A stretch of 64,000 nucleotides of DNA from the NCBI GenBank assembly GCA_963555815.3, contig CAUVWX020000001.1, positions 320,001-384,000 on the forward strand, in the 5' to 3' direction. Source of the DNA: a bacterium. Lineage in GTDB: Bacteria > UBA8248 > JACPRG01 > G963555815. Below are positions 1 to 64,000 of this stretch, piece by piece. Below the pieces are notes generated by a model. It ran no database searches. It was not told the origin of the DNA and saw only the letters and a program-made list of their open reading frames with translations. Both the position numbers and the translations under genes were made by a program. Each line of letters starts with the position of its first letter. Within the stretch, counting starts at the first letter, position 1.

Positions 1-1054
1 CCTGGGCCTCGAGCATCTCAAGAAGCCCTCCCACGTCGATGGCGAACCCAGTGGCGTGAGAGGGAACCCCAAACTGTCCCATGAGGTCATCATAGCGACC
101 CCCACTCAAGATAGGAAAGCCGGCGAGTCGAGAAAAGGCCTCAAGGACCGGACCGGTATAGTAGTCAAATCCTCGAAGCTCGCTGAGGTCGAAGGCCACG
201 TCCCCCTCAGCCCCGTAGACGCGTAGCATCTCATAGATGGTTCGAAGGTCAAGGAGTGCCTTTTTGGGGCCTTTTAGGCCCGTTCCTGGCATCAGGGAGG
301 CGGCCCGGTCTAGGACCTCCAGGCCTCCTACCAGGTCAGGAAGAGCGAGGACGAGTCCTTTCATCTTCCTGGGGAGGCGGAGCCCGTTCCCCAGGGCCTC
401 AAGACCCGAGAGATCCTTTCTTGCCAGGGCGGAGCAAAGCTCTTCCGTCCAGTCCTCGCTGACCCCACAATCCTTAAACGCGGCCAGAACCCCTCTCAAA
501 AACCCCATGTGGCTCAAGGCCACCTTGAAATCTGAAATCCCCGAAACTCGAAGAGATTCCACAGCGATGGCGATGGTCTCGACGTCCGCCTCCAAGGAAT
601 TCAGGCCGATGAGCTCGACCCCCGCCTGATGGAACTCCTGCTGGAGGCGCCCCCGAGCTCGGACATATCGGTAGACCCTGCCCGCATAACAAAGGCGGAG
701 GGGCCTCGGACGGCCTCGAAGGGTCGTGGCGGCCAGGTAGGCGATCTGGGGTGTGATGTCTGAACGAAGGGCGAGGAGCTGCCCCGTATCCCGGTCGACA
801 AGCTTGAAAAGGTCATCCAGGGCCTGGCGCCCAATGCCCCTGGAGAGGGTGTCGTAGTAGTCCAGCGTCGGGGTCAGGACCTCCTGGAACCCCCACTGGC
901 GAAATACGGAGAGGAGCCGCTCCTCCATTTGCCTTTTTCGGGCGGCCTCGGAGGGCAGAAAAAGGCGAGCCCCTCGAAGGGGCCGCACCCGCTGGGGAAC
1001 CTCTCGCGCCTTCGGCACCGCGCGAGTGCTTGTGACATCGCTCCTCGCCATCAT
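1..1054 (-). CDS. hisZ: ATP phosphoribosyltransferase regulatory subunit (runs off left edge)
   Basis: Manual translation (not in ORF track): MMARSD...PLRGARLFLPSEAARKRQMEERLLSVFRQWGFQEVLTPTLDYYDT; later DLSELRGFDYYTG and ILSGGRYDDL motifs of the HisZ/HisRS-like fold; GGGAGA RBS upstream. Confidence 0.85.
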   Translation of the reverse strand, partial: MMARSDVTSTRAVPKAREVPQRVRPLRGARLFLPSEAARKRQMEERLLSVFRQWGFQEVLTPTLDYYDTLSRGIGRQALDDLFKLVDRDTGQLLALRSDITPQIAYLAATTLRGRPRPLRLCYAGRVYRYVRARGRLQQEFHQAGVELIGLNSLEADVETIAIAVESLRVSGISDFKVALSHMGFLRGVLAAFKDCGVSEDWTEELCSALARKDLSGLEALGNGLRLPRKMKGLVLALPDLVGGLEVLDRAASLMPGTGLKGPKKALLDLRTIYEMLRVYGAEGDVAFDLSELRGFDYYTGPVLEAFSRLAGFPILSGGRYDDLMGQFGVPSHATGFAIDVGGLLEMLEAQ

Positions 1055-1184
1055 AGCCAGACTATCTCCCAGGAATTCCCCTTTCCAACGGCGAGCAGGG
1101 ACAGCCAAACAGGACTGCATTCACTCTAGGGCCCAAAGGGCCTGGCGTCAATTGAAAGCGCTTTCAGGGAGAAACTTTTGCCCC

Positions 1185-2846
1185 TCAGCTGGGGACAAGA
1201 ACCATGACATCATGCTTCCCATAGCGGAAGTGCTCATCGAAAGGCTTTAGGCGTTGGCGGATGTCCTCTGGAAGATCCTCATACCTCCGCCGCGTCATCA
1301 CCACGAGGATCGGCGTCTCCGACTCCAACAACCTTCGCAGATCCAGTGGGCCGTGGTGGTAAATGACCTCCGCCCCCTGCGGGCCCCCGAAGAATTCTAT
1401 AGAGGGTTTAGAGAAGCGATAGGCGACGATCGGCCGGCCCGAAGCGACCTGCGCGAGGCGGGTCGCGGACACCACTGTGCTCCTCGGCGCAACGAACGGC
1501 GGAAAGGTCCATTGGGAGGCGGTCACAGTCAGCCCCACCAATCCAGCGACGAAGAGGCCAAAGGCCTCAGGCCATCTAGCGAGCCTCGACTGCCAGAAGG
1601 CCAGTGCTCCCGTCACCGCCCCCACCCCCAGAAGGGGCAGAACTGCGCCCGCGTACTCAGGAAACCTCCACAGGGCCACCCCAGAACCGCCCAAGGAGAT
1701 GAGAGTTACAAGGACCATGCAAGTCGTGAAGAACCGTGAGACGAACCGATGCCATCCACCTCGCAATGCAAACAGTTGCTCATCGATGAGCGCCGCTAAA
1801 AGGAGGGACGCCGCCGGGTAGAGAGGCAGGAGGAAGTGGCTCCGTTTGGACGAAGAAACGGTGAAAAATATGAAGACAACGACGACCCAGAGACTTGAGA
1901 AGGACATCGCAGGCCGGCGGAATTGCAAGAATCCATAGACCAGACTCGGGATAAGGGCAATGCTCCAGGGCAGAAAATTGAGAAAGAGGCTGGGGAAGTA
2001 GTACCAAACGGGCCTGATGTGATCATAACCTGCGAGGTAGCGGAGGACGTTCTCACGCCAGAGCGCTTCCCAGACCGTGCCCTGGCCGACCGCGCTGGCG
2101 AAGAGGACATACCAGGGCACAGCCACCACCCCGAATAGGGCGAGCCCGGCCAGATGAACCCACCCAGGCACCTTCCTCCAGGTTCGGGTCACCGCCAGAT
2201 AGATGGATACGATCATAAGGGGGAGGAGGAGCCCCACGGGCCCTTTCGTGAGGACGGCCAGGGCTGACGCTGCGTAGGCCCCCAGAAACCCCCCAATCGC
2301 CCATCCCCTCGACCCCTGAAGCGCCGCCACCGCCATGGCGACCGCCAGTAGGACAAAAAAGGTCAGCAACATATCAGACTGAGCCAGACGGGAGTTTCGA
2401 AAAACCTGGTAGCTGGTGCAAAAGAGAAGAGCCGCAAGGAGTCCCGTCCGGGGTCTAAAGAGCTGTCGCCCCAGCCAAAGGGTTAAGAGGGCTGTCCCCA
2501 GCCCCGCTAGGGCCGACGGGAGCCTGGCAGCCAGCGTCCCCACACCTCCCAAAAACCAGCCTGCATAGGCGATGGCCCACATGAGGAGAGGGGGCTTGTT
2601 GGTGTAGGGAAGGCCGGCCCAGGTGGCGTAGAGAAAGTTTCCCGACCCCAGCATCTGCCGGCCGAAGAGGGCGAATCGGGTCTCGTCATTGTCGGCAAGG
2701 TCCTGGGCAGTGAGCCCAAAAAAGAAGACCAGTCCGGCGACAAGGAGGACGAGGATGACCTGAAGCCACACCCTGTCCAGGGGGTGGGATTCTTCCCTTG
2801 AGATTTCTACGCTAATCACGTGCCGTCCAGAACATGGTAGAAACAA
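1185..2846 (-). CDS. ArnT/PMT-like glycosyltransferase family 39 membrane protein
   Basis: DETRF, NKPPLLMW, ARLPSAL, LTKGPVG, WYY and SSKRSHFLLPLYP motifs; many TM segments. True start may be downstream. Confidence 0.85.
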   Translation of the reverse strand: MFLPCSGRHVISVEISREESHPLDRVWLQVILVLLVAGLVFFFGLTAQDLADNDETRFALFGRQMLGSGNFLYATWAGLPYTNKPPLLMWAIAYAGWFLGGVGTLAARLPSALAGLGTALLTLWLGRQLFRPRTGLLAALLFCTSYQVFRNSRLAQSDMLLTFFVLLAVAMAVAALQGSRGWAIGGFLGAYAASALAVLTKGPVGLLLPLMIVSIYLAVTRTWRKVPGWVHLAGLALFGVVAVPWYVLFASAVGQGTVWEALWRENVLRYLAGYDHIRPVWYYFPSLFLNFLPWSIALIPSLVYGFLQFRRPAMSFSSLWVVVVFIFFTVSSSKRSHFLLPLYPAASLLLAALIDEQLFALRGGWHRFVSRFFTTCMVLVTLISLGGSGVALWRFPEYAGAVLPLLGVGAVTGALAFWQSRLARWPEAFGLFVAGLVGLTVTASQWTFPPFVAPRSTVVSATRLAQVASGRPIVAYRFSKPSIEFFGGPQGAEVIYHHGPLDLRRLLESETPILVVMTRRRYEDLPEDIRQRLKPFDEHFRYGKHDVMVLVPS

Positions 2847-3017
2847 AACCCCTTCGAATGCTGGGAACGGAGGCCTCTACCCAGGGCATGGGCTTCCCAG
2901 CCTGGATGTGCTCCCAGGGACGTTGATTTTAGCCTGGAGGCCTGCCCAAGGCAAAAAAGCCCGAAAGCGACGCATGTCTCACCCCGGGCGGCCTTCTCGG
3001 TCCCAGCGGCTAAACGC

Positions 3018-4517
3018 CTAGAAGAACCACTGCATCATGAAGATGGCCTGCCAGCTGTCGTCGTTAGAGTTGACACGGCGGTTCGACCCGCCAGCCACCT
3101 GGTCCTGCTCATCCACTCTGTTCCGAAGCCTTCCGTAATCCCCCGCCGCTAAGTAGTCGAACCCCCCCTGGAGCGTGAAGCCCCGATAGGGGGTCCAGGC
3201 GAGGTTCAGATCGATCTCGGTCCCGACGTAGGTGTCTCAAACAAAGGGGCTTGCGCCGTCTGACGTGAGGTCCGGCCTGGCGTGTTGTGACCAGATGAAC
3301 CCGAGCGTTGTGTTGAAGACGACGTCCTTGATCGGCCTCAGGGCGAAGTCCAGGGCGAAGGTCCGGTTCCCGTTCCCTCGGGCGTAGCGGCTCCCGGTCC
3401 CCCCCGTGTTGCCGCCCAGGTTTAGGCTGCCAGCGAGGACGCCTTCGTTATACTTGGCTCCAAACCATAGGTCCGCCGGCGCCTCGCTATAGACATCGCA
3501 CCCCGCGCCCCCGCTATCCGTCGTCTGGCACCCAATGCCGTAGAACTGGTTCTGGGTGCTGTCCTCCTGGTCTTTATCGCCTGAGACATCGATAAAGTGG
3601 GCCGCAACGTTCGCGGGCCCGAACGTCACCCCACCCGTCAACCAGATGACCCACGCGTTGACGTTCTGGTCTCTGTTGAGACGGCTTTTACCCGTGTCGA
3701 TGCTCGTGGCGGCTTCCCCGGCCGCGTTGTATTCCCAGTCCCCCGTCTGGTAGATGAAATCGAAGGCTGAGTGGAAGCGTCCGTAGCGGCCTCTCAGGGA
3801 GAGCCCGGTCCAGAAGTCCCGGAAGTTCGCGCCGGTCGTCTCACCCCGGTTTTTGAACTGGAGCACCTCATAGAGGGTGATGCTAACGTTTCTCAGACTG
3901 GAATACGTGCCTCGGACTATATAGACGTCGTCATCGTCAGCGTCGCCGATATCATTTTCAAACCGCTTGAGCCACTCGAACCGAAGATCGACCGGCCCGG
4001 CCTTCCCAAAGACCTGGATTCCAGTCTCTCGAAGGCTAGGGAAGCGCCCGACGATCCCCCGGGGCAGGATGAAGTCGTTCTGCCCAGCCCTGACAAACCA
4101 CGGACCTGGGAGGAAGGGGACCTTGAACTGAAGCCAGTAGAGAACGGAGTTGGCTTCCGTCGGCCCGAATCCCTTGACTTCGGAGGGCTGAATCTGTGTC
4201 GTTCCGAAATATGCGCCGCCGCCGCCGAGGATCTGATTAAAGACAGAAAATTCGAGCTGGACGAGCCCCTGGACATCGTCATCCTGTCTTCCGACGAAGG
4301 TCGACCGGAAGACTGAGTCGAGAAACCGCCAGTTGTCCCGGGACTGCTTTCCCGTGTCATCCTTGGCTCTAACTGCATCGAGGCGGTCCTGGTTATTCCC
4401 CGCGATGGCCCGGACTCGGTGCCAGCCTCCATAGGAAAAGTCCACCGCCAGGACTGGCGAAGCCAGCACCGCCACCACCGCCAGCGCCCCTGCAACCCTG
4501 AAGATTCTTCCCACCAC
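3018..4517 (-). pseudogene. Outer-membrane beta-barrel/porin paralog with one in-frame TGA at 3237-3239
   Basis: Signal peptide; strong similarity to 4692-6227. The frame continues past the TGA (DTYVGTEIDLNLAW...QAIFMMQWFF, TAG at 3018-3020). The paralog has CGG (Arg) at this position. Confidence 0.75.
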
Positions 4518-4610
4518 ACTGGCGCCTTCGATCCGTCAGACAGATCCCCAGTGCCGCGGACTCTCGACCTATACACCGCAAGCTTACTTCCCTGGAAGTC
4601 GAGTTGAGAC

Positions 4611-4653
4611 AAAAAAAGGCCCGGGGCGAAATCCATTTCGCCCCGGGCCTTTT
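4611..4653 (-). terminator. Rho-independent terminator between the two porin paralogs
   Basis: AAAAGGCCCGGGGCGAAAT-CC-ATTTCGCCCCGGGCCTTTT perfect stem with a 7-U tail on the minus strand. Confidence 0.85.
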
Positions 4654-4691
4654 GGCTTAAGCAGCCCTTCTGGCCGCCGTCAAGTCAGATC

Positions 4692-6227
4692 CTAGAAGAA
4701 CCACTGCATCGTGAACATGGCCTGCCAGGAATCGTCGTTGGCGTTTGTCATACGCGTACCTCCCCCCACTATACCAGGGAGGGGGCTTGCGCCGGTCACC
4801 TGCGACTGGCCGGGGATCTTGGTTCGGAGGATCCCGTAATCGCCAGCAGCCAGGTACTGAATATCGCCCTCGAGCAAGAAGCCCGGATAGAGAGTCCAGG
4901 CAACGTTTAGGTCGATTTCACTACCGATATAGGTGTCCCGAACGAAGGGGTTTGTGCCAGCTGCCGAAAGGTCCGGCCTGGCGTGCTGTGACCATATGAA
5001 CCCGAGCGTCCCGTTTAAGGTAACGTCCCGCATCACCTTCACAGAGGAGTCAAAGGCGAAGACACGGTTCCCGTTTCCACGGGAGTACCGGCCGCCAGCA
5101 CCACCTGTGTTACCACCCAGGTCTCGGCTACCGGACACCAAACCGCCGTTGTGGCGTCCATCCTTGTGGCCGAACCAGAGCTGCGTCGGTCCCATGACAC
5201 GGGCATCACACCCGCCGACGAAGAAGCTGTCCGACGTCTGACACCCAATGCCGTAGAACTGGTTCTGGGTGTTGTCCTCCTGGTCATTGTCACCTGAAAC
5301 CTCGAGGTACTGAGCCGTTAAGTTCACAGGGCCCAGCGTCACTCCACCCGTCAACCAGATGACCCACGCATTGACCTTCTGGTCCCGTTGCATCCGGAGT
5401 TTGCCCGTGTCGTTGCCCTGGACGGCTTCGCCAGCCGAGCCGTATTCCCAGTCCCCCGTCAGGTAGACGAAGTCCGCGGTTGCGTTGAAGCGTCCGTAGC
5501 GGCCTGAGGTGGAGAGCCCCGACCAGTAGTCCCGGAAGTTCGCGGTCGTGGTCGAGGTCCGGTTCTTGAACTGGAGCACCTCATAGATGTTGAGGCTGAC
5601 GTTTCTCAGACCGGAATACCTTGCCCGGAGCGTGTAGACGGAGTCATCGTCGGCATTTTGGACCTGACCCTCGCCACGCTTGAACGCCTCACCCCGTAGG
5701 GCCACGTCCGGTCCCACGTTCCCAAAGAGCTGGAATCCTGTCTCCTTAAAGAAAGGCAGGAAGGCGATGATTCCTTTGGGAAGGGGAATGTCATCTAACC
5801 CCGCCCTGACAAACCAGGGGCCGGGGAGGAAGGGGACTTTGAACTGGATCCAGTACAAGTTACCCATAGCATCGAACGTGCTCGTCCCTGAGCTCGGAGC
5901 CGTTCCCCCACCAAACGCGCCGTCACCGAACTGGAGTCCTCCGTTCCCCCACACATTCTGGAACTCGGGGGCCTTGATCTGAACGAACCCCTGAACGTTG
6001 TCATCCTGCCTCGCATCGAAGTTCAAGAAGAACGTCGAGTCGACATACCGTACATTGTCTCGGGCACCCACGCCTCGCGGGAGCGTATCGAGGCGGTCCT
6101 GGTTGTTAGCCGCGATGGCACGAAGTCTGTACCATCCGCCAAACGAGAAGTCAGCCGCCGAGGCCGGCGCGGCAAATACCGCCACCATCACCAGCACCAG
6201 GGCAACTCCTAAGAGCTTTTTTAGCAT
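4692..6227 (-). CDS. Outer-membrane beta-barrel porin-like protein
   Basis: Sec signal peptide (ASA-ADF), alternating amphipathic strands, C-terminal aromatic QWFF; GGGAGGTG RBS. Confidence 0.8.
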   Translation of the reverse strand: MLKKLLGVALVLVMVAVFAAPASAADFSFGGWYRLRAIAANNQDRLDTLPRGVGARDNVRYVDSTFFLNFDARQDDNVQGFVQIKAPEFQNVWGNGGLQFGDGAFGGGTAPSSGTSTFDAMGNLYWIQFKVPFLPGPWFVRAGLDDIPLPKGIIAFLPFFKETGFQLFGNVGPDVALRGEAFKRGEGQVQNADDDSVYTLRARYSGLRNVSLNIYEVLQFKNRTSTTTANFRDYWSGLSTSGRYGRFNATADFVYLTGDWEYGSAGEAVQGNDTGKLRMQRDQKVNAWVIWLTGGVTLGPVNLTAQYLEVSGDNDQEDNTQNQFYGIGCQTSDSFFVGGCDARVMGPTQLWFGHKDGRHNGGLVSGSRDLGGNTGGAGGRYSRGNGNRVFAFDSSVKVMRDVTLNGTLGFIWSQHARPDLSAAGTNPFVRDTYIGSEIDLNVAWTLYPGFLLEGDIQYLAAGDYGILRTKIPGQSQVTGASPLPGIVGGGTRMTNANDDSWQAMFTMQWFF

Positions 6228-6574
6228 TTAGCACCTCCCACCGGTAGATGGATCGTCATTCATGACTGCAAAATCTCAATCCACCCCCCAAAAAAGACAA
6301 CTTCCCTCAAGGCTTCCCTCCCGGACATCACCTCCTTTTGGCCTGCCATTTTGTGAATCCTCAAAACCTGACTCCCCGGAAGGCCTAAAGCTCCCCCCCC
6401 ACCGTATTCATGCACAGGGGAACCGCCCTTCCCCTCCTGTCCTCCAGCATCCTCCCCAAACTCTACCCAACCCTGCACTGGAGGTCGTGATCCTTTAAGA
6501 CGGCCCGCCTGGCTTCCAACCACGGCCCACAGGGGCCCCCTCCTCACAAACCACTTAACTCCAGAATCTGACAA

Positions 6575-6604
6575 TTTGTAGCATCCAGGAAAATCCTTTG
6601 TCAA
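6575..6604 (-). promoter_or_regulatory. Candidate sigma70 promoter for the porin genes
   Basis: TTGACA (6604-6599), 18 bp spacer, TACAAA. Confidence 0.4.
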
Positions 6605-6680
6605 GCTATTTTTTTCCTGGGTTTCCCGCCACCAGTGGGGGTTTTCTCTCTGCGTCCCGGAGGAGCTCCTCACGGGGGGC

Positions 6681-8702
6681 CTACTGGCCGAGGGAATAGA
6701 CCACAGCCCGGCTGACACCCTCGCTCAGGCTGAGGAGATCTTTCGTGATGACGGCCAGAATGAGCTCTTCCGCTCCATCCCCATCAAGGTCGCCAAAGGC
6801 GTAGTCCGCGATAATCCCGCCCACCTTTCGCGAGCGCCACTGCTCTGAGAGCCCCTGCCCATCCCAGGCCATGGCGACGAGCTCGGCGTCCTTGTAACCC
6901 GATGAAGAGACGAACTCCAGCCGGCGCAGGTTGACCGGCACCAAAAGGCTCGGCCTTCCGCTCCCGTTGAGGTCTCGAAGAAGGAGGCGGCCCCGGATGG
7001 GGAGGTAGACGGGACGGACATCTGAATCAAGGCCGGAGGGCTCCTCGGGCCGGCTCAGGGTTGGGTCATGGCGAAACTCGACCAGGGAGACTCCTATCCT
7101 GTCGCCTCCCCGCCAGATCTGCTCCCCATTTCGCCGCGCAATGGTCAGGTTCTCGTTCCTCGTCACCTCCACCACCTCTTCAATCCCGTCCTGGTCCACA
7201 TCCCAGAGGTTGAACCCATAGACCTCGCCCCCCTTTGGGAGCTGAAGGGACTCCTTGGCCACGAGCTTGTCGCCCTCCCATCCGTAGCGGTAGACGTCTC
7301 CGTGGAAAGCCCTGGCCACTCCCTCCCTCTGCCCGATGAGCATCGGAGGACGTCCCACGGGCTCGATGGCCCGGAAGAAGACCGATAGTCTGGAGGCGAT
7401 GACCTCATATTTGCCGTTCCGGTGTTCCAGTACAAAGGAGAGAACGTTGGGGTGTCGCCGGTTGGTGACATAGATTTCCGGGACCCCGCTTCCGTCGAGA
7501 TCTATCGAGTCAACGGCGAGGAAACGGTCAGCGAGGCCCCCTTTGTAAAGAAACTCCTCGATCAGGCGGCCTCCCTCCCAGCGGTAGATGCTGAGGCGAT
7601 TATCGTATATAAAGGCGACCTCTACGCGGCCATCTCCGTCAAAATCCCCGGTCGTCATACCTGACGCAACCCATTTGAAAGTCTGGCTTCGGTTGACCCC
7701 CCTACTCTCTGGAACGTCCTTTCTCAGGACAAAGTTGGGGTTCACTTCCGAGTGATCGGGGGCTACTGCCCCCTCCCCTTGGCGGGGGATTGGGAATGTT
7801 CGGGCGGCGGGAGCACTGGCCACCTGGGGGAGGTCCCGGACAACGGCCAGCTGAGTCTCACCAAGGCGTCCGTCCTCGGCGTCGACGAGCTGGCTCTCGA
7901 TGACCTGGCGGTCCTGGACGAGGCGGACGGTGTTCTTCAGGAGAAAATCAGCCCGGACGAACTGCTGCAGGCGCGGGAGGTTCTCCGGACTCGTTGTCTC
8001 GGCCACCGAGACCCTCATCTCCAGGAGCCAAACCTGGAGCTTGTCGGCGTCAAAGACTTCAAAACGCCCGACCCCGGCTACGGCCGACGCAAGGCCAAAC
8101 GTGAGGGTGTCCAGGTTCAGACGCTGACCCGTCTGATTCTCAAAGGGGAGAACGGCAAGGCGGACTTTCGCCGATGTGATCCGCACTCGGTCTCCCTCCT
8201 GAATCTCAAACTCGGAGGGCGTCTTGAGGCGGGCCACCGAGAACTGTTCCCGGACTTCCTGGATCACCAGGACCCCGAGCTCCTCCTCAAAGCTGCCCAG
8301 AACCTGGCCTGTAACGGGATGCTTGAAGCTGCCGAGCTCTCGGTAGACCAAAAGCTCCGTCCCCGAACGAAGGTGACTCGCCTCGCCCAGGGTCAGGTAG
8401 ATGTCCTCTCCGCGAATGGAGGCGACAAAGCCGTCTACAGCTGGAAACTGCCCCTCCAGCTTCTCGGCCATTCTCCTGAAGGCGGAAGGATAATCGACAG
8501 GGCCTCCGGGCTCCTCCACTGCCTCCTGCGTCGAAGGAGACTCCAGTTGGGCATGGGCAAACCCGGCACCCATGAGGAGTCCCAGAAGACTCAACGCGCA
8601 GACAGACCCCTTTAAACCCCCGCTGAAGACCCTTCTAAACGGCAGGGTCACTAAAAACCCTCCCTTCCGAGAAATGGAGCCGGCGATGAGATTTAAACCC
8701 AC
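6681..8702 (-). CDS. Exported FG-GAP/VCBS-repeat protein with N-terminal FlgT/CsgG-like domains
   Basis: Signal peptide (FAHAQ); LAVLPFEN motif; repeated GDFDGDG/DLDGSG/DVDQDG/DLNGSG/GDLDGDG Ca-binding motifs. Start uncertain. Confidence 0.75.
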   Translation of the reverse strand: MGLNLIAGSISRKGGFLVTLPFRRVFSGGLKGSVCALSLLGLLMGAGFAHAQLESPSTQEAVEEPGGPVDYPSAFRRMAEKLEGQFPAVDGFVASIRGEDIYLTLGEASHLRSGTELLVYRELGSFKHPVTGQVLGSFEEELGVLVIQEVREQFSVARLKTPSEFEIQEGDRVRITSAKVRLAVLPFENQTGQRLNLDTLTFGLASAVAGVGRFEVFDADKLQVWLLEMRVSVAETTSPENLPRLQQFVRADFLLKNTVRLVQDRQVIESQLVDAEDGRLGETQLAVVRDLPQVASAPAARTFPIPRQGEGAVAPDHSEVNPNFVLRKDVPESRGVNRSQTFKWVASGMTTGDFDGDGRVEVAFIYDNRLSIYRWEGGRLIEEFLYKGGLADRFLAVDSIDLDGSGVPEIYVTNRRHPNVLSFVLEHRNGKYEVIASRLSVFFRAIEPVGRPPMLIGQREGVARAFHGDVYRYGWEGDKLVAKESLQLPKGGEVYGFNLWDVDQDGIEEVVEVTRNENLTIARRNGEQIWRGGDRIGVSLVEFRHDPTLSRPEEPSGLDSDVRPVYLPIRGRLLLRDLNGSGRPSLLVPVNLRRLEFVSSSGYKDAELVAMAWDGQGLSEQWRSRKVGGIIADYAFGDLDGDGAEELILAVITKDLLSLSEGVSRAVVYSLGQ

Positions 8703-8840
8703 AACTTAATGGTTATAAATGCCACTCACCCCCCATTGAGGTTAGCCCAGACGGCCCAAAAGCGCAAGACCAAAAAAATAGCGGGCCTGAGACGACGCCC
8801 GGCTGTCGGCCGAGGCGGACGGAGGGCACCCTGGACGACC

Positions 8841-9770
8841 TCATTCACTTCTCTTAACAACGAGTCGCACGTACCTTTTCCCACGCGCGAAGGATTGTGG
8901 GTTGACGATATCGAGCTGATCCGTCAGATAGACCTCCAAATCTTCTACCGCTTCTCGGGCCAAGTAATGAAAAGCCGGTCTTTTCACGCGCAGTTTTTCC
9001 AGCATAAACGTCAAAAGAGGCGGTCCGAGCTTTTTGCCCCACATATACGCGCAAGCCAGTGTTGGCAGTACGTTCTCCGTAATGTCCCGTTGGCAAGTGA
9101 TCTCCCATCCCCTTTCCCGTAGCTTCTGCCTAAAAACTTCCCACTGATGACCCGATTTTCCATGGCCGTCCTCGACACGAAAATAGTCACTGATTATCCA
9201 ACGCCCATCGGGTTTCAAGATCGCTTCAACGTTAGACAGGGCCGCGTCCAGTTTCAGATACTGTAAAGACTCTGCCATAATGACGGTGCCGAAATAATGT
9301 TGAAAATCATCCACGGGCATGGTTTCAAATTTTCCTTCGATAAGCGGAACGTTTGGATAAGTCTTCATGATGTACTGAATTTGCGACGCATCGGGCGTCA
9401 GCGCGACAGGCATCAATTTCCGCTGAAGGAGAAGGCTTATCAATCCCCCCAGGCCCGAGCCCACGTCAAGGATCGGAGAGTCTTTGTCCACAATGTCGTC
9501 CAACAATAGCTCCGCATAGCGAAGCTGGGCCTTTTGAATATCACGTAGACTGATTTCTTCCGGGGCAATGGCGGGGTCGTCAAAGTGGCCGTAATGGAGA
9601 AAATGTGACGACAGGACTTGCGAGTAGAGTTTCAGTTGGGCGTCGTCACGGGCCCTGCTGGAACGCTTGGTTTTTCCTAAGAGGCGCAGGAAGCGAAACA
9701 GATGGACAGGGTGGAAGAGCTTTTTCGCAATTTGCTTTCCAACTGACTTCACAGAGATTTTCTTTGACAC
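8841..9770 (-). CDS. Class I SAM-dependent methyltransferase (sterol/tocopherol/CFA-methyltransferase-like)
   Basis: FLHYGHFDDP and ILDVGSGLGG motif I. GTG start at 9770 chosen to avoid overlap with the WD40 gene. Confidence 0.75.
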   Translation of the reverse strand: MSKKISVKSVGKQIAKKLFHPVHLFRFLRLLGKTKRSSRARDDAQLKLYSQVLSSHFLHYGHFDDPAIAPEEISLRDIQKAQLRYAELLLDDIVDKDSPILDVGSGLGGLISLLLQRKLMPVALTPDASQIQYIMKTYPNVPLIEGKFETMPVDDFQHYFGTVIMAESLQYLKLDAALSNVEAILKPDGRWIISDYFRVEDGHGKSGHQWEVFRQKLRERGWEITCQRDITENVLPTLACAYMWGKKLGPPLLTFMLEKLRVKRPAFHYLAREAVEDLEVYLTDQLDIVNPQSFARGKRYVRLVVKRSE

Positions 9771-9777
9771 TTTTTGC

Positions 9778-10749
9778 TCAGGATGGTCTGACGGGGACTT
9801 TCCAGAGGCGGACAATCTTGTCACTCGATCCATAGGCCAGAAGACGGCCATCAGGGGAAAAGGAGATGGCAAAGACGAAGACCGAATCTCCATGCCCCTC
9901 AAATTGTATCAGCTCTCTGCCCGTAGAAACCCCCCAGAGGCGGATGGTCCCGTCAGCTGCCCCTGATGCCAGAAGGCTGCCGTCGGGCGAGAAGGAGACG
10001 GCGTTGACCACATTTTCATGCCCCTCAAGGCGCATCAGCTCCTTCCCCGAGGACACGTCCCAGAGGCGGATGGTCTTGTCAACTGACCCTGATGCCAGAA
10101 GGCGGCCATCAGGGGAAAAGGCGACGGACAGGACATAGCCCTCATGCCCCTCAAGACGTCTTAGAGCAATTCCCGAGGATACCTCCCACAGGCGGATGGT
10201 TTTGTCCCACGCCCCCGAAGCCAGTAGGCGCCCATCGGGCGAGAAGGAGACGGAGTTGACCACATCTCCATGCCCCTCCAGGCGTGTCAGCTCCCTCCCT
10301 GAGGACACGTCCCAGAGACCGACGGTCTCGTCAAATGAGCCAGAGGCGAGGAGGCGGCCATCAGGCGAGAAGGTGACGGACTTCACCCAATCGTCATGCC
10401 CCGCAAGGCGCCCCAGTTCTCTCCCTGATGACACATCCCAGAAACGGATAGCATTGTCATCTGACCCAGAGGCCAGAAGACGGCCATCAGGGGAGAAGGC
10501 GACAGAGAAGACCGAGCCTCCATACTCCTCAATGTGTTTTAGTTCTTTCCCTGAGAACACGTCCCAAAGGCGGATGGTCCTGTCGAATGACCCTGAGGCG
10601 AGGAGGCGACCGTCGGGCGAGAAGGAAACGGAGCCGACCGAATCTTGATGCCCCTCAAGGATCCGAACTTCTTGGGAGAAAGCAAGAGACGCAAGAAGGA
10701 TAGAAAGAGGAACAATCAAGGCCTGAAAACGAAAACGGCGCACGGGCAT
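9778..10749 (-). CDS. Secreted 7-repeat WD40 beta-propeller protein
   Basis: Signal peptide, then 7 highly similar ~42-aa repeats LEGH...V.SV.FSPDGRLLASGS.D.TIRLWDVSSG. Confidence 0.92.
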   Translation of the reverse strand: MPVRRFRFQALIVPLSILLASLAFSQEVRILEGHQDSVGSVSFSPDGRLLASGSFDRTIRLWDVFSGKELKHIEEYGGSVFSVAFSPDGRLLASGSDDNAIRFWDVSSGRELGRLAGHDDWVKSVTFSPDGRLLASGSFDETVGLWDVSSGRELTRLEGHGDVVNSVSFSPDGRLLASGAWDKTIRLWEVSSGIALRRLEGHEGYVLSVAFSPDGRLLASGSVDKTIRLWDVSSGKELMRLEGHENVVNAVSFSPDGSLLASGAADGTIRLWGVSTGRELIQFEGHGDSVFVFAISFSPDGRLLAYGSSDKIVRLWKVPVRPS

Positions 10750-10822
10750 CTTTTGCTTTGCTCCTTTGGCCTAATTATATTGGCCTAATCGTATCCAAAA
10801 GATGTCTCTCAGGCTTTTTTTC
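10600..10822 (-). repeat. Diverged direct repeat copy 1 (WD40 5' end plus upstream region)
   Basis: Aligns by eye with 22052-22284, including the upstream tctctcaggctttttttc and ttggcct-attat motifs. Confidence 0.8.
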
Positions 10823-12131
10823 TCTTCTTCGGCCAATCTCGGCCAATCTTCGACCAGTGTCTCCGGCAGGACGCAGGAGAGTCTTATCGTCCATCCTCCC
10901 GCTTCTAGGGCTGTATCTTCAACGCCCCGGACCGCCTCTAAAACCGGGGGACGGCGACCCACTGATTGGCTATCCGGTTGGATCTTGCAATCCCTTTAAA
11001 CATAAGGGCTATATTGCGATGTCTCCCAGGCGGGAGATGGATTTAGGCGTGTCTAGGGACAATCGTTTCAAGCAATCCTTAAGCCTTGGGATTTTTCTTG
11101 CCAGTTAGGTGCATCGATCCGTTTTCATTGACCATCAAATCCCACCATCATATTGATATTATTGTGAAATATACATTATTCCAAATCTCGTTCTGAACCT
11201 GCCTTCTACAGTCTGTAATCAAAACGAAAGCGGATTCGTTAAAACCCCTTCGCATCTCGGCGAGTCCCTGTCGGACCATTGTGTAGCCGTCCTCCAAAGT
11301 CCGACTCCCAACAGCTTGCTTACGGTTACGCTCCGGTACCCCGCAACGTTCATTCAGGAACCACCGGTCCACACCCCATAACGGTCACCCGATTCGCGCC
11401 CGCGGCGCAGTCGACCACAGCGACGATGACCTTCTGAGCGGGGCGCTCGCCGGCAGTCCATTCCCAAGACGCGGATTATCGTGACCAGCAGCCCTCTCGG
11501 GTCTGGATGCTCCGCTTCTCCCGGTTCGACCTCTCACGTTCTGCCCGTCGTCACGGTATTCTGGCCCAGCAATATGCGCCTCATCGTGATCTGAGGCACA
11601 GTTGTGCCGCGACACCTTATTATTTAGCCGCATAAACTCCTGTAACATACTGTAATTACACCACTTTTTCTCGCCTCTCTCATCGGCCAGATTTCGCCAA
11701 TTTCCGTTCCGTGTACAAGCGGTCAGCGGATTGGAGTCAATGCGCGTGGTGACAAGTCCGTCTGAAACTATGACTCGCCGGCTCGCCGGCCTTTACCACG
11801 CCTTACTCGCACCCCTCGTCCGCCCGCAACATTTTGCTCTCCGGACCGTCACGACCCCCCTTCAACCGTCCACCGATTCGTGCCTGGCCACAGGCCCATC
11901 CGATGAGGGCGGACTCACAATCCTTTCTGTTCGAGTTCGATAGTGAAGGTCTCGGTTCGGAAACATCAAAGGCTTCTTGAATCAAAATCCATGCCGACAC
12001 GGCATGATGCACACGGGCGGGAAGGTTCGAGCGTTAAGCGCGGGGGTCGGGGTGGGATGCCCGAAGGCGTCTCACCGACCTTGTCGTGGCAATCGACGTC
12101 CCGTCGCTCGCCACTGGCCGCTTTCTTCGCC

Positions 12132-12941
12132 TCAGAACACGAAGCAAAGGGACACTCTGAGTCCGTGGCCCGCGAGTCTTGCCCGTGTTGCGGCGAAATC
12201 GAGCTCACGCGGCTCGCGGCTTCCGTCGCGCCAGACCACCCGACCACCGCCGCGGCTCGTGCGGACCACGCCGAGGTCAGTGTAACGCCACGCGAGATCG
12301 AGCGTCGTGCCCTCTGCCAGTGGCACCGCCAACCCCGCCGTCAGCATCCAGGCGACGTCGGTCCGGCTCGCGCTCGGCACGATCGTCGTCGTCTTCGGAA
12401 AGGTCATGCGCGTTTCGCCGATCCTGTTATGTACGGCGCCGACGCCGGCCCCGACGAAGGGTTCGAGAGAGCCGAGTCTCGGCACGCCCAGCCCGGCGAG
12501 GTCGACATAGGCAGCCAACATGGCGGTAAGGGACGACAGATCCACCGTGACCGATTGCCGGCGTCCGGTCTCCAGGAAATTGGCATGGCCGCCGAAAGCG
12601 AACCGCGGGCGGTTTTCAGCCAGCACCTCCAGCCGCAACGGCGGCACGGCGGCATAGCCCAGCCCGAGTTCGAGAACGGGCACCATCCCGAAATCGCCGA
12701 CCGAGCGGTAGGGCGCGCCGTCGCCGCCCCGGCCGCAGCCGTAGAGCGCCGGCGGGAAAACGCTTAAACAGTCGAAGTCGGTGAACGCGGTCTCAGCCGG
12801 GCGGTCGAGACCGGCCCCGGTCCTGACATAGAGATCGCCGGCCCCCGCAGACCCGATCGATGTCCCGGCTGCGATCAACGCAGCCGCCAGACGAGCCCAC
12901 TTCAATCCAGCGGTTCCAGTGTCACCCCGTCTTCCCCGCAT
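12132..12941 (-). CDS. Opacity-family/OmpA-like 8-stranded outer-membrane beta-barrel
   Basis: Signal peptide; EPFVGAGVG, AWMLTAG, LDLAWRYTDLG motifs; C-terminal Phe; very high GC. Confidence 0.75.
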   Translation of the reverse strand: MRGRRGDTGTAGLKWARLAAALIAAGTSIGSAGAGDLYVRTGAGLDRPAETAFTDFDCLSVFPPALYGCGRGGDGAPYRSVGDFGMVPVLELGLGYAAVPPLRLEVLAENRPRFAFGGHANFLETGRRQSVTVDLSSLTAMLAAYVDLAGLGVPRLGSLEPFVGAGVGAVHNRIGETRMTFPKTTTIVPSASRTDVAWMLTAGLAVPLAEGTTLDLAWRYTDLGVVRTSRGGGRVVWRDGSREPRELDFAATRARLAGHGLRVSLCFVF

Positions 12942-12962
12942 CCACTCGCCGGCGTATCCTCG

Positions 12963-13271
12963 TCACACTCCCGGCCCGTCGGCCTTCGCGTTCCAGCCTC
13001 CGTTCACCGCGTCCCTGAGTGCCTTGCCCGCCTTGAACGACGGCGCTTTCGAGGCCGGGATCGAGACCCTCTCCCCGGTCCGCGGATTCCGCCCGGTGCG
13101 CGCGCTCCGGCTCCTCGTCGCGAACGTGCCGAACCCGGCAATGCGCACCGCCTCTTCCTTAGCCAGCGCCTCGGCGATCACCTCGAACACGGCTTCGACA
13201 GCACCCTCGGCCGCGGACTTGCCCAACCCCAACCTGCCCGCCACACGCCCGACCATCTCCGACTTTTTCAT
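12963..13271 (-). CDS. HU family DNA-binding protein (island-borne)
   Basis: MKKSEMV...VRIAGFGTF...ARTGRNPRTGERVSIPASKAPSFKAGKALRDAVN. Confidence 0.92.
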   Translation of the reverse strand: MKKSEMVGRVAGRLGLGKSAAEGAVEAVFEVIAEALAKEEAVRIAGFGTFATRSRSARTGRNPRTGERVSIPASKAPSFKAGKALRDAVNGGWNAKADGPGV

Positions 13272-13470
13272 TGCTATTTGTTCTGCAACCGTGACCGGTG
13301 ACCAGCCGACCGCTGCCGTCCCCGCTCAATGAGTCCCACGCCCGCGCCGCACGCCCCGGCGACGTACGGCCGAGGCGCGTGTGCCCGAGCGAGGCCGCCG
13401 CGCCCTTCCCGCACATCACGCCACCCGGCCAATCGCAACATCTGCCACGCACGCGCAGCCTCGCAGCAGC

Positions 13471-14043
13471 CTACCCGCCCGAACCCCGAGCCGTCCCGGA
13501 ATGAGTCCGCATCCGCGGGTCAATCATTGCAGCAAGATTCGTTATTCGGGGCATGGCCGTGGGTGGCGAGACTCCGAAAGGATGCCCCACTTCGAGCCCA
13601 GTCAAGTCGAAGTCAAACGAATCCCCGTCAATGTTCCGGAACTGCTCCACCCGGCCTCCCCGCTTCGCTTTGAGGACGAGCGAGCCGTCGCGAACGCGCA
13701 GCCCGGTGAAGCTTACTCCGGTCTCGCGCGCCAGCACCGCCACCGCCGGCGCCGACTCTTCCGGCTTCACCGCCAGGGCCCGGACCATCTTGTCGTCGAC
13801 CCAGAACGGCGAGAACCGGCTTCTCGTCCGCGGATCTTCCCACGCCAGCAGCCCCCATCGCGCCGCTTTCAGGTCTGCCTCCGATTGTATACGCAGCGGG
13901 AACCCCGACGACTCCACGAACGATGCTGCGACGCCATTTCCAACTCCACCGTCCTGCCGCCATTGAGCAGCAGCGCTTGCTCTACAGTCTCCATTTAGCC
14001 GAGCGGCCCTGACTGGGCCAGCAATGAAGTCCCGCGGCGGCAT
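13471..14043 (-). CDS. Possible DUF6499/DUF2285-like (ICE transcriptional activator-type) protein, likely degenerate
   Basis: EADLKAARWGLLAWEDP...SPFW resembles the AARWGL region of this family; located next to HU in a high-GC island segment. Confidence 0.35.
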   Translation of the reverse strand: MPPRDFIAGPVRAARLNGDCRASAAAQWRQDGGVGNGVAASFVESSGFPLRIQSEADLKAARWGLLAWEDPRTRSRFSPFWVDDKMVRALAVKPEESAPAVAVLARETGVSFTGLRVRDGSLVLKAKRGGRVEQFRNIDGDSFDFDLTGLEVGHPFGVSPPTAMPRITNLAAMIDPRMRTHSGTARGSGG

Positions 14044-14479
14044 TTATGCCAAGCCAGCCATAGGACGCTGCGCGATGAGCCTCGCCGGCGAACCGTCCCA
14101 GCCAACGCAAAGTTCAAGTGCGATTCCACCGTCGCTCCCACTTGCCGATCATCGCCGCCTTCGATCTACTCGACTAGCTGGTGCCGGCGCCTTGCCGGAA
14201 CGGGGTGTCCCTTCGGATGCAGGTTTGATCTTCCGAGACACCGCGGAAATGTCGGCCAAATTCTACTGCGTGGACATCCAGGCTAACGGGGAGCGGTTTG
14301 GTAGTCTTCGTTTTGGAATATCAAGCGGTCTCCGTCGACTTCTGGACATGTAACGAGAGAGCCAAGCCCTTGAGCGAATACGCACACGCTAGGGACGCGG
14401 CAACTTGCGTGAATGGTACACTCGGTAAATGAACGAAATGTCTACATAGCTCAGACATATAAGGGTGGGAGACACGCCA

Positions 14480-14820
14480 ATGAAATATCTTTCTGATCCC
14501 GCGAGCATACGACAATGCTTGGTTCGTGGACTCGTTGAAACGAACTCATTTGACGCAGCGGTCGCCTTCATTGGAACGGACTGGCCAATATTTTGGGTAC
14601 CTTCTCCGGCCCTGTTCGCGTGGTCTGCTGGCCATCCAGCACAAATACCAATCCCTATGCCGTTGAACAAATGACGCAGCGAGATAACATACGCGTATGT
14701 CACCTACCGCCGATGCACGCAAAGGTATATGTATTACAAGGTATTCGTTCTGCTTGCATAATCGGCTCCGCCAATCTTACAGGAGCCGCCTTGTCGGAAA
14801 AAAACGTTTCTGGGCAGTGA
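14480..14820 (+). pseudogene. PLD-family (HKD) nuclease remnant, frameshifted and truncated
   Basis: Frame 1 MKYLSD...DAAVAFIG switches to a frame with HAKVYV...IIGSANLT; premature TGA. Confidence 0.7.
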
Positions 14821-15125
14821 GCCGCGCCGGGTTTGGCGGAGGCCATTTTGTTTGAGTCACGCCGCCATGTCTGACTGCTCGAGCATGGCGTAGTGGCGTT
14901 CCTCGGCTTCGGCCGGCGGGATGTTTCCGATGGGCTCCAGGAGCCGCAATCTATGCGGCGAGTGCTCACTCGCGATCAGCCTTCCAGTGCCACGGTAGGA
15001 GTTCATGCAAACGGATCTGCGAGAGGTCGGCACTCGCCGGGGAGGCTCTTGACCGCGCCGGCCTGTGAATGCCTACCGTGATCTGCAATGATTCTTGTGC
15101 GCAGACCTGCCGGAGAAGCGACTGA

Positions 15126-15371
15126 GTGGGCCCCGACGAGCGCTGGGTAGGGGTTGACGACGTGGCCACGCATCTCGGCGTCGGCAAGGACTCCATTTAC
15201 CGCTGGGTGGAGAGCCGCGGTCTACCGGCCCGCAAGGTGGGGCATCTGCTGCGCTTCAAGCTCTCGCGGGTTGATGCCTGGGTCGAGGCTGGCGGAGAAG
15301 AGGGCAATGGGGGCGATTCGTCGCCCCTCGGCTCGACGAATCCCTTACGCGGGAAGCAAGGGCTAAGGTGA
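15126..15371 (+). CDS. Excisionase-like HTH_17 DNA-binding protein
   Basis: RWVGVDDVATHLGVGKDSIYRWVESRGLPARKVGHLLRFKLSRVDAWV. Confidence 0.85.
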   Translation: MGPDERWVGVDDVATHLGVGKDSIYRWVESRGLPARKVGHLLRFKLSRVDAWVEAGGEEGNGGDSSPLGSTNPLRGKQGLR

Positions 15372-15424
15372 GACAAGAACTGCGACCCGCCCGTGCCACG
15401 GGATGAGGTGCGAACAGGAGAGTC

Positions 15425-17790
15425 ATGACCGTTAACTCCAAGGGCCGCGAGCTCTTCATCGTCGACAACAGTGTCTCTGGCTGGACCGGGCTCCGGTACT
15501 TGGAGGAGTGGTCCAGCATCGCGAAGGCATTCGACATCGCGACCGGATTCTTCGATATCGGCGCGCTGCTCGCCCTCGACGGCAAGTGGCAGGATCTCGA
15601 CAAGATCCGGATCCTGATGGGGGCGGAGACTACGCATCGGACTAGGAAGACCATTCTCGAAGCGGTCCGGGCGCAAGCGCTCGATAGGCTCGACGAAAGC
15701 ATCGAGGAGGACAAGGAGCCCAACCCCTTCCTACACGGGGTTCCCGCGATCCTCGACGCGCTCCGCTCTGGGCAGATCGAATGCCGTGTCTACGACAAGG
15801 ACAAATTCCACGCCAAGGCCTACATCACCCACGCAAAGCTTGAGGTCGTGGGCGCCCAGGCGCTGGTAGGCTCCAGCAACTTCACGCGGCCGGGTCTCAC
15901 AAAGAACATTGAGTTGAACGTCCAGATCCAGAGCGCGCGCGAGGTCGCGCAGCTCCAGGAGTGGTTCGAGACGCACTGGAACGAAGCGAACGAGGTCACC
16001 GAGGCCGTCATCGAGACGATCTCGCACCATACGCACCTCTACTCGCCGTTCGACGTCTACGCCAAGGCGCTGCAGCAGTTCTTCCGGGAGCACGAGTTGA
16101 CCGCGACCGAGTGGGACGAGACACGGTCGCGAATGTTCCCGCACCTCGATCGCTATCAGAAGGAGGCGTATTGGGCGCCCATGCAATCCTTCCGCCGGAT
16201 CCGTGTGCTCGACCTTCACGGGAACCTCAAGAAGAAGGAGGCTGCCCCCGGGGGTGGCCGCGATGTCAACGTGTTCGACATCCAGCAGGGCGTGGCCATC
16301 GGGCTCTTCACGAAGGCTGCCGCAGCCAGCAGATGTGTCTGCCACGCCGATCTCTGGGGCAAACAGGAGCAGAAGTACTGCTGGCTGTGGGAGCACGGCT
16401 CCGCCGACACCGAATGGGTACAGCTGGAGCCAGCCCCATCGTTCTATCTGTTCGAGCCCTTCGACGACGCAGCAACAGGCGCCTACTACGGCTGGCCTGC
16501 GATCAATGAGGTGATGGACGTCAACGTGACCGGAATCGTCACGGCGCGAGACGGCTTTGTCATCGACCTCAAACCGAGTGCCCTGCTGGATCGCATTGAA
16601 ACGTTTCTTGATAACCGACTGAGCGACAACGAGGTCAAGAAGCGTCTCGGTCTGAAAGAGAACTACGCCTGGCGAGTCGCTGCGGCTCGGCGCGAACTCC
16701 GCGCGGCCACAAAGCGGAAGCGGTTAGAGGACTTCGTTACCAAGATTCTCTATCGGCCCTTCGACGAACGGTTCATCTTCTGGCATCCGTCCGTAGTGTG
16801 GAAGCCTCGGACCGAAGCCATGCCGCACCTGCTCGCGGGGTGGAATCAGGCCCTGTGCATTGGTAGAGCGGGCCAAGTGATTGGTTCAAGCGTGTGGGAT
16901 GTCTTGTTCGCTTCTACATCCCCATCAGATTTAAATTTGTTTCGGCGTGGAGGGAACTGCCTTTTCCCTCTCTACCTCTATCCCGGAGTCGGCAAGGCCG
17001 ACGGGTCGCTGTTCAGCCGCTGGGCCAAGGGGTAGGATGGTCGCATGCCGAACCTGGACTCAGGGTTTGTCGAGCAGATAGCAGCCGCCACCGAACTGCG
17101 ATTCGTCAGCGACGGCCGCGGCGATCTCCACGAGGCCTTCGGCCCAGAGGACGTCCTCGCCTGGATCTACGCGGTGTTCCACAGCCCCGGTTACCGCGAG
17201 CAGTACGAGGCTCATCTCAAGCTCGACTTCCCCCGCGTGCCGCTGCCCGGCGGCGTCGACCTCTTCCGAAAGCTGGCTTCGGCCGGCCATGACCTGCTGG
17301 CCCTCCACCTGCTCGAATCCCAGAAGCTCGGTAAGCCCATCACCACCTACACCGGCCCCAGGAACCCCGAAGTCGGCCGCGTCGGCTGGTCGGACGGCAC
17401 CGTCTGGCTCGACGCCGGCAAGACCAACGCCCGCGAGGGCCACCGCGCAACGAAGCCCGGCACCATCGGGTTCCAGGGCGTGCCAGAGGAGGCCTGGGAC
17501 TTCCAAATCGGCGGCTACCAAGTCTGCCACAAGTGGCTCAAGAATAGGAAAGGCCGCACGCTCTCGGATGAGGACGTCGCCCACTACCAGAAGATCATCG
17601 TCGCCCTGAACGAGACCATCCGCATCATGGCCGAGATCGACGAGGTCATCGAGGAACACGGCGGCTGGCCCGACGCGTTCCAGACCGGCGCGGAGTCGGA
17701 TACGCGCATCAGAGGGACGGCGATGATGATCCCCTTCCGGCCACGCACGGTCTCGCCCGTGCCCGAGGACCGCTATATCACCTGCGTACC
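15425..17790 (+). pseudogene. Deletion fusion: PLD-domain helicase N-terminus plus C-terminal part of a Type ISP/IIG-like restriction-modification enzyme; in-frame TAG at 17033-17035
   Basis: FHAKAY...VGSSNFT PLD motif, then an abrupt switch at ~16180 to LDLHGN...NVFDIQQGVAI, YRPFD, YAVFHSP.YR, DFPRVP, QIGGYQVCHKWLK. ORF 17045 is in frame with 15425. Confidence 0.75.
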
Positions 17791-18318
17791 GACCCGGGCG
17801 GGGTTCGTGTACCTGGCCATCGTGCTGCGACGTGTTCAGCCGCCGGGTGGTGGGCTGGTCCATGGCCCATTATCTTCGGTACCGATCTGGTGCTCAAGGC
17901 GCTGAACATGGCGCTGGGACAGCGCCGTCCCTATGGGGTCGTGCATCATTCGGACAGGGGATCGCAGTACACTTTGCTTGCCTTCGGCAAACGATGCCGG
18001 GAGATGAACGTGCTTCCTTCGACCGGATCGGCCGGCGACTGCTTTGACAATGCGATGGCCGAGAGCTTGTTCGCCACGCTGGAGTGCGATCTCATCGACC
18101 GGCGCTCGTTCCGTACCCAGACAGAAGCGCGCATGGCGATCTTCCAATTCATCAAGGGCTGGTACAACCCACGCCGCCGTCATTCGACCCTGGGTTACCT
18201 CAGCCCCAACGACTTCGAACGCGCCGCGGCTGAGTCAGTTCGAAAACCGGACGACGCACCAAAATCTCCGTCAAATCACTCCGTTCTTGGAGGTCTCCCA
18301 GTTGGAAGTTCCGACTAG
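17777..18318 (+). mobile_element. IS3-family transposase OrfB remnant (frameshifted)
   Basis: IT.VPTRAGFVYLAIVL/DVFSRRVVGWSM, HHSDRGSQY, CFDNAMAESLFATLECDL, WYNPRRRHSTLGYLSP across shifting frames. Confidence 0.85.
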
Positions 18319-19058
18319 AAGCTGCGTGAGATGGAACCGCCCACGATGGGGTCGGGATTGTCTGTGTCGCCGTCTACATAGGTGCGGCCTGTATAGAAGA
18401 ACTCAAGGCCGAAACCCTTAATCTTGGTGCCGATTCCCCCCAGGTACCAGTTGTAGTCGTCGGCGTTATCATTATCCGTGTAGTCGTTGATCCCGAACTC
18501 ACCCCTCAAGGTTACAGGAATGTTCTTGTACTGGCCCAGCGGCAGGTGCTGGCTCAGCGGCAGGCTGGCGTTGAGAATGTAGCGGTTCTCCGGGGTGTCC
18601 TTTAATCCGCGGGCGTAAGTGACGCCGAAGCTCGCCAAGCCTGCGTCGTAACTGAGAGTCACCTGGGGCTTCACATAACTCTCCCAGGTGTCCGTGTTGG
18701 AATCGCCGTCCACATAGTGCAAGTAGGTAATGCGGATGTCGAAGCCAATCTGATCGATGAGCTTTCCCGAGTACCCGCCGTAGTAATTGAGCTCGACGCC
18801 ACTGACATTATTCGTGCCGTCACCGGCCGAGCTTGCGGCGTTGGACCCCCAGACACCAGTATACAGCCCGGCGATGTGCGACCAGTCGAAACTGCCCATA
18901 AGCGCCGGGGCCCCGTCACTGTCGGAGGCGCCCTGAAAAGCGTAATCCGTGGTGAGCTTGACACTCCCCGAGAAGCTGGATTGCGCTTGCGCCGACGCTC
19001 CGTACACCAGACCGACGCCAACGACGAGAGCGCCGACAAAAACCTGTCTCCATTTCAT
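18315..19058 (-). CDS. TorF/TIGR02001-family outer-membrane protein
   Basis: Signal peptide; SGSVKLTTDYAFQGASDSDGAPAL, GLYTGVWGS, VELNYYGGY motifs; C-terminal SRSF; AGGAGG RBS. Confidence 0.8.
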   Translation of the reverse strand: MKWRQVFVGALVVGVGLVYGASAQAQSSFSGSVKLTTDYAFQGASDSDGAPALMGSFDWSHIAGLYTGVWGSNAASSAGDGTNNVSGVELNYYGGYSGKLIDQIGFDIRITYLHYVDGDSNTDTWESYVKPQVTLSYDAGLASFGVTYARGLKDTPENRYILNASLPLSQHLPLGQYKNIPVTLRGEFGINDYTDNDNADDYNWYLGGIGTKIKGFGLEFFYTGRTYVDGDTDNPDPIVGGSISRSF

Positions 19059-19493
19059 CACGATCCTCCTTACTTTTTGTTGACCGAGTGTTCACCAAAT
19101 TTCACAGCGAGTGGCCCGGACTTGAAACAGCCCTCATTGCCTAGGTGAGCCGTCAATTCTTCTACGATGTCGACTATCCGGCCAGAAATATATCCAAAAC
19201 AAGAGGAATAATGTCAATAAAAATATTCCAAACTTTATTCCCCTACCGGCCTATTTCCTTTTTCCATAGGGCCTTTGCGGCCTTTCCAGCAATTTTTTTC
19301 CGCTTCTTCCCACTCAATTTCTTGGCTCTAGCCTTACCCCTTTTTTTTCCTCCCAAGCGGCCAAAAGCTACAGCATGAGGATTCTTATCCCTCATCCTCT
19401 GGCCGCACCTCCTCTGGCTCGCCTTCTGTGGCCGTTTGGACTATGTTGGAGACTAGCAGGTTGCGGTCGGCGTGGGCGGTTTTTGGTAGTGTC

Positions 19494-20378
19494 TCAGTTT
19501 GAATTTATTTTTTTGTAGGGCCCACGTTTTTTCGGTGCCGGTTTCCTGGCATCAATCAGATTCAGCACGTCTTCCAATTCCCACACCCGATCAGTCAATC
19601 CCGCTTGCATGGCCGGAGTCACCCGCAAGGTCTTGTGAATCTTCACGAAATTGTAGAAGACAAAATACAAGGCCAGCGCGTGACAATGGTTGTCGATCTT
19701 CTTGGAAAAGGCGTTCGTCAAACGGGTGAACCGTCGCAGGCTCATCCTCATGGTGAGGTTATGCCGTTCCACATGAGACGTAGAGATATGCTGCTTGTCG
19801 GGATTGCCCTGAACCACTTGTTTTCGTGCGCCATTACAGACGAACGGGCTATACTTCCGTTCCTGTCCTGGTTCAGAAGACTCGCCGTAGAGTTTCACCA
19901 GTTGCGCATAATCAATGTTGTTGCCGAAGGCATCTTCCACGGCTTCAAGGTAGGCCCTGTGTCCGTCCGTCGTGAGTTGGACGCGGGTCGCCAGCCGTGA
20001 TTCCAAATCTCTCATAAACTCCGTGGCATAGCCAGCATCCCGATCACCCACCATCCATGACAGCATCAACCTGGAATTACTCTCAAGGGCCGTCCACGTC
20101 CACACGTCACCGGCTTGCTCAGGAGCTGCCTGGGCTGCCCTCACGTTCTTTTGCTTGGCATAGCAGAAACTCCAGATCTCATCACATTGCACTTTGGAAG
20201 CATGAACATTCCGAACCTTTTCATCGTGGAAGGCTTCGCAAGCGTGACCGGCTTCCACCAAGAGTTTCGTCACCGTGTTGATGCTCACGCCTACGATGCG
20301 AGAAATCGTCCGCATACTGGAGCCTTCGACCAACATGTTGAGAATCTGAATGCGCTTGGTGTTTGGTAACGTGTTCAT
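19494..20378 (-). CDS. IS1-family-like DDE transposase
   Basis: N-terminal HTH ([21 protein letters not shown]), [41 protein letters not shown]; stop codon lies inside the left TIR. Confidence 0.9.
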
Positions 20379-20385
20379 GCTGATT

Positions 20386-20414
20386 ACTATATGATATTAA
20401 TGCTTTAGTGTCAA
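20386..20414 (-). promoter_or_regulatory. Sigma70 promoter of the transposase, probably leaderless transcript
   Basis: TTGACA-17bp-TATAGT, ending 7 nt upstream of the ATG at 20378; no SD present. Confidence 0.7.
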
Positions 20415-20524
20415 GCAATTATTTCATATATAGAATGTTATTGACTTCGGCTATGCTGAAAGTAGAGCATAGGTTACTCATTTACGTAGGTGTAACAGTG
20501 CTAATTTGATGAAAGTAAAATTTT

Positions 20525-20872
20525 ATGGCGAAAGAGATTCCAGAAAAATTTGACTTCCACTTCGTTAAGTCAAACAGCTTCCGGGTAGTGCATTGCGATG
20601 GTGTGTGGGGAGGGACAACTCCTCGCGGCTATATAACGATGAGCGTCTATTCGGAACGGTCTCCACTTCCCCAGAAAACTACGCACCAAGTGCTGGATCA
20701 TGGACGGATCGGCCAAGAAACAGGCAAAGAGGGCAAGGAAGGGATAATTCGTGAGGTTGACGTTAAAGTTATCATGGATTTAAGCATGGCGCAAGGTCTG
20801 GTCACATGGTTGGAAGGGCATATAAAATTTCTTAAAGAACGACTAAAAGCTCAGCAAGGGAGCGGCCAATAG
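20525..20872 (+). CDS. Cargo gene 1: hypothetical, DUF3467-like protein
   Basis: Intact 115-aa ORF; FRVVHCDGVWGG...YSER...REVDVKVIMD..MAQGLVTWL pattern. Confidence 0.55.
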   Translation: MAKEIPEKFDFHFVKSNSFRVVHCDGVWGGTTPRGYITMSVYSERSPLPQKTTHQVLDHGRIGQETGKEGKEGIIREVDVKVIMDLSMAQGLVTWLEGHIKFLKERLKAQQGSGQ

Positions 20873-21342
20873 TGTTTACACTAACCAATGTTTCTTCTTC
20901 ACCAAGTGAAGGCTTGATGCCAATCAAGAGAGGCGATGATTCAGGGCCGAGACCATTCTCGTCGGTTTGCAACCGTCACACATCGGTTCAGGCACCGGAA
21001 GGCGCTAGCTTTTTCATTCTGTATCTCGTTAATTCTCCCCTGACAGCACGTTACTATATTGATGATGTTACGGTTCATATTACTGAATTGCCAGATGCGA
21101 CGCATTCTCTTCTAAAACCGATCCCTATACGGTTGAAACCTGTGGGAGAAGTGGAGTGGATGGCCAGCTTTGACGAAGCCAACATCGCCATGACTGGTAA
21201 CACACCGGAGGAGGCCAAGGAGTTTCTATCTTACAATATCATCGATGCCGTGGAATTATTTCATGCTAAAGAAGAAGCCTTGATACCCGATCTTAAGCAG
21301 ACTTTAGTGGTACTTCGTCAGTATATAGAGATCTCTGAGTGA
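20872..21342 (+). CDS. Cargo gene 2: HicB-like antitoxin with N-terminal extension
   Basis: C-terminal WMASFDEANIAMTGNTPEEAKEFL resembles the HicB partial RNase H fold; overlaps both neighbours. Confidence 0.55.
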   Translation: MFTLTNVSSSPSEGLMPIKRGDDSGPRPFSSVCNRHTSVQAPEGASFFILYLVNSPLTARYYIDDVTVHITELPDATHSLLKPIPIRLKPVGEVEWMASFDEANIAMTGNTPEEAKEFLSYNIIDAVELFHAKEEALIPDLKQTLVVLRQYIEISE

Positions 21343-21644
21343 AGTCCCTTACACAGGATGACGCCCATGCGATTGCCCATAAACTAGAAGCAACGATCGA
21401 AAGGAGAAGCAAGCATGATTGGGCTATTGTCGAGTATATGGGCCGAGTTGTTGCACAGTATGGAATCAGGCGAGCTAGCCGAGAAAAGAATCACGATCAT
21501 ATTCCCGGACAACTAAATATCTCGAGATTAGAAGCAAGAGGGCTTGCCGACTGTCCATTTAGCAAAGATGATTATTTTACGGCTCTACGCAGTAGAGGGA
21601 AGATTCCCATGGAAGGGGAAAACGGAACAAATAAAGAAAGTTGA
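21339..21644 (+). CDS. Cargo gene 3: HicA-like toxin
   Basis: ~100 aa; RSKHDWAIV (conserved His), QLNIS, DCPFSKDDY; GTGA overlap with the upstream gene. Confidence 0.5.
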   Translation: MKSLTQDDAHAIAHKLEATIERRSKHDWAIVEYMGRVVAQYGIRRASREKNHDHIPGQLNISRLEARGLADCPFSKDDYFTALRSRGKIPMEGENGTNKES

Positions 21645-21653
21645 AGTGTGGTA

Positions 21654-21884
21654 TTAGGAATATGCTCGCCACCGAGCCTGTGCAGCCCGCCTAGCAATCT
21701 CTCGCCGTTGTTCTGCTGTCAACCGTTGCGCTCGCACCGCCCCGCCTTTTAGCCCGCCCTTCTGGGCATACTCCTTCCCGGCCATCGTTTCGTCGTCAAC
21801 CTCACCCGTCGCAATCTTAGCCACCTTGATCGCGGCTCCAATCACGTCACCAGGCCGTTTCTGTCCTGACGGTCCTTTAGGCAT
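21654..21884 (-). CDS. Small basic KGG-motif protein at the element end
   Basis: MPKGPSGQKRPGDVIGAAIKVAKIATGE...KGGLKGGAVRAQRLTAEQRREIARRAAQARW; extended -10 (TGtTAAGCT) 6 nt before the ATG. Confidence 0.8.
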   Translation of the reverse strand: MPKGPSGQKRPGDVIGAAIKVAKIATGEVDDETMAGKEYAQKGGLKGGAVRAQRLTAEQRREIARRAAQARWRAYS

Positions 21885-22030
21885 ACGGGAAGCTTAACAC
21901 AACGCGAGGAGAAAAGAGAGAGCCTGCAAATTCAAACTGAGACACTACCCAATTTTTACTTAACCACTTTAGCATACCCTAAATACAGCATACCAAAGAC
22001 GGGATTGCAGGGGCAACCCCTTAGCCAGAA

Positions 22031-22052
22031 AAAATCAAACTGACCCACTACA
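22031..22052. mobile_element. Orphan terminal repeat of an older related IS1-like element
   Basis: AAAATCAAACTGACCCACTACA vs younger TIR AAATTCAAACTGAGACACTACC (18/22 identical); abuts the WD40 truncation point. Confidence 0.75.
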
Positions 22053-22230
22053 GAATGGTGTTGTCACTTGACGCCGAGGCGAGGAGGCGGCCGTCGGGCG
22101 AGAAGGCGAGGGACATGACCTCGTTGCCATGCCCCTCAAGAATCCGAACTTCTTGGGAGAGGGCAAGAGACGCAAAAAGGGTGGAAAGAGAAACAATCAG
22201 GGCCTGAAGGCGAAAATGGCGCACGGACAT
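22048..22230 (-). pseudogene. Truncated WD40 paralog (signal peptide plus first repeat)
   Basis: MSVRHFRLQALIVSLS...EVRILEGH...SPDGRLLASASSDNTI is close to the N-terminus of 9778-10749; its TAG is supplied by the orphan TIR. Confidence 0.85.
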
Positions 22231-22321
22231 CTTTTGCTCCGTTGGCCTGATTATATCCGAAAGGCGCCTCTCAGGCTTTTTTTCCTTGGTTTGGGGGGGT
22301 ACGAGTAATTGAAAAGAAGGG

Positions 22322-22393
<72 letters not shown>

Positions 22394-22509
22394 CTTCACA
22401 TAAAATCCTTATGATGTTCCAAATCAAGCCTTTCGGGGCCCCTTCGCACTTCGATGTTCATTAACATGACCGGGCTTCCAGGTCAACCGGGAAAGGGGAT
22501 CCCTATCCA

Positions 22510-23697
22510 TCAGATGGCGCCCTCCGCCCTCAACTTTTCGATCCTGGCCGGGTCGTAACCAAGAAGCCCCTGGAGGACTTCCTGCGTATGCTCCCCCAGG
22601 ACTGGGGGAGGTGTCCGGATCTCAGCGGGGGTATCCGTGAATTTCACGGGGAGGCCCACGAGGCGGATCCGACCGGCCCTGGGGTGGTCGATTTCTTCGA
22701 CCATCTTCCGGTGGAGGACCTGGGGGTCCTGAAAGACCCGGTCGAGGGTATTGACGGGGCCGCAGGGGACCCCGGCCGAAGAGAGGATCTGGAACCACTC
22801 CGCCGCTGTCTTTGTCTTCAGCCTCTCTTGGAGGATCTCCTCCAAAGCGTCTCGGTGCTTCACCCGGTCGGGATTGGTCTTAAAGCGAGTGTCCTCGGCC
22901 AACTCGGGAATGTCCAGGACGTTGCAGAGCTTTCGGAAAAGCTCGTCATTTCCCGCCCCGACCGTGACATAGATATCTTTGGCCTTGAAAGCCTGATAGG
23001 GAACGATGGAGGGGTGGTGGCTTCCCGCGCGTTGGGGGATTATCCCGGCCAGGAGGTAGTTGCTCGCTTGATTGATGAGGACAGAGACCTGGGTCTCGAG
23101 GAGGGAGAGGTCGATCCTTTGTCCCTTCCCCGTCTTCTCTCTGGCATAGAGGGCCGCCGAGATGGCCCCCTGGGCCATGATCCCGGTCGACACGTCGGTG
23201 ACAGCGACGCCCACCTTGCAGGGCGGTCGGTCTTTCTCGCCCGTGATGCCCATGAGCCCGCCCAGGGCCGAGATAATGACGTCGTAGCCGGGATAATTCC
23301 GATAAGGCCCTGTCGGTCCGAAGGCGGAGATGGAGCAGTAGATGAGGCGGGGGTTCATGGCCGAAAGGGCCTGATACCCCAGCCCGAGTCTTTCCAGGGT
23401 GTCTGGCCTGAAATTCTCGACAAAGACATCTGAGCGCCTGGCCAATTCCAGGGCGATCTTTAGCCCCTCCGGATGCTTGAGGTTCAGACTGAGGCTCTTT
23501 TTGTTCCGGTTAAGGCTGAGGAAATAGGCACTCTCCCCTTCGATGAAGGGGGGCCCCCACTGGCGGGTGTCATCTCCCCGTTCCGGACGCTCCACCTTGA
23601 TGACCTCCGCCCCCAGGTCTCCAAGGAGCATGGTGCAGTAAGGGCCGGTCGCCGCCTGGGATAGGTCCAGGACGCGGATGCCTTCAAGCGGTCCCAA
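22510..23697 (-). CDS. CaiB/BaiF family III CoA-transferase
   Basis: PLEGIRVLDLS, LGAEVIKVE, NRNKKSL, ENFRP, NPRLIYCSIS, GYD motifs. Confidence 0.93.
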   Translation of the reverse strand: MGPLEGIRVLDLSQAATGPYCTMLLGDLGAEVIKVERPERGDDTRQWGPPFIEGESAYFLSLNRNKKSLSLNLKHPEGLKIALELARRSDVFVENFRPDTLERLGLGYQALSAMNPRLIYCSISAFGPTGPYRNYPGYDVIISALGGLMGITGEKDRPPCKVGVAVTDVSTGIMAQGAISAALYAREKTGKGQRIDLSLLETQVSVLINQASNYLLAGIIPQRAGSHHPSIVPYQAFKAKDIYVTVGAGNDELFRKLCNVLDIPELAEDTRFKTNPDRVKHRDALEEILQERLKTKTAAEWFQILSSAGVPCGPVNTLDRVFQDPQVLHRKMVEEIDHPRAGRIRLVGLPVKFTDTPAEIRTPPPVLGEHTQEVLQGLLGYDPARIEKLRAEGAI

Positions 23698-24042
23698 CGG
23701 CCCTCCTTGCCGGATAGGGGACTATGCCCGGCAGATGTGCAAGGCTGGACGGCTACGTTCTGAATCCAAAGCGACCTCCTCTCCGGGGGGTTAGACCAGG
23801 ACTCCCATGCTACCAGGGAAATCGTCGATGATTAAAGCCCTAAGAGAAGATCTTGGGCTTCGGGTCCTCATCGCCCAGAACGTCAGCGAGAAGAAACTGG
23901 CCGACAAGAGGAGCCTCGGCTATCATGTCCCCCTGGCCCAGACCCCGGGGGGTTCTCGAACATAGGAATTTGTCGCCCTCGAGAAAGTGGTCGAAGTCGC
24001 CCGAACTGACGCTCTTGGACCCATGTCGCCGGAGGACGTTCC

Positions 24043-25164
24043 ATGACCCAAGAGGGCTCGATTCGCCGTCTCCTTCGAGAAGGCATCGCCGACCTCCCCG
24101 CCGTCGCCCCCTTCACGGACCCCAGGGAGGTGGCCGAGCGCTCGCACCAGGAGGTGGTACGCATAGGGGCCAACGAAAATCCCCTCGCCCCCTCCCCCCG
24201 GGCCGTGGAAGCAGCGAAACAGGCCCTCCTTGAGCCTAACCGGTACCCCGACCCCCTGAGTCTTGAGCTCCGAAAGGCCGTTGGAGAACGTTTCGGTCTT
24301 TCTTCGGAACACGTCCTTGTCGGAAACGGGGGAGACGAGGTGATCTCGGTCCTCGCGAGGACTTTCCTGAACGAAGGGGATGAAGTTCTCATCCCCTGGC
24401 CTGCTTTTGGGACCTATGTCGTCACCGCCCGCGTGATGGGGGCGAAACTCATCCTGAGCCCTCTCAAGGATTACGCAATTGACCCAGAGGATATGTTGAA
24501 GAAGGTCTCGAAGAGGACGAAACTCATCTACCTCTGTAATCCTCATAACCCCAGCGGGACTCTCCTATCACCGGCCTCCTTTGAGCGGATCCTCCAGGCC
24601 CTTCCCGAAAGGGTCATCCTGTTCTCGGACGAGGCCTACTGGGATTTTGTCGAGGAGGACAAAGATTACCCTGACACACTAGGCCATCTGGCCAAAAGCA
24701 AGACACCCCATCTCGTCATCCTCAGGACCTTCTCAAAGGTCTATGGCCTCGCGGGGATTCGGGTGGGATACCTCCTGGCCCCTCCGCCGATGGTGTCCTA
24801 CATGCTGCGGGCAAAGGAGTTTTTCAATGTAAACCGGGCGGCCCAGGCGGCGGCGCTGGCTGCCCTGAAGGATGAGGATCACTACCGCAGAAGCCGCTCC
24901 TTCATCATTGAGGAGCGCCGTTTCCTGGAGAGGGAGCTTTCAGCCCTTAAAATTCCTTTCGTCCCGTCTCAGGCGAACTTCATCCTGCTCATCCTGGGAC
25001 AGAAGGCCCCCTTGGTCTTTGAGGGGTTTCTGGACCGGGGGATCATCGCCCGGGAGGGCTCTGGCTTTGAGATCCCTGAGACGGTCCGGATCTCGGTGGG
25101 GAGCAGGGAGGACAACGAACGGGTCCTGGGCGCCCTCCGGGGTCTCTGGGATAATAAAGGCTGA
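24043..25164 (+). CDS. hisC: Histidinol-phosphate aminotransferase
   Basis: ANENP, NRYPD, GNGGDE, CNPHNPSG, DEAY, RTFSKVYGLAGIRVGY. Confidence 0.9.
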   Translation: MTQEGSIRRLLREGIADLPAVAPFTDPREVAERSHQEVVRIGANENPLAPSPRAVEAAKQALLEPNRYPDPLSLELRKAVGERFGLSSEHVLVGNGGDEVISVLARTFLNEGDEVLIPWPAFGTYVVTARVMGAKLILSPLKDYAIDPEDMLKKVSKRTKLIYLCNPHNPSGTLLSPASFERILQALPERVILFSDEAYWDFVEEDKDYPDTLGHLAKSKTPHLVILRTFSKVYGLAGIRVGYLLAPPPMVSYMLRAKEFFNVNRAAQAAALAALKDEDHYRRSRSFIIEERRFLERELSALKIPFVPSQANFILLILGQKAPLVFEGFLDRGIIAREGSGFEIPETVRISVGSREDNERVLGALRGLWDNKG

Positions 25165-25405
25165 GGAAACGCGAAAAGTTTTCAGGGGGCTGTGACTGCC
25201 ACATTGACGACCGATGCGCCACATCGGCGGCCGATGAGGAGACTACAGGAGGACCTTCAAAACAGCGGGCAAAAACACTGCTGCTCGTGTAAAATACGTA
25301 TTATCAATATGTTAAAAGTTACAGGTGGTTCCGGTGGACCAGGTGGCTAGCCCCAGGAACCCCTATCCGGAGAAAGTAGCCACCCTGAAACCCTCAGAAA
25401 GGGTA

Positions 25406-25434
25406 TTGACAAGAGAGGGAAAAGGGGTTATTTT
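25406..25434 (+). promoter_or_regulatory. Candidate sigma70 promoter upstream of the sigma factor
   Basis: TTGACA-17bp-TATTTT. Confidence 0.5.
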
Positions 25435-25625
25435 TAAAATGGTTAGCAGGGGGGGGGGATAGACCCCAACGCGCCCCACCCGGGGAATGGAAAAGGGTCA
25501 CAAGCCCTTGACCTGGATGGTGAGCAGGGTGTCAATCGGAGAGATTGAGCCCTGCTTATTGTTTTGGCCTTTATTAGGGCACATCAGCCAGGAAAGAGGG
25601 GGCGTGCCGAGCACAAGAGGTAAAG

Positions 25626-26474
25626 ATGGCGAACACTGCTCAGGTTCACACCGCATCTTCTGATGCCTTGAGTGCTTATCTCTCGGCGGTCCGGAACCTC
25701 CCGGTCCTCAGCCGCGAGGAGGAGCTTAAGGTCATTCGAAGGGCGCGGCGTGGGGATCACAAAGCCTGGGAGCAGTTTATCCGGTGCAACCTTCGTTACG
25801 TGGTGAGCGTGTCCAATCGGTACAAGGGCTGCGGGGTGCCGCTCTCCGACCTCATCCACGAGGGCAACATCGGTCTCATCGAGGCGGCTCGCCGTTTTGA
25901 CCCTAAGCGGGGGGTTCGATTCATCACGTATGCCGTGTGGTGGATTCGGCAGGCCATCGTCCACGCCCTGGCCTCTCAAGGGGGGGCCGTCCACCTCTCG
26001 GTCAAGCAGGCCCAAAAACGCCTCAAGGTCCGGGAGAAGATCCGCCAGCTCGAGCAGAGCACTGGCGGCCAGACCAGCATTCTGGCTGTGGCCGAGGCCC
26101 TCGATGAGATGCCAGAGGAGGTAGCCCTCCTGAGGGCCGCCCGAGAGCCATACTCCCTGGACAGCCCTCTGGGTGCAGAGGAAGGCCTGAGTCACCTCGA
26201 GCGCCTCACGGACAGTCAGGAAAATCCTGCCGAGGACCGCCTGAACCGGACGGCCGTCTCACGCCAGATGGAGTTGGCGCTCTCTCGGCTACCCAAGCGC
26301 GAGGCCGAAATCCTCAAGATGCGATATGGCTTCTCCGGGGACCCCATGACGCTTCAGGAGATTGGTGATAAGATGAGTCTCTCCCGGGAGCGCATCCGCC
26401 AGCTGGAGAAGCAGGCGCTTCGTCGCCTGAAGGGCCAGGGGCGGTTGGTCAGCCTTCGTAACGTCCTCAACTGA
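25626..26474 (+). CDS. RNA polymerase sigma-70 family factor (RpoD/RpoS-like, no region 1.1)
   Basis: DALSAYL, NLRYVVSV, DLIHEGNIGLIEAARRFDP, YAVWWIRQAI, TLQEIG..LSRERIRQLE. Confidence 0.92.
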   Translation: MANTAQVHTASSDALSAYLSAVRNLPVLSREEELKVIRRARRGDHKAWEQFIRCNLRYVVSVSNRYKGCGVPLSDLIHEGNIGLIEAARRFDPKRGVRFITYAVWWIRQAIVHALASQGGAVHLSVKQAQKRLKVREKIRQLEQSTGGQTSILAVAEALDEMPEEVALLRAAREPYSLDSPLGAEEGLSHLERLTDSQENPAEDRLNRTAVSRQMELALSRLPKREAEILKMRYGFSGDPMTLQEIGDKMSLSRERIRQLEKQALRRLKGQGRLVSLRNVLN

Positions 26475-26584
26475 GGGACATTTTTCCCCTTCGTGAACAC
26501 CGGGAAGGGCCTAAGGAAGCACTGCTGGGGCCTGGGCCCTTCCCTTCCACCTTCCACTCGGATAACGCCAGAGGGTGTGCTACC

Positions 26585-27226
26585 TTGAGCGGGCCAAGGC
26601 GCGCCGTCCTGGACATCGAAATTCACCTCCCAAGCCTCGAAGGGAAGTTTCACTGGCAAGAGCTCTTCGGAAACGGGGGGCCGGTGGAGATCGAGATCGG
26701 CTTCGGAAAGGGCCGGTTTCTCATCCAGGCCGCCGAGCGCTTTTGCGACGTGAACTACCTCGGGATCGACCGGGCCCGGCGCTACCTTCGAATTGCAAAA
26801 GAACGGCTGGAAAAGCGGGGCCTCACGAACGTTCACCTCGTCAAGAGCGACGCGCCCTACGCTATCCGAGAGTACATCCCCTCCAACTCTGTTCGGGCCT
26901 TCCACACCTATTTTCCTGACCCGTGGTGGAAAAAACGCCACCTCAAGCGGCGGATCTTCGACCCCTTCTTCGCCACTGAGCTGGCAAGAACTCTTCAGCC
27001 GGGCGGAAAACTCTATGTGGCCTCAGACGTGGTGGCCTACTTTGAGCTCATCCAGGAATGCCTGGCCCAGAACACATCTTTCATCTCCCTTCCCCACCCG
27101 TCTGATCTTATGGACGAGGCTGGCTACACCCCTTCCAATTTCGAGGTGAAGATCGCTCGGGCCGGACACACGATCCATCGGGCCGTCCATCAGAAACCCC
27201 TGAAAGCTTCCGGCCAAAAGCCTTGA
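26585..27226 (+). CDS. trmB: tRNA (guanine-N7)-methyltransferase
   Basis: EIGFGKGRF, YFPDPWWKKRH..RR, SD..YF, SNFE. Confidence 0.9.
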   Translation: MSGPRRAVLDIEIHLPSLEGKFHWQELFGNGGPVEIEIGFGKGRFLIQAAERFCDVNYLGIDRARRYLRIAKERLEKRGLTNVHLVKSDAPYAIREYIPSNSVRAFHTYFPDPWWKKRHLKRRIFDPFFATELARTLQPGGKLYVASDVVAYFELIQECLAQNTSFISLPHPSDLMDEAGYTPSNFEVKIARAGHTIHRAVHQKPLKASGQKP

Positions 27227-27391
27227 GGGACTCCTTCGCATCAGGGCAAATTCCCCCTCCCCCGCTGTCCGGCAGGCTGCCGTAGAAAACCCTCGTTCAG
27301 TCTTCAGAAATATTCAGAGAATGGGTTCGGATGTAAGGGAAAAGCTGGACGGAGAGCTAGATATACCGGTAGCGAAGGCGCACCTCAGCCT

Positions 27392-28141
27392 TCACGCCGT
27401 TGCCTCTTGCATGACGGATTCGGGGATGTCGAAATTGGCGTAGGCGTGCTGGACGTCGTCGTGGTCCTCCAGGGCCTCCATGAGGCGAAGGACCTGCTTG
27501 GCAGCGGCCCCTTCAAGCCGAAGGGTGTTCTTTGGAATCTGCGTCACGTCGGCCGAAGCCAGGGGGATTCCCTTCGCGGTCAGGGCCTCTTTCACACTTT
27601 CAAAGTCTTCAGGTCTTGCCGTGATCTCAAAGAAACTTTCTTCTTGCTTCAGGTCTTCCGCCCCCGCCTCCAGGGCCAGCTCCATGAGGGACTCCTCCTC
27701 AGCCCGGCCCCGCTCCACCAAGACGATCCCTTTCATCTCGAACATCCAGGAGACAGCCCCCGCCTCGACGAGGCTACCCCCGTTCTTCGTAAAGAGCTTC
27801 CGCAACTCAGCCACTGTCCTGTTCCGATTGTCCGTCAGGGCCTGGGTGAGGATGGCGACCCCGCCCGCTCCATAACCTTCCAGCGTCAGCTCTTCATAGG
27901 AAACGCCGGGGAGTTCCCCCGTCCCCTTCTTGATGGCGCGCTCCACATTATCGGCGGGCATGTTGGCGGCCCTGGCGGCAGCGATAGCGGTCCGAAGACG
28001 GGGGTTGCCCCCAGGGTCCCCCCCGCCAAGACGCGCGGCCACGGTGACCTCCTTGATGAGCCTGGAGAAGACCTTCCCCCGCTTCGCATCGGCCGCCGAC
28101 TTTTTGTGACGAATCGAAGACCACTTCGAATGGCCGGACAT
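27392..28141 (-). CDS. yebC: YebC/PmpR family protein
   Basis: MSGHSKWSSIRHKK, NPRLR, EGYG, TDNRNRT, LEDHDDVQ. Confidence 0.95.
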   Translation of the reverse strand: MSGHSKWSSIRHKKSAADAKRGKVFSRLIKEVTVAARLGGGDPGGNPRLRTAIAAARAANMPADNVERAIKKGTGELPGVSYEELTLEGYGAGGVAILTQALTDNRNRTVAELRKLFTKNGGSLVEAGAVSWMFEMKGIVLVERGRAEEESLMELALEAGAEDLKQEESFFEITARPEDFESVKEALTAKGIPLASADVTQIPKNTLRLEGAAAKQVLRLMEALEDHDDVQHAYANFDIPESVMQEATA

Positions 28142-28256
28142 GGGACATCCTCCCCGGGCCCTCGCCAGGACACCTTAACGGAACAATTAGAATATACTTT
28201 TCGGTACCACCTTTTGCCCTAAAAAGTCAAGCCAGTGGGTTGCGTTCCTACTTGGC

Positions 28257-28622
28257 TCAAAGCGATTTCAGGAAGTGGACGAGCTGCCAGATCTCCTCCT
28301 CGGAAAGCTGACGCCCAAAAGGGGCCATCGGTGTCCCCGGCACTCCATTGGCGATCGTCTCGAAGATGGCCTCGTCGGAGGCGCCGTATTTGAGCTCTTC
28401 ACGAGTAAAATCGCGCGGCTTGGGATTGAGGATTCCTGCGGCTGGCCCCTGCCCGTCTCCCTTTTCCCCGTGACAAAAGAAACATTTTTGAAGATAGACC
28501 GCCTGGCCCTTCGCCACCGAATCGGGGGTTGAAACCCTGGTGGGAGCCGAGGGGGTCTCCGCCAAAGAACGACCCAGGAGGAAAAAACCCAACAGGATGA
28601 ACGCGATGCCCGTCTTCTTCAT
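28257..28622 (-). CDS. Small periplasmic monoheme cytochrome c
   Basis: MKKTG signal peptide, CFFCH, KPRDFT, GVPGTPM (Met ligand). Confidence 0.88.
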   Translation of the reverse strand: MKKTGIAFILLGFFLLGRSLAETPSAPTRVSTPDSVAKGQAVYLQKCFFCHGEKGDGQGPAAGILNPKPRDFTREELKYGASDEAIFETIANGVPGTPMAPFGRQLSEEEIWQLVHFLKSL

Positions 28623-28717
28623 AGAAAATCCCCACGGTTGTGCCCCCGCACAGGGGCGCAACCCCTTCGGAGGGGCGCTAAGCCGGGAAGGGGGATTTTC
28701 TATGAAGAAGACGGGCA
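28607..28717. repeat. 27-bp perfect inverted repeat with structured 57-bp spacer
   Basis: TGCCCGTCTTCTTCATAGAAAATCCCC (28607-28633) and its exact reverse complement at 28691-28717. Confidence 0.92.
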
Positions 28718-28931
28718 AGGTAAAACTCAGGGTCTCCCCCTATCGGGCCCTTGGCCAAAGCCTCTTGAAGGGCCTGATTGCCCGCAAGGGGCCGAGCGGG
28801 AAGCCCCCCCTCCTCGCGGCGAATCACGAAAGTCTCCAGGGCGAAGCAGGGAGAAGGCTCATTGGAATGCGGTCGATTTGACGTTAACGAAAGGGGTACA
28901 AGACCCCCTTCACGTGATCTTAGTTTGATCC

Positions 28932-29894
28932 CTATTCGGCGTCTGTCGGCTTTGAGACCCGGCCGGCCACGAGAACCGAGGGGAGCTGGAAGGTGACATC
29001 TTCATCTGGCCCCTGTAACTCCTCCACCCGGGTGACCCCCTGCTCCTGAAGACAGCGGATGAGTTCCTCGACGAGGAACTCCGGCGTCGAGGCGCCCGCC
29101 GTGATCCCCACCCGCTTCACCCCGTCGAGCCAGGCCGGGTCCACCTCTGAGGCCCGGTCGATGAGGTAGGCCCGGGCGCCCGCGGCCTCCGCCACCTCCT
29201 TGAGGCGCATGGAGTTGGAGCTGTTCCGAGAGCCGAGGACCAGGATGAGGTCGGCCCCCTGGGCCATTGTCTTCACCGCCATCTGACGATTTTGGGTGGC
29301 GTAGCAGATATCGTCCTTGCCCGGAAGGGTGAGAGCGGGGAACTTTTTCCTGAGAGCGGCGACCACTTCAGCCGAGTCGTCCAGGCTGAGGGTGGTCTGG
29401 GTAAGACAGACGACCTTCTGAGGGTCAGGGACCTGCAAGCCGGCCACGTCCTCCACGTCGCTCACCACCTGAATGTGGTCCGGGGCCTCCCCGAGGGTGC
29501 CGATGACCTCATCGTGGTCCAGGTGACCCACCAGGATGACGCCATAACCCTCTCGGACGTAGCGCTTCACCTCGAAGTGGACCTTGGTGACGAGGGGGCA
29601 GGTGGCGTCCAAGATGCGAAGCCCTCGCTCTTTGGCGTCCTGCACGACCCGGGGGGAGATACCGTGGGCGCTGAAGATGGTGATGGCCCCTTCTGGGACC
29701 TCGGAGAGCTCCTCGACAAAGATGGCCCCCTTCTCCTTCAGCTCTTCCACCACAAAGCGGTTATGAACGATCTCCTTTCGAACATAGATGGGAGGGCCGT
29801 AGATGAGGAGTGCCTGTTCGACCACTTCGATGGCCCGGTCCACGCCCGCACAAAAGCCGCGGGGTTTTGCCAGAACCAGATTCTCAGGCGCCAT
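28932..29894 (-). CDS. ispH: 4-hydroxy-3-methylbut-2-enyl diphosphate reductase
   Basis: PRGFCAGVDRA, IVHN, SAHG, DATCPLV, DICYATQNRQ, SSNS, TAGASTP; ATG at 29894. Confidence 0.95.
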   Translation of the reverse strand: MAPENLVLAKPRGFCAGVDRAIEVVEQALLIYGPPIYVRKEIVHNRFVVEELKEKGAIFVEELSEVPEGAITIFSAHGISPRVVQDAKERGLRILDATCPLVTKVHFEVKRYVREGYGVILVGHLDHDEVIGTLGEAPDHIQVVSDVEDVAGLQVPDPQKVVCLTQTTLSLDDSAEVVAALRKKFPALTLPGKDDICYATQNRQMAVKTMAQGADLILVLGSRNSSNSMRLKEVAEAAGARAYLIDRASEVDPAWLDGVKRVGITAGASTPEFLVEELIRCLQEQGVTRVEELQGPDEDVTFQLPSVLVAGRVSKPTDAE

Positions 29895-29983
29895 AAAGGA
29901 AATCCTCCATATCAGAAGCGGTGGGATCTTACCAGCCCCTCTCGGACAGCGCCACCCCCTTTTGCCGCCTCTGCGAGACAAAT

Positions 29984-30020
29984 AAAAACCCCGACCGCAC
30001 GGACACGGCCGGGGTTTTTT
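29984..30020. terminator. Terminator downstream of the rRNA operon
   Basis: AAAAACCCCG.CCG...CGG.CGGGGTTTTT stem with A/T tails on both sides. Confidence 0.75.
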
Positions 30021-30027
30021 GAAAAAT

Positions 30028-30145
30028 TCTCGGCGGCGACCTACTCTCCCACGCAGTCGCCCGCGCAGTACCATCGGCGCTAGAGGGCTTAACTACCGTG
30101 TTCAGGATGGGAACGGGTGGATCCCCCCCGCCATAACCACCGAGA
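30028..30145 (-). rRNA. rrf: 5S rRNA
   Basis: Reverse complement of canonical 5S (cggcgacctactctccc...gtaccatcggcg...gggaacgggtg). Ends approximate. Confidence 0.93.
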
Positions 30146-30218
30146 AACCTTTGATCACTGAATAGGGCCCTTGGGGGCCGAGCCAGAAGCAACCTTATTT
30201 TTAAGGATGATGCATCAT

Positions 30219-33259
<3,041 letters not shown>

Positions 33260-33377
33260 ATGAACTTGAATCATTGACTCAGCTACTTGTAGCTCGGCTT
33301 GCCCAATTGCCCTATTCAGTTGTCAAAGAGCAGTGGGCTCCTTCAGGTTGAGGAACCCAATCTCTGTATCCTTCAAA

Positions 33378-33453
33378 TGGTGGAGATGAGCGGATTCGAA
33401 CCGCCGACCTTCCCGGTGCAAGCGGGATGCTCTCCCAGCTGAGCTACATCCCC
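33378..33453 (-). tRNA. tRNA-Ala(TGC)
   Basis: Cloverleaf with G3:U70, anticodon TGC, encoded CCA; in the ITS. Confidence 0.95.
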
Positions 33454-33483
33454 ATCTGCCTTCCTCACCACCAACTACAAAGC

Positions 33484-33560
33484 TGGTGGGCCTACCTGGA
33501 TTTGAACCAGGGACCCCACGCTTATCAGGCGTGTGCTCTAGCCAACTGAGCTATAGGCCC
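33484..33560 (-). tRNA. tRNA-Ile(GAT)
   Basis: GGGCCTATAGCTCAG...CT-GAT-AA...CCA; in the ITS. Confidence 0.95.
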
Positions 33561-33875
33561 TCCTTCTAGATTGTGGGGGAACCCCCCCCATCTCACCAAG
33601 CATGAAAACGAATCAGCCGACGCTCCCTCTCGCACGACATCTCAAGGGTTTTGGCTTCGGCGTCCCTTCTGACCTGATGAAATGGACAAAGCCCCCTGTC
33701 GGGAGGGTCTTCGACCACGAAGGATAAAAAACAGGGGCATCGCGGCCCGTGGGGTATCGACCTAGGTGTAGCAATCGAGCGGATATCTGTGCCTTCGTTG
33801 GGACCTTTCCTCTGCGAAGAGCCTTCTTCCGAGTACTCAGCCCCTCAGACCCATCCGCGCCCGACCTTTTCACTA

Positions 33876-35440
<1,565 letters not shown>

Positions 35441-35563
35441 TGAAGAGCTCACTTCGCAGGTGGAATCCTGCAAGGGATCCACCTGGTCTTAACTCATATA
35501 GGAACCCGTTGGACCGCGATGCACCCTATTCGATTTTCAAAGAGCATAAAGATAGCTTCAGTA

Positions 35564-35592
35564 AAAGTAGTACTCCGCCTGCCCCCTGTCAA
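35564..35592 (-). promoter_or_regulatory. Candidate rRNA operon promoter
   Basis: TTGACA (35592-35587), 17 bp spacer, TACTTT. Confidence 0.55.
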
Positions 35593-35631
35593 GGGCTTTT
35601 TAATCGCTTAACGAGGGAGGGTCAGGCGCCT

Positions 35632-36948
35632 TCACGCGGGAGGCCGTGGGGGCCTCATGGGCAGTGTCTGAAAAACCACATGCTTTCCCACCTCAAAGAG
35701 GTGAGGGGAGGTGAAATCCACGGTCGAGGTCTCTTCAATGACCTTCTGGCCATCCACTTTAACGGCCCCCTGACGAAGGAGCCGTCTCACCTGACTCTTG
35801 CTCCCCTTCTGCGAAATGGCGAACAGGAGCTCCACAAGGCGTGCAGAGTTTCGGGCCTCGACCGGAAAATCCGCCTTTTTCGGCAGGCCCGCAAGAGACG
35901 GGTCCGCCCCTTCGGCGAATGAGGCGAAAATCTTCTCCCCTCTTGAGGACATCTCGTAGATCGTGGCCACCTTCTCTTTGTCGCGTCGGCGATATTTCGT
36001 CTCAAAGTGGCGGGCCGCCGCTTGTCCAGCCTCTTGCCCGTGGAAGCGCTCGACCAGCTCCTGGGCGAGCTGGGCCTTCATGTCGCGAGGGTGAAGTGTT
36101 CGCGCCCGAACCCCCTCCTTGAGGTCCTTGATCTCCTCCGGCCCCAGATTTGAGAGAAGGTCGTAGTAATCCAGCATGAGGTCGTCGGAGATGGACATGA
36201 CCTTCCCGTAGATCGCCTCAGGGGGTTCGTCGATGCCGATCTGGTTCCCATAGCTCTTGCTCATCTTCTGAACCCCGTCCGTCCCCACCAGAAGGGGCAG
36301 GGTGATGATGACCTGGGGGTCCTGACCGGCGTCCCGCTGAAGATCCCGTCCCACGAGGAGGTTGAACTTTTGGTCCGTCCCCCCCAGCTCCACGTCGGCC
36401 TTCAGGACAACTGAGTCGTGCCCCTGAAGGAGGGGATAGAGAAATTCGTGCAATCCGATGGGTTGTCCCCCCCTGTATCGCTTCTGAAAGTCATCTCGCT
36501 CGAGCATCCGTGCCACCGTCTGGCGCCCGGAGAGCCGGATAAGCTCCTCGGCGGACAAGTCCTGCAGCCACTCGCTGTTGAAGAGGACGCGGGTTTTCTG
36601 CCGGTCCAGGATCTTGAAGACCTGCCGCTCGTAGGTCCGGGTGTTCTCGGCCACCTCGTCCGCCGTCAGCTGCAGACGAATCTCAGACCGCCCGCTGGGA
36701 TCTCCGATCCGGGCAGTAAAGTCGCCGATGAGAAAAAGGACCTCGTGGCCCAACTCTTGAAAATGTCTGAGCTTTTGGATGAGGACCGTGTGTCCCAGGT
36801 GGAGGTCCGGGGCGGTCGGGTCAAACCCCGCCTTGACCCGGAGGGGTCTCCCTAGCTTGAGTTTTTCACTCAGCTCTTTTGGGGAGATAACCTCGGCGGC
36901 CCCGCGAAAGAGCCGAGAGAGGCCCTCTTCTGGCATCGTCTTTCTCAT
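35632..36948 (-). CDS. tyrS: Tyrosine--tRNA ligase
   Basis: [13 protein letters not shown] (HIGH), [14 protein letters not shown]-terminal S4 domain. Confidence 0.96.
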
Positions 36949-37019
36949 GAATGAAAAAGAAAAGGCAGGGTCATCAAAAATGACGCTGCCTTTTGGGCGG
37001 AAAAGAGATCAAGAAGGAC

Positions 37020-37292
37020 TCACCTGACCGCGTCTTTCAAATCCCTTCCTGGCGAAAATTTCGCAACATTCCTGGCGGCGATCTTTATGGTCTCGCCCGT
37101 CTGCGGGTTTCGACCAATCCGCGCCTTTCGCTTGCTGACCGAGAAGGTCCCAAACCCCACCAGTGTCACCTTTTGCTTCTTGGTGAGAGACTTCTTAACT
37201 CCGTCCAGAAATCCACTCAACGCCCTTTCCGCCGCCACCTTCGTGATACCCGCCGCATCCGCCATCCGATCCACCAGCTCGCCTTTCGTCAC
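37020..37292 (-). CDS. hup: HU DNA-binding protein (core copy)
   Basis: MTKGELV...LVGFGTF...ARIGRNPQTG. Confidence 0.93.
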   Translation of the reverse strand: MTKGELVDRMADAAGITKVAAERALSGFLDGVKKSLTKKQKVTLVGFGTFSVSKRKARIGRNPQTGETIKIAARNVAKFSPGRDLKDAVR

Positions 37293-37482
37293 GTCTCCCC
37301 CTCCTTCTCCCTCACTGGATGTAAGATATCAGGAACCCCCGAAACCTCTGTTCAATTACCATCCGGGGCATTCCCTGTCAATTGAAAAACAGGGGGAGAA
37401 CAAAAAATCTCTGGCCGCCCGAGGGTCGCTTGACACCCCGACCGGGGCCTGGCTAGCATCAAGGAAAGGAGGGACTGGACCT

Positions 37483-37941
37483 TTGGGCAGAAAATACCCC
37501 AACCACCCCGTCGTGGGAGTAGGGGCCATCATCCTTCGGGGAAATGAAGTCCTGGTGGTTCGCCGGGGAGTCCCGCCTGGGGCGGGCCTTTGGAGCATCC
37601 CGGGCGGGGCCGTTGAACTGGGCGAGGGGTTGCAGGAAGCCCTGATCCGTGAGATCGCCGAAGAGACAGGCATCACCGTCGAGATCCTCGGCCTGGCCAC
37701 GGCCCTGGACCGCATCTACCTCGACCTCCACGGACGGGTAGAATACCACTATGTCCTGCTGAATTATTGTTGCGCCTACCGGTCAGGAGAGCCCCGGGCC
37801 GATTCAGACATCCTCGAGGCCCGTTGGGTTTACCTCAACCATCTGGAACCACTGGAGATGACAGAGGGCACCTTGGAGGTGATCCGCCAGGCTGCCAATC
37901 GCTACGGGAAACCTCAACTCGCCTTAGGCCAGTCTCCCTGA
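37483..37941 (+). CDS. NUDIX hydrolase
   Basis: GGAVELGEGLQEALIREIAEETG Nudix box; TTG start after GGAGGG. Confidence 0.88.
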   Translation: MGRKYPNHPVVGVGAIILRGNEVLVVRRGVPPGAGLWSIPGGAVELGEGLQEALIREIAEETGITVEILGLATALDRIYLDLHGRVEYHYVLLNYCCAYRSGEPRADSDILEARWVYLNHLEPLEMTEGTLEVIRQAANRYGKPQLALGQSP

Positions 37942-37951
37942 AAGGGATCGC

Positions 37952-38497
37952 ATGTCTATCTCGACTAAACGAGGCGACGGGGGAGAGACGGATCTCCTCT
38001 ACGGCGGCCGGGTGCCCAAATACGACCTCAGGACAGAGGCCTATGGGGCCCTGCACGAGGCCTTGGCGGCCATGGGGCTCGCCCGAGCCCTTATCCCCGA
38101 CGAAGACCTGAAGGGGGAGGTCCTGCGCATCCAGAAAGAGCTCTTTATCCTGGGGGCCGAGCTGGCCACCGCCCGCGAACACCTCCACCGCCTAAAGGAG
38201 CGCATGGGGCCTGAGAGAGTGGCCGTGCTCGACGAGAAGCTTCAGGCCATCGAGGCGCGCCACCCGATAAAGGACTGGGTGATGCCGGGCGAGAACCCCG
38301 CTTCGGCCGCTATGGAATTCGCCTCCACCGTTCTCCGCCGGGCCGAGCGCTGGGCCGTTCGCCTGAAGGACGAGGGTCTCCTGGAAAACCCCCACCTCCT
38401 CGCCTACCTGAACCGCCTTGCAGATCTCCTCTTCATGTACGCCCGGCTCTTGGAGCCCAGGACGTCAGGCGACTCTGGGCAGACAACGCTGCCCTAG
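37952..38497 (+). CDS. pduO: PduO-type cob(I)alamin adenosyltransferase
   Basis: TKRGDGGET, EAYG..E, RRAER, YLNRLADLLF. Confidence 0.9.
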   Translation: MSISTKRGDGGETDLLYGGRVPKYDLRTEAYGALHEALAAMGLARALIPDEDLKGEVLRIQKELFILGAELATAREHLHRLKERMGPERVAVLDEKLQAIEARHPIKDWVMPGENPASAAMEFASTVLRRAERWAVRLKDEGLLENPHLLAYLNRLADLLFMYARLLEPRTSGDSGQTTLP

Positions 38498-38509
38498 CGA
38501 TCACCCTCA

Positions 38510-39604
38510 TCAAGAGGCCTGATAGAAGTCGGTCTCGCGATATCGTTCGGCCAGGGTCTCCCACCACACTTTGAGCACGGCCGCCGTTGGGACCGCCAGG
38601 AGGATCCCCAGAAAACCGAACGCCGCTCCGCCTATAAAAACCGCCATCATGATCACTACGGGGTGAAGCCCCACCCTGTCTCCCACAATCCAAGGGCTCA
38701 GGACCATGCTGTCGAGCCCCTGCCCAAAGCCGAACACGACCAGGACGCCAAGGGCGTGGGGCCAGTCGGGATGTTCCAGGAGGGTCATCAGGAGCGCCGG
38801 CAGCAACCCCACCAGGAGGCCCATGTAGGGGACGATGTTGGCCAGCCCCCCGGCGATCCCGATGATGATCCCCAAGGGGGTCCCCAGGAGCACGAGACCC
38901 AGGCTGTAGATACCCGCCAAGATAAGCGCCACCAGAAATTGCCCCTTGAGAAAGCTCCCCAGAATCTCGTCCATCCTGCGAAACCTTTCCCCCAAAAAGG
39001 CGTGATGCTTAGGAGGGGCGAGATGAAGGGCGCGCTCCTTCAGGTGGTCGAAGTCCCGAAGGAGATAGAAGGTGGCCACCGGAATAATGGCCAGATTGAC
39101 CAGGAGAAGGATGAAATTTACGAGGCCCGAGGTAGCGCGCCAGAGGACACTGCTTGCCGATTGAAAGAGACTCGGGGGCAGGGTCCGAAGGCGCTCGAAG
39201 AAGTCGTTCCAAGCCCCCTCCAGCTGGAAGGGGTCAATCCCGGTCAGACGAAGGATAACGGGCTCCAGCCAGGTCCGGAGCTGTTTCAGATAGCGCGGTG
39301 TCCCTTCTATGAGGGACTCCAGCTGCACCCTCAAGATGGGAAAAACCAGGGTCACCACGACCACGACAAAAAGCGCCAGGGCCAGGATCAAGAGGACGAT
39401 CCCCAGGCCACGGGGAAGACGCCGTCGCTCCAGCCAATCTGCCACGGGGTCCAGGAGATACGCGAGGAGGGCTGACAGGAAAAAGGCCGTTACGACGGAG
39501 CGCAGAACGTAGAGGAAATAGAGGCTAAGGACAATGGCGGCCAGGATAGCTAGATTGAGCCACGCGGTCCTGACCGTCTCGCGAGGCAGTCCCCCCTCGG
39601 CCAT
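38510..39604 (-). CDS. AI-2E family transporter
   Basis: LAYLLDP, FYLLRD, IVPYMG, VGLHP, FGFLGILLAVP. Confidence 0.9.
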   Translation of the reverse strand: MAEGGLPRETVRTAWLNLAILAAIVLSLYFLYVLRSVVTAFFLSALLAYLLDPVADWLERRRLPRGLGIVLLILALALFVVVVVTLVFPILRVQLESLIEGTPRYLKQLRTWLEPVILRLTGIDPFQLEGAWNDFFERLRTLPPSLFQSASSVLWRATSGLVNFILLLVNLAIIPVATFYLLRDFDHLKERALHLAPPKHHAFLGERFRRMDEILGSFLKGQFLVALILAGIYSLGLVLLGTPLGIIIGIAGGLANIVPYMGLLVGLLPALLMTLLEHPDWPHALGVLVVFGFGQGLDSMVLSPWIVGDRVGLHPVVIMMAVFIGGAAFGFLGILLAVPTAAVLKVWWETLAERYRETDFYQAS

Positions 39605-39613
39605 CTCCCCGGC

Positions 39614-40246
39614 CTAAGGGGTGTCTGCCGAGCGCCGCATGACCCGATAGACATAATGCAGGCCTGAGGCCAGGGTGGCGGCGACGGTGAGCCCCAGGAG
39701 TGGTGCCATCAGGGGCGGACGCGTTTCCAGGAAATTGAACCATAGGACCCAAAAGACGGTCAGAAGCTGGAGCCCGGTGGTCCATTTCCCCAGCAGACTC
39801 GGCGTCACGGCCACGCTCCCCGAGAAAACCTTGAGCACCAGGGAACCCGTCACGATAAGGATGTCCCGGCTCACCACCACAATGGTCAGCCAGGCCGGGA
39901 TGAGCCCGAGAAAGGAGAGGGAGAGAAAGGAGGCGATCAGAATGAGCTTATCGGCCAAGGGGTCCAGGATAGTCCCCAGGAAGGTGACCTGGCCGGTGCG
40001 CCGGGCCACGAACCCATCAACAGCGTCTGAAGCACCTAGCGCGAAAAAAATGACCAGGGCAGGCACAATGAAGCCATACAACAGCATGATGATGTAGACA
40101 GGGGCCAGGAGGACGCGAAGGATCGTGATCTGGTTTGCGATGTTCCACGACAAGGCAGGTGTCAGCGTTGAGGCGGCCTCTTGCGAAACAGCCCCCCCCA
40201 GGGCGGATGTCCTTTCCAGAGGTATATTGACCTTCAGGTTATCCAC
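39614..40246 (-). CDS. CDP-alcohol phosphatidyltransferase (PgsA-like)
   Basis: NIANQITILR, SDAVDGFVARR...GTILDPLADK. Confidence 0.9.
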   Translation of the reverse strand: MDNLKVNIPLERTSALGGAVSQEAASTLTPALSWNIANQITILRVLLAPVYIIMLLYGFIVPALVIFFALGASDAVDGFVARRTGQVTFLGTILDPLADKLILIASFLSLSFLGLIPAWLTIVVVSRDILIVTGSLVLKVFSGSVAVTPSLLGKWTTGLQLLTVFWVLWFNFLETRPPLMAPLLGLTVAATLASGLHYVYRVMRRSADTP

Positions 40247-41183
40247 TTCCTTGCCCCGTACCGGTAGGGAATAGAAGGCGTTTGGCCCGCTCTAGAACCT
40301 CGATGGCCTCCTGCCCGCCCACTGCCCCCAGGGGGTCAAAGGTGCCCTCAGGTCTGAGGTCCATCACCCTGTGGTAGACCACGAATCCAATGGCCGTCCG
40401 CGCCCGATGTTCCGCCGGAACATCGGAGAGGGCATCGGCCGCTTCACCGGCCTCCTCCGTCGTGGGGGTCACCCCCACCCGCTCGAAGAGATTGTACACC
40501 ACTTGAGCAAATTCGGCTCGGGTGACCAGGGCCGAGGGGTCAAAGGTGTGGTCCTGATAGGGGCTCATGAGTTGGTGCCCCACCACGGCCAGGATCTGCT
40601 CCCTTGCCCAGTGTCGTCCGATGTCCGTCATGACCTCAAAAACAGAGGAAGTGGCGTAGGGGGAGAAGTCCCCCAAGTGGACGGCCAAAAGGGCCGCCAC
40701 CTCCCCCCGGCTCAAACGAGGGGAGCTTGGAATGGCAGAGACTGGCTGGGGCCAGCCCATGGGCTGGCCAAGGTATGCAAGATAGGCGCGGGCTTCCAGA
40801 TCATCCGGGCGTTGTTCGATCACCCGGCCCAACAAGCGCTCCGCCTCCGTCCGATCGCCTGCGAAGAAATACCATTTTCCAAGCCCTGCCAGGGTCCTCA
40901 GGTCGTCAGGCTGAAGGACCTGGGCCTTGCTGTATAGCTGGAGGGCCCGGGCAAATTGCCTTCGGAAGAAATGGACGTCGCCTAGGGCGAGATAGGGTCG
41001 GGGGTCCTCGGGGTACCGAATCCGAAGGGCATCGAATATGGCCTCAGCAGCCCCCGTCTGCCCCCCCCGAAGCGCCACAAATCCCCGAAAATACAGGCTC
41101 TGGAAATCCTGCGCCTCCCCTTGCCCAAACCAAAGCACAAGGATCAGTCCCAGCACTCCCGCCCATCTACCCGGGCATTTCAC
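40239..41183 (-). CDS. Exported TPR plus SLH-domain protein
   Basis: Signal peptide, TPR helices, two SLH-like repeats (TDIGRHWA...TFDPSALVTRAEFA; SDVPAEH...GTFDP). Confidence 0.7.
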   Translation of the reverse strand: MKCPGRWAGVLGLILVLWFGQGEAQDFQSLYFRGFVALRGGQTGAAEAIFDALRIRYPEDPRPYLALGDVHFFRRQFARALQLYSKAQVLQPDDLRTLAGLGKWYFFAGDRTEAERLLGRVIEQRPDDLEARAYLAYLGQPMGWPQPVSAIPSSPRLSRGEVAALLAVHLGDFSPYATSSVFEVMTDIGRHWAREQILAVVGHQLMSPYQDHTFDPSALVTRAEFAQVVYNLFERVGVTPTTEEAGEAADALSDVPAEHRARTAIGFVVYHRVMDLRPEGTFDPLGAVGGQEAIEVLERAKRLLFPTGTGQGSG

Positions 41184-41914
41184 CCTCTTCCCTCCTCCAG
41201 CCTGACCCGTCGCCTCAGGGCCTTCACCTCATCCGTGGTGAGATATCTCCACTGACCGGCCCGAAGAGAGCCTCGGCCGAGGCCCGCAAAGCGAACCCGC
41301 TGAATTTTGACGGTCGGATGCCCGATGGCTTCACACATCCGTTTAAGAAGACGGTTTCTCCCCTCTCGGAGGGTTAGGGAAATCCAGGCCGAGCCCTGGA
41401 GCTGGCGCTCAAGGCGGACCCCCTCGGCCGAAGCCCGCCCGTCTGAGAGGGTCACGCCCCGCTCGAGCCTCCTCAACACCTTTATCGAAGGCGTCCCCCT
41501 CACCTTCACCCGATAGGCCCTTGTGACGCCGTACCTGGGGTGAGTCAGTCGATGGGCGAGGGTCCCGTCATTCGTCAGGAGGAGGACCCCTGTAACATCA
41601 TAGTCCAGACGGCCGACAGGATTGACGTGGGCTTTGAGCCCTTTCAGAAGGTCCATGACGGTGAGTCGCCCTTGAGGGTCCATGCGGGTTGTCACACTGC
41701 CCCGCGGCTTATTGAGCAGGATCCAGACCTTGGGGGGAGGCGGCCGAAGTCTCTTCCTGTCCAGCCGGACGCTATCCCGGGGCGGATCCACGGCAAGGCC
41801 GGGGCTAAAAACCCTTTGGCCATTGACAGTCACCCTTCCCGCCAAGATGACGGCCTCGGCTTCTCGCCGCGAGGCCACCCCGGCCTGCGCGAGAAATTTA
41901 GAAAGTCGCATCAA
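41180..41914 (-). CDS. rluB: 23S rRNA pseudouridine synthase RluB-like
   Basis: S4 domain, LNKPRG, VGRLD, EGRNR; downstream of scpAB. Confidence 0.85.
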   Translation of the reverse strand: MMRLSKFLAQAGVASRREAEAVILAGRVTVNGQRVFSPGLAVDPPRDSVRLDRKRLRPPPPKVWILLNKPRGSVTTRMDPQGRLTVMDLLKGLKAHVNPVGRLDYDVTGVLLLTNDGTLAHRLTHPRYGVTRAYRVKVRGTPSIKVLRRLERGVTLSDGRASAEGVRLERQLQGSAWISLTLREGRNRLLKRMCEAIGHPTVKIQRVRFAGLGRGSLRAGQWRYLTTDEVKALRRRVRLEEGRG

Positions 41915-42441
41915 GGAGGAACAAGCTCTTTTAGCTTCGGCAGGTCGACAAGAGAGTTGAAGCCAAAATGTTCCAGAAAGATTCGGGTGGTCCCGTAGAC
42001 CATGGGCCTTCCCAACACCTGGCGACGGCCCACAACACGGATGAGTCGCCTGTCCAAGAGGGTCCGCAGGACTGCCGTGCAGTCCACCCCACGAATTTCC
42101 TCCATCTCGGCGCGCGTCACCGGCTGTCGATAAGCCACCACCGCCAAACTCTCCAGGGCAGAGGGCGAAAGCGTCGCGCGGCTGGCCCGCTTGAGATAGC
42201 GCTTCACCCAGGAAGCGTACTCGGGGCGGCTCGCCAGACGGTAGCCTTCGGCGACCTTCTGGACCTGAAGGGGCCTCCGCTCATATTCTCCGGTTATCTC
42301 GGCCAGAACTTCCTCGACGGTCTTAGCCTCCACCATCCCCGCAAAAACATCCACCAACTCCTTTACGCGAACTGGGACATCGGACACAAAGAGGAGAGTC
42401 TCGACCACTTCCTTCAGGCTCTGTCTACCTAACTCATTCAT
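41911..42441 (-). CDS. scpB: Segregation/condensation protein B
   Basis: ALESLAVVAYRQPVTRAEMEEIRGV, GRPMVYGTT..FLEHFG; ATG at 42441. Confidence 0.93.
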   Translation of the reverse strand: MNELGRQSLKEVVETLLFVSDVPVRVKELVDVFAGMVEAKTVEEVLAEITGEYERRPLQVQKVAEGYRLASRPEYASWVKRYLKRASRATLSPSALESLAVVAYRQPVTRAEMEEIRGVDCTAVLRTLLDRRLIRVVGRRQVLGRPMVYGTTRIFLEHFGFNSLVDLPKLKELVPP

Positions 42442-43162
42442 TCTCGAGGCTTCGTCGAATATAGAGCGTCCCCTGAGGCTTGGCCTGCGACACCTGGACA
42501 AGTTTTCGCCGGACAAGCTCCAGGATGGCCAGGAAGGTTGCCACAATCTCGATCCGCTGAGCCATTCCCTCAAAGAGAGCCGAGAAGGTGGTCCCCTCGG
42601 CCTTTCCCAGCCGGTCCAAGACATAGGTAAGTCGCTCGGCCGTCGCCATCTCGTCGACCTGGACAACGTGAGGGGCGGTCGCCCCAATCTCGGCCAGGAT
42701 CTTCTCAAAGGCCTTCAAAAGGTCAAAGGCCGAGACCTCCTCCAGGCCTTCCTCCTCGGGTTCCTCCTCCATCATCTTGTGAACCTCGTCCGGAGCCCCC
42801 CTGGAAAAGACCCCCATCTGGTCTCTCTCTCTCTCCCGAAAGGTTTCCATGGCCTCCCGGTACTCCTGATATTCGAGCAGTCGATCCACCAGCTCCCGAC
42901 GTGGATCTTCCTCTTCCTCGCCCTCATCGGGCGGCGAAGGCAGGAGCATCTTCGATTTAATGTAAGTGAGCGTGGCGGCCATGACCAGATAATCCCCCGC
43001 CACATCCAGATTGAAGGACTCCATCAGGTCCAGGTAGTGCAGGTATTGTTCGGTGATGAGGGCGATGGGGATATCGTAGATGTTGACCTGGTTTTCTCGA
43101 ACGAGATGAAGAAGAAGATCGAGGGGACCTTCAAAAATGTCCAACTGGACCTTGTAGGCCAT
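42434..43162 (-). CDS. scpA: Segregation/condensation protein A
   Basis: FEGPLDLLLHL, IKSKMLLP, DPRRELV, TFLAILEL; ATG at 43162. Confidence 0.93.
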   Translation of the reverse strand: MAYKVQLDIFEGPLDLLLHLVRENQVNIYDIPIALITEQYLHYLDLMESFNLDVAGDYLVMAATLTYIKSKMLLPSPPDEGEEEEDPRRELVDRLLEYQEYREAMETFRERERDQMGVFSRGAPDEVHKMMEEEPEEEGLEEVSAFDLLKAFEKILAEIGATAPHVVQVDEMATAERLTYVLDRLGKAEGTTFSALFEGMAQRIEIVATFLAILELVRRKLVQVSQAKPQGTLYIRRSLENE

Positions 43163-43364
43163 CCCCTCTTGTCCTGCAGGGCTCGCTTCCAAAACGAGGA
43201 AAAGTGTAGTGAACCCCTTTCCAGGTGTCAATCCCTTTCTGTCCCCCGGGCGGGGGATTGACACCCGAGAGACCTCATTGGAGAATGGCTTACAGGGTGC
43301 CTGAGGACGTTCAAACTCCCTGAGATCAGGAACACAAAGGCTTGAGGCCGGGAGGAAGTCCAGC

Positions 43365-44783
43365 GTGGAGAAGGAGCGTCAAAAACTTCTTCGAAATCTC
43401 CCCTCCGTCGACGAGGTCATCAAAATCCTTCGGGGGCAAGCCTCGGACGGAGCCCCCGAGGTCCTGGCGCTTGATCTCGTTCGAGAAGTCCTGGCCCAGC
43501 GCCGCGAGGCCATCCTGGCCGCCGCCTCCCCCAGGGAACTCCAGTCCATCAATCCAGCCCCAGAGGCCATTCTTCAGGAGACAAAAAGGGCCGTTGAACA
43601 CGCCCTTCGCCCCCACCTTCGCCGGGTCATCAACGCCACAGGCGTTATCCTCCACACGAATTTCGGGCGCGCCCCCCTCGGGCCGGAAATCCTTCGGACC
43701 CTTGTCCAGGTCGCTGGAGGATACTGCAACCTGGAGTACGACCTTCCCTCTGGAGGGCGGGGCCAGCGCGACGCCCCTTTGCAGAACCTCCTCAGACGCC
43801 TCACGGGATGCCAGGCGGCCACGGTCGTAAACAACAATGCGGCGGCCGTCTTGCTCTCTCTCCGGGCCCTGGCACAGGGCCGCAAGGTCATTGTCTCGCG
43901 GGGCGAGCTGGTGGAGATAGGGGGGAGCTTTCGCATCCCGGACGTGATGCGGGAGAGCGGCGCCCTGCTTCAGGAGGTGGGAACAACCAATAAGACCCAC
44001 CTGAAGGACTACGAGAAGGCCCTGGACGATGAAACGGCGCTCCTCTTGAAGGTCCACTGCAGCAACTACCGCATCGTCGGCTTTACCCAGGAGGTCTCCC
44101 TGGAAGAGCTCTCGCGTCTGGGAAAGGATCGCGGGACCCCTGTGATGATGGACCTTGGAAGCGGCTGTCTCAAAGATCTCAGGCCCTTCGGGCTCTCTTA
44201 CGAGCTGACCCCGGGAGATGCGCTTCGGGCGGGGGCGGATATCGTCACATTCAGCGGGGACAAGCTCCTCGGAGGTCCCCAGGCAGGGCTCATCGTGGGA
44301 ACTCAGGTCCTCGTAGATCAAATTCGCCGCCACCCTCTCATGCGGGCCCTCCGGGTGGACAAGCTGACGTTGACGACCCTCGAGCAGACTTTACTGGCCT
44401 ACCTTGACCCGGACGCGACGGCCCAAAAGCTCCCCGCCCTTAAAATGCTCTTTCTGAGCGCCAGCGATCTTCGCCGCCGGGCCCGGCGGCTGGTGAAGCG
44501 CATGTCCGAGGAGGCCCGCCTTCGCCTCGACCCAAAAATCCAGGAGGGCATTTCACGAGCGGGAGGCGGGTCACTGCCGACCGAGGAGGTCTCTACCGTC
44601 CTCATTTCCATCAAGTCGACCGACATATCTCTCCGCTCCTTAGAGGAATTTTTGCGCTCCCACGAACCCCCCGTGATCGCCCGGATCCAAGATGACCGCC
44701 TCCTCCTCGACCTTCGGACGGTCCTCCCCGGGGAGGAGCCTCTCATCCTTGAGGCCCTTGAGGCCGTCTCGAAGCGGGGATGA
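43365..44783 (+). CDS. selA: L-seryl-tRNA(Sec) selenium transferase
   Basis: INATGVILHTNFGRAP, NNNAAA, SRGELVEIGGSFRIP, FSGDKLLGGPQAG. Confidence 0.96.
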   Translation: MEKERQKLLRNLPSVDEVIKILRGQASDGAPEVLALDLVREVLAQRREAILAAASPRELQSINPAPEAILQETKRAVEHALRPHLRRVINATGVILHTNFGRAPLGPEILRTLVQVAGGYCNLEYDLPSGGRGQRDAPLQNLLRRLTGCQAATVVNNNAAAVLLSLRALAQGRKVIVSRGELVEIGGSFRIPDVMRESGALLQEVGTTNKTHLKDYEKALDDETALLLKVHCSNYRIVGFTQEVSLEELSRLGKDRGTPVMMDLGSGCLKDLRPFGLSYELTPGDALRAGADIVTFSGDKLLGGPQAGLIVGTQVLVDQIRRHPLMRALRVDKLTLTTLEQTLLAYLDPDATAQKLPALKMLFLSASDLRRRARRLVKRMSEEARLRLDPKIQEGISRAGGGSLPTEEVSTVLISIKSTDISLRSLEEFLRSHEPPVIARIQDDRLLLDLRTVLPGEEPLILEALEAVSKRG

Positions 44784-44793
44784 GAGGTCTTCA

Positions 44794-46695
<1,902 letters not shown>

Positions 46696-46726
46696 CCGCC
46701 ATTTCCTTTTGATGTCTCCCTCAACT

Positions 46727-47215
46727 CTACTCCCCTTTCGCAGGGACAGAGATCCCCAGCCCCGCAAGCTCGGCCATCATGTGGTTCCGGTGAGTTCCCG
46801 CCCAGTAAATCCGCCGGCAGGCCGGACAGCGGCAAAACTCCTGCTGGGTCGAAAAGGTGAACTCTGGGACTTCGGCCGCCACCTCCCCCCGCTCAGACCT
46901 CACCAAGCGCTCATTGCAACGAAGGCATCGGGAGAGAAAGTCAGGGGCTTTAGTGAGATCAAGTCGTTGGGCAATCTCGGCCAGTTGCTCCCGGGGTCGG
47001 TCGGAAAAGACGACGAGGGCGTTCGTCATCCCTTTGCGGACGCCCAGCTTTCGGTTCCGCGTGAGGAAGATGCGGCCTTCCTCAAGACACCGCGTTAAAA
47101 ACTCCTCGTCCATCTTGCGCATGTAGTGGGTGTCAAAGCCCAGGACGCGGAGCCACGTGACCGCCCCGCCCAGATTTGGCCCCACCACAAAGCGGCGCTC
47201 GGACCAGGCGTTCAT
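46727..47215 (-). CDS. Mut7-C RNase domain protein
   Basis: LG..WLRVLGFDT, EGRIFLTRN, SRCLRCN...CPACRRIYWAGTH Zn ribbon. Confidence 0.85.
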   Translation of the reverse strand: MNAWSERRFVVGPNLGGAVTWLRVLGFDTHYMRKMDEEFLTRCLEEGRIFLTRNRKLGVRKGMTNALVVFSDRPREQLAEIAQRLDLTKAPDFLSRCLRCNERLVRSERGEVAAEVPEFTFSTQQEFCRCPACRRIYWAGTHRNHMMAELAGLGISVPAKGE

Positions 47216-47922
47216 CCCTTCCTTCTGGCTGGATAGGGGCAGATCCGGTTCAGGGGACATGGGTCGCAAAGGGGTTTGGGCTTGCAGTAGTGTTTCCCCA
47301 GGGCCACCCATAGGGCGTGAAATTCATTGTAGAGCTCGGAGTCTCGCGGCAGGTGGTGCTCGAAGAGCGCCTGGAGCGAGTCGTAATCCGCTTTTGAATC
47401 GGTCAGACCCAGACGTCCCAGGCTTCGGCGCGTGTAGGCGTCAATGACGAAGACCGGAAAGCCGCCGGCGTAAAGAAGGATGGAATCGGCCGTCTCGGGG
47501 CCTATTCCATTCACGCCCAAAAGGGCTTCTCGAAGGGGGCCGACCGGACCCTGGAGCATGGCCTCGAGATCACCCTCGAACTCCCCCCAGAGGAAGTCGG
47601 AAAAGGCTTTCAGGCGCCGCGCCTTAACATTGAAGTATCCGGCCGAGTGGATAAGGGTGGAAAGCTGGGAAAGGCGGACCCGCCGAAGGCCTTCAGAAGA
47701 GAGAAGCTCTTTTGTTTTCAGCCGGGAAATGGCCCGTTCGACATTGGTCCAGGCGGTGTTCTGCGTCAGGATGGCCCCGACGCAGACCTCAAAAGGCGTT
47801 TCGCCAGGCCACCATCCCTGGGAACCGAAGTGGCGCAGGAGGGTTCTGAAGATCTGAAGGAGCCGCCTTCGGACGTCGGCCCGGGTGGCCCTTCTTTCCG
47901 AGGTTCCCCTCGGCAATGTCAT
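47212..47922 (-). CDS. Endonuclease III-related HhH-GPD protein with FeS cluster
   Basis: WWPGETPFEV, AILTQNT, GIGPETAD, C..KP.C..CPL...C. Confidence 0.9.
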   Translation of the reverse strand: MTLPRGTSERRATRADVRRRLLQIFRTLLRHFGSQGWWPGETPFEVCVGAILTQNTAWTNVERAISRLKTKELLSSEGLRRVRLSQLSTLIHSAGYFNVKARRLKAFSDFLWGEFEGDLEAMLQGPVGPLREALLGVNGIGPETADSILLYAGGFPVFVIDAYTRRSLGRLGLTDSKADYDSLQALFEHHLPRDSELYNEFHALWVALGKHYCKPKPLCDPCPLNRICPYPARRKG

Positions 47923-48142
47923 TCTCCTTTGCGCTAAACTAAAGATTCTAATTTTCTCAGGAGTCTCTCAGCCCAAATAAAAACTGTCAAGCAACGGAGC
48001 ACAGGATCGATATCCTTCCTAGTGAAACGGCAAATGATGATAGCTGAAGAGGGTTATCATGATCGCAACGAGAAAATGGGTTTTCTGAAGGATCGCCCTG
48101 ATACCTTGGGATTGCCATTCCCGAGGTGAGGAGGAGAGTGCA

Positions 48143-48949
48143 ATGGAATTTGTGGACAAGAGAGCCGTCATTACGGGCGCCTCCTCAGGGATAGGGCGAC
48201 AGATCGCCCTCGACCTCGCCCGGGCGGGTGCCCGGACCGTCCTCGTCGCCAGAAACCGAGACCGTCTGGATGAGGTGAGGCGTGAGATCGAGAAGGAGAC
48301 CGGGCGGGACGCCGAGGCTTTTGTCCTGGACGTCGGAGATGCGAAGGCCTATCAGGACACGGCGCGGCAGATCCTGGAAAAGGGTCCTGTGCATATTCTC
48401 ATCAACAATGCGGGGTGGGGGTTTGAGGGGCCCTTTCTAGACCACCGGCCAGACGAGACAGAGGCCATGATGAAGACCAACTATCTCGGGGTGGTCAACG
48501 GAGTCGCCGCCTTCGCCCCCGGGATGAAGGAGGCGAGAGGGGGGCACATCGTCAACATGGCCTCCGTGGTGGGACTCTTCGTCCTGCCCTATGCGGCCGC
48601 CTACTGTGCCACCAAGTTCGCCGTCGTGGGTCTTGGCATGGGCCTTCGGCTCGAGCTTGACCCCCACGGGGTCCGGGTCATTACCATCTGCCCCGGGGTT
48701 GTGGATACCCCTCTTATTCAAGCCCAGAAGGTTCAGGTGTTCCCAAAGCCTATCTTAAAACCTAAAGATGTGAGCCGGGCGGTCCTGCGAGCCATTCGTC
48801 GAAACCGCTCCTTCGTGGTGGTCCCCGGCTTTTTCAAGGCCGCTGTCCACATCGCCAATCTCTTCCCCAGAACTTTCCATTTTGTGATGGCCATGCGGGC
48901 GCGGAAGCTGGCCCGAGAGTTCGCCGCCCTGGCTGGCAGGAAATTATAG
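48143..48949 (+). CDS. SDR family oxidoreductase
   Basis: TGASSGIG, NNAG, YCATK. Confidence 0.92.
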   Translation: MEFVDKRAVITGASSGIGRQIALDLARAGARTVLVARNRDRLDEVRREIEKETGRDAEAFVLDVGDAKAYQDTARQILEKGPVHILINNAGWGFEGPFLDHRPDETEAMMKTNYLGVVNGVAAFAPGMKEARGGHIVNMASVVGLFVLPYAAAYCATKFAVVGLGMGLRLELDPHGVRVITICPGVVDTPLIQAQKVQVFPKPILKPKDVSRAVLRAIRRNRSFVVVPGFFKAAVHIANLFPRTFHFVMAMRARKLAREFAALAGRKL

Positions 48950-48997
48950 AAAAAGCCTGAGAGTGCTTTTTTAAAGGTTAGGACAGCAGGAGGACTT

Positions 48998-49918
48998 TCA
49001 GGGTACCTCGATGGGGAGGTCGTCTCGGTTTCCCCACTCCTCCCAGGATCCGTCGTAGCCCCGGACGTTCTCATAGCCCAGGAGCCGGAGTGTGAAGTAG
49101 GCGTGGGCGCCCCGGTGATGCGTCTGACAGTAGGCGACCACCTCCTTGTCCTTCGAGGCGCCAAGCTGTTCGTACATCTTCGAGACCTCCTCCGCCCCTT
49201 TCCATTTGTTCTCGAAGGGGGTTAGGGTCTCCACCCACTCCACGTTGACGGCCCCCGGGACGTGTCCCCCGCGGGTGGAGAAGAGTTGACGCCCGTCGTA
49301 CTCTGCAGGGCTTCGGGCGTCCACGAGGGCGAGCCCTGGGTCATCGAGACGCTCGGCGATCTCCTCGGCCGTGATGACGAGCTTCGGATCGAGATGGACG
49401 ACAAACTGCCTGAGGGAGATCTCAGGTGTCTCCTGGGAAAGCTCTCCCACCTCCGCGACCCAGGCCTGAAAGCCCCCGTTCAGGATCCTGGCCTTTCGGT
49501 GCCCCGCGTGCTCCAGGGTCCAGAAGAGGCGTGCGGCGTGAAGGCCACCTTGATCGTCGTAGCCGACCACGGTCGTGTCGGCATCTATGCCCAAGCCGCC
49601 GAGGACGGCTTCAAGCGTGGGGGCATCGGCAATCATGCCGGCCACCCCCCCCACTGTCGCTCGGACATCCGGTAAATCCAACTGGACCGCGCCAGGGATA
49701 TGCCCCTCCTCATACTGCCCCTTGCTCCGAAGGTCTACGATCCGAATCTGTGGGTCATTCAGGTGATCCTTCAGCCAGACGGGCTCGGGGAGGAGATGGG
49801 CGTTGGGATAAGGGGTTTGACCGAAGACCTGTCCGATGAAAAGCAAAAAGATGAACAAGGCGAGCGCTGAAATGCCTCGGGACCGCATCGGGTCACTCTC
49901 CTTATTTTTGAAGGACAA
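48998..49918 (-). CDS. Exported double-domain rhodanese sulfurtransferase
   Basis: GHIPGA, LNGG, DARS, CQTHHR active loop, YDGSWEEW; signal peptide (start may be 49888). Confidence 0.9.
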   Translation of the reverse strand: MSFKNKESDPMRSRGISALALFIFLLFIGQVFGQTPYPNAHLLPEPVWLKDHLNDPQIRIVDLRSKGQYEEGHIPGAVQLDLPDVRATVGGVAGMIADAPTLEAVLGGLGIDADTTVVGYDDQGGLHAARLFWTLEHAGHRKARILNGGFQAWVAEVGELSQETPEISLRQFVVHLDPKLVITAEEIAERLDDPGLALVDARSPAEYDGRQLFSTRGGHVPGAVNVEWVETLTPFENKWKGAEEVSKMYEQLGASKDKEVVAYCQTHHRGAHAYFTLRLLGYENVRGYDGSWEEWGNRDDLPIEVP

Positions 49919-50025
49919 AGGGGATTTCTCTAAACATCTTTATATCATGCTCCTCTGGGGATCTCCATCAATTCCCCCGCCGTCTTCTTGCAAAACGAAC
50001 CCTCCCGCGCAAAAAGGCCAAACCA

Positions 50026-51222
50026 TCAGATCTTCCGGTGGCGTTCAGCCATCTCGAAGCGCTTTTGAAGGGGTGGATGGCTGTAGAAGAGCCACTCTAC
50101 AACCCTAGAGGGGGCCTCCTCGGCCAAATTGCGCCGGGAGAGTTTTTTCATGGCGGAGATGAAGGCGTCGGGGTTCCCGGTCAGACGCAGGGCGAAGGCG
50201 TCACACCCGGCCTCAATCCGCCTCGAGAGGGCCAGGGCGAAAGGGCCCCCCAGAAAGCCAAAAACGAGGAAGACCAGCAAGAGAAGCGGGAGCCCTGCCA
50301 CATCCGACTTCGCCGAAAGCCCTAAAGAGACTGCTCCCCACCCCAGAACCCAGTCGGAAGCGTACAAGGCCAAGAGCCCCGCCCCAGTTTGAAGAAGAAT
50401 CCCTTTCGGGAGATGTCCCTGTCGGTCGTGGCCCAGCTCGTGGGCCACGACGGCGCCCGTCTCCTCAGCCGTGAAGTCCGCCAGGAGGGTGTCCGATAGA
50501 AGAATCCGCCGCGTCTTCCACAACCCCATCACGGCAGCATTGGCGGCCCGGGTCTTCCGCCCAAGGTCAAACTGGTAGATCCCCTTCACCCGGGTCCCTG
50601 CCCGCTCGCCCAGAGAGCGGAGCCCTGAGGTCAAAGCGGGATCCTCGATGGGCTCGGTCTTGAAAAAGATGGGGAGGAGGAAAATCGGAGCCAGATAAGT
50701 CCCAAGGGTGAGAAAGAGGAGGAGCCCGATGGCCGCCCAAAGGGGCCAAAAGGCACCCCCATCCCGAAGGAGCCAGTAGAGGACCTCAAGGGCTATCCCC
50801 CCGACGAAGAGGGTGACGAGGAAGGATTTCAGGCGGTCCCCCAAAAAAGCCCCCGGAGACTGGCGACTCAGACCAAACCGACGGGGAAGGGTGTAACCTG
50901 CGTAGGTCTCAAGGGGTAAGCTTAAAATCTCATAGCCCGCGGCCAAAACAACATAAAACAGGGCCATCTGAATCCAGGGATTGGAGCTGGGGATGAGGCC
51001 AGCGAGGGACAGAGAAGCACCCGAGCCAAGAAGCGCCACAAGATAGGCAAGCGAGAGGAACCCCTGCCCGATGCTGAAGCGCCTCCTCAGCCGGTGGTAC
51101 TGACGCGCCTCGGCTTGAGACTGCGGTTCACCACCAGTTCCGGGCTGGACCGTTTGAGAGGAATATGTTCCTTCCTCTGGAAGATGCATCCCGCCTCCTA
51201 GCTCATTTCCGATGCCCTTCAT
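50026..51222 (-). CDS. M48 (Ste24-like) metalloprotease
   Basis: ANAAVMG, AHELGH, E..CDAFA, YSHPP. Confidence 0.88.
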   Translation of the reverse strand: MKGIGNELGGGMHLPEEGTYSSQTVQPGTGGEPQSQAEARQYHRLRRRFSIGQGFLSLAYLVALLGSGASLSLAGLIPSSNPWIQMALFYVVLAAGYEILSLPLETYAGYTLPRRFGLSRQSPGAFLGDRLKSFLVTLFVGGIALEVLYWLLRDGGAFWPLWAAIGLLLFLTLGTYLAPIFLLPIFFKTEPIEDPALTSGLRSLGERAGTRVKGIYQFDLGRKTRAANAAVMGLWKTRRILLSDTLLADFTAEETGAVVAHELGHDRQGHLPKGILLQTGAGLLALYASDWVLGWGAVSLGLSAKSDVAGLPLLLLVFLVFGFLGGPFALALSRRIEAGCDAFALRLTGNPDAFISAMKKLSRRNLAEEAPSRVVEWLFYSHPPLQKRFEMAERHRKI

Positions 51223-51318
51223 TGAAAATTCCCAAGAGACTTAGAGTCCCGTCTACTGGCCCATCCGCTACCCTGCACCTAGTATGATATATAGGTTTTT
51301 GCGGGACAGAGGACATCC

Positions 51319-52368
51319 ATGAAAGAGCCCATTGATCTTCGAAGCGACACCGTGACGAGACCGACGCCTAAGATGCGGCAGGCCATTGCCCAGGCCGAGG
51401 TGGGGGACGACTGCTACGGCGAGGACCCTTCTGCCAACGCGCTCCAAGAGAGGGCGGCCGCCCTTTTGGGCAAGGAGAGGGCCCTCTTTGTCCCCTCCGG
51501 GACCATGGCTAATCAACTGGCCATCAAGGGCCACACGCGGCCGGGGGAAGAGGTGATCCTGGAGGCCACCTCCCATCCCTTCAATTATGAGGCCGGTGCT
51601 CCGGCCGCGCTGTCAGGCGTCCAGTGTTTTCCCATCGCGGGAGAACGAGGAATCTTAGAGCCAAAGACTGTCGAAGAGGCTATCCGTCCTGATGCGCCCC
51701 ATCATCCCCGGACGGCCCTCGTCTGCGTCGAGAACACTCACAATCGGGGCGGGGGGTCCGTCTACCCTCCGGAGACCCTTCAAGCTATTTGGGAGGTGGC
51801 GAAGGGGCGAGACCTAAAAATTCACCTCGATGGGGCTCGGATCTTCAATGCCTCGGTCGCCTCCGGGGTCCCGGTTCATGAATACGCCCGCTTTGCCGAT
51901 ACCGTCTCTTTCTGCCTCTCAAAGGGTCTAGGGGCCCCTATTGGATCTGTTCTGGCCGGTCCCTCAGACTTCATCGCGCGGGCCCTTCGGGACCGGCGAC
52001 TTTTGGGAGGGGGGATGCGCCAAGTGGGGATCCTGGCGGCGGCCGGGCTTTACGCCCTGGACCATCACGTGGCCCGCCTGGTGGAGGATCACGAGAACGC
52101 CCGTCGTCTGGCCGCCGGCCTACAGGAGATTCCGGGCGTCTCCTTCCCCTTGGGCCGCCCCGAGACGAACATCGTCATCTTCGATGTCTCCGGGACAAAG
52201 ATCCCCGTAGATGATGTCACCAGCCGTCTCAAGGAGGAGGGGGTCCTCGTCCACGCCATCTCGCCCCAGCAGATCCGGGCGGTGACCCACCTGGACATCA
52301 CCTCCGCTGACGTTGATCAAGCCCTGGGCGCACTCTGGACGGTGCTCAACGGGCGGAGGAAGCGGTGA
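51319..52368 (+). CDS. ltaE: Low-specificity L-threonine aldolase
   Basis: [41 protein letters not shown]. Confidence 0.93.
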
Positions 52369-53126
52369 AGGTCATCGTCCTCGGCTGTGGGACCTCCACT
52401 GGGGTCCCAAGCATCGGCTGCCACTGTTCTGTCTGCACCTCAAGCCACCCCCGCAACCGAAGGCTCCGAGCCTCCATCTGGCTGCAGTGGGAGGGGCGGG
52501 GCATCTTGATCGATACGACCACAGACCTTCGCCAACAGGCCCTGGAATACAAGATTCCTCGCGTCGATGCCGTCCTCTATACCCACGCTCACGCCGACCA
52601 CATCCACGGCATCGACGAGCTTCGGGTGTATAATAATCTCCAAGAAGGGGTGATCCCCTGCTTCGGCTCCCGCGAAACGATGGCCCGGCTTCATCACGTC
52701 TTCAACTATATCTTCAACGACGACGGCTCAGAGCTGTTCCGCCCTCAACTCACAGCAGAGGTCATTGAGGACCCCTTTCGCCTCTTCGGCCAGGAGGTCA
52801 TACCCCTTCCGGCCGACCACGGGCCGGGGGGGGCAGTCCTGGGCTTTCGCTTTGGCCCCCTTGCCTACCTGACCGACTGCGTGAAAATCCCCGAGGAGAC
52901 GCTGGGGCTCATGGAGGGACTCACCGTCCTTATCCTGGACGCCTTGCGTGCGACACCCCATCCATCCCACATGACCCTTGATGCGGCTTCTCGCGTGGCC
53001 CTGCGGCTGGGCGCCACCCAGACCTACCTGACCCACATGAGCCACGACGTAGACTACGAAGCGGCCAACGCCTCCCTCCCTGCGAGGGTGGAGCTCGCCT
53101 ACGATGGCCTTGAGCTAGCGCTCTAG
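52365..53126 (+). CDS. PhnP-like metallo-beta-lactamase-fold hydrolase
   Basis: [32 protein letters not shown]. Confidence 0.9.
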
Positions 53127-53385
53127 GGTGTTGGCGAGAGAAGTCACCAGGAGAAACCCTTGAGATCTCTCAGGCCAGGCTGGAGCTGGAGGGGGGGGGG
53201 GGGGGGGCAGCGAAATTCCATCGGCCCTGCCGAAGAGGCCCTTGACCAAAAGCAGAGAGTGTGCCATATTAGCGCGTTATAGTGGAAATGTTTTTATCCC
53301 AAGTGAGGATAGGATCCTGTCTCATCGTGGTGGAAAATGCGTCAGGTTCGGTTAGTTTGAACCACTAAGAAACTGAGGAGGGGCT

Positions 53386-53565
53386 GTGCCGGATCCGCTG
53401 GCAGTTAGGGTCGACGACAATTTGGAGCGCGCCATTCGCTTCTTGAAAAAGAAGATGGACAAAGAAGGGATCTTCAAGGAGTTGCGTCGGAGGCGAAGCT
53501 ATGAGAAACCGAGTGTTCGCAAAAGGGCCAAGCGCGCAAGGGCCATCCGGGCTCAGCGCAAATAG
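53386..53565 (+). CDS. rpsU: 30S ribosomal protein S21
   Basis: Manual translation (59 aa, not in ORF track): [49 protein letters not shown]...; GAGGAGG RBS. Confidence 0.92.
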
Positions 53566-53697
53566 GCGTTGCCGGGCACCGGTCCGAGGGTCTTCTGGGG
53601 TGCTATCCTGGCCCATGATTGACGAAATAGGAAAAAATCTTTTTGATTTTAAAAGGTTTGTAAGAATAATGGACGGAGGCAAGAGGAGGAATCGCCC

Positions 53698-54219
53698 ATG
53701 TGGTCCAAGAGCACTCCCCCGGATACCCCTGCTAGGCCTGACACAAAGGTTACGCCGAACTCTCTGCTCCGCGTTGATGAGAACGTGAAGATAGGTAAGA
53801 CGATCGTCATCAAGGGAGAGTTGACGGGAGACGAAAACCTCACCATCGAGGGCCGGGTGGAGGGACGGGTTGAACTTCGCAATCATCAGCTCACCATCGG
53901 CTCGAGCGGGAAGGTCCATGCGGAAATCCTGGCCAAGACGGTCACCGTCATCGGACAAGTAGAGGGCAACGTCGAGGCCACGGATCTGATGGAGATCCGG
54001 GAATCGGGATCGCTCCTAGGGGACATTCGGGCGCCCAGGGTCGTCATCGCCGACGGGGCAAATTTAAAGGGTTCCGTCGATATGGTCCAGCAAGGACCTG
54101 GGGCCCCAAAGGGGATCCCCGAGAAAAGCCTTAAAGGCCCGCTGCCCGTGAGGGGGGACAAAGCCCCGGAGGGCAGGCCGACAGTGATCCTGAAGGCGGG
54201 CAAGGAGCCTAACAAATAG
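53698..54219 (+). CDS. Bactofilin (polymer-forming cytoskeletal protein)
   Basis: IGKTIVIKGELTGDENLTIEGRVEG...GDIRAPRVVIADGA beta-helix repeats. Confidence 0.9.
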   Translation: MWSKSTPPDTPARPDTKVTPNSLLRVDENVKIGKTIVIKGELTGDENLTIEGRVEGRVELRNHQLTIGSSGKVHAEILAKTVTVIGQVEGNVEATDLMEIRESGSLLGDIRAPRVVIADGANLKGSVDMVQQGPGAPKGIPEKSLKGPLPVRGDKAPEGRPTVILKAGKEPNK

Positions 54220-54251
54220 GGTCCTTCAGGGGGACCCTGAAAGAGGGATCT

Positions 54252-54974
54252 TTGGGACGTCGCCGCAAGAGTGCTTGGGTTGACGAATACGTCAGCGAGA
54301 TCTTCCTTTGGAAAAATTTTCTCACGCCTGATCCTGCCCCCAAGGTGGTGCAACCCCAGATGCCCCCTCGGGTTCAGACGAGCGAAGCCCTAAAAGTGTT
54401 CCTGAACATGCTGGCCAAGAAGGAACAGCCAGCCATCCTGGATTTGGGCGGGGTGAAGGGGGACCATATCCAGTTCTTTTGCGACCACGGCTTCAAGGTC
54501 CATGTCTTCGACCTTTTGCAGACCCTTCCTCGAGTCGCGGCGGCAGACAAAGAGGAAAATGCGAAAGAATCCGAGCCTTCCGAGGACGAACTCTACGAGA
54601 AAGTGATGGGGGGGGTCAACTACCCAGATGGCTCTTTATCAGGTGTACTCTGCTGGGATATCCTGGACCACCTGGAGTCAAAATATGCCCATTCGTTTAT
54701 CCAGCGGGTCAAGAGATCGATGAAGGACGGGGGCCTTCTCCTCTCCTTCTTCAGCATGAGAAAGACGAACGGGGACTCGGAAGGTTGGGACTATCGGATC
54801 ATGGATCGAGAACATGTGGAGTTTCTCCCCAAAGAGACAAAGCTCGCTGCCAGGCACAACTATCACAACGGGGAGATCATGAAACTCTTCAAGGGTTTCA
54901 AGGTGCTCTATTTCTATTTCCTGAGAAGTAACTTTAGAGAGATCTTGGTCCAAAAGCCCATCGGTGGATTTTAA
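54252..54974 (+). CDS. Class I SAM-methyltransferase-fold protein
   Basis: ILDLGG, VLCWDILDHL, MKDGGLL; start uncertain. Confidence 0.6.
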   Translation: MGRRRKSAWVDEYVSEIFLWKNFLTPDPAPKVVQPQMPPRVQTSEALKVFLNMLAKKEQPAILDLGGVKGDHIQFFCDHGFKVHVFDLLQTLPRVAAADKEENAKESEPSEDELYEKVMGGVNYPDGSLSGVLCWDILDHLESKYAHSFIQRVKRSMKDGGLLLSFFSMRKTNGDSEGWDYRIMDREHVEFLPKETKLAARHNYHNGEIMKLFKGFKVLYFYFLRSNFREILVQKPIGGF

Positions 54975-54996
54975 GGAAGGCGCTTTTTAGTCTTCT

Positions 54997-57582
54997 CTAC
55001 TCATCTTCTTCAATCATTTCAGTAATGACACCCGGCGGGATGCCTATCACTTCCCCTTCGCCCCCGTCAAATCTCATTAGATAGTCTCGAATGGCCCGAA
55101 TCTGTCTCTCCGCATCCCCATTCCATATATCGGTCAGGAAGCTTTCTCCTTCTGAAAAGTAGGTGGGCATCCGGGTCCCCGGCTGAACTTGCTGTGGGTC
55201 TTCCAGCCATTTCACGAGCCAGTCGGGACGAAGCCGGCGGCGGGCCAGGGAGAGGTCGGGCGCAAGATTGGCCGCCTCCTGGCCGGGGGTTTGAACATGG
55301 CACCCCAGGCATTCAAGCTCCTGGAAGATCTTTTTGCCCACCGCCACCACCCCGGGCGAGATGGCCTCCTCGTCCACAAAGACATAGGGGGCATCCTGGG
55401 TTTCATCCTGGGCGGAGAAGTATTGGACCAGGTCAGAGGCCGCCTCGTCCGTCAGGCCGAAGGTGGGCATCCGGATCTTCAGCCAGGGGCGAAGGGGAGT
55501 GGGGCTTTTCAAGAAGTCGAAGAGCCACTGGGGCTGGACCTTCTCCCCCTCTCCATCTAAGGAGGGAGGGGCGAGGGAGGCGTCCTCATAGAGCTCTTGG
55601 ATCTCTCCCCCCTTTCCTTCGATGACGTGGCACCCGACGCAGTTATAACGGGCCGCCAGTTGACGCCCTCGTTCCAGGGTCGCCTCACGGGGGGTGAGGT
55701 GGTCAAGGAACTTCTCTGGGATCTCGTCTCCGTTGAAGCCCCGAAGGAGGGTCAGGAGGGCCGTCGCCTCAGCGTCGCTCAGGTCAAAGTTCGGCATTCG
55801 CAGGATGATGCGGCCGGTGCTGAAGATCCGGGGGTTCTTGAGCTTGGCAAAGGTCCAGGCTTCCCACGTATCGGGGATGTCGAGCACGTTTCCAAAGTCG
55901 AGTTCCTCTGTCCTCTTGTTGGCGAAGGTGGTGAGCTCGACGCTTGGACGGCTGAGGTCCTCAGTCCCCTCGATGAGATGACAGGCATAACAACCCATCT
56001 GCTCGACCAGCCGCCCGCCGGCCGCCGCCTGTTGAGGGTCATGTAGCTCAGCCTCAAGAGCGGGCCTTGGGCGCGGCTCTCCCTTTGTCAGGAGGAAAGC
56101 GGTGATGGCCTGCGCCTCCTCATCGGAGAGGCGAAGGCTCGGCATCGTGGTCTCCGGGTCATAGGCCTTGGGGTCCTTTACCCAGTTCACGAGCCAGTCG
56201 GGGTTGACCTTGGCGGCCACCTGGCTGAGGTCCGGCGCGAAATCTTCCCCCTCCCCATCAACGGCGTGACACCCAAGGCAGCCCCGCTCTCGGAAGAGAA
56301 CCGCTCCCTCTGCCGCCTGCGCCTCAGGGTCCGGGCCCGGCTCAAAGTGAAGGGGCCCGGGGGGGCCCGCATCCTCGGTGGATTTCTGGAGAAAAGCGGC
56401 GATGGCCGTGGACTCTTCCTTAGTCAGACTGAAGAAGGGCATACGGGTCTTGGGCAAAAAGTCCTTCGGACGCATGATCCAAGGGGCGATCCACTCTGGA
56501 CGAAATTTCTGGCTGGATTTTAGAAGGGAGGGGCCCACCCTTTGGACATCCTCATATCCATCGATCAGATGACAACCGGTGCAGCCGAGCTCGAGGAATA
56601 GACGCTTTCCCTGGGAGACGACGGGGGCCCCCGGCATGTCCGCCACTCCCTCGTGGCACTTTCGGCAGGAAGACTCAAGGGCCGGGCCCCTCAGAAGGGG
56701 TCTCTCCCAGAACTCCACCTCTCCGTGCGCCTTTTCCAAGCTATTGAGGGCCTCACCCTGGCCTTGGTGGCAGAGCGTGCAGCCGAACTCCTCGACCGGG
56801 TGTTTCTCAAGGAGGAGCTCCCGCTGGGGATGGGTCCGGAAGGGGACGAGAAAATCATCGAAGCCCGGCCGGTCCACGGCCAAATGGCAGGTCTGACAGC
56901 GGTCGACGATGAAGACGAACTCCCCAAAGGGGTTGCGCTGAGCCCCGCGGATAACGACTTGCTGAATTTCGGGGGTCCGGTCTTGGATGGCCGTCAGGCG
57001 GCGCTCTAACCCGTCGAGCTTCTGGGTGGCCTCGCGATGCTCCGCCTCTAGATCCTTTAGGGGATCCTCCAAGAAACGAACATTTTGGCGGGTCTCATCC
57101 CGGTCGGCTGCGAGACGCGCTTCGGTCGCCTTCAGGCCCCTTATCTGTTCCTCCAGCCGGTCTACCTGGGCCCGCTCGGAGACGCCCGTGGCCCCTCCCT
57201 CCAAGGCATGTCGATACTCGTAGTACGCCTCATCCAACTCACTTCGGGTGAACTGCTTCTCGATCTCAACGTCTTGAAGCCGCCCCTGCGCCCTCCCGAG
57301 CTGTTCTTGGGCGGATAGATAATCCTCGTCATATCGGAGGGCCTCGGACTGACGGACGATCTCCTCCCCGAGCCTGGCGCTCTCCTCCCCCACTCGCCCG
57401 CGTTCCTTCTCATAGTCTCCCTCTACCTTGGCAATCTCCAGGCGGTTGAATTCCCGTTGGTATTTCTTCCAGGGACGCCGGCCTTCGATTTCGTCCCACG
57501 CCGCCCACAAGATGGCACCAAGCAGGAATAAACTGATGAAGAAGAACCGGCGTGCGAAAGAGGTGCGTTCGACGCGAGGCAT
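54997..57582 (-). CDS. Membrane-anchored multiheme cytochrome c (8 CxxCH) of a Rieske/cyt b complex
   Basis: N-terminal TM, long coiled coil; CQTCH, CTLCH, CRKCH, CTGCH, CLGCH, CYACH, CVGCH, CLGCH. Confidence 0.9.
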   Translation of the reverse strand: MPRVERTSFARRFFFISLFLLGAILWAAWDEIEGRRPWKKYQREFNRLEIAKVEGDYEKERGRVGEESARLGEEIVRQSEALRYDEDYLSAQEQLGRAQGRLQDVEIEKQFTRSELDEAYYEYRHALEGGATGVSERAQVDRLEEQIRGLKATEARLAADRDETRQNVRFLEDPLKDLEAEHREATQKLDGLERRLTAIQDRTPEIQQVVIRGAQRNPFGEFVFIVDRCQTCHLAVDRPGFDDFLVPFRTHPQRELLLEKHPVEEFGCTLCHQGQGEALNSLEKAHGEVEFWERPLLRGPALESSCRKCHEGVADMPGAPVVSQGKRLFLELGCTGCHLIDGYEDVQRVGPSLLKSSQKFRPEWIAPWIMRPKDFLPKTRMPFFSLTKEESTAIAAFLQKSTEDAGPPGPLHFEPGPDPEAQAAEGAVLFRERGCLGCHAVDGEGEDFAPDLSQVAAKVNPDWLVNWVKDPKAYDPETTMPSLRLSDEEAQAITAFLLTKGEPRPRPALEAELHDPQQAAAGGRLVEQMGCYACHLIEGTEDLSRPSVELTTFANKRTEELDFGNVLDIPDTWEAWTFAKLKNPRIFSTGRIILRMPNFDLSDAEATALLTLLRGFNGDEIPEKFLDHLTPREATLERGRQLAARYNCVGCHVIEGKGGEIQELYEDASLAPPSLDGEGEKVQPQWLFDFLKSPTPLRPWLKIRMPTFGLTDEAASDLVQYFSAQDETQDAPYVFVDEEAISPGVVAVGKKIFQELECLGCHVQTPGQEAANLAPDLSLARRRLRPDWLVKWLEDPQQVQPGTRMPTYFSEGESFLTDIWNGDAERQIRAIRDYLMRFDGGEGEVIGIPPGVITEMIEEDE

Positions 57583-57607
57583 CAGGAAACCCCTCGGCCC
57601 GCGGGCC

Positions 57608-58510
57608 TCAGATGTTGAACCAGGGGGTCACCCAGACGTATTTGATGTTAAACAAGATCCGAAGAATCATCTTGATCGGAATCGCCATCATCGTGAGGAA
57701 AAGAAAGGCCTTAATGGAATACCGGACGGCCCCCAGGTTCTCATGGCCGCCTGTCTTCAGGCGGTAGAGATACCAGAGGACGCCGAGGAAATAATATCCC
57801 GTCACGATGGAGGCCCCCGTGAGAAAAGCGCCCGAAGTCAGGAACGTGGCCGAGCTGCTCGCAAGCTCGCTCCTGAAGCCGAAGAGCTTGTCGGGGAGGT
57901 CCACGTTTGCCAGGGCCACCACCTTGTGGGGGTCCCACACTTGCCACGGCAGGAAGAAGTTCCACCCCGGACCCCGTAAAAAGACCCCATTCGTGATGAG
58001 AACGATCCAGAGAAAGAGGAACCCGAAGAGGAAGATGCTCACGGCCGACTTCCGCTCGGCGAAGGTGAAATAGCCGTTGCCTTTTGGGTTCAGGTCGATG
58101 AAAGGGATGAGCATCAGACCGAGGATGATGAGGCTCGGCAGCACCACCCCTGCGATCCAGGGGTCAAAGTAGACCAGCAACTCCTGAAGCCCCAGAAAAT
58201 ACCAGGGGGCCTTGGAGGGATTGGGGGTGACGGCGGGGTTGGCGGGCTCCTCCAGAGGGGCGTTGACCACAACGGCCCAAATGGTCAACACGATCATGAT
58301 GACCAGGGCGCAAAGGAATTCTGACCTCACGAGATAGGGCCAGACGTGGACCTTGTCCTCTTCTCGCGAGCGGCGCCGCTGTTTCACACCCATGGGGGTG
58401 CGGACGGCCGGTGTGCCCTTGGGCTGCGGGCTCGGGGCAGGAGGAGCCAGATGAGCCTTGGCCTCGGCGGCCGAATGGCCGCCGGATTTCTCTTTTTCTT
58501 CTTCAGCCAT
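57608..58510 (-). CDS. Cytochrome b C-terminal / subunit IV-like protein
   Basis: APLEEPANPAVTPNPSKAPWYFLGLQELL; multiple TMs. Confidence 0.85.
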   Translation of the reverse strand: MAEEEKEKSGGHSAAEAKAHLAPPAPSPQPKGTPAVRTPMGVKQRRRSREEDKVHVWPYLVRSEFLCALVIMIVLTIWAVVVNAPLEEPANPAVTPNPSKAPWYFLGLQELLVYFDPWIAGVVLPSLIILGLMLIPFIDLNPKGNGYFTFAERKSAVSIFLFGFLFLWIVLITNGVFLRGPGWNFFLPWQVWDPHKVVALANVDLPDKLFGFRSELASSSATFLTSGAFLTGASIVTGYYFLGVLWYLYRLKTGGHENLGAVRYSIKAFLFLTMMAIPIKMILRILFNIKYVWVTPWFNI

Positions 58511-58547
58511 CGTCCGCCTTTAGTGCCCTCTCAGAAAGGAACACTCC

Positions 58548-59324
58548 CTAAAGGGGCCCCGAGATCCCCCCGTCCTTCCGGATGCGCCAGAAGTGAACCA
58601 TCATGAGAAGGCTCGCGATGATGGGGATGACGATGCAGTGAAGGACGTAAAACCGCAAGAGGGATGGGGGGCCCACCAGCGTCCCGCCCGTGAGGAGGGC
58701 GCGGGCGTCAACGCGTGGGGTCACGCCCACTAAATCTGCAAAGGGTCCCTCGTGGCCCAAGAAGGGCGTCGACCTGGCCATATTAGTCCCCACCGTCACC
58801 GCCCAGATAGAGAGCTGATCCCAGGGAAGCAGATAACCCGTGAAACTCAAGAGCAGGGTGAAGGTGAGAAGCAGAACCCCAATGACCCAGTTAAACTCCC
58901 TGGGAGGTTTGTAGGACCCCGTCATGAAGACCCGAAACATGTGTAGCCAGACGGAAATCACCATCCCATGGGCCGCCCAGCGATGCATATTCCGCATCAG
59001 CATCCCAAAGGGGGCGTCAAATTCCAGATACTTCAAGTCGGCATAAGCAAACTCCCCCACCGGCCGGTAATAGAACATGAGGGCGACGCCAGTCACCACC
59101 GTGACCAGAAACATAAGGAAGGTGATCCCCCCCATGCACCAGGTGAACCGGACCCGAAGGGCATGGCGGCGAATCTTGGCCGGATGGAGGTGGAGCCACA
59201 CATTGTTTGCGACCTGGAGGACCCGGTTCCGCGAGGTATCGGCATAGCCGTGCCGGAACATGGACTTCCAGACGTAGGACTCGAAGACCTTTTTACCAAT
59301 GTCGTTCAGAATCGGCATGGACAC
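58548..59324 (-). CDS. petB: Cytochrome b6-type N-terminal subunit
   Basis: WCMGG, RNMHRWAAH..V..VWLHM, YKPPREFNW, TGYLLPWDQ, RFYVLH...HF. Confidence 0.88.
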   Translation of the reverse strand: MSMPILNDIGKKVFESYVWKSMFRHGYADTSRNRVLQVANNVWLHLHPAKIRRHALRVRFTWCMGGITFLMFLVTVVTGVALMFYYRPVGEFAYADLKYLEFDAPFGMLMRNMHRWAAHGMVISVWLHMFRVFMTGSYKPPREFNWVIGVLLLTFTLLLSFTGYLLPWDQLSIWAVTVGTNMARSTPFLGHEGPFADLVGVTPRVDARALLTGGTLVGPPSLLRFYVLHCIVIPIIASLLMMVHFWRIRKDGGISGPL

Positions 59325-59343
59325 ACCTTAAGCCCCAAAAGCT

Positions 59344-59883
59344 TTAGGCCCTCAGAAAGGCCTCGGGATCTAACCACTCTCCCTTTTCCTTGCGGAATCT
59401 CTTGGCCTTGTCGACGACGATGGTCCCCTCTTCATTCAAGGTGATCTTGACCCGCTCGAGGGGCCTGGGGGCGGGGCCCTCGAAGTTCACCCCGTCCCGA
59501 GTAAATCCGCTCCCATGACAGGGGCACTTGAACTTGTTCCCGGATCGAAGCCAATTGGGCGTGCAGCCAAGATGGGTGCACACGGCCAAGAGGGCATAAA
59601 AACCCTCCTGCTCGCGGACGATCCAGACTCTATTGGAGAGCTTAAACTTCTCGCTTACCTCGCCCATGACGAACTCGGAGGGTTTTCCCGCCTTGAAGAA
59701 AGTAGAGGGCTCAAAGAGAACCCGGGGATACATGTAGCGGACGGTCCCCAGGGCGCCGATCCCCAGGGCCGCAAAGAAGGCCCCCCAGGCGGCCACGGAG
59801 AAGAGGTGGCGCCGCGTGAACTCATCTCGCTCCCGCCTCACGCCGGACGGGGGGAACTTGGCCTTCTGGGCGGCCTCCGTCAC
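59344..59883 (-). CDS. petC: Rieske iron-sulfur subunit
   Basis: Tat motif TRRHLF, CTHLGC and CPCHGS, GPAPRPL. Confidence 0.9.
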   Translation of the reverse strand: MTEAAQKAKFPPSGVRRERDEFTRRHLFSVAAWGAFFAALGIGALGTVRYMYPRVLFEPSTFFKAGKPSEFVMGEVSEKFKLSNRVWIVREQEGFYALLAVCTHLGCTPNWLRSGNKFKCPCHGSGFTRDGVNFEGPAPRPLERVKITLNEEGTIVVDKAKRFRKEKGEWLDPEAFLRA

Positions 59884-60213
59884 CTCGCTTCCCCTAGGGT
59901 AGGGATCCGTCTAACCTGTGCAAAAATTCACAAACTTCGAGCCAAAAAAACCTTCTCTCCCTCCCTGCAGGAGGTGAAAAGGCTCCGTTGACAACGTTCA
60001 CTGGAATCGTTCGCAGGACCAAGGAAGAACCGCCCAAAATATTCAATCACCATCTCGCTGCATCAACTGCACAACACCCTACTTCTTAAAACTATAAGGC
60101 ACCCTGACACCTTGTCAATTCTTTTTTCTCAGGCGGGCACAAGAGGGTTGCGCCACTTCTCATACCCCTTTGCCTCCGGGTCAATCCATCCATCGCCCTG
60201 CGTCATCTGAGCC

Positions 60214-61257
60214 CTACGAGACTGTTCCCGATTCCGTCGGCCCAGCCACAGGAAAGGACCGCGCCTCCCCCTTTTCGACGGCGGATTTCCCCCAAACGTT
60301 CACGCCGCTTCCAATGATGAGGTTATGTTGCAGGGCCCAGTCATAAAGCCGGCCGGTCTTTAGGGAACCATGAAGCACTCTTGTCTCTTGAAAACCGGCC
60401 TCCTGGAACCAGCCCAGCACCTCTTCTTCCGTGTGGTGGAACTGATAACGTGGAGAGTACCAGTCAAAATTGTCGCAACGGCGGATCCGAAAGTCGGGAT
60501 GTGTCGAGAGGCAGAGGAGCTTGCTGAGAACCGTCCGAAGCCCAGGGATCCCTCCCAGAACGGCCCCCCCGAAGGCGAGGCCGCGAAGGGCTGGATCCCC
60601 AAGGCGGATCGTGATGGCCCGGGCCGCCGAGTTCAGGGCCTCCTGGAAGGCCCAATTTCTTCGGTAAAGCCAGATGGCCATCTCCCCACCCTGCCTCAGG
60701 AGGGGGGCGAGTGCCCGAAAGGCCTGGCGGGTGTCCGGCGTATGGTCGAGGACGCCAATAGAGAAGATGCGGTCAAAGAGGTTTGGGCGGAAGGGGTGCC
60801 GGACGAGGTCTCCCTGAATCACGTGGACCTTCGGCAGTCCCCGGCAGACCTCCCTCGCCTTCTCGACAGCCGCACTTCCGTCCACGGCCAGTATCTCGGC
60901 CCCGAGTTCCGCCGCCTGGACGGCATAGCGCCCGCTCCCGCAGCCGGCGTCGAGGACGAGGGCACCTCGAAGCCCCTCAGGGTGAAACCCGGTCTTTGCG
61001 AAAAAGGTCGCCCGGTCCTCATCGGGCCTCTGGACTTCGTACCGCTGCCACTGGATCCCAAAGCTTTCGGTGTAGCCTTCGAAATCTTCGGGCAAGAGCC
61101 GGGGGATCCCCCTCAGGATGGGATAGCGCGCCCCACAGACCCCACAGGGGAGAATTCCTCGCTCGATCTCCCCACGGTTGTCCTCTTGGATCTCCGGAGG
61201 GAGAAAGGAGTTGTGGCAGCGGGGACAAGCCAACCAGTCCAGGATCTTAGGCTTCAT
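60214..61257 (-). CDS. Trm112-like zinc domain plus class I SAM methyltransferase
   Basis: LACPRC...CGVCGARYPILRGIPR; VLDAGCGSGR; GVLDHTP. Confidence 0.85.
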   Translation of the reverse strand: MKPKILDWLACPRCHNSFLPPEIQEDNRGEIERGILPCGVCGARYPILRGIPRLLPEDFEGYTESFGIQWQRYEVQRPDEDRATFFAKTGFHPEGLRGALVLDAGCGSGRYAVQAAELGAEILAVDGSAAVEKAREVCRGLPKVHVIQGDLVRHPFRPNLFDRIFSIGVLDHTPDTRQAFRALAPLLRQGGEMAIWLYRRNWAFQEALNSAARAITIRLGDPALRGLAFGGAVLGGIPGLRTVLSKLLCLSTHPDFRIRRCDNFDWYSPRYQFHHTEEEVLGWFQEAGFQETRVLHGSLKTGRLYDWALQHNLIIGSGVNVWGKSAVEKGEARSFPVAGPTESGTVS

Positions 61258-61317
61258 ACAAACACTAGAGGATGAGACAGACGAGGTGGATGGGGCACTT
61301 GGGCAGTCCGTCCACCA

Positions 61318-62580
61318 CTAAGACCGTTCTCCATAAGGGCCGTCCCCGTCTGGAGAGAGGAATTTGGATCCCTTCGGGACTTTTTGGGCGAGGGCCAAAA
61401 GCCCCCCCACCTCCTGGTCCAGGATCTGGGGGAGGTCAAAGCGGGCTTGAACCTCCGCCCTTGCCGCCTGGCCCAGGCCGTCCGCCAGCTTTCGATCGGC
61501 CACCAGACGTTCAATGGCCGCCGACACGGCCTCGGGGCGCAATGAGACAAGAAGGCCCGTCTCGCCGTCCCGAATGACGTTGCGAAGGAACGGAAGGTCC
61601 GAAACCACACAGGGGAGCCCGCAGCTCATGGCCTCCAGGAGCGCCTTTGGGTGACCTTCCAGGAGGGAGGGCAATACGAAGATATTGGCCCGCTGATATT
61701 CTCGGTGCAGATCTCCGTGGGGGACAACGCCGGGCATCTCCAGGCGAAGACCCATAGACCGGCCCATCTCCTCGAGGGCGTTTCGCTCAGCTCCGTCTCC
61801 GATCAGCCGGACTGTCACCGGCCACGGAAGACGCGCAACCGCCGACAGAAGGAGTTTTAGATTCTTCTGGGGCGAGAGTCTCCCCACGAAAAGGAGAACC
61901 GGGCCCCCTTCGGCAGAAATTTCTGCTCGCACGCCATCCCCCGGGGGGCTGAAGCGGCGGGTATCCACGCCGTTAGGACAGAAGAGGATGCGCTTTCCAG
62001 GGTGCCGGGACTTCACCTCTTGTGCAAGCTGGGGCGCCGTGACGATGATCGCCTCAAAGAGGCGAAGGGCCCACTTCGTCCGGAGGCGAAAGAGGAACTG
62101 GCGAAACCAGCCAGCCCCCTCAATCCGGGCGTGGGCGTCGTAGAGATAGCCGTAAGTCCCCACCACGGGAATCCGGTAGAGGAGCCTCGCCAGGCAGGCC
62201 GGGACCTCGCCCGTCAGCTGGAGCACCCGAAGAACGTCGCACTCCCGAAAGGCCTTTCGGTGAACAATGGGCATCCAGAAGGCGTAGAGCCAGCGGTGGA
62301 GCCCGCTGGAATTTCCCAGAATCTCGGCCCCGTGATAGGAGCCCCCTTCCCGGCCGTACGAGAAAAAAACCACCCGGTCGAAGGATTTCAGGTAGCGTGA
62401 CAGGTAGTAGCCCAGGCGGTCCGCCTGGCCCGTTGAGGCGTAGCTCGCAAGGCTCCCCCCCTGTTCAGGAAGGACGCCGATGACAAGCCCCCTGGCAGGA
62501 CTCACACCGCGCTCCTTTCCTTGGGGCGAACAACCTCGGCCTTCCCACTCGCCTGCTATGGGGACTTCTCTCGTTCTCAT
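61318..62580 (-). CDS. Glycosyltransferase family 4
   Basis: PNGVD, FVGRLSPQKN, FVLPSLLEGHPKALLEAMSCG; start uncertain. Confidence 0.9.
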   Translation of the reverse strand: MRTREVPIAGEWEGRGCSPQGKERGVSPARGLVIGVLPEQGGSLASYASTGQADRLGYYLSRYLKSFDRVVFFSYGREGGSYHGAEILGNSSGLHRWLYAFWMPIVHRKAFRECDVLRVLQLTGEVPACLARLLYRIPVVGTYGYLYDAHARIEGAGWFRQFLFRLRTKWALRLFEAIIVTAPQLAQEVKSRHPGKRILFCPNGVDTRRFSPPGDGVRAEISAEGGPVLLFVGRLSPQKNLKLLLSAVARLPWPVTVRLIGDGAERNALEEMGRSMGLRLEMPGVVPHGDLHREYQRANIFVLPSLLEGHPKALLEAMSCGLPCVVSDLPFLRNVIRDGETGLLVSLRPEAVSAAIERLVADRKLADGLGQAARAEVQARFDLPQILDQEVGGLLALAQKVPKGSKFLSPDGDGPYGERS

Positions 62581-62876
62581 TCCGAATCACTCAAACCAAA
62601 GACCCCACACAGGAATCGGGTCAGTGACCGCCTTTTACACCTTCTTAACGGGCAGGGCAACGGATTCTACGCCGTCGCCCGGAGGTCAAAAAGGACTTGA
62701 CCCTGCCAAAGAAGGAAGAGATAAGAGAACTCGTCTTTTTTAGAAGATGTCCTTTCCCGTGGATGGCTTGCCCTGTTCGGTCCTTCTTAAACTGAGGGGG
62801 ATCCCCCCCTCAGTTTCGGGAACCCTGAGATTTGGACCGACTCAGAATCCGTCGACATCCGATAGGTAGCGATTAG

Positions 62877-64000
62877 ATGTCGCCTGAAGACGCCCAAAGG
62901 AGGGGTTTTCTCCTCCTTTTCATCGCTACTTGGCTTTTTCTTTATACCCTTTTTCCCCAGTGGTCCCTCCCGGTATCGTCTGGCCTCAAGGGAGGAATCT
63001 TCGCCGCCTACCTCGTCTATTTCGCTGCCAATGGACTTCTCCTCTGGTTCCTCTTAAAAAAGGAATCTTTCTCTGAGCCACAAGGGGAACGCGAGGCAGG
63101 GTTCTTCATCCGCCTTCGAGGGAATCGGTCTCTCCTTCTCCTTTTGGGGCTGGCCTTTGTCCTCCACCTCATCTTCGCCCTGACCCTGCCTGAGAATTTT
63201 TATGGTACTGACGAGGAGTATCACCTCTACACCTCCACGATGATCGTCCACAAGTTCGACACTCTACTGGCAAGGGCTCGGCCCTTCTCCTTTGTGTGGG
63301 CCCTTCGAGGGGTGGTCTTGGTGGTAGCCCTCGCGGCGTTCCTCGGGCTTCGGCGAGGATGGCCATCTTTTCGAAACAGGGTTCTTCGCCTGGTGAGCTT
63401 GCCAGGGGGGATAGGCGCGGGGCTCCTTGTGGTCGGCTCCTTCCTCCTCATTCTTCTTTCTGGCATCCCGGTGCCGTCAGACCTCTTTGAATACCCTCCC
63501 ATGGGAAAGCTCCTTTACCTCGGGTCTTTTGCATTCTTCCAGGTCAATGTGGTCTCGGCCCGACTCGTTCAGATCGGCTTCGCGCTGGCCAGTGGAGTGG
63601 TGGTCTATGAGCTCACCCGGCTCTACCGTGACGGGCAGACGGGAACCCTCGCAGCCGGCATCTTCCTCTTTTCCCCCGCCGTTTTCTTCTTCGGTCATAT
63701 GGCCGATCTGGAGTCCGGGGTGGTCTTCTTCCTGCTTTTGACGGCCTACTGGTTTCTCAGGCACGAAAAGAGCGGGCAAACGCGAGACCTTCTTTGGGCC
63801 ATGTACTTCGTGGGACTGGGCTACAACTACAAGCCGGTGGTGGTCTATGTCTTCTTTGTCTTCTGGGCCTTCTGGCTCCTGACGCGTCTGAGATCCCTCT
63901 CCCCGGAGAGCCTGCGAGGCCTTCTGCGCCTCATCTCTTATAGCTGGGTGGGCGTGGTCCCCATCCTCCCCGGCCTCTTACAGAACGTCAATTTTTCATC
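62877..64000 (+). CDS. Polytopic membrane protein, GT39/ArnT-like (runs off right edge)
   Basis: Manual translation: MSPEDAQRRGFLLLF...GTDEEYH...YPPMGK...ARLVQ...FSPAVFFFGHMADLESG...YK; open to the window end. Confidence 0.7.
   Translation, partial: MSPEDAQRRGFLLLFIATWLFLYTLFPQWSLPVSSGLKGGIFAAYLVYFAANGLLLWFLLKKESFSEPQGEREAGFFIRLRGNRSLLLLLGLAFVLHLIFALTLPENFYGTDEEYHLYTSTMIVHKFDTLLARARPFSFVWALRGVVLVVALAAFLGLRRGWPSFRNRVLRLVSLPGGIGAGLLVVGSFLLILLSGIPVPSDLFEYPPMGKLLYLGSFAFFQVNVVSARLVQIGFALASGVVVYELTRLYRDGQTGTLAAGIFLFSPAVFFFGHMADLESGVVFFLLLTAYWFLRHEKSGQTRDLLWAMYFVGLGYNYKPVVVYVFFVFWAFWLLTRLRSLSPESLRGLLRLISYSWVGVVPILPGLLQNVNFS

What the first reader, a model, noticed from the sequence alone, without database searches (positions are those of the whole stretch)
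19485..21949. IS1-like cargo transposon with fixed architecture: TIR, small KGG protein, inverted cargo, transposase, TIR
Seen: perfect 22-bp TIRs; the transposase ends inside one TIR; a 76-aa basic KGG-motif gene starts just inside the other; three cargo genes lie between them on the opposite strand. Both element genes have a -10 box 6-7 nt from the ATG with no SD. Known: classical IS1 is ~0.8 kb with InsA/InsB and no passengers. Inference: this is a distinct transporter-IS family with a dedicated cargo slot, and the small protein is a core component (a second copy sits in the same position in an older element here).
Basis: partly seen in the sequence, partly recalled or inferred. Interest (0 to 1): 0.85.

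Follow-up and report, generated by a model that had tools for sequence, protein, structure and literature searches.

The report
IS1 cargo transposon with companion gene
A 2.5-kb jumping gene of the IS1 family, from a widespread lineage that nearly always pairs its transposase with one small basic protein, likely a repressor of the transposase promoter, and carries swappable passenger genes between them, in relatives often toxin-antitoxin or defence types.

Summary
The element is real. It is 2,465 bp long, with perfect 22-bp TIRs and a single-ORF IS1-family transposase without a zinc finger. Contigs from two other studies lack exactly element + 8 bp, so it inserted with an 8-bp duplication, into the 5' end of an older element's small gene.
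The small KGG gene is core to one large transposase clade: 173 of 176 complete elements keep all or part of it. A sister clade with the same TIR type and cargo lacks it (18 of 18, two in this genome). The layout is looser than claimed: about a third of slot ORFs are not inverted, and 105 of 194 elements have a second slot.
A third of both clades insert 15 bp upstream of a -35 box, so KGG is not the targeting factor. KGG presence goes with a leaderless, palindrome-bearing transposase promoter, so a repressor role is my best guess (about 0.45), untested.
It fits the ISMhu11-like transporter IS group as I recall it; ISfinder could not be checked. This scan reported the family and the promoter targeting before on other DNA. 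Verdict: new variant of a known kind.

The parts
21928..21949 (-). Left TIR (upstream of the small gene), 22 bp, perfect
19485..19506 (+). Right TIR, 22 bp; holds the transposase stop codon
19477..19484 (.). Target-site duplication, one copy (6 of 8 positions match the other copy)
   Evidence: empty sites shorter by 2,465 + 8 nt
21950..21957 (.). Target-site duplication, other copy
21654..21884 (-). Small basic companion gene (KGG, 76 aa). Three predicted helices: an element-specific N-terminal helix (14-26) and a basic C-terminal pair (38-54, 57-73). Named 'RNA-binding protein' or 'histone H1' by annotators
   Evidence: no Pfam hit and only an E 0.1 NCBIfam hit
21891..21896 (-). -10-like hexamer with an upstream TG (extended type), 6 nt before the small gene's ATG; predicted leaderless
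   Evidence: sequence; start of transcription not measured
19494..20378 (-). Single-ORF IS1-family DDE transposase, 294 aa: N-terminal HTH, no zinc finger, D66-D138-E204, basic C-terminal tail
20386..20417 (-). Predicted transposase promoter (-35 at 20409-20414, 17-bp spacer, -10 at 20386-20391) with a TGCT-N9-AGCA palindrome over the -35 box; candidate operator
   Evidence: binding untested
20451..20472 (+). Second palindrome with the same half-site (7-bp arms, 8-nt gap) upstream of the cargo operon; candidate operator
   Evidence: sequence; untested
20525..20872 (+). Cargo 1, 115 aa, no family; one 32% homologue on a Methylorubrum megaplasmid outside any such element
20872..21342 (+). Cargo 2, 156 aa, no family; possible HicB-like antitoxin by position and by eye only
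   Evidence: negative; model unusable (pLDDT 33.6)
21339..21644 (+). Cargo 3, 101 aa, likely HicA-like toxin
   Evidence: Atlas feature score 0.94 to a cluster auto-named HicA; no Pfam hit
22035..22052 (-). Left TIR of an older, truncated element, at the point where a WD40 gene breaks off
   Evidence: the gene is intact in same-genus genome G005
19243..19476 (-). Frameshifted remnant of the older element's companion gene (second subtype); its 5' end is the insertion site of the new element

Best explanation
This is an IS1-family transporter insertion sequence whose single-ORF transposase likely moves everything between the two 22-bp inverted repeats and which left an 8-bp target duplication here, while the small basic companion protein likely acts as a DNA-binding repressor at the palindrome over the transposase's predicted leaderless promoter. 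Shown: the ends, the insertion as one unit, the tight link of the companion gene to one transposase clade, fast cargo turnover, and a preference of relatives for sites 15 bp upstream of -35 boxes. Inferred: with no leader, no Shine-Dalgarno sequence and no frameshift, transposase output must be limited at transcription. The companion would do this, dimerising through its N-terminal helix and gripping DNA with its basic C-terminal helices, so filling the role that InsA has in classical IS1. The sister clade without the gene appears to limit translation instead (Shine-Dalgarno sequence in a hairpin, seen by eye). The cargo is regulatory, toxin-antitoxin or defence DNA that likely helps the element persist; here probably a HicA/HicB-like pair plus one unknown gene.
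For: Unit insertion: contigs in runs X8 and X10 (two studies) join the flanks and lack 2,473 nt = 2,465 + 8. TSD 8/8 in 144 and 7/8 in 7 of 194 complete non-redundant elements. Linkage. In the companion clade 167 of 176 have the full gene at the left end, 3 the N-terminal half, 3 more a relocated or split copy beside the transposase promoter, and 3 none. 87 of 92 elements of the focal subtype fall in one transposase clade (97 leaves, support 0.986), while only 5 of 64 element pairs with transposases 80% or more alike share slot cargo. Promoter: the palindrome (at most 1 mismatch) lies upstream of the transposase in 105 of 167 elements with the full gene, 3 of 18 in the sister clade, and 271 of 2,413 background windows; leaderless spacing in 117 of 167 against 2 of 18. 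The palindrome does not depend on which way the adjacent cargo points (37 of 56 against 67 of 104). The three true losses have a changed inner TIR and, by eye, no palindrome and a purine-rich leader. The C-terminal half matches the N-terminus of PHROG 2384. Cargo: 37 of 93 ORFs scanned have a Pfam hit, 12 of them toxin-antitoxin-type families.
Against: No binding or expression data exist. The clade contrast is essentially one evolutionary event plus one or two losses, so the correlation does not show cause. The palindrome is barely enriched at the companion's own promoter (28 of 167, 17%, against 11% background), which an autoregulated repressor would usually show. It is absent in 62 of 167 elements that have the gene. 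A TIR-like site also flanks the transposase promoter in 30 of 176 elements (background 53 of 3,277 windows), so the transposase HTH itself may be the repressor. The half-site overlaps the -35 hexamer, so part of its conservation is promoter conservation. The predicted fold has no match in the PDB or viral libraries (pTM 0.47). The focal site does not follow the -35 rule.
Confidence: 0.5

Rival explanations
1. The companion is a transposase cofactor. Its N-terminal helix binds the transposase and its basic helices bend or bridge the ends, making up for the missing zinc finger or helping to pair ends 2-5 kb apart.
For: Co-inherited with the transposase across a variable slot. The N-terminal helix alone is kept, with a replaced basic tail, in L183 and L281. 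True loss goes with a changed inner TIR.
Against: The sister clade also lacks the zinc finger, is as long (1.8-5.3 kb) and has 7-8 of 8 TSD matches in 15 of 18 elements without the gene. Paired-alignment covariation was at noise level (top z 7.5 against 6.1-6.8 in 4 shuffles, 154 pairs).
Confidence: 0.27
2. The companion serves the cargo or the host rather than transposition: a nucleoid- or RNA-binding factor that silences or licenses AT-rich, often toxic passenger genes.
For: The same half-site palindrome lies before the focal cargo operon (20451-20472). The cargo is AT-richer than the core genes (46% GC against 52% and 60%). The C-terminal module also occurs without the element (L366, L367, L379).
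Against: The sister clade carries cargo in the same slot without it. The palindrome is tied to the transposase start, not to cargo direction. The gene follows the transposase tree, not the cargo.
Confidence: 0.15
3. The companion is the factor that aims the element at promoters, for example by binding RNA polymerase.
For: 41 of 123 elements with the full gene insert exactly 7 nt (TSD end to hexamer) before a -35-like box; background mean 2.5 per offset.
Against: The same fraction does so without it: 5 of 15 in the sister clade (Fisher p = 1.0) and 3 of 9 with the gene truncated, relocated or lost.
Confidence: 0.04
4. The small gene is old cargo that hitch-hikes at the left end without a function for the element.
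For: It can be lost (3 of 176) and the sister clade never has it.
Against: Kept in 173 of 176 elements while neighbouring cargo is replaced. Synonymous changes exceed non-synonymous ones in the first 31 codons in 11 of 12 comparisons. It is kept even when moved to the other strand (L171, L345).
Confidence: 0.04

Closest known systems
IS1 family, ISMhu11 group (single-ORF members, some with passenger genes; Siguier, Gagnevin and Chandler 2009). Recalled; the paper was seen only as a reference-list entry in PMC5704250 and PMC7986276
   Same: Single ORF, no N-terminal zinc finger, HTH kept, long second-D-to-E spacing (66 aa), C-terminal extension, passenger genes, size of 1-5 kb
   Different: As I recall it, the description names no conserved companion gene, no fixed slot, no toxin-antitoxin bias and no -35-anchored targeting. 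I could not compare with ISfinder entries, so some members may already be listed there.
IS1 of Escherichia coli (InsA / InsAB')
   Same: Related DDE domain (PF03400 at 24.5 bits, cut-off 24.1), TIRs of about 22 bp starting GGT, 8-9-bp TSD, a small basic second product
   Different: No programmed frameshift and no zinc finger; three to four times longer; the small protein is a separate gene 1-2 kb upstream and shows no similarity to InsA in Pfam
Transporter IS (tIS) in general, such as IS1595-family tISCpe8 and MTnSag1 (passages read in PMC9330008, PMC5704250, PMC7986276)
   Same: Passenger genes inside the TIRs of a single DDE-transposase element
   Different: Different transposase family (NF033547 25.3 bits, cut-off 75). 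Cargo here is highly variable and rich in toxin-antitoxin and regulatory genes, not resistance genes
Tn3-family transposons carrying toxin-antitoxin pairs (passage in PMC9330008; co-occurrence of TA systems with cointegrate-forming transposases in passages of PMC13617665)
   Same: A unit transposon with toxin-antitoxin passengers between two core genes
   Different: No resolvase gene, a 294-aa IS1-type transposase, 8-bp duplication

Membership tests
IS1 family | DDE transposase homologous to IS1 InsB | tested here: met
   PF03400 24.5 bits over cut-off 24.1. NF033558 is the best NCBIfam hit (E 2e-21) but at 76.8 bits is under its cut-off of 100. D66, D138 and E204 invariant in 15 of 15 aligned.
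IS1 family | TIRs of about 20-25 bp starting GGT (recalled) | tested here: met
   22-bp perfect pair
IS1 family | 8-9-bp target duplication (recalled) | tested here: met
   Empty sites shorter by element + 8 nt; 8/8 in 144 of 194 relatives
Classical IS1 group (InsA/InsB) | Two ORFs joined by a -1 frameshift | tested here: not met
   One open 294-aa frame holds HTH and DDE
Classical IS1 group (InsA/InsB) | N-terminal zinc finger | tested here: not met
   Only one cysteine in the first 60 residues; HTH hits start at residue 3-13
ISMhu11 group of IS1 (definition recalled) | Single ORF, HTH kept, zinc finger absent, long D-E spacing, C-terminal extension | tested here: met
   D138-E204 spacing 66 aa; 90 aa after E204. 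The definition comes from memory, not from a call.
ISMhu11 group of IS1 (definition recalled) | Transposase clusters with curated ISfinder members | not testable with these tools
   No ISfinder access; papers not held; the name is not found in the library
Transporter IS (tIS) | Passenger genes inside the TIRs, moving with the element | tested here: met
   Definition read in passages of PMC9330008 and PMC7986276; cargo absent with the element from empty sites
IS1595 family | IS1595-type transposase | tested here: not met
   NF033547 25.3 bits, cut-off 75
Pfam KGG stress-protein repeat or histone H1 (small protein; family names recalled or from annotators) | Profile match | tested here: not met
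   No Pfam family at E <= 1. The names are annotators' labels.
HicAB toxin-antitoxin (cargo 2 and 3) | HicA dsRBD-fold RNase beside a HicB antitoxin | tested here: inconclusive
   Cargo 3: Atlas 0.94 to a cluster auto-named HicA and 0.87 to one with PF07927 in 17% of members; no PF07927 hit. Cargo 2: no support.
HicAB toxin-antitoxin (cargo 2 and 3) | Toxicity neutralised by the partner | not testable with these tools
   Needs an expression test

The most novel reading that the evidence does not exclude
A large, apparently uncatalogued IS1 lineage works as a two-gene shuttle for toxin-antitoxin and defence genes. A dedicated small protein of a new fold class controls or assists the transposase, the cargo slot is refilled far faster than the backbone diverges, and the transposase reads promoters (the -35 box or sigma-bound RNA polymerase) to land just upstream of host genes without breaking them. 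That would be a promoter-anchored targeting mechanism not known to me for any bacterial IS.
Probability: 0.35. Interest if true: 0.82.

Novelty: new variant of a known kind. Interest (0 to 1): 0.62.

Why it matters
IS1 is the textbook minimal IS. This lineage shows it as a common 1.3-5.6-kb cargo transposon across several bacterial phyla and viral contigs, with a conserved accessory gene that databases label 'RNA-binding protein' or 'histone H1'. The TIR-small gene-slot-transposase layout is a ready marker for mining new toxin-antitoxin and defence genes: 56 of 93 cargo ORFs scanned have no Pfam family. The fixed distance to -35 boxes makes an open question, how an IS picks harmless sites, directly testable. 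Cultured carriers exist (Acidiphilium multivorum JZ-6 plasmid, Mesorhizobium loti 582 plasmid).

Tried and rejected
Companion as targeting factor: rejected, same -35 preference without it. Companion-transposase 'fusions': 10 of 129 long homologues join the two in frame, but at scattered points with parts missing, so they read as internal deletions, not as evidence of a fused enzyme. Palindrome as a mere pair of divergent promoters: not supported, since it is independent of cargo direction and a good reverse promoter was found in only 22 of 167. Covariation between the two proteins: noise level. Fold searches of the companion model: no match in the PDB or viral libraries; no solved relative by sequence (best E 0.51). 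Cargo 2 model unusable. Cargo 3 has one homologue in the protein search and none in viral contigs or plasmids. No PADLOC hit for cargo or companion. No Rfam RNA inside the element. tblastn of the companion against plasmids and of a second-subtype companion against phages found nothing, though two plasmids do carry the gene, so those blanks reflect low sensitivity. RNA run X13 has short contigs on the transposase and cargo 2 at depth under 4; DNA carry-over is not excluded, so this is not counted as expression. Apparent joints between the two TIRs in contigs have only 19-27 letters on the short side and are probably other elements' ends, not circles. An IQ-TREE run did not finish; the tree used is FastTree, midpoint-rooted. 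Literature: nine searches ran on ISMhu11, tIS, cargo, histone H1, P63C and promoter targeting; no listing described this element. Subscription papers and ISfinder/TnPedia are not covered, and no supplements were read.
Full report
OBSERVATION. The element spans 19485-21949 (2,465 bp, 48.6% GC in a 60% GC genome). It has perfect 22-bp TIRs. On the minus strand lie a 76-aa basic gene (21654-21884) and a 294-aa transposase (19494-20378) whose stop codon is inside the right TIR. Three ORFs of 115, 156 and 101 aa lie between them on the plus strand. Both core genes have a -10-like hexamer 6 and 7 nt before the ATG and no Shine-Dalgarno sequence; the transposase also has a perfect TTGACA at 17 bp. 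The element is single-copy in the genome.

IT MOVED AS ONE UNIT. The flanking octamers match at 6 of 8 positions, so I looked for empty sites. Of 8 runs laid, a 942-nt contig in X8 joins 19485 to 21959, and a 954-nt contig in X10 joins 19444 to 21953 with 35 letters between. Both lack 2,473 nt net, the element plus 8. They come from two studies; each is one contig at depth 2-3. X1, X2 and X5 hold the filled site. The target is the 5' end of an older element's companion gene: in the X10 allele the target octamer contains an ATG on the gene's strand. That older gene is now in two frames and resembles the second subtype (50% over 44 aa to the protein in L365). Its TIR (22035-22052) sits where a WD40 gene breaks off; the gene is intact in same-genus genome G005. 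No other end or transposase of the older element was found in the window.

TRANSPOSASE. PF03400 scores 24.5 bits (cut-off 24.1), with weak HTH hits at the N-terminus. NF033558 is the best NCBIfam hit but under its cut-off. D66, D138 and E204 are invariant in 15 aligned relatives. There is one cysteine in the first 60 residues, so no zinc finger. This fits the ISMhu11 group of IS1 as I recall it; five look-ups for the defining papers failed.

THE SMALL GENE IS CORE TO ONE CLADE. It has 871 relatives among 875 candidates and 1,225 cluster representatives at E <= 1e-10. No Pfam family matches. Annotators call it 'RNA-binding protein' or 'histone H1'. The TIR lies upstream in 74 of 79 assessable loci. 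The transposase lies within 4 kb downstream in 66 of 72 (65 on the same strand; 8 loci too short), at 806-2,424 nt in the 61 with an intact start. From the transposase: I kept elements with both TIRs and an intact, non-identical transposase, 194 in all (151 transposase-anchored, 43 gene-anchored); truncated and duplicate loci were dropped. Among the 151, those 52% or more identical to the focal enzyme have the full gene in 120, the N-terminal half in 3 and none at the usual place in 6 of 129; below 52%, 4 of 22 have it. The profile used was built from these same genes, so it favours positives. A FastTree tree separates 18 elements without the gene (support 0.996) from 176 (support 0.863). Of the 6 blanks inside the large clade, L171 and L345 have the gene moved to the other strand beside the transposase promoter, L196 has it split between the two places, and L175, L177 and L191 have lost it. 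The sister clade includes two elements of this genome, C1:676820-679687 and C1:980285-982252, with related TIRs, 8-bp TSDs and cargo. The gene is therefore not needed for this type of transposase in general.

THE SLOT. In 61 gene-anchored elements, a longest-ORF call gave 121 ORFs in the main slot (81 opposite, 40 same strand) and 48 in a second slot behind the transposase; the 169 fall into 114 clusters. Of 137 ORFs of 94 aa or more I scanned 93, leaving out most cluster duplicates: 37 have a Pfam hit (Panacea 5, AAA/STAND 5, HTH_3 alone 4, PemK 3, HTH_3 + IrrE 3, Fic 2, P63C 2, ClpP-like 2, HigB, HicB, NYN, Bro-N, methylase-Mrr and aspartyl protease 1 each, DUFs 5). Only 5 of 64 pairs with transposases 80% or more alike share slot cargo, and the focal cargo is shared with none of 159 others. 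In X10 a roughly 90% identical element stands at depth 200-400 with 5 different flanks, and one contig leaves the focal sequence at 20417 for unlike DNA; X7 holds the focal cargo with 44 differences in 1,351 nt. Focal cargo 3 is likely HicA-like; cargo 1 and 2 stay unassigned.

TARGET CHOICE. Two earlier scan notes suggested homing to promoters, and I tested this on 147 rebuilt empty sites. A -35-like hexamer starts exactly 7 nt beyond the TSD (15 from its start) in 41 of 123 elements with the full gene (background 2.5 per offset, highest other offset 7), in 5 of 15 of the sister clade (background 0.6) and in 3 of 9 with the gene altered or lost. Base counts show a weak T-A-x-x-x-T signal 17 bp further on, but only 3 of 43 hits pass a strict -10 score (background 1%). 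Both orientations occur (25 and 18). Related elements are not independent draws, but each site is a separate insertion. The preference belongs to the transposase lineage, not to the small gene (Fisher p = 1.0). The focal site does not follow it.

WHAT THE SMALL PROTEIN LIKELY DOES. The model (pLDDT 87, pTM 0.47) has three helices and no structural match. D13, A18, G27, G47, R51, R71 and W72 are 94-100% conserved in 109 copies. The basic C-terminal half also occurs elsewhere (PHROG 2384 N-terminus; L366, L367, L379 without the TIR), whereas the N-terminal helix can stand alone with a different basic tail (L183, L281). Upstream of the transposase the top spaced dyad is GCTT-N6-AAGC (34 of 208 against 0.3 in shuffles), with N7 variants next, centred on the -35 box. 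With at most one mismatch it is present in 105 of 167 elements with the gene, 3 of 18 in the sister clade and 11% of background windows; leaderless spacing holds in 117 of 167 against 2 of 18. By eye the sister clade has a Shine-Dalgarno sequence in a hairpin instead. I infer a repressor that limits a leaderless, frameshift-free transposase at transcription. Against this: the contrast is nearly a single evolutionary event; the palindrome is weak at the gene's own promoter (28 of 167); and TIR-like sites beside the same promoter (30 of 176 against 1.6% background, 0 of 18 in the sister clade) point to the transposase HTH as another candidate. I put the repressor model at about 0.45-0.5, a transposase cofactor at 0.27, a cargo or host factor at 0.15. 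No complex prediction was available, and covariation gave no signal.

KNOWN VERSUS NEW. It works like a transporter IS and is a member of the IS1 family, not of the classical InsA/InsB group. I read keyword passages only of PMC9330008, PMC7986276, PMC5704250 and PMC13617665; they define tIS and link TA systems to some transposases, but those passages do not describe this element. Ten library searches found no description; the library lacks the key ISfinder papers, so this is weak. This scan has reported the family on other DNA. What this locus adds: empty-site alleles, a nested insertion into a relative's companion gene, counts in both directions with a gene-less sister clade as control, exclusion of the small protein as targeting factor, and a candidate operator. 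Cultured carriers with both TIRs and 8-bp TSDs: NZ_CP041717.1 and CP050295.1.

VERDICT. Observation confirmed; interpretation partly supported; new variant of a known kind; interest 0.62.

Noticed in passing
G000:C1:676820-679687 and C1:980285-982252: Two more cargo-carrying IS1-type elements of the sister clade in this genome, without the small gene. The first carries what look by eye like Doc/Fic and Panacea-type genes (not scanned against Pfam).
   Followed up: partly
window 9778-10822 and 22055-22284: The 5' part of a WD40 gene and its upstream DNA occur twice (82-84% alike), bracketing about 11 kb of mobile DNA next to tRNA-Thr (22319-22394). In G005 the tRNA-side WD40 gene is intact and is followed by the methyltransferase-like gene found here at 8841-9902.
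   Followed up: partly
window 8673-8720: A 48-nt, 75% copy of the tRNA-Thr end (family D14), possibly an old attachment-site remnant.
   Followed up: no
G000:C1:814353-815292: An IS1595-like transposase ORF ends on a lone TIR of the sister-clade type.
   Followed up: no
L138, L214: Near-exact copies of the inner TIR flank the transposase -35 box as an inverted pair; weaker copies occur in 30 of 176 elements.
   Followed up: partly
L128, L274, L251: Short derivatives (994, 1,323 and 1,365 bp) with both TIRs and 8-bp TSDs but little or no cargo; L128 keeps only the end of the transposase.
   Followed up: no
L119: The transposase is inverted relative to the small gene inside intact TIRs with a perfect TSD.
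   Followed up: no
L365-L382: 13 of 18 small-gene hits in same-class genomes without a full transposase still have a TIR-like match (at most 2 mismatches) within about 4 kb, suggesting many decayed or miniature copies; no chance level computed.
   Followed up: partly
window 17900-18230: An IS3-like end with many 85-91% copies in G002 and G004, inside broken restriction-modification-like ORFs at 15425-17905.
   Followed up: no
window 28607-28717: A perfect 27-bp inverted repeat with 57 nt between the arms.
   Followed up: no

Follow-up and report, generated by a model that had tools for sequence, protein, structure and literature searches.

The three genes analyzed here are carried by an IS1-family element that occupies positions 19485-21949 of the window, i.e., the whole stretch of 64,000 nucleotides of bacterial DNA that was analyzed. 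The terminal inverted repeats of this element enclose five genes: that of the transposase, the trio and a small ORF encoding a basic protein (Table 1). As originally predicted, the ORFs of the trio are intact and translationally coupled, overlapping at position 20872 (genes 1 and 2) and at positions 21339-21342 (genes 2 and 3). Their immediate neighbours, taken for decayed in that prediction, proved to be the intact gene of a 294-aa transposase and an intact 76-aa ORF; the latter also adjoins relatives of gene 1 in four other loci (L001, L003, L008 and L032).

Table 1. Features of the IS1-family element and of the genes that it carries (window coordinates)
Feature	Position	Strand	Description	Basis
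Terminal inverted repeat, left end	19485..19506	+	22 bp	96% complementary to 21928-21952
Transposase gene	19494..20378	-	Intact IS1-family DDE transposase, 294 aa	NF033558 E 2e-21 (below its cut-off); PF03400 above cut-off
Intergenic region	20386..20521	.	AT-rich, with promoter-like sites	Consensus scan only
Promoter-like site	20414-20386	-	11/12, facing the transposase gene	Consensus scan only
Promoter-like sites	20408-20436, 20492-20521	+	9/12, facing the trio	Consensus scan only
Gene 1	20525..20872	+	115 aa, putative helper/sensor; beta-strand meander and C-terminal helix; remote DUF3467 relative	Sequence, predicted structure
Gene 2	20872..21342	+	156 aa, GTG start; HicB-like antitoxin core spanning residues ~84 to ~152; DNA-binding domain lacking	Match of profile A6 to E. 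coli HicB (E 0.0044)
N-terminal extension of gene 2	20872..21090	+	About 70 aa (Ser/Pro/Thr fraction 0.30), a candidate chaperone-addiction-like element	Length and frame matched in relatives; composition
Gene 3	21339..21644	+	101 aa; putative RNase toxin with a HicA fold and two additional C-terminal helices; His26 and Cys72 conserved	Alignment, predicted structure
Small ORF	21654..21884	-	76 aa, basic, intact; companion of this IS type	ORF list
Terminal inverted repeat, right end	21928..21949	-	22 bp	

Contigs from another public run that have different flanks stop at 19485 and 21950, indicating that these positions are the ends of the element and that these ends are used at other sites too. 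Since the trio lies between the inverted repeats of an element whose ends are seen elsewhere, it can be considered as passenger cargo. One 1351-nt contig of the same run spans the entire trio, with 44 differences, and a contig of run X6 jumps over the cargo region (20419-21751), which suggests that related elements devoid of these passengers exist. Over the trio, the G+C content drops to 47-48%, compared to about 60%. The element is present in a single copy in this genome, where two further IS1-type transposases have different neighbours, and its 8-bp flanks, compared in a check for target-site duplication, agree at six of eight positions. The consensus scan found six promoter-like sites compared to 2.1 expected, and an inverted repeat lies upstream of gene 1 (20388-20430). 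One RNA run contains a 158-nt piece of gene 2, which does not count as evidence of transcription.

Upstream of a second IS1-type transposase (G000:C1:676935-679635), a pair of genes looks, by eye, Doc/Fic-like and Panacea-like (C1:676935-677928) and would be another toxin-antitoxin (TA)-like cargo of an IS1-type element. In the window, a degenerate second IS end (22031-22051), next to which lies a truncated WD40 fragment (22048-22230), is found some 270 nt from a tRNA-Thr gene (22319-22394), and the region 22031-22394 is likely an insertion hotspot. On the other side of the element are an IS3-like fragment (17890-18318) and a chimeric, broken restriction-modification-like region (15425-17905), in which the start of a PLD/helicase gene appears by eye to be fused to the C-terminal part of a methyltransferase gene.

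Characterization of the Three Genes

None of the genes of the trio has a direct match over cut-off in Pfam, NCBIfam or PADLOC, so that these libraries miss the module; the only match in PHROGs is weak and concerns gene 2 (E 0.071).

Gene 3, initially described as HicA-like, has 232 matching cluster representatives. Its structural model is confident (pLDDT 86, pTM 0.73) and shows an alpha-beta-beta-beta-alpha arrangement followed by two helices. A search of 48,161 chains gave as its best four matches 1whz (Z 6.9, rmsd 2.0, 65 aligned residues), which we take to be a HicA-family structure, and three HicA toxin chains, 6g26 (Z 4.5), 5yrz (Z 4.1) and 4p78 (Z 4.1); Foldseek retrieved E. coli HicA at TM 0.61 and E 1.5. 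His26 and Cys72 are conserved in at least 90% of 99 aligned sequences, which comprise gene 3, its single close homolog and 97 of the 150 that were listed; His26, at the beta1-beta2 turn, presumably corresponds to the catalytic His of known HicAs. Pfam assigned none of 99 gene-3 relatives to a HicA family. According to the model, the protein has a HicA fold, as had been proposed, and is a predicted RNase toxin.

Eight relatives of gene 2 were found. Pfam gave no HicB match for gene 2; similarity to HicB was revealed by the 12-row profile A6, which aligned with the N-terminal core of the E. coli protein (E 0.0044), in agreement with the proposed HicB-like C-terminal domain preceded by a Ser/Pro-rich extension of about 70 aa. 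The protein terminates at this core and is devoid of any HTH or RHH DNA-binding domain. The extensions of P0041 and P0042 are identical in length and frame to that of gene 2, and two relatives (82% and 74% identity) share its start position. In three of the eight relatives (P0043-P0045), the first residues of gene 1 are joined directly to the HicB core and the extension is gone. Their protein sequences suggest a joint loss of gene 1 and of the extension; the chimeras could also reflect simple decay. In L003, an insertion breaks gene 1 near the same 5′ point as the junction of these chimeras, and L080 harbors a HicB-like gene with a short N-terminus, no gene 1 and a broken toxin gene.

The aromatic patch SFFILYLV, highlighted in the original prediction as a feature of the extension, was rejected as a family motif: it is kept only in the three closest relatives of gene 2, in which LYLV is invariant, and not in the four distant trio partners. 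Two assemblies of what is apparently one locus (L042 and L043) differ by an in-frame loss of 69 aa within the antitoxin extension, which could be an assembly artefact.

For gene 1, 39 close relatives were identified. The likeness to DUF3467 put forward in the original prediction holds as a remote relationship and not as membership, gene 1 itself giving no match to DUF3467 (PF11950) over the Pfam cut-off. Five of the 40 members of the family match DUF3467 weakly in Pfam (best E 0.0034), and the Atlas lists for gene 1, at 0.86, a cluster of which 11% is DUF3467. A 63-row profile of the family aligned with 29 DUF3467 proteins at a probability of 62.9 (E 7e-5; reversed control, 0.11), the match being confined to the last 30 columns, i.e., the last strand and the helix. 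The links of the profile to COMMD-like proteins, to TIGR04255 and to a small "ERWSE" family stay at control level.

The partner had also been proposed to be other than SecB. An hhalign comparison of the profile with 33 SecBs gave a probability of 0.4 (E 0.16), and PF02556 (SecB) matched 0 of the 40 proteins of the gene-1 alignment (A1); a short match links the first strand of gene 1 to strand 1 of SecB (E 0.03 with four SecBs). That gene 1 does not encode a SecB is thus well supported at the sequence level and unproven by structure. The monomer model is weak (pTM 0.47) and consists of four strands followed by a long helix, the only helix predicted. Its best structural matches are COMM domains (Z 3.1, 3.0 and 2.9), Pur-alpha chains scoring lower (Z 2.1-2.3), so that a COMM/Pur-alpha-like fold is a lead only. 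SecB is absent among the 24 matches listed of 30 chains with Z of at least 2, which does not exclude a SecB fold. Foldseek found no match to gene 1 in the PDB at E ≤0.001, and its best match among viral models is an uncharacterised 112-aa siphovirus protein (E 0.007). Sequence searches of the PDB with A1, A3, A7, L082 and L087 were uninformative.

Gene Pairs Located Downstream of Relatives of Gene 1

Scans of genomes and metagenomes, one plasmid and sets of 201 and 251 sampled genomes provided the relatives of gene 1. Subtracting the window, six duplicates (L040, L043, L050, L051, L069 and L070) and two loci cut by contig ends (L008 and L034) from the 75 gene-1 loci left 66 assessable loci. 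A coupled two-gene pair is located downstream of the gene-1 relative in 49 of them (40 of 41 among the loci from pattern scans), the order in paired loci being helper-antitoxin-toxin. These pairs belong to at least five families: an NWD-motif partner with an unnamed gene (n = 26), several of which match the PADLOC candidates PDC-M32A/B, DUF7689 pairs (n = 12), HicBA-like pairs (n = 4), PemK/MazF (n = 2) and DUF5678 with an aspartyl protease (n = 1), besides one pair that looks HEPN-like by eye and three unassigned pairs. An identification of the largest family as CmdTA was borne out by no search. By eye, most third genes look like toxins; the third-gene profile A7 matched nothing in the PDB.

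The expected co-occurrence of the trio in other neighbourhoods was observed in four loci. In L075 and L077, the middle and third genes belong to the families of genes 2 and 3 of the window; L056 and L067 combine a related HicB-like gene with a different HicA-like family (by eye). Among 301 Acidobacteriota genomes, three have a relative of gene 3, in two full trios and a broken one (L080). No gene 3 was found on plasmids, which yielded one distant, pair-less copy of gene 1, and the viral contigs searched contained no relative of gene 1.

Most middle genes start close to gene 1 and carry an extension. The 41 loci for which a core is defined include that of the window; in 40 of them, the frame of the core is open back to the stop codon of gene 1, compared to five of 82 for the other two frames; the former count holds partly by construction, since ORFs were chosen near this stop codon and the frameshifted L029 and L033 were left out. 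The middle gene starts at most 30 nt from the gene-1 stop codon in 39 of these loci. The extensions have a median length of 68 aa (21-88) and are richer in Ser/Pro/Thr than the cores (0.27 vs 0.17); across families, they show no aromatic enrichment (0.078 vs 0.086 in cores) and no common motif.

The remaining 17 loci have no pair and mostly correspond to distant relatives in housekeeping surroundings, which argues for a TA-independent role of the gene-1 family. Such solitary relatives (L054, L055, L057-L062, L064-L066, L068, L073, L074 and L076) precede, for example, NFACT-R, DUF3108, nitroreductase or MiaB-like genes (by eye), and recall solitary SecB as opposed to TAC (toxin-antitoxin-chaperone) chaperones.

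A tree of 67 gene-1 proteins was built from few columns, the partial L003 being dropped. The five HicBA-linked proteins need five separate changes on it, all forced by well-supported branches, and the DUF7689-linked proteins need 11 of 13. Furthermore, the closest relatives of gene 1 of the window (57% and 54% identity) are associated with pairs other than HicBA. Both results indicate that the first gene was swapped among pairs. Many phyla and pair families show it in the same position and with the same coupling, and this also holds for loci without any IS in the examined flanks.

First Genes Located Upstream of DUF7689 Pairs

A reciprocal search for DUF7689 in 753 genomes revealed 35 loci, 27 of which (26 distinct) include a partner gene. 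Among the distinct loci, 17 harbor a coupled first gene that ends at the start of an extension of 45-88 aa, four carry fusions and a coupled first gene is missing from the other five. The 17 first genes belong to the gene-1 family (n = 2), TIGR04255 (n = 4), COMMD-like (n = 5), DUF3467 (n = 1, over the Pfam cut-off), a small unnamed family (n = 3) or others (n = 2). In terms of sequence families, genes of the gene-1, DUF3467, COMMD-like and TIGR04255 types thus replace one another in the first slot of this one pair family. One of the TIGR04255 assignments is confirmed by NCBIfam and three come from similarity seen by eye. The COMMD-like label derives from a motif that these proteins share and from a single Atlas lead (0.89); Pfam called none of these five first genes, and those of L082 and L087 gave no BLAST alignment with each other.

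The COMMD-like genes lie directly upstream of, and are coupled to, an extended partner followed by DUF7689 (L082:245-949, L087:205-900, L096, L109 and L113), and a COMMD-type helical domain seems by eye to be fused to the partner in L107; bacterial COMMD-like proteins may have a TA or defence context. The TIGR04255 genes are likewise translationally coupled to extended partners (L083, L095, L098 and L100), and the small unnamed family (L097, L103 and L105) consists of beta-rich proteins of about 90 aa with no meaningful Pfam match.

Extensions are also found in the absence of a first gene. Their median length is 57 aa with a first gene (n = 17), compared to lengths of 4, 20, 53, 62 and 68 aa without it, a difference that is not significant (p 0.20), and three of the five partners devoid of first gene keep 53-68 open codons before the core. 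These long extensions and this p value count against a TAC-like reading.

Proposed Mechanism and Alternatives

Taken as a whole, these results suggest that the trio is an as yet undescribed equivalent of the known defence modules that depend on a chaperone. By analogy with these, we give about an even chance to a TAC-like module in which a non-SecB partner binds the N-terminal extension of the antitoxin. The DUF3467-related protein encoded by gene 1 would likely oligomerise and would bind the extension while the antitoxin is being synthesized; the antitoxin, thereby kept folded or stable, would hold the HicA-type RNase in check. Titration of the gene 1 protein by a foreign (e.g., phage) protein, or loss of gene 1 along with the element, would then free the predicted toxin. 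We infer the toxicity of gene 3, its neutralisation, the binding of the extension by the gene 1 protein, a phage trigger and a role in defence or in addiction to the element. A broader proposal, which is conceivable and on the doubtful side, is that COMM/DUF3467-type oligomers (the gene-1 family, DUF3467 and bacterial COMMD-like proteins) and TIGR04255 proteins are interchangeable peptide-binding chaperone-sensors of N-terminally extended antitoxins, forming a widespread and undescribed mirror-image class of TAC systems.

The absence of an HTH or RHH domain in gene 2 would also be explained if gene 1 encoded a Pur-alpha/PC4-like nucleic-acid-binding regulator replacing the missing DNA-binding domain of the antitoxin, the sole role of the extension being to bring this regulator to the operator or RNA. 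The Pur-alpha chains among the weak fold matches, the inverted repeat upstream of gene 1 and the pI of 8.8 of the window protein agree with such a role, which we nevertheless consider unlikely: the gene-1 family has a median pI of 6.1 and a net charge of -2, COMM domains outscore Pur-alpha, and the same slot is occupied by COMMD-like proteins, which according to the discussion of PMC13392464 are devoid of nucleic-acid-binding surfaces. Gene 1 could also encode a scaffold or second antitoxin subunit acting on the toxin or on the folded core, and not on the extension, with no chaperone addiction; such a role would fit the close coupling within the operon as well as the COMM-like fold candidates, which form rings. 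A single family would then have to accommodate at least five unrelated folded partners, whereas the sole feature common to the middle genes is a variable low-complexity extension, and this makes such a subunit decidedly improbable.

Gene 1 might instead encode a very divergent SecB fold, making the trio an ordinary TAC in reversed order. The four strands followed by a long helix, the short match of the first strand to SecB and the existence of HicAB TACs speak in its favour; with a single predicted helix, no PF02556 match in A1 and a profile probability far below that obtained with DUF3467, we regard it as very unlikely. The same low probability goes to gene 1 being a functionally independent passenger that shares operons with a pair that is a plain HicBA addiction module. 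The gene-1 loci without pair, the extended partners without first gene and the varied cargo gathered by IS1-like elements, such as the TA-like pair at C1:676935-677928, are all compatible with this passenger, but the fixed position and coupling of the first gene across phyla and pair families, even in the loci without IS in the examined flanks, argue against it.

If the TAC-like module with a non-SecB partner represents a second, convergent architecture, it would supply additional candidates for sensors and defence modules, which escape current libraries, as well as testable functions for DUF3467, for TIGR04255 and for the COMMD-like proteins of prokaryotes, the function of which is called unclear in a 2026 paper. 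If the mirror-image class exists, chaperone addiction would have an origin independent of SecB, and a first function, in toxin control or defence, could be assigned to prokaryotic COMMD-like proteins.

Comparison with Known Systems

The pair of the window resembles class 8 hicBA as described by Gerdes in 2024 (PMC10865869): both show the hicB-hicA order, a HicA with two extra C-terminal helices (about 95 aa in class 8) and no DNA-binding domain. However, the HicB of class 8 has 342-356 aa and three domains, compared to 156 aa for gene 2, and the main text of that paper contains no mention of SecB, chaperone, tricistronic or "third gene".

DUF3467 (PF11950) shares with gene 1 a remote profile match and occupies the first slot elsewhere, whereas gene 1 stays below the Pfam cut-off. 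COMMD-like proteins also occupy this slot, and COMM domains are the best, albeit weak, fold matches of gene 1, but gene 1 lacks the COMMD helical N-domain and any profile match to COMMD-like C-termini. The function of prokaryotic COMMD-like proteins was left open in PMC13392464, from the main text of which the words toxin, operon, defence and phage are absent. Several pairs located after gene-1 relatives match PDC-M32A/B, but the PDC-M32A models have about 375 aa and are matched by their C-terminal part only, and the pair of the window is not matched. Our literature search, which covered main texts and few subscription journals, retrieved no description of this gene order or of these first-slot families with TA pairs; in it, DUF3467 appeared only in one unrelated paper and TIGR04255 did not appear. 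Related loci could be listed in Table S1 of PMC10865869.

The TAC systems considered were HigBA1-SecB(TA) of M. tuberculosis, HicAB-SecB(TA) of M. methanica, HigBAC of E. coli and CmdTAC. To our knowledge, every described TAC system relies on a SecB-like chaperone. In HigBAC, this chaperone is the phage sensor. According to PMC5105189, removal of the extension renders the TAC antitoxin independent of the chaperone, a rule that the pattern of P0043-P0045 and L080 fits, and a ChAD grafted to an N-terminus stays functional with its chaperone. According to PMC3581621, the HicBs of TACs all had an RHH domain.

Compared from sequence alone, the trio differs from TACs by its accessory-antitoxin-toxin order (T-A-C in TACs), by an extension that is N-terminal whereas the ChAD is C-terminal, by an accessory protein that is not detectably SecB, by a HicB core without RHH and by the lack of aromatic enrichment. 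As in TACs, it forms a mobile three-gene operon with a variable antitoxin extension beside the accessory gene, and solitary relatives of the accessory gene exist. In TACs, one chaperone family serves several TA families and the extensions are variable (PMC5105189, PMC3581621 and bioRxiv 2024.02.24.581848). The gene-1 family, whose members precede several unrelated pairs with an extended middle gene, parallels in this respect the association of SecB-like TA chaperones with several TA families.
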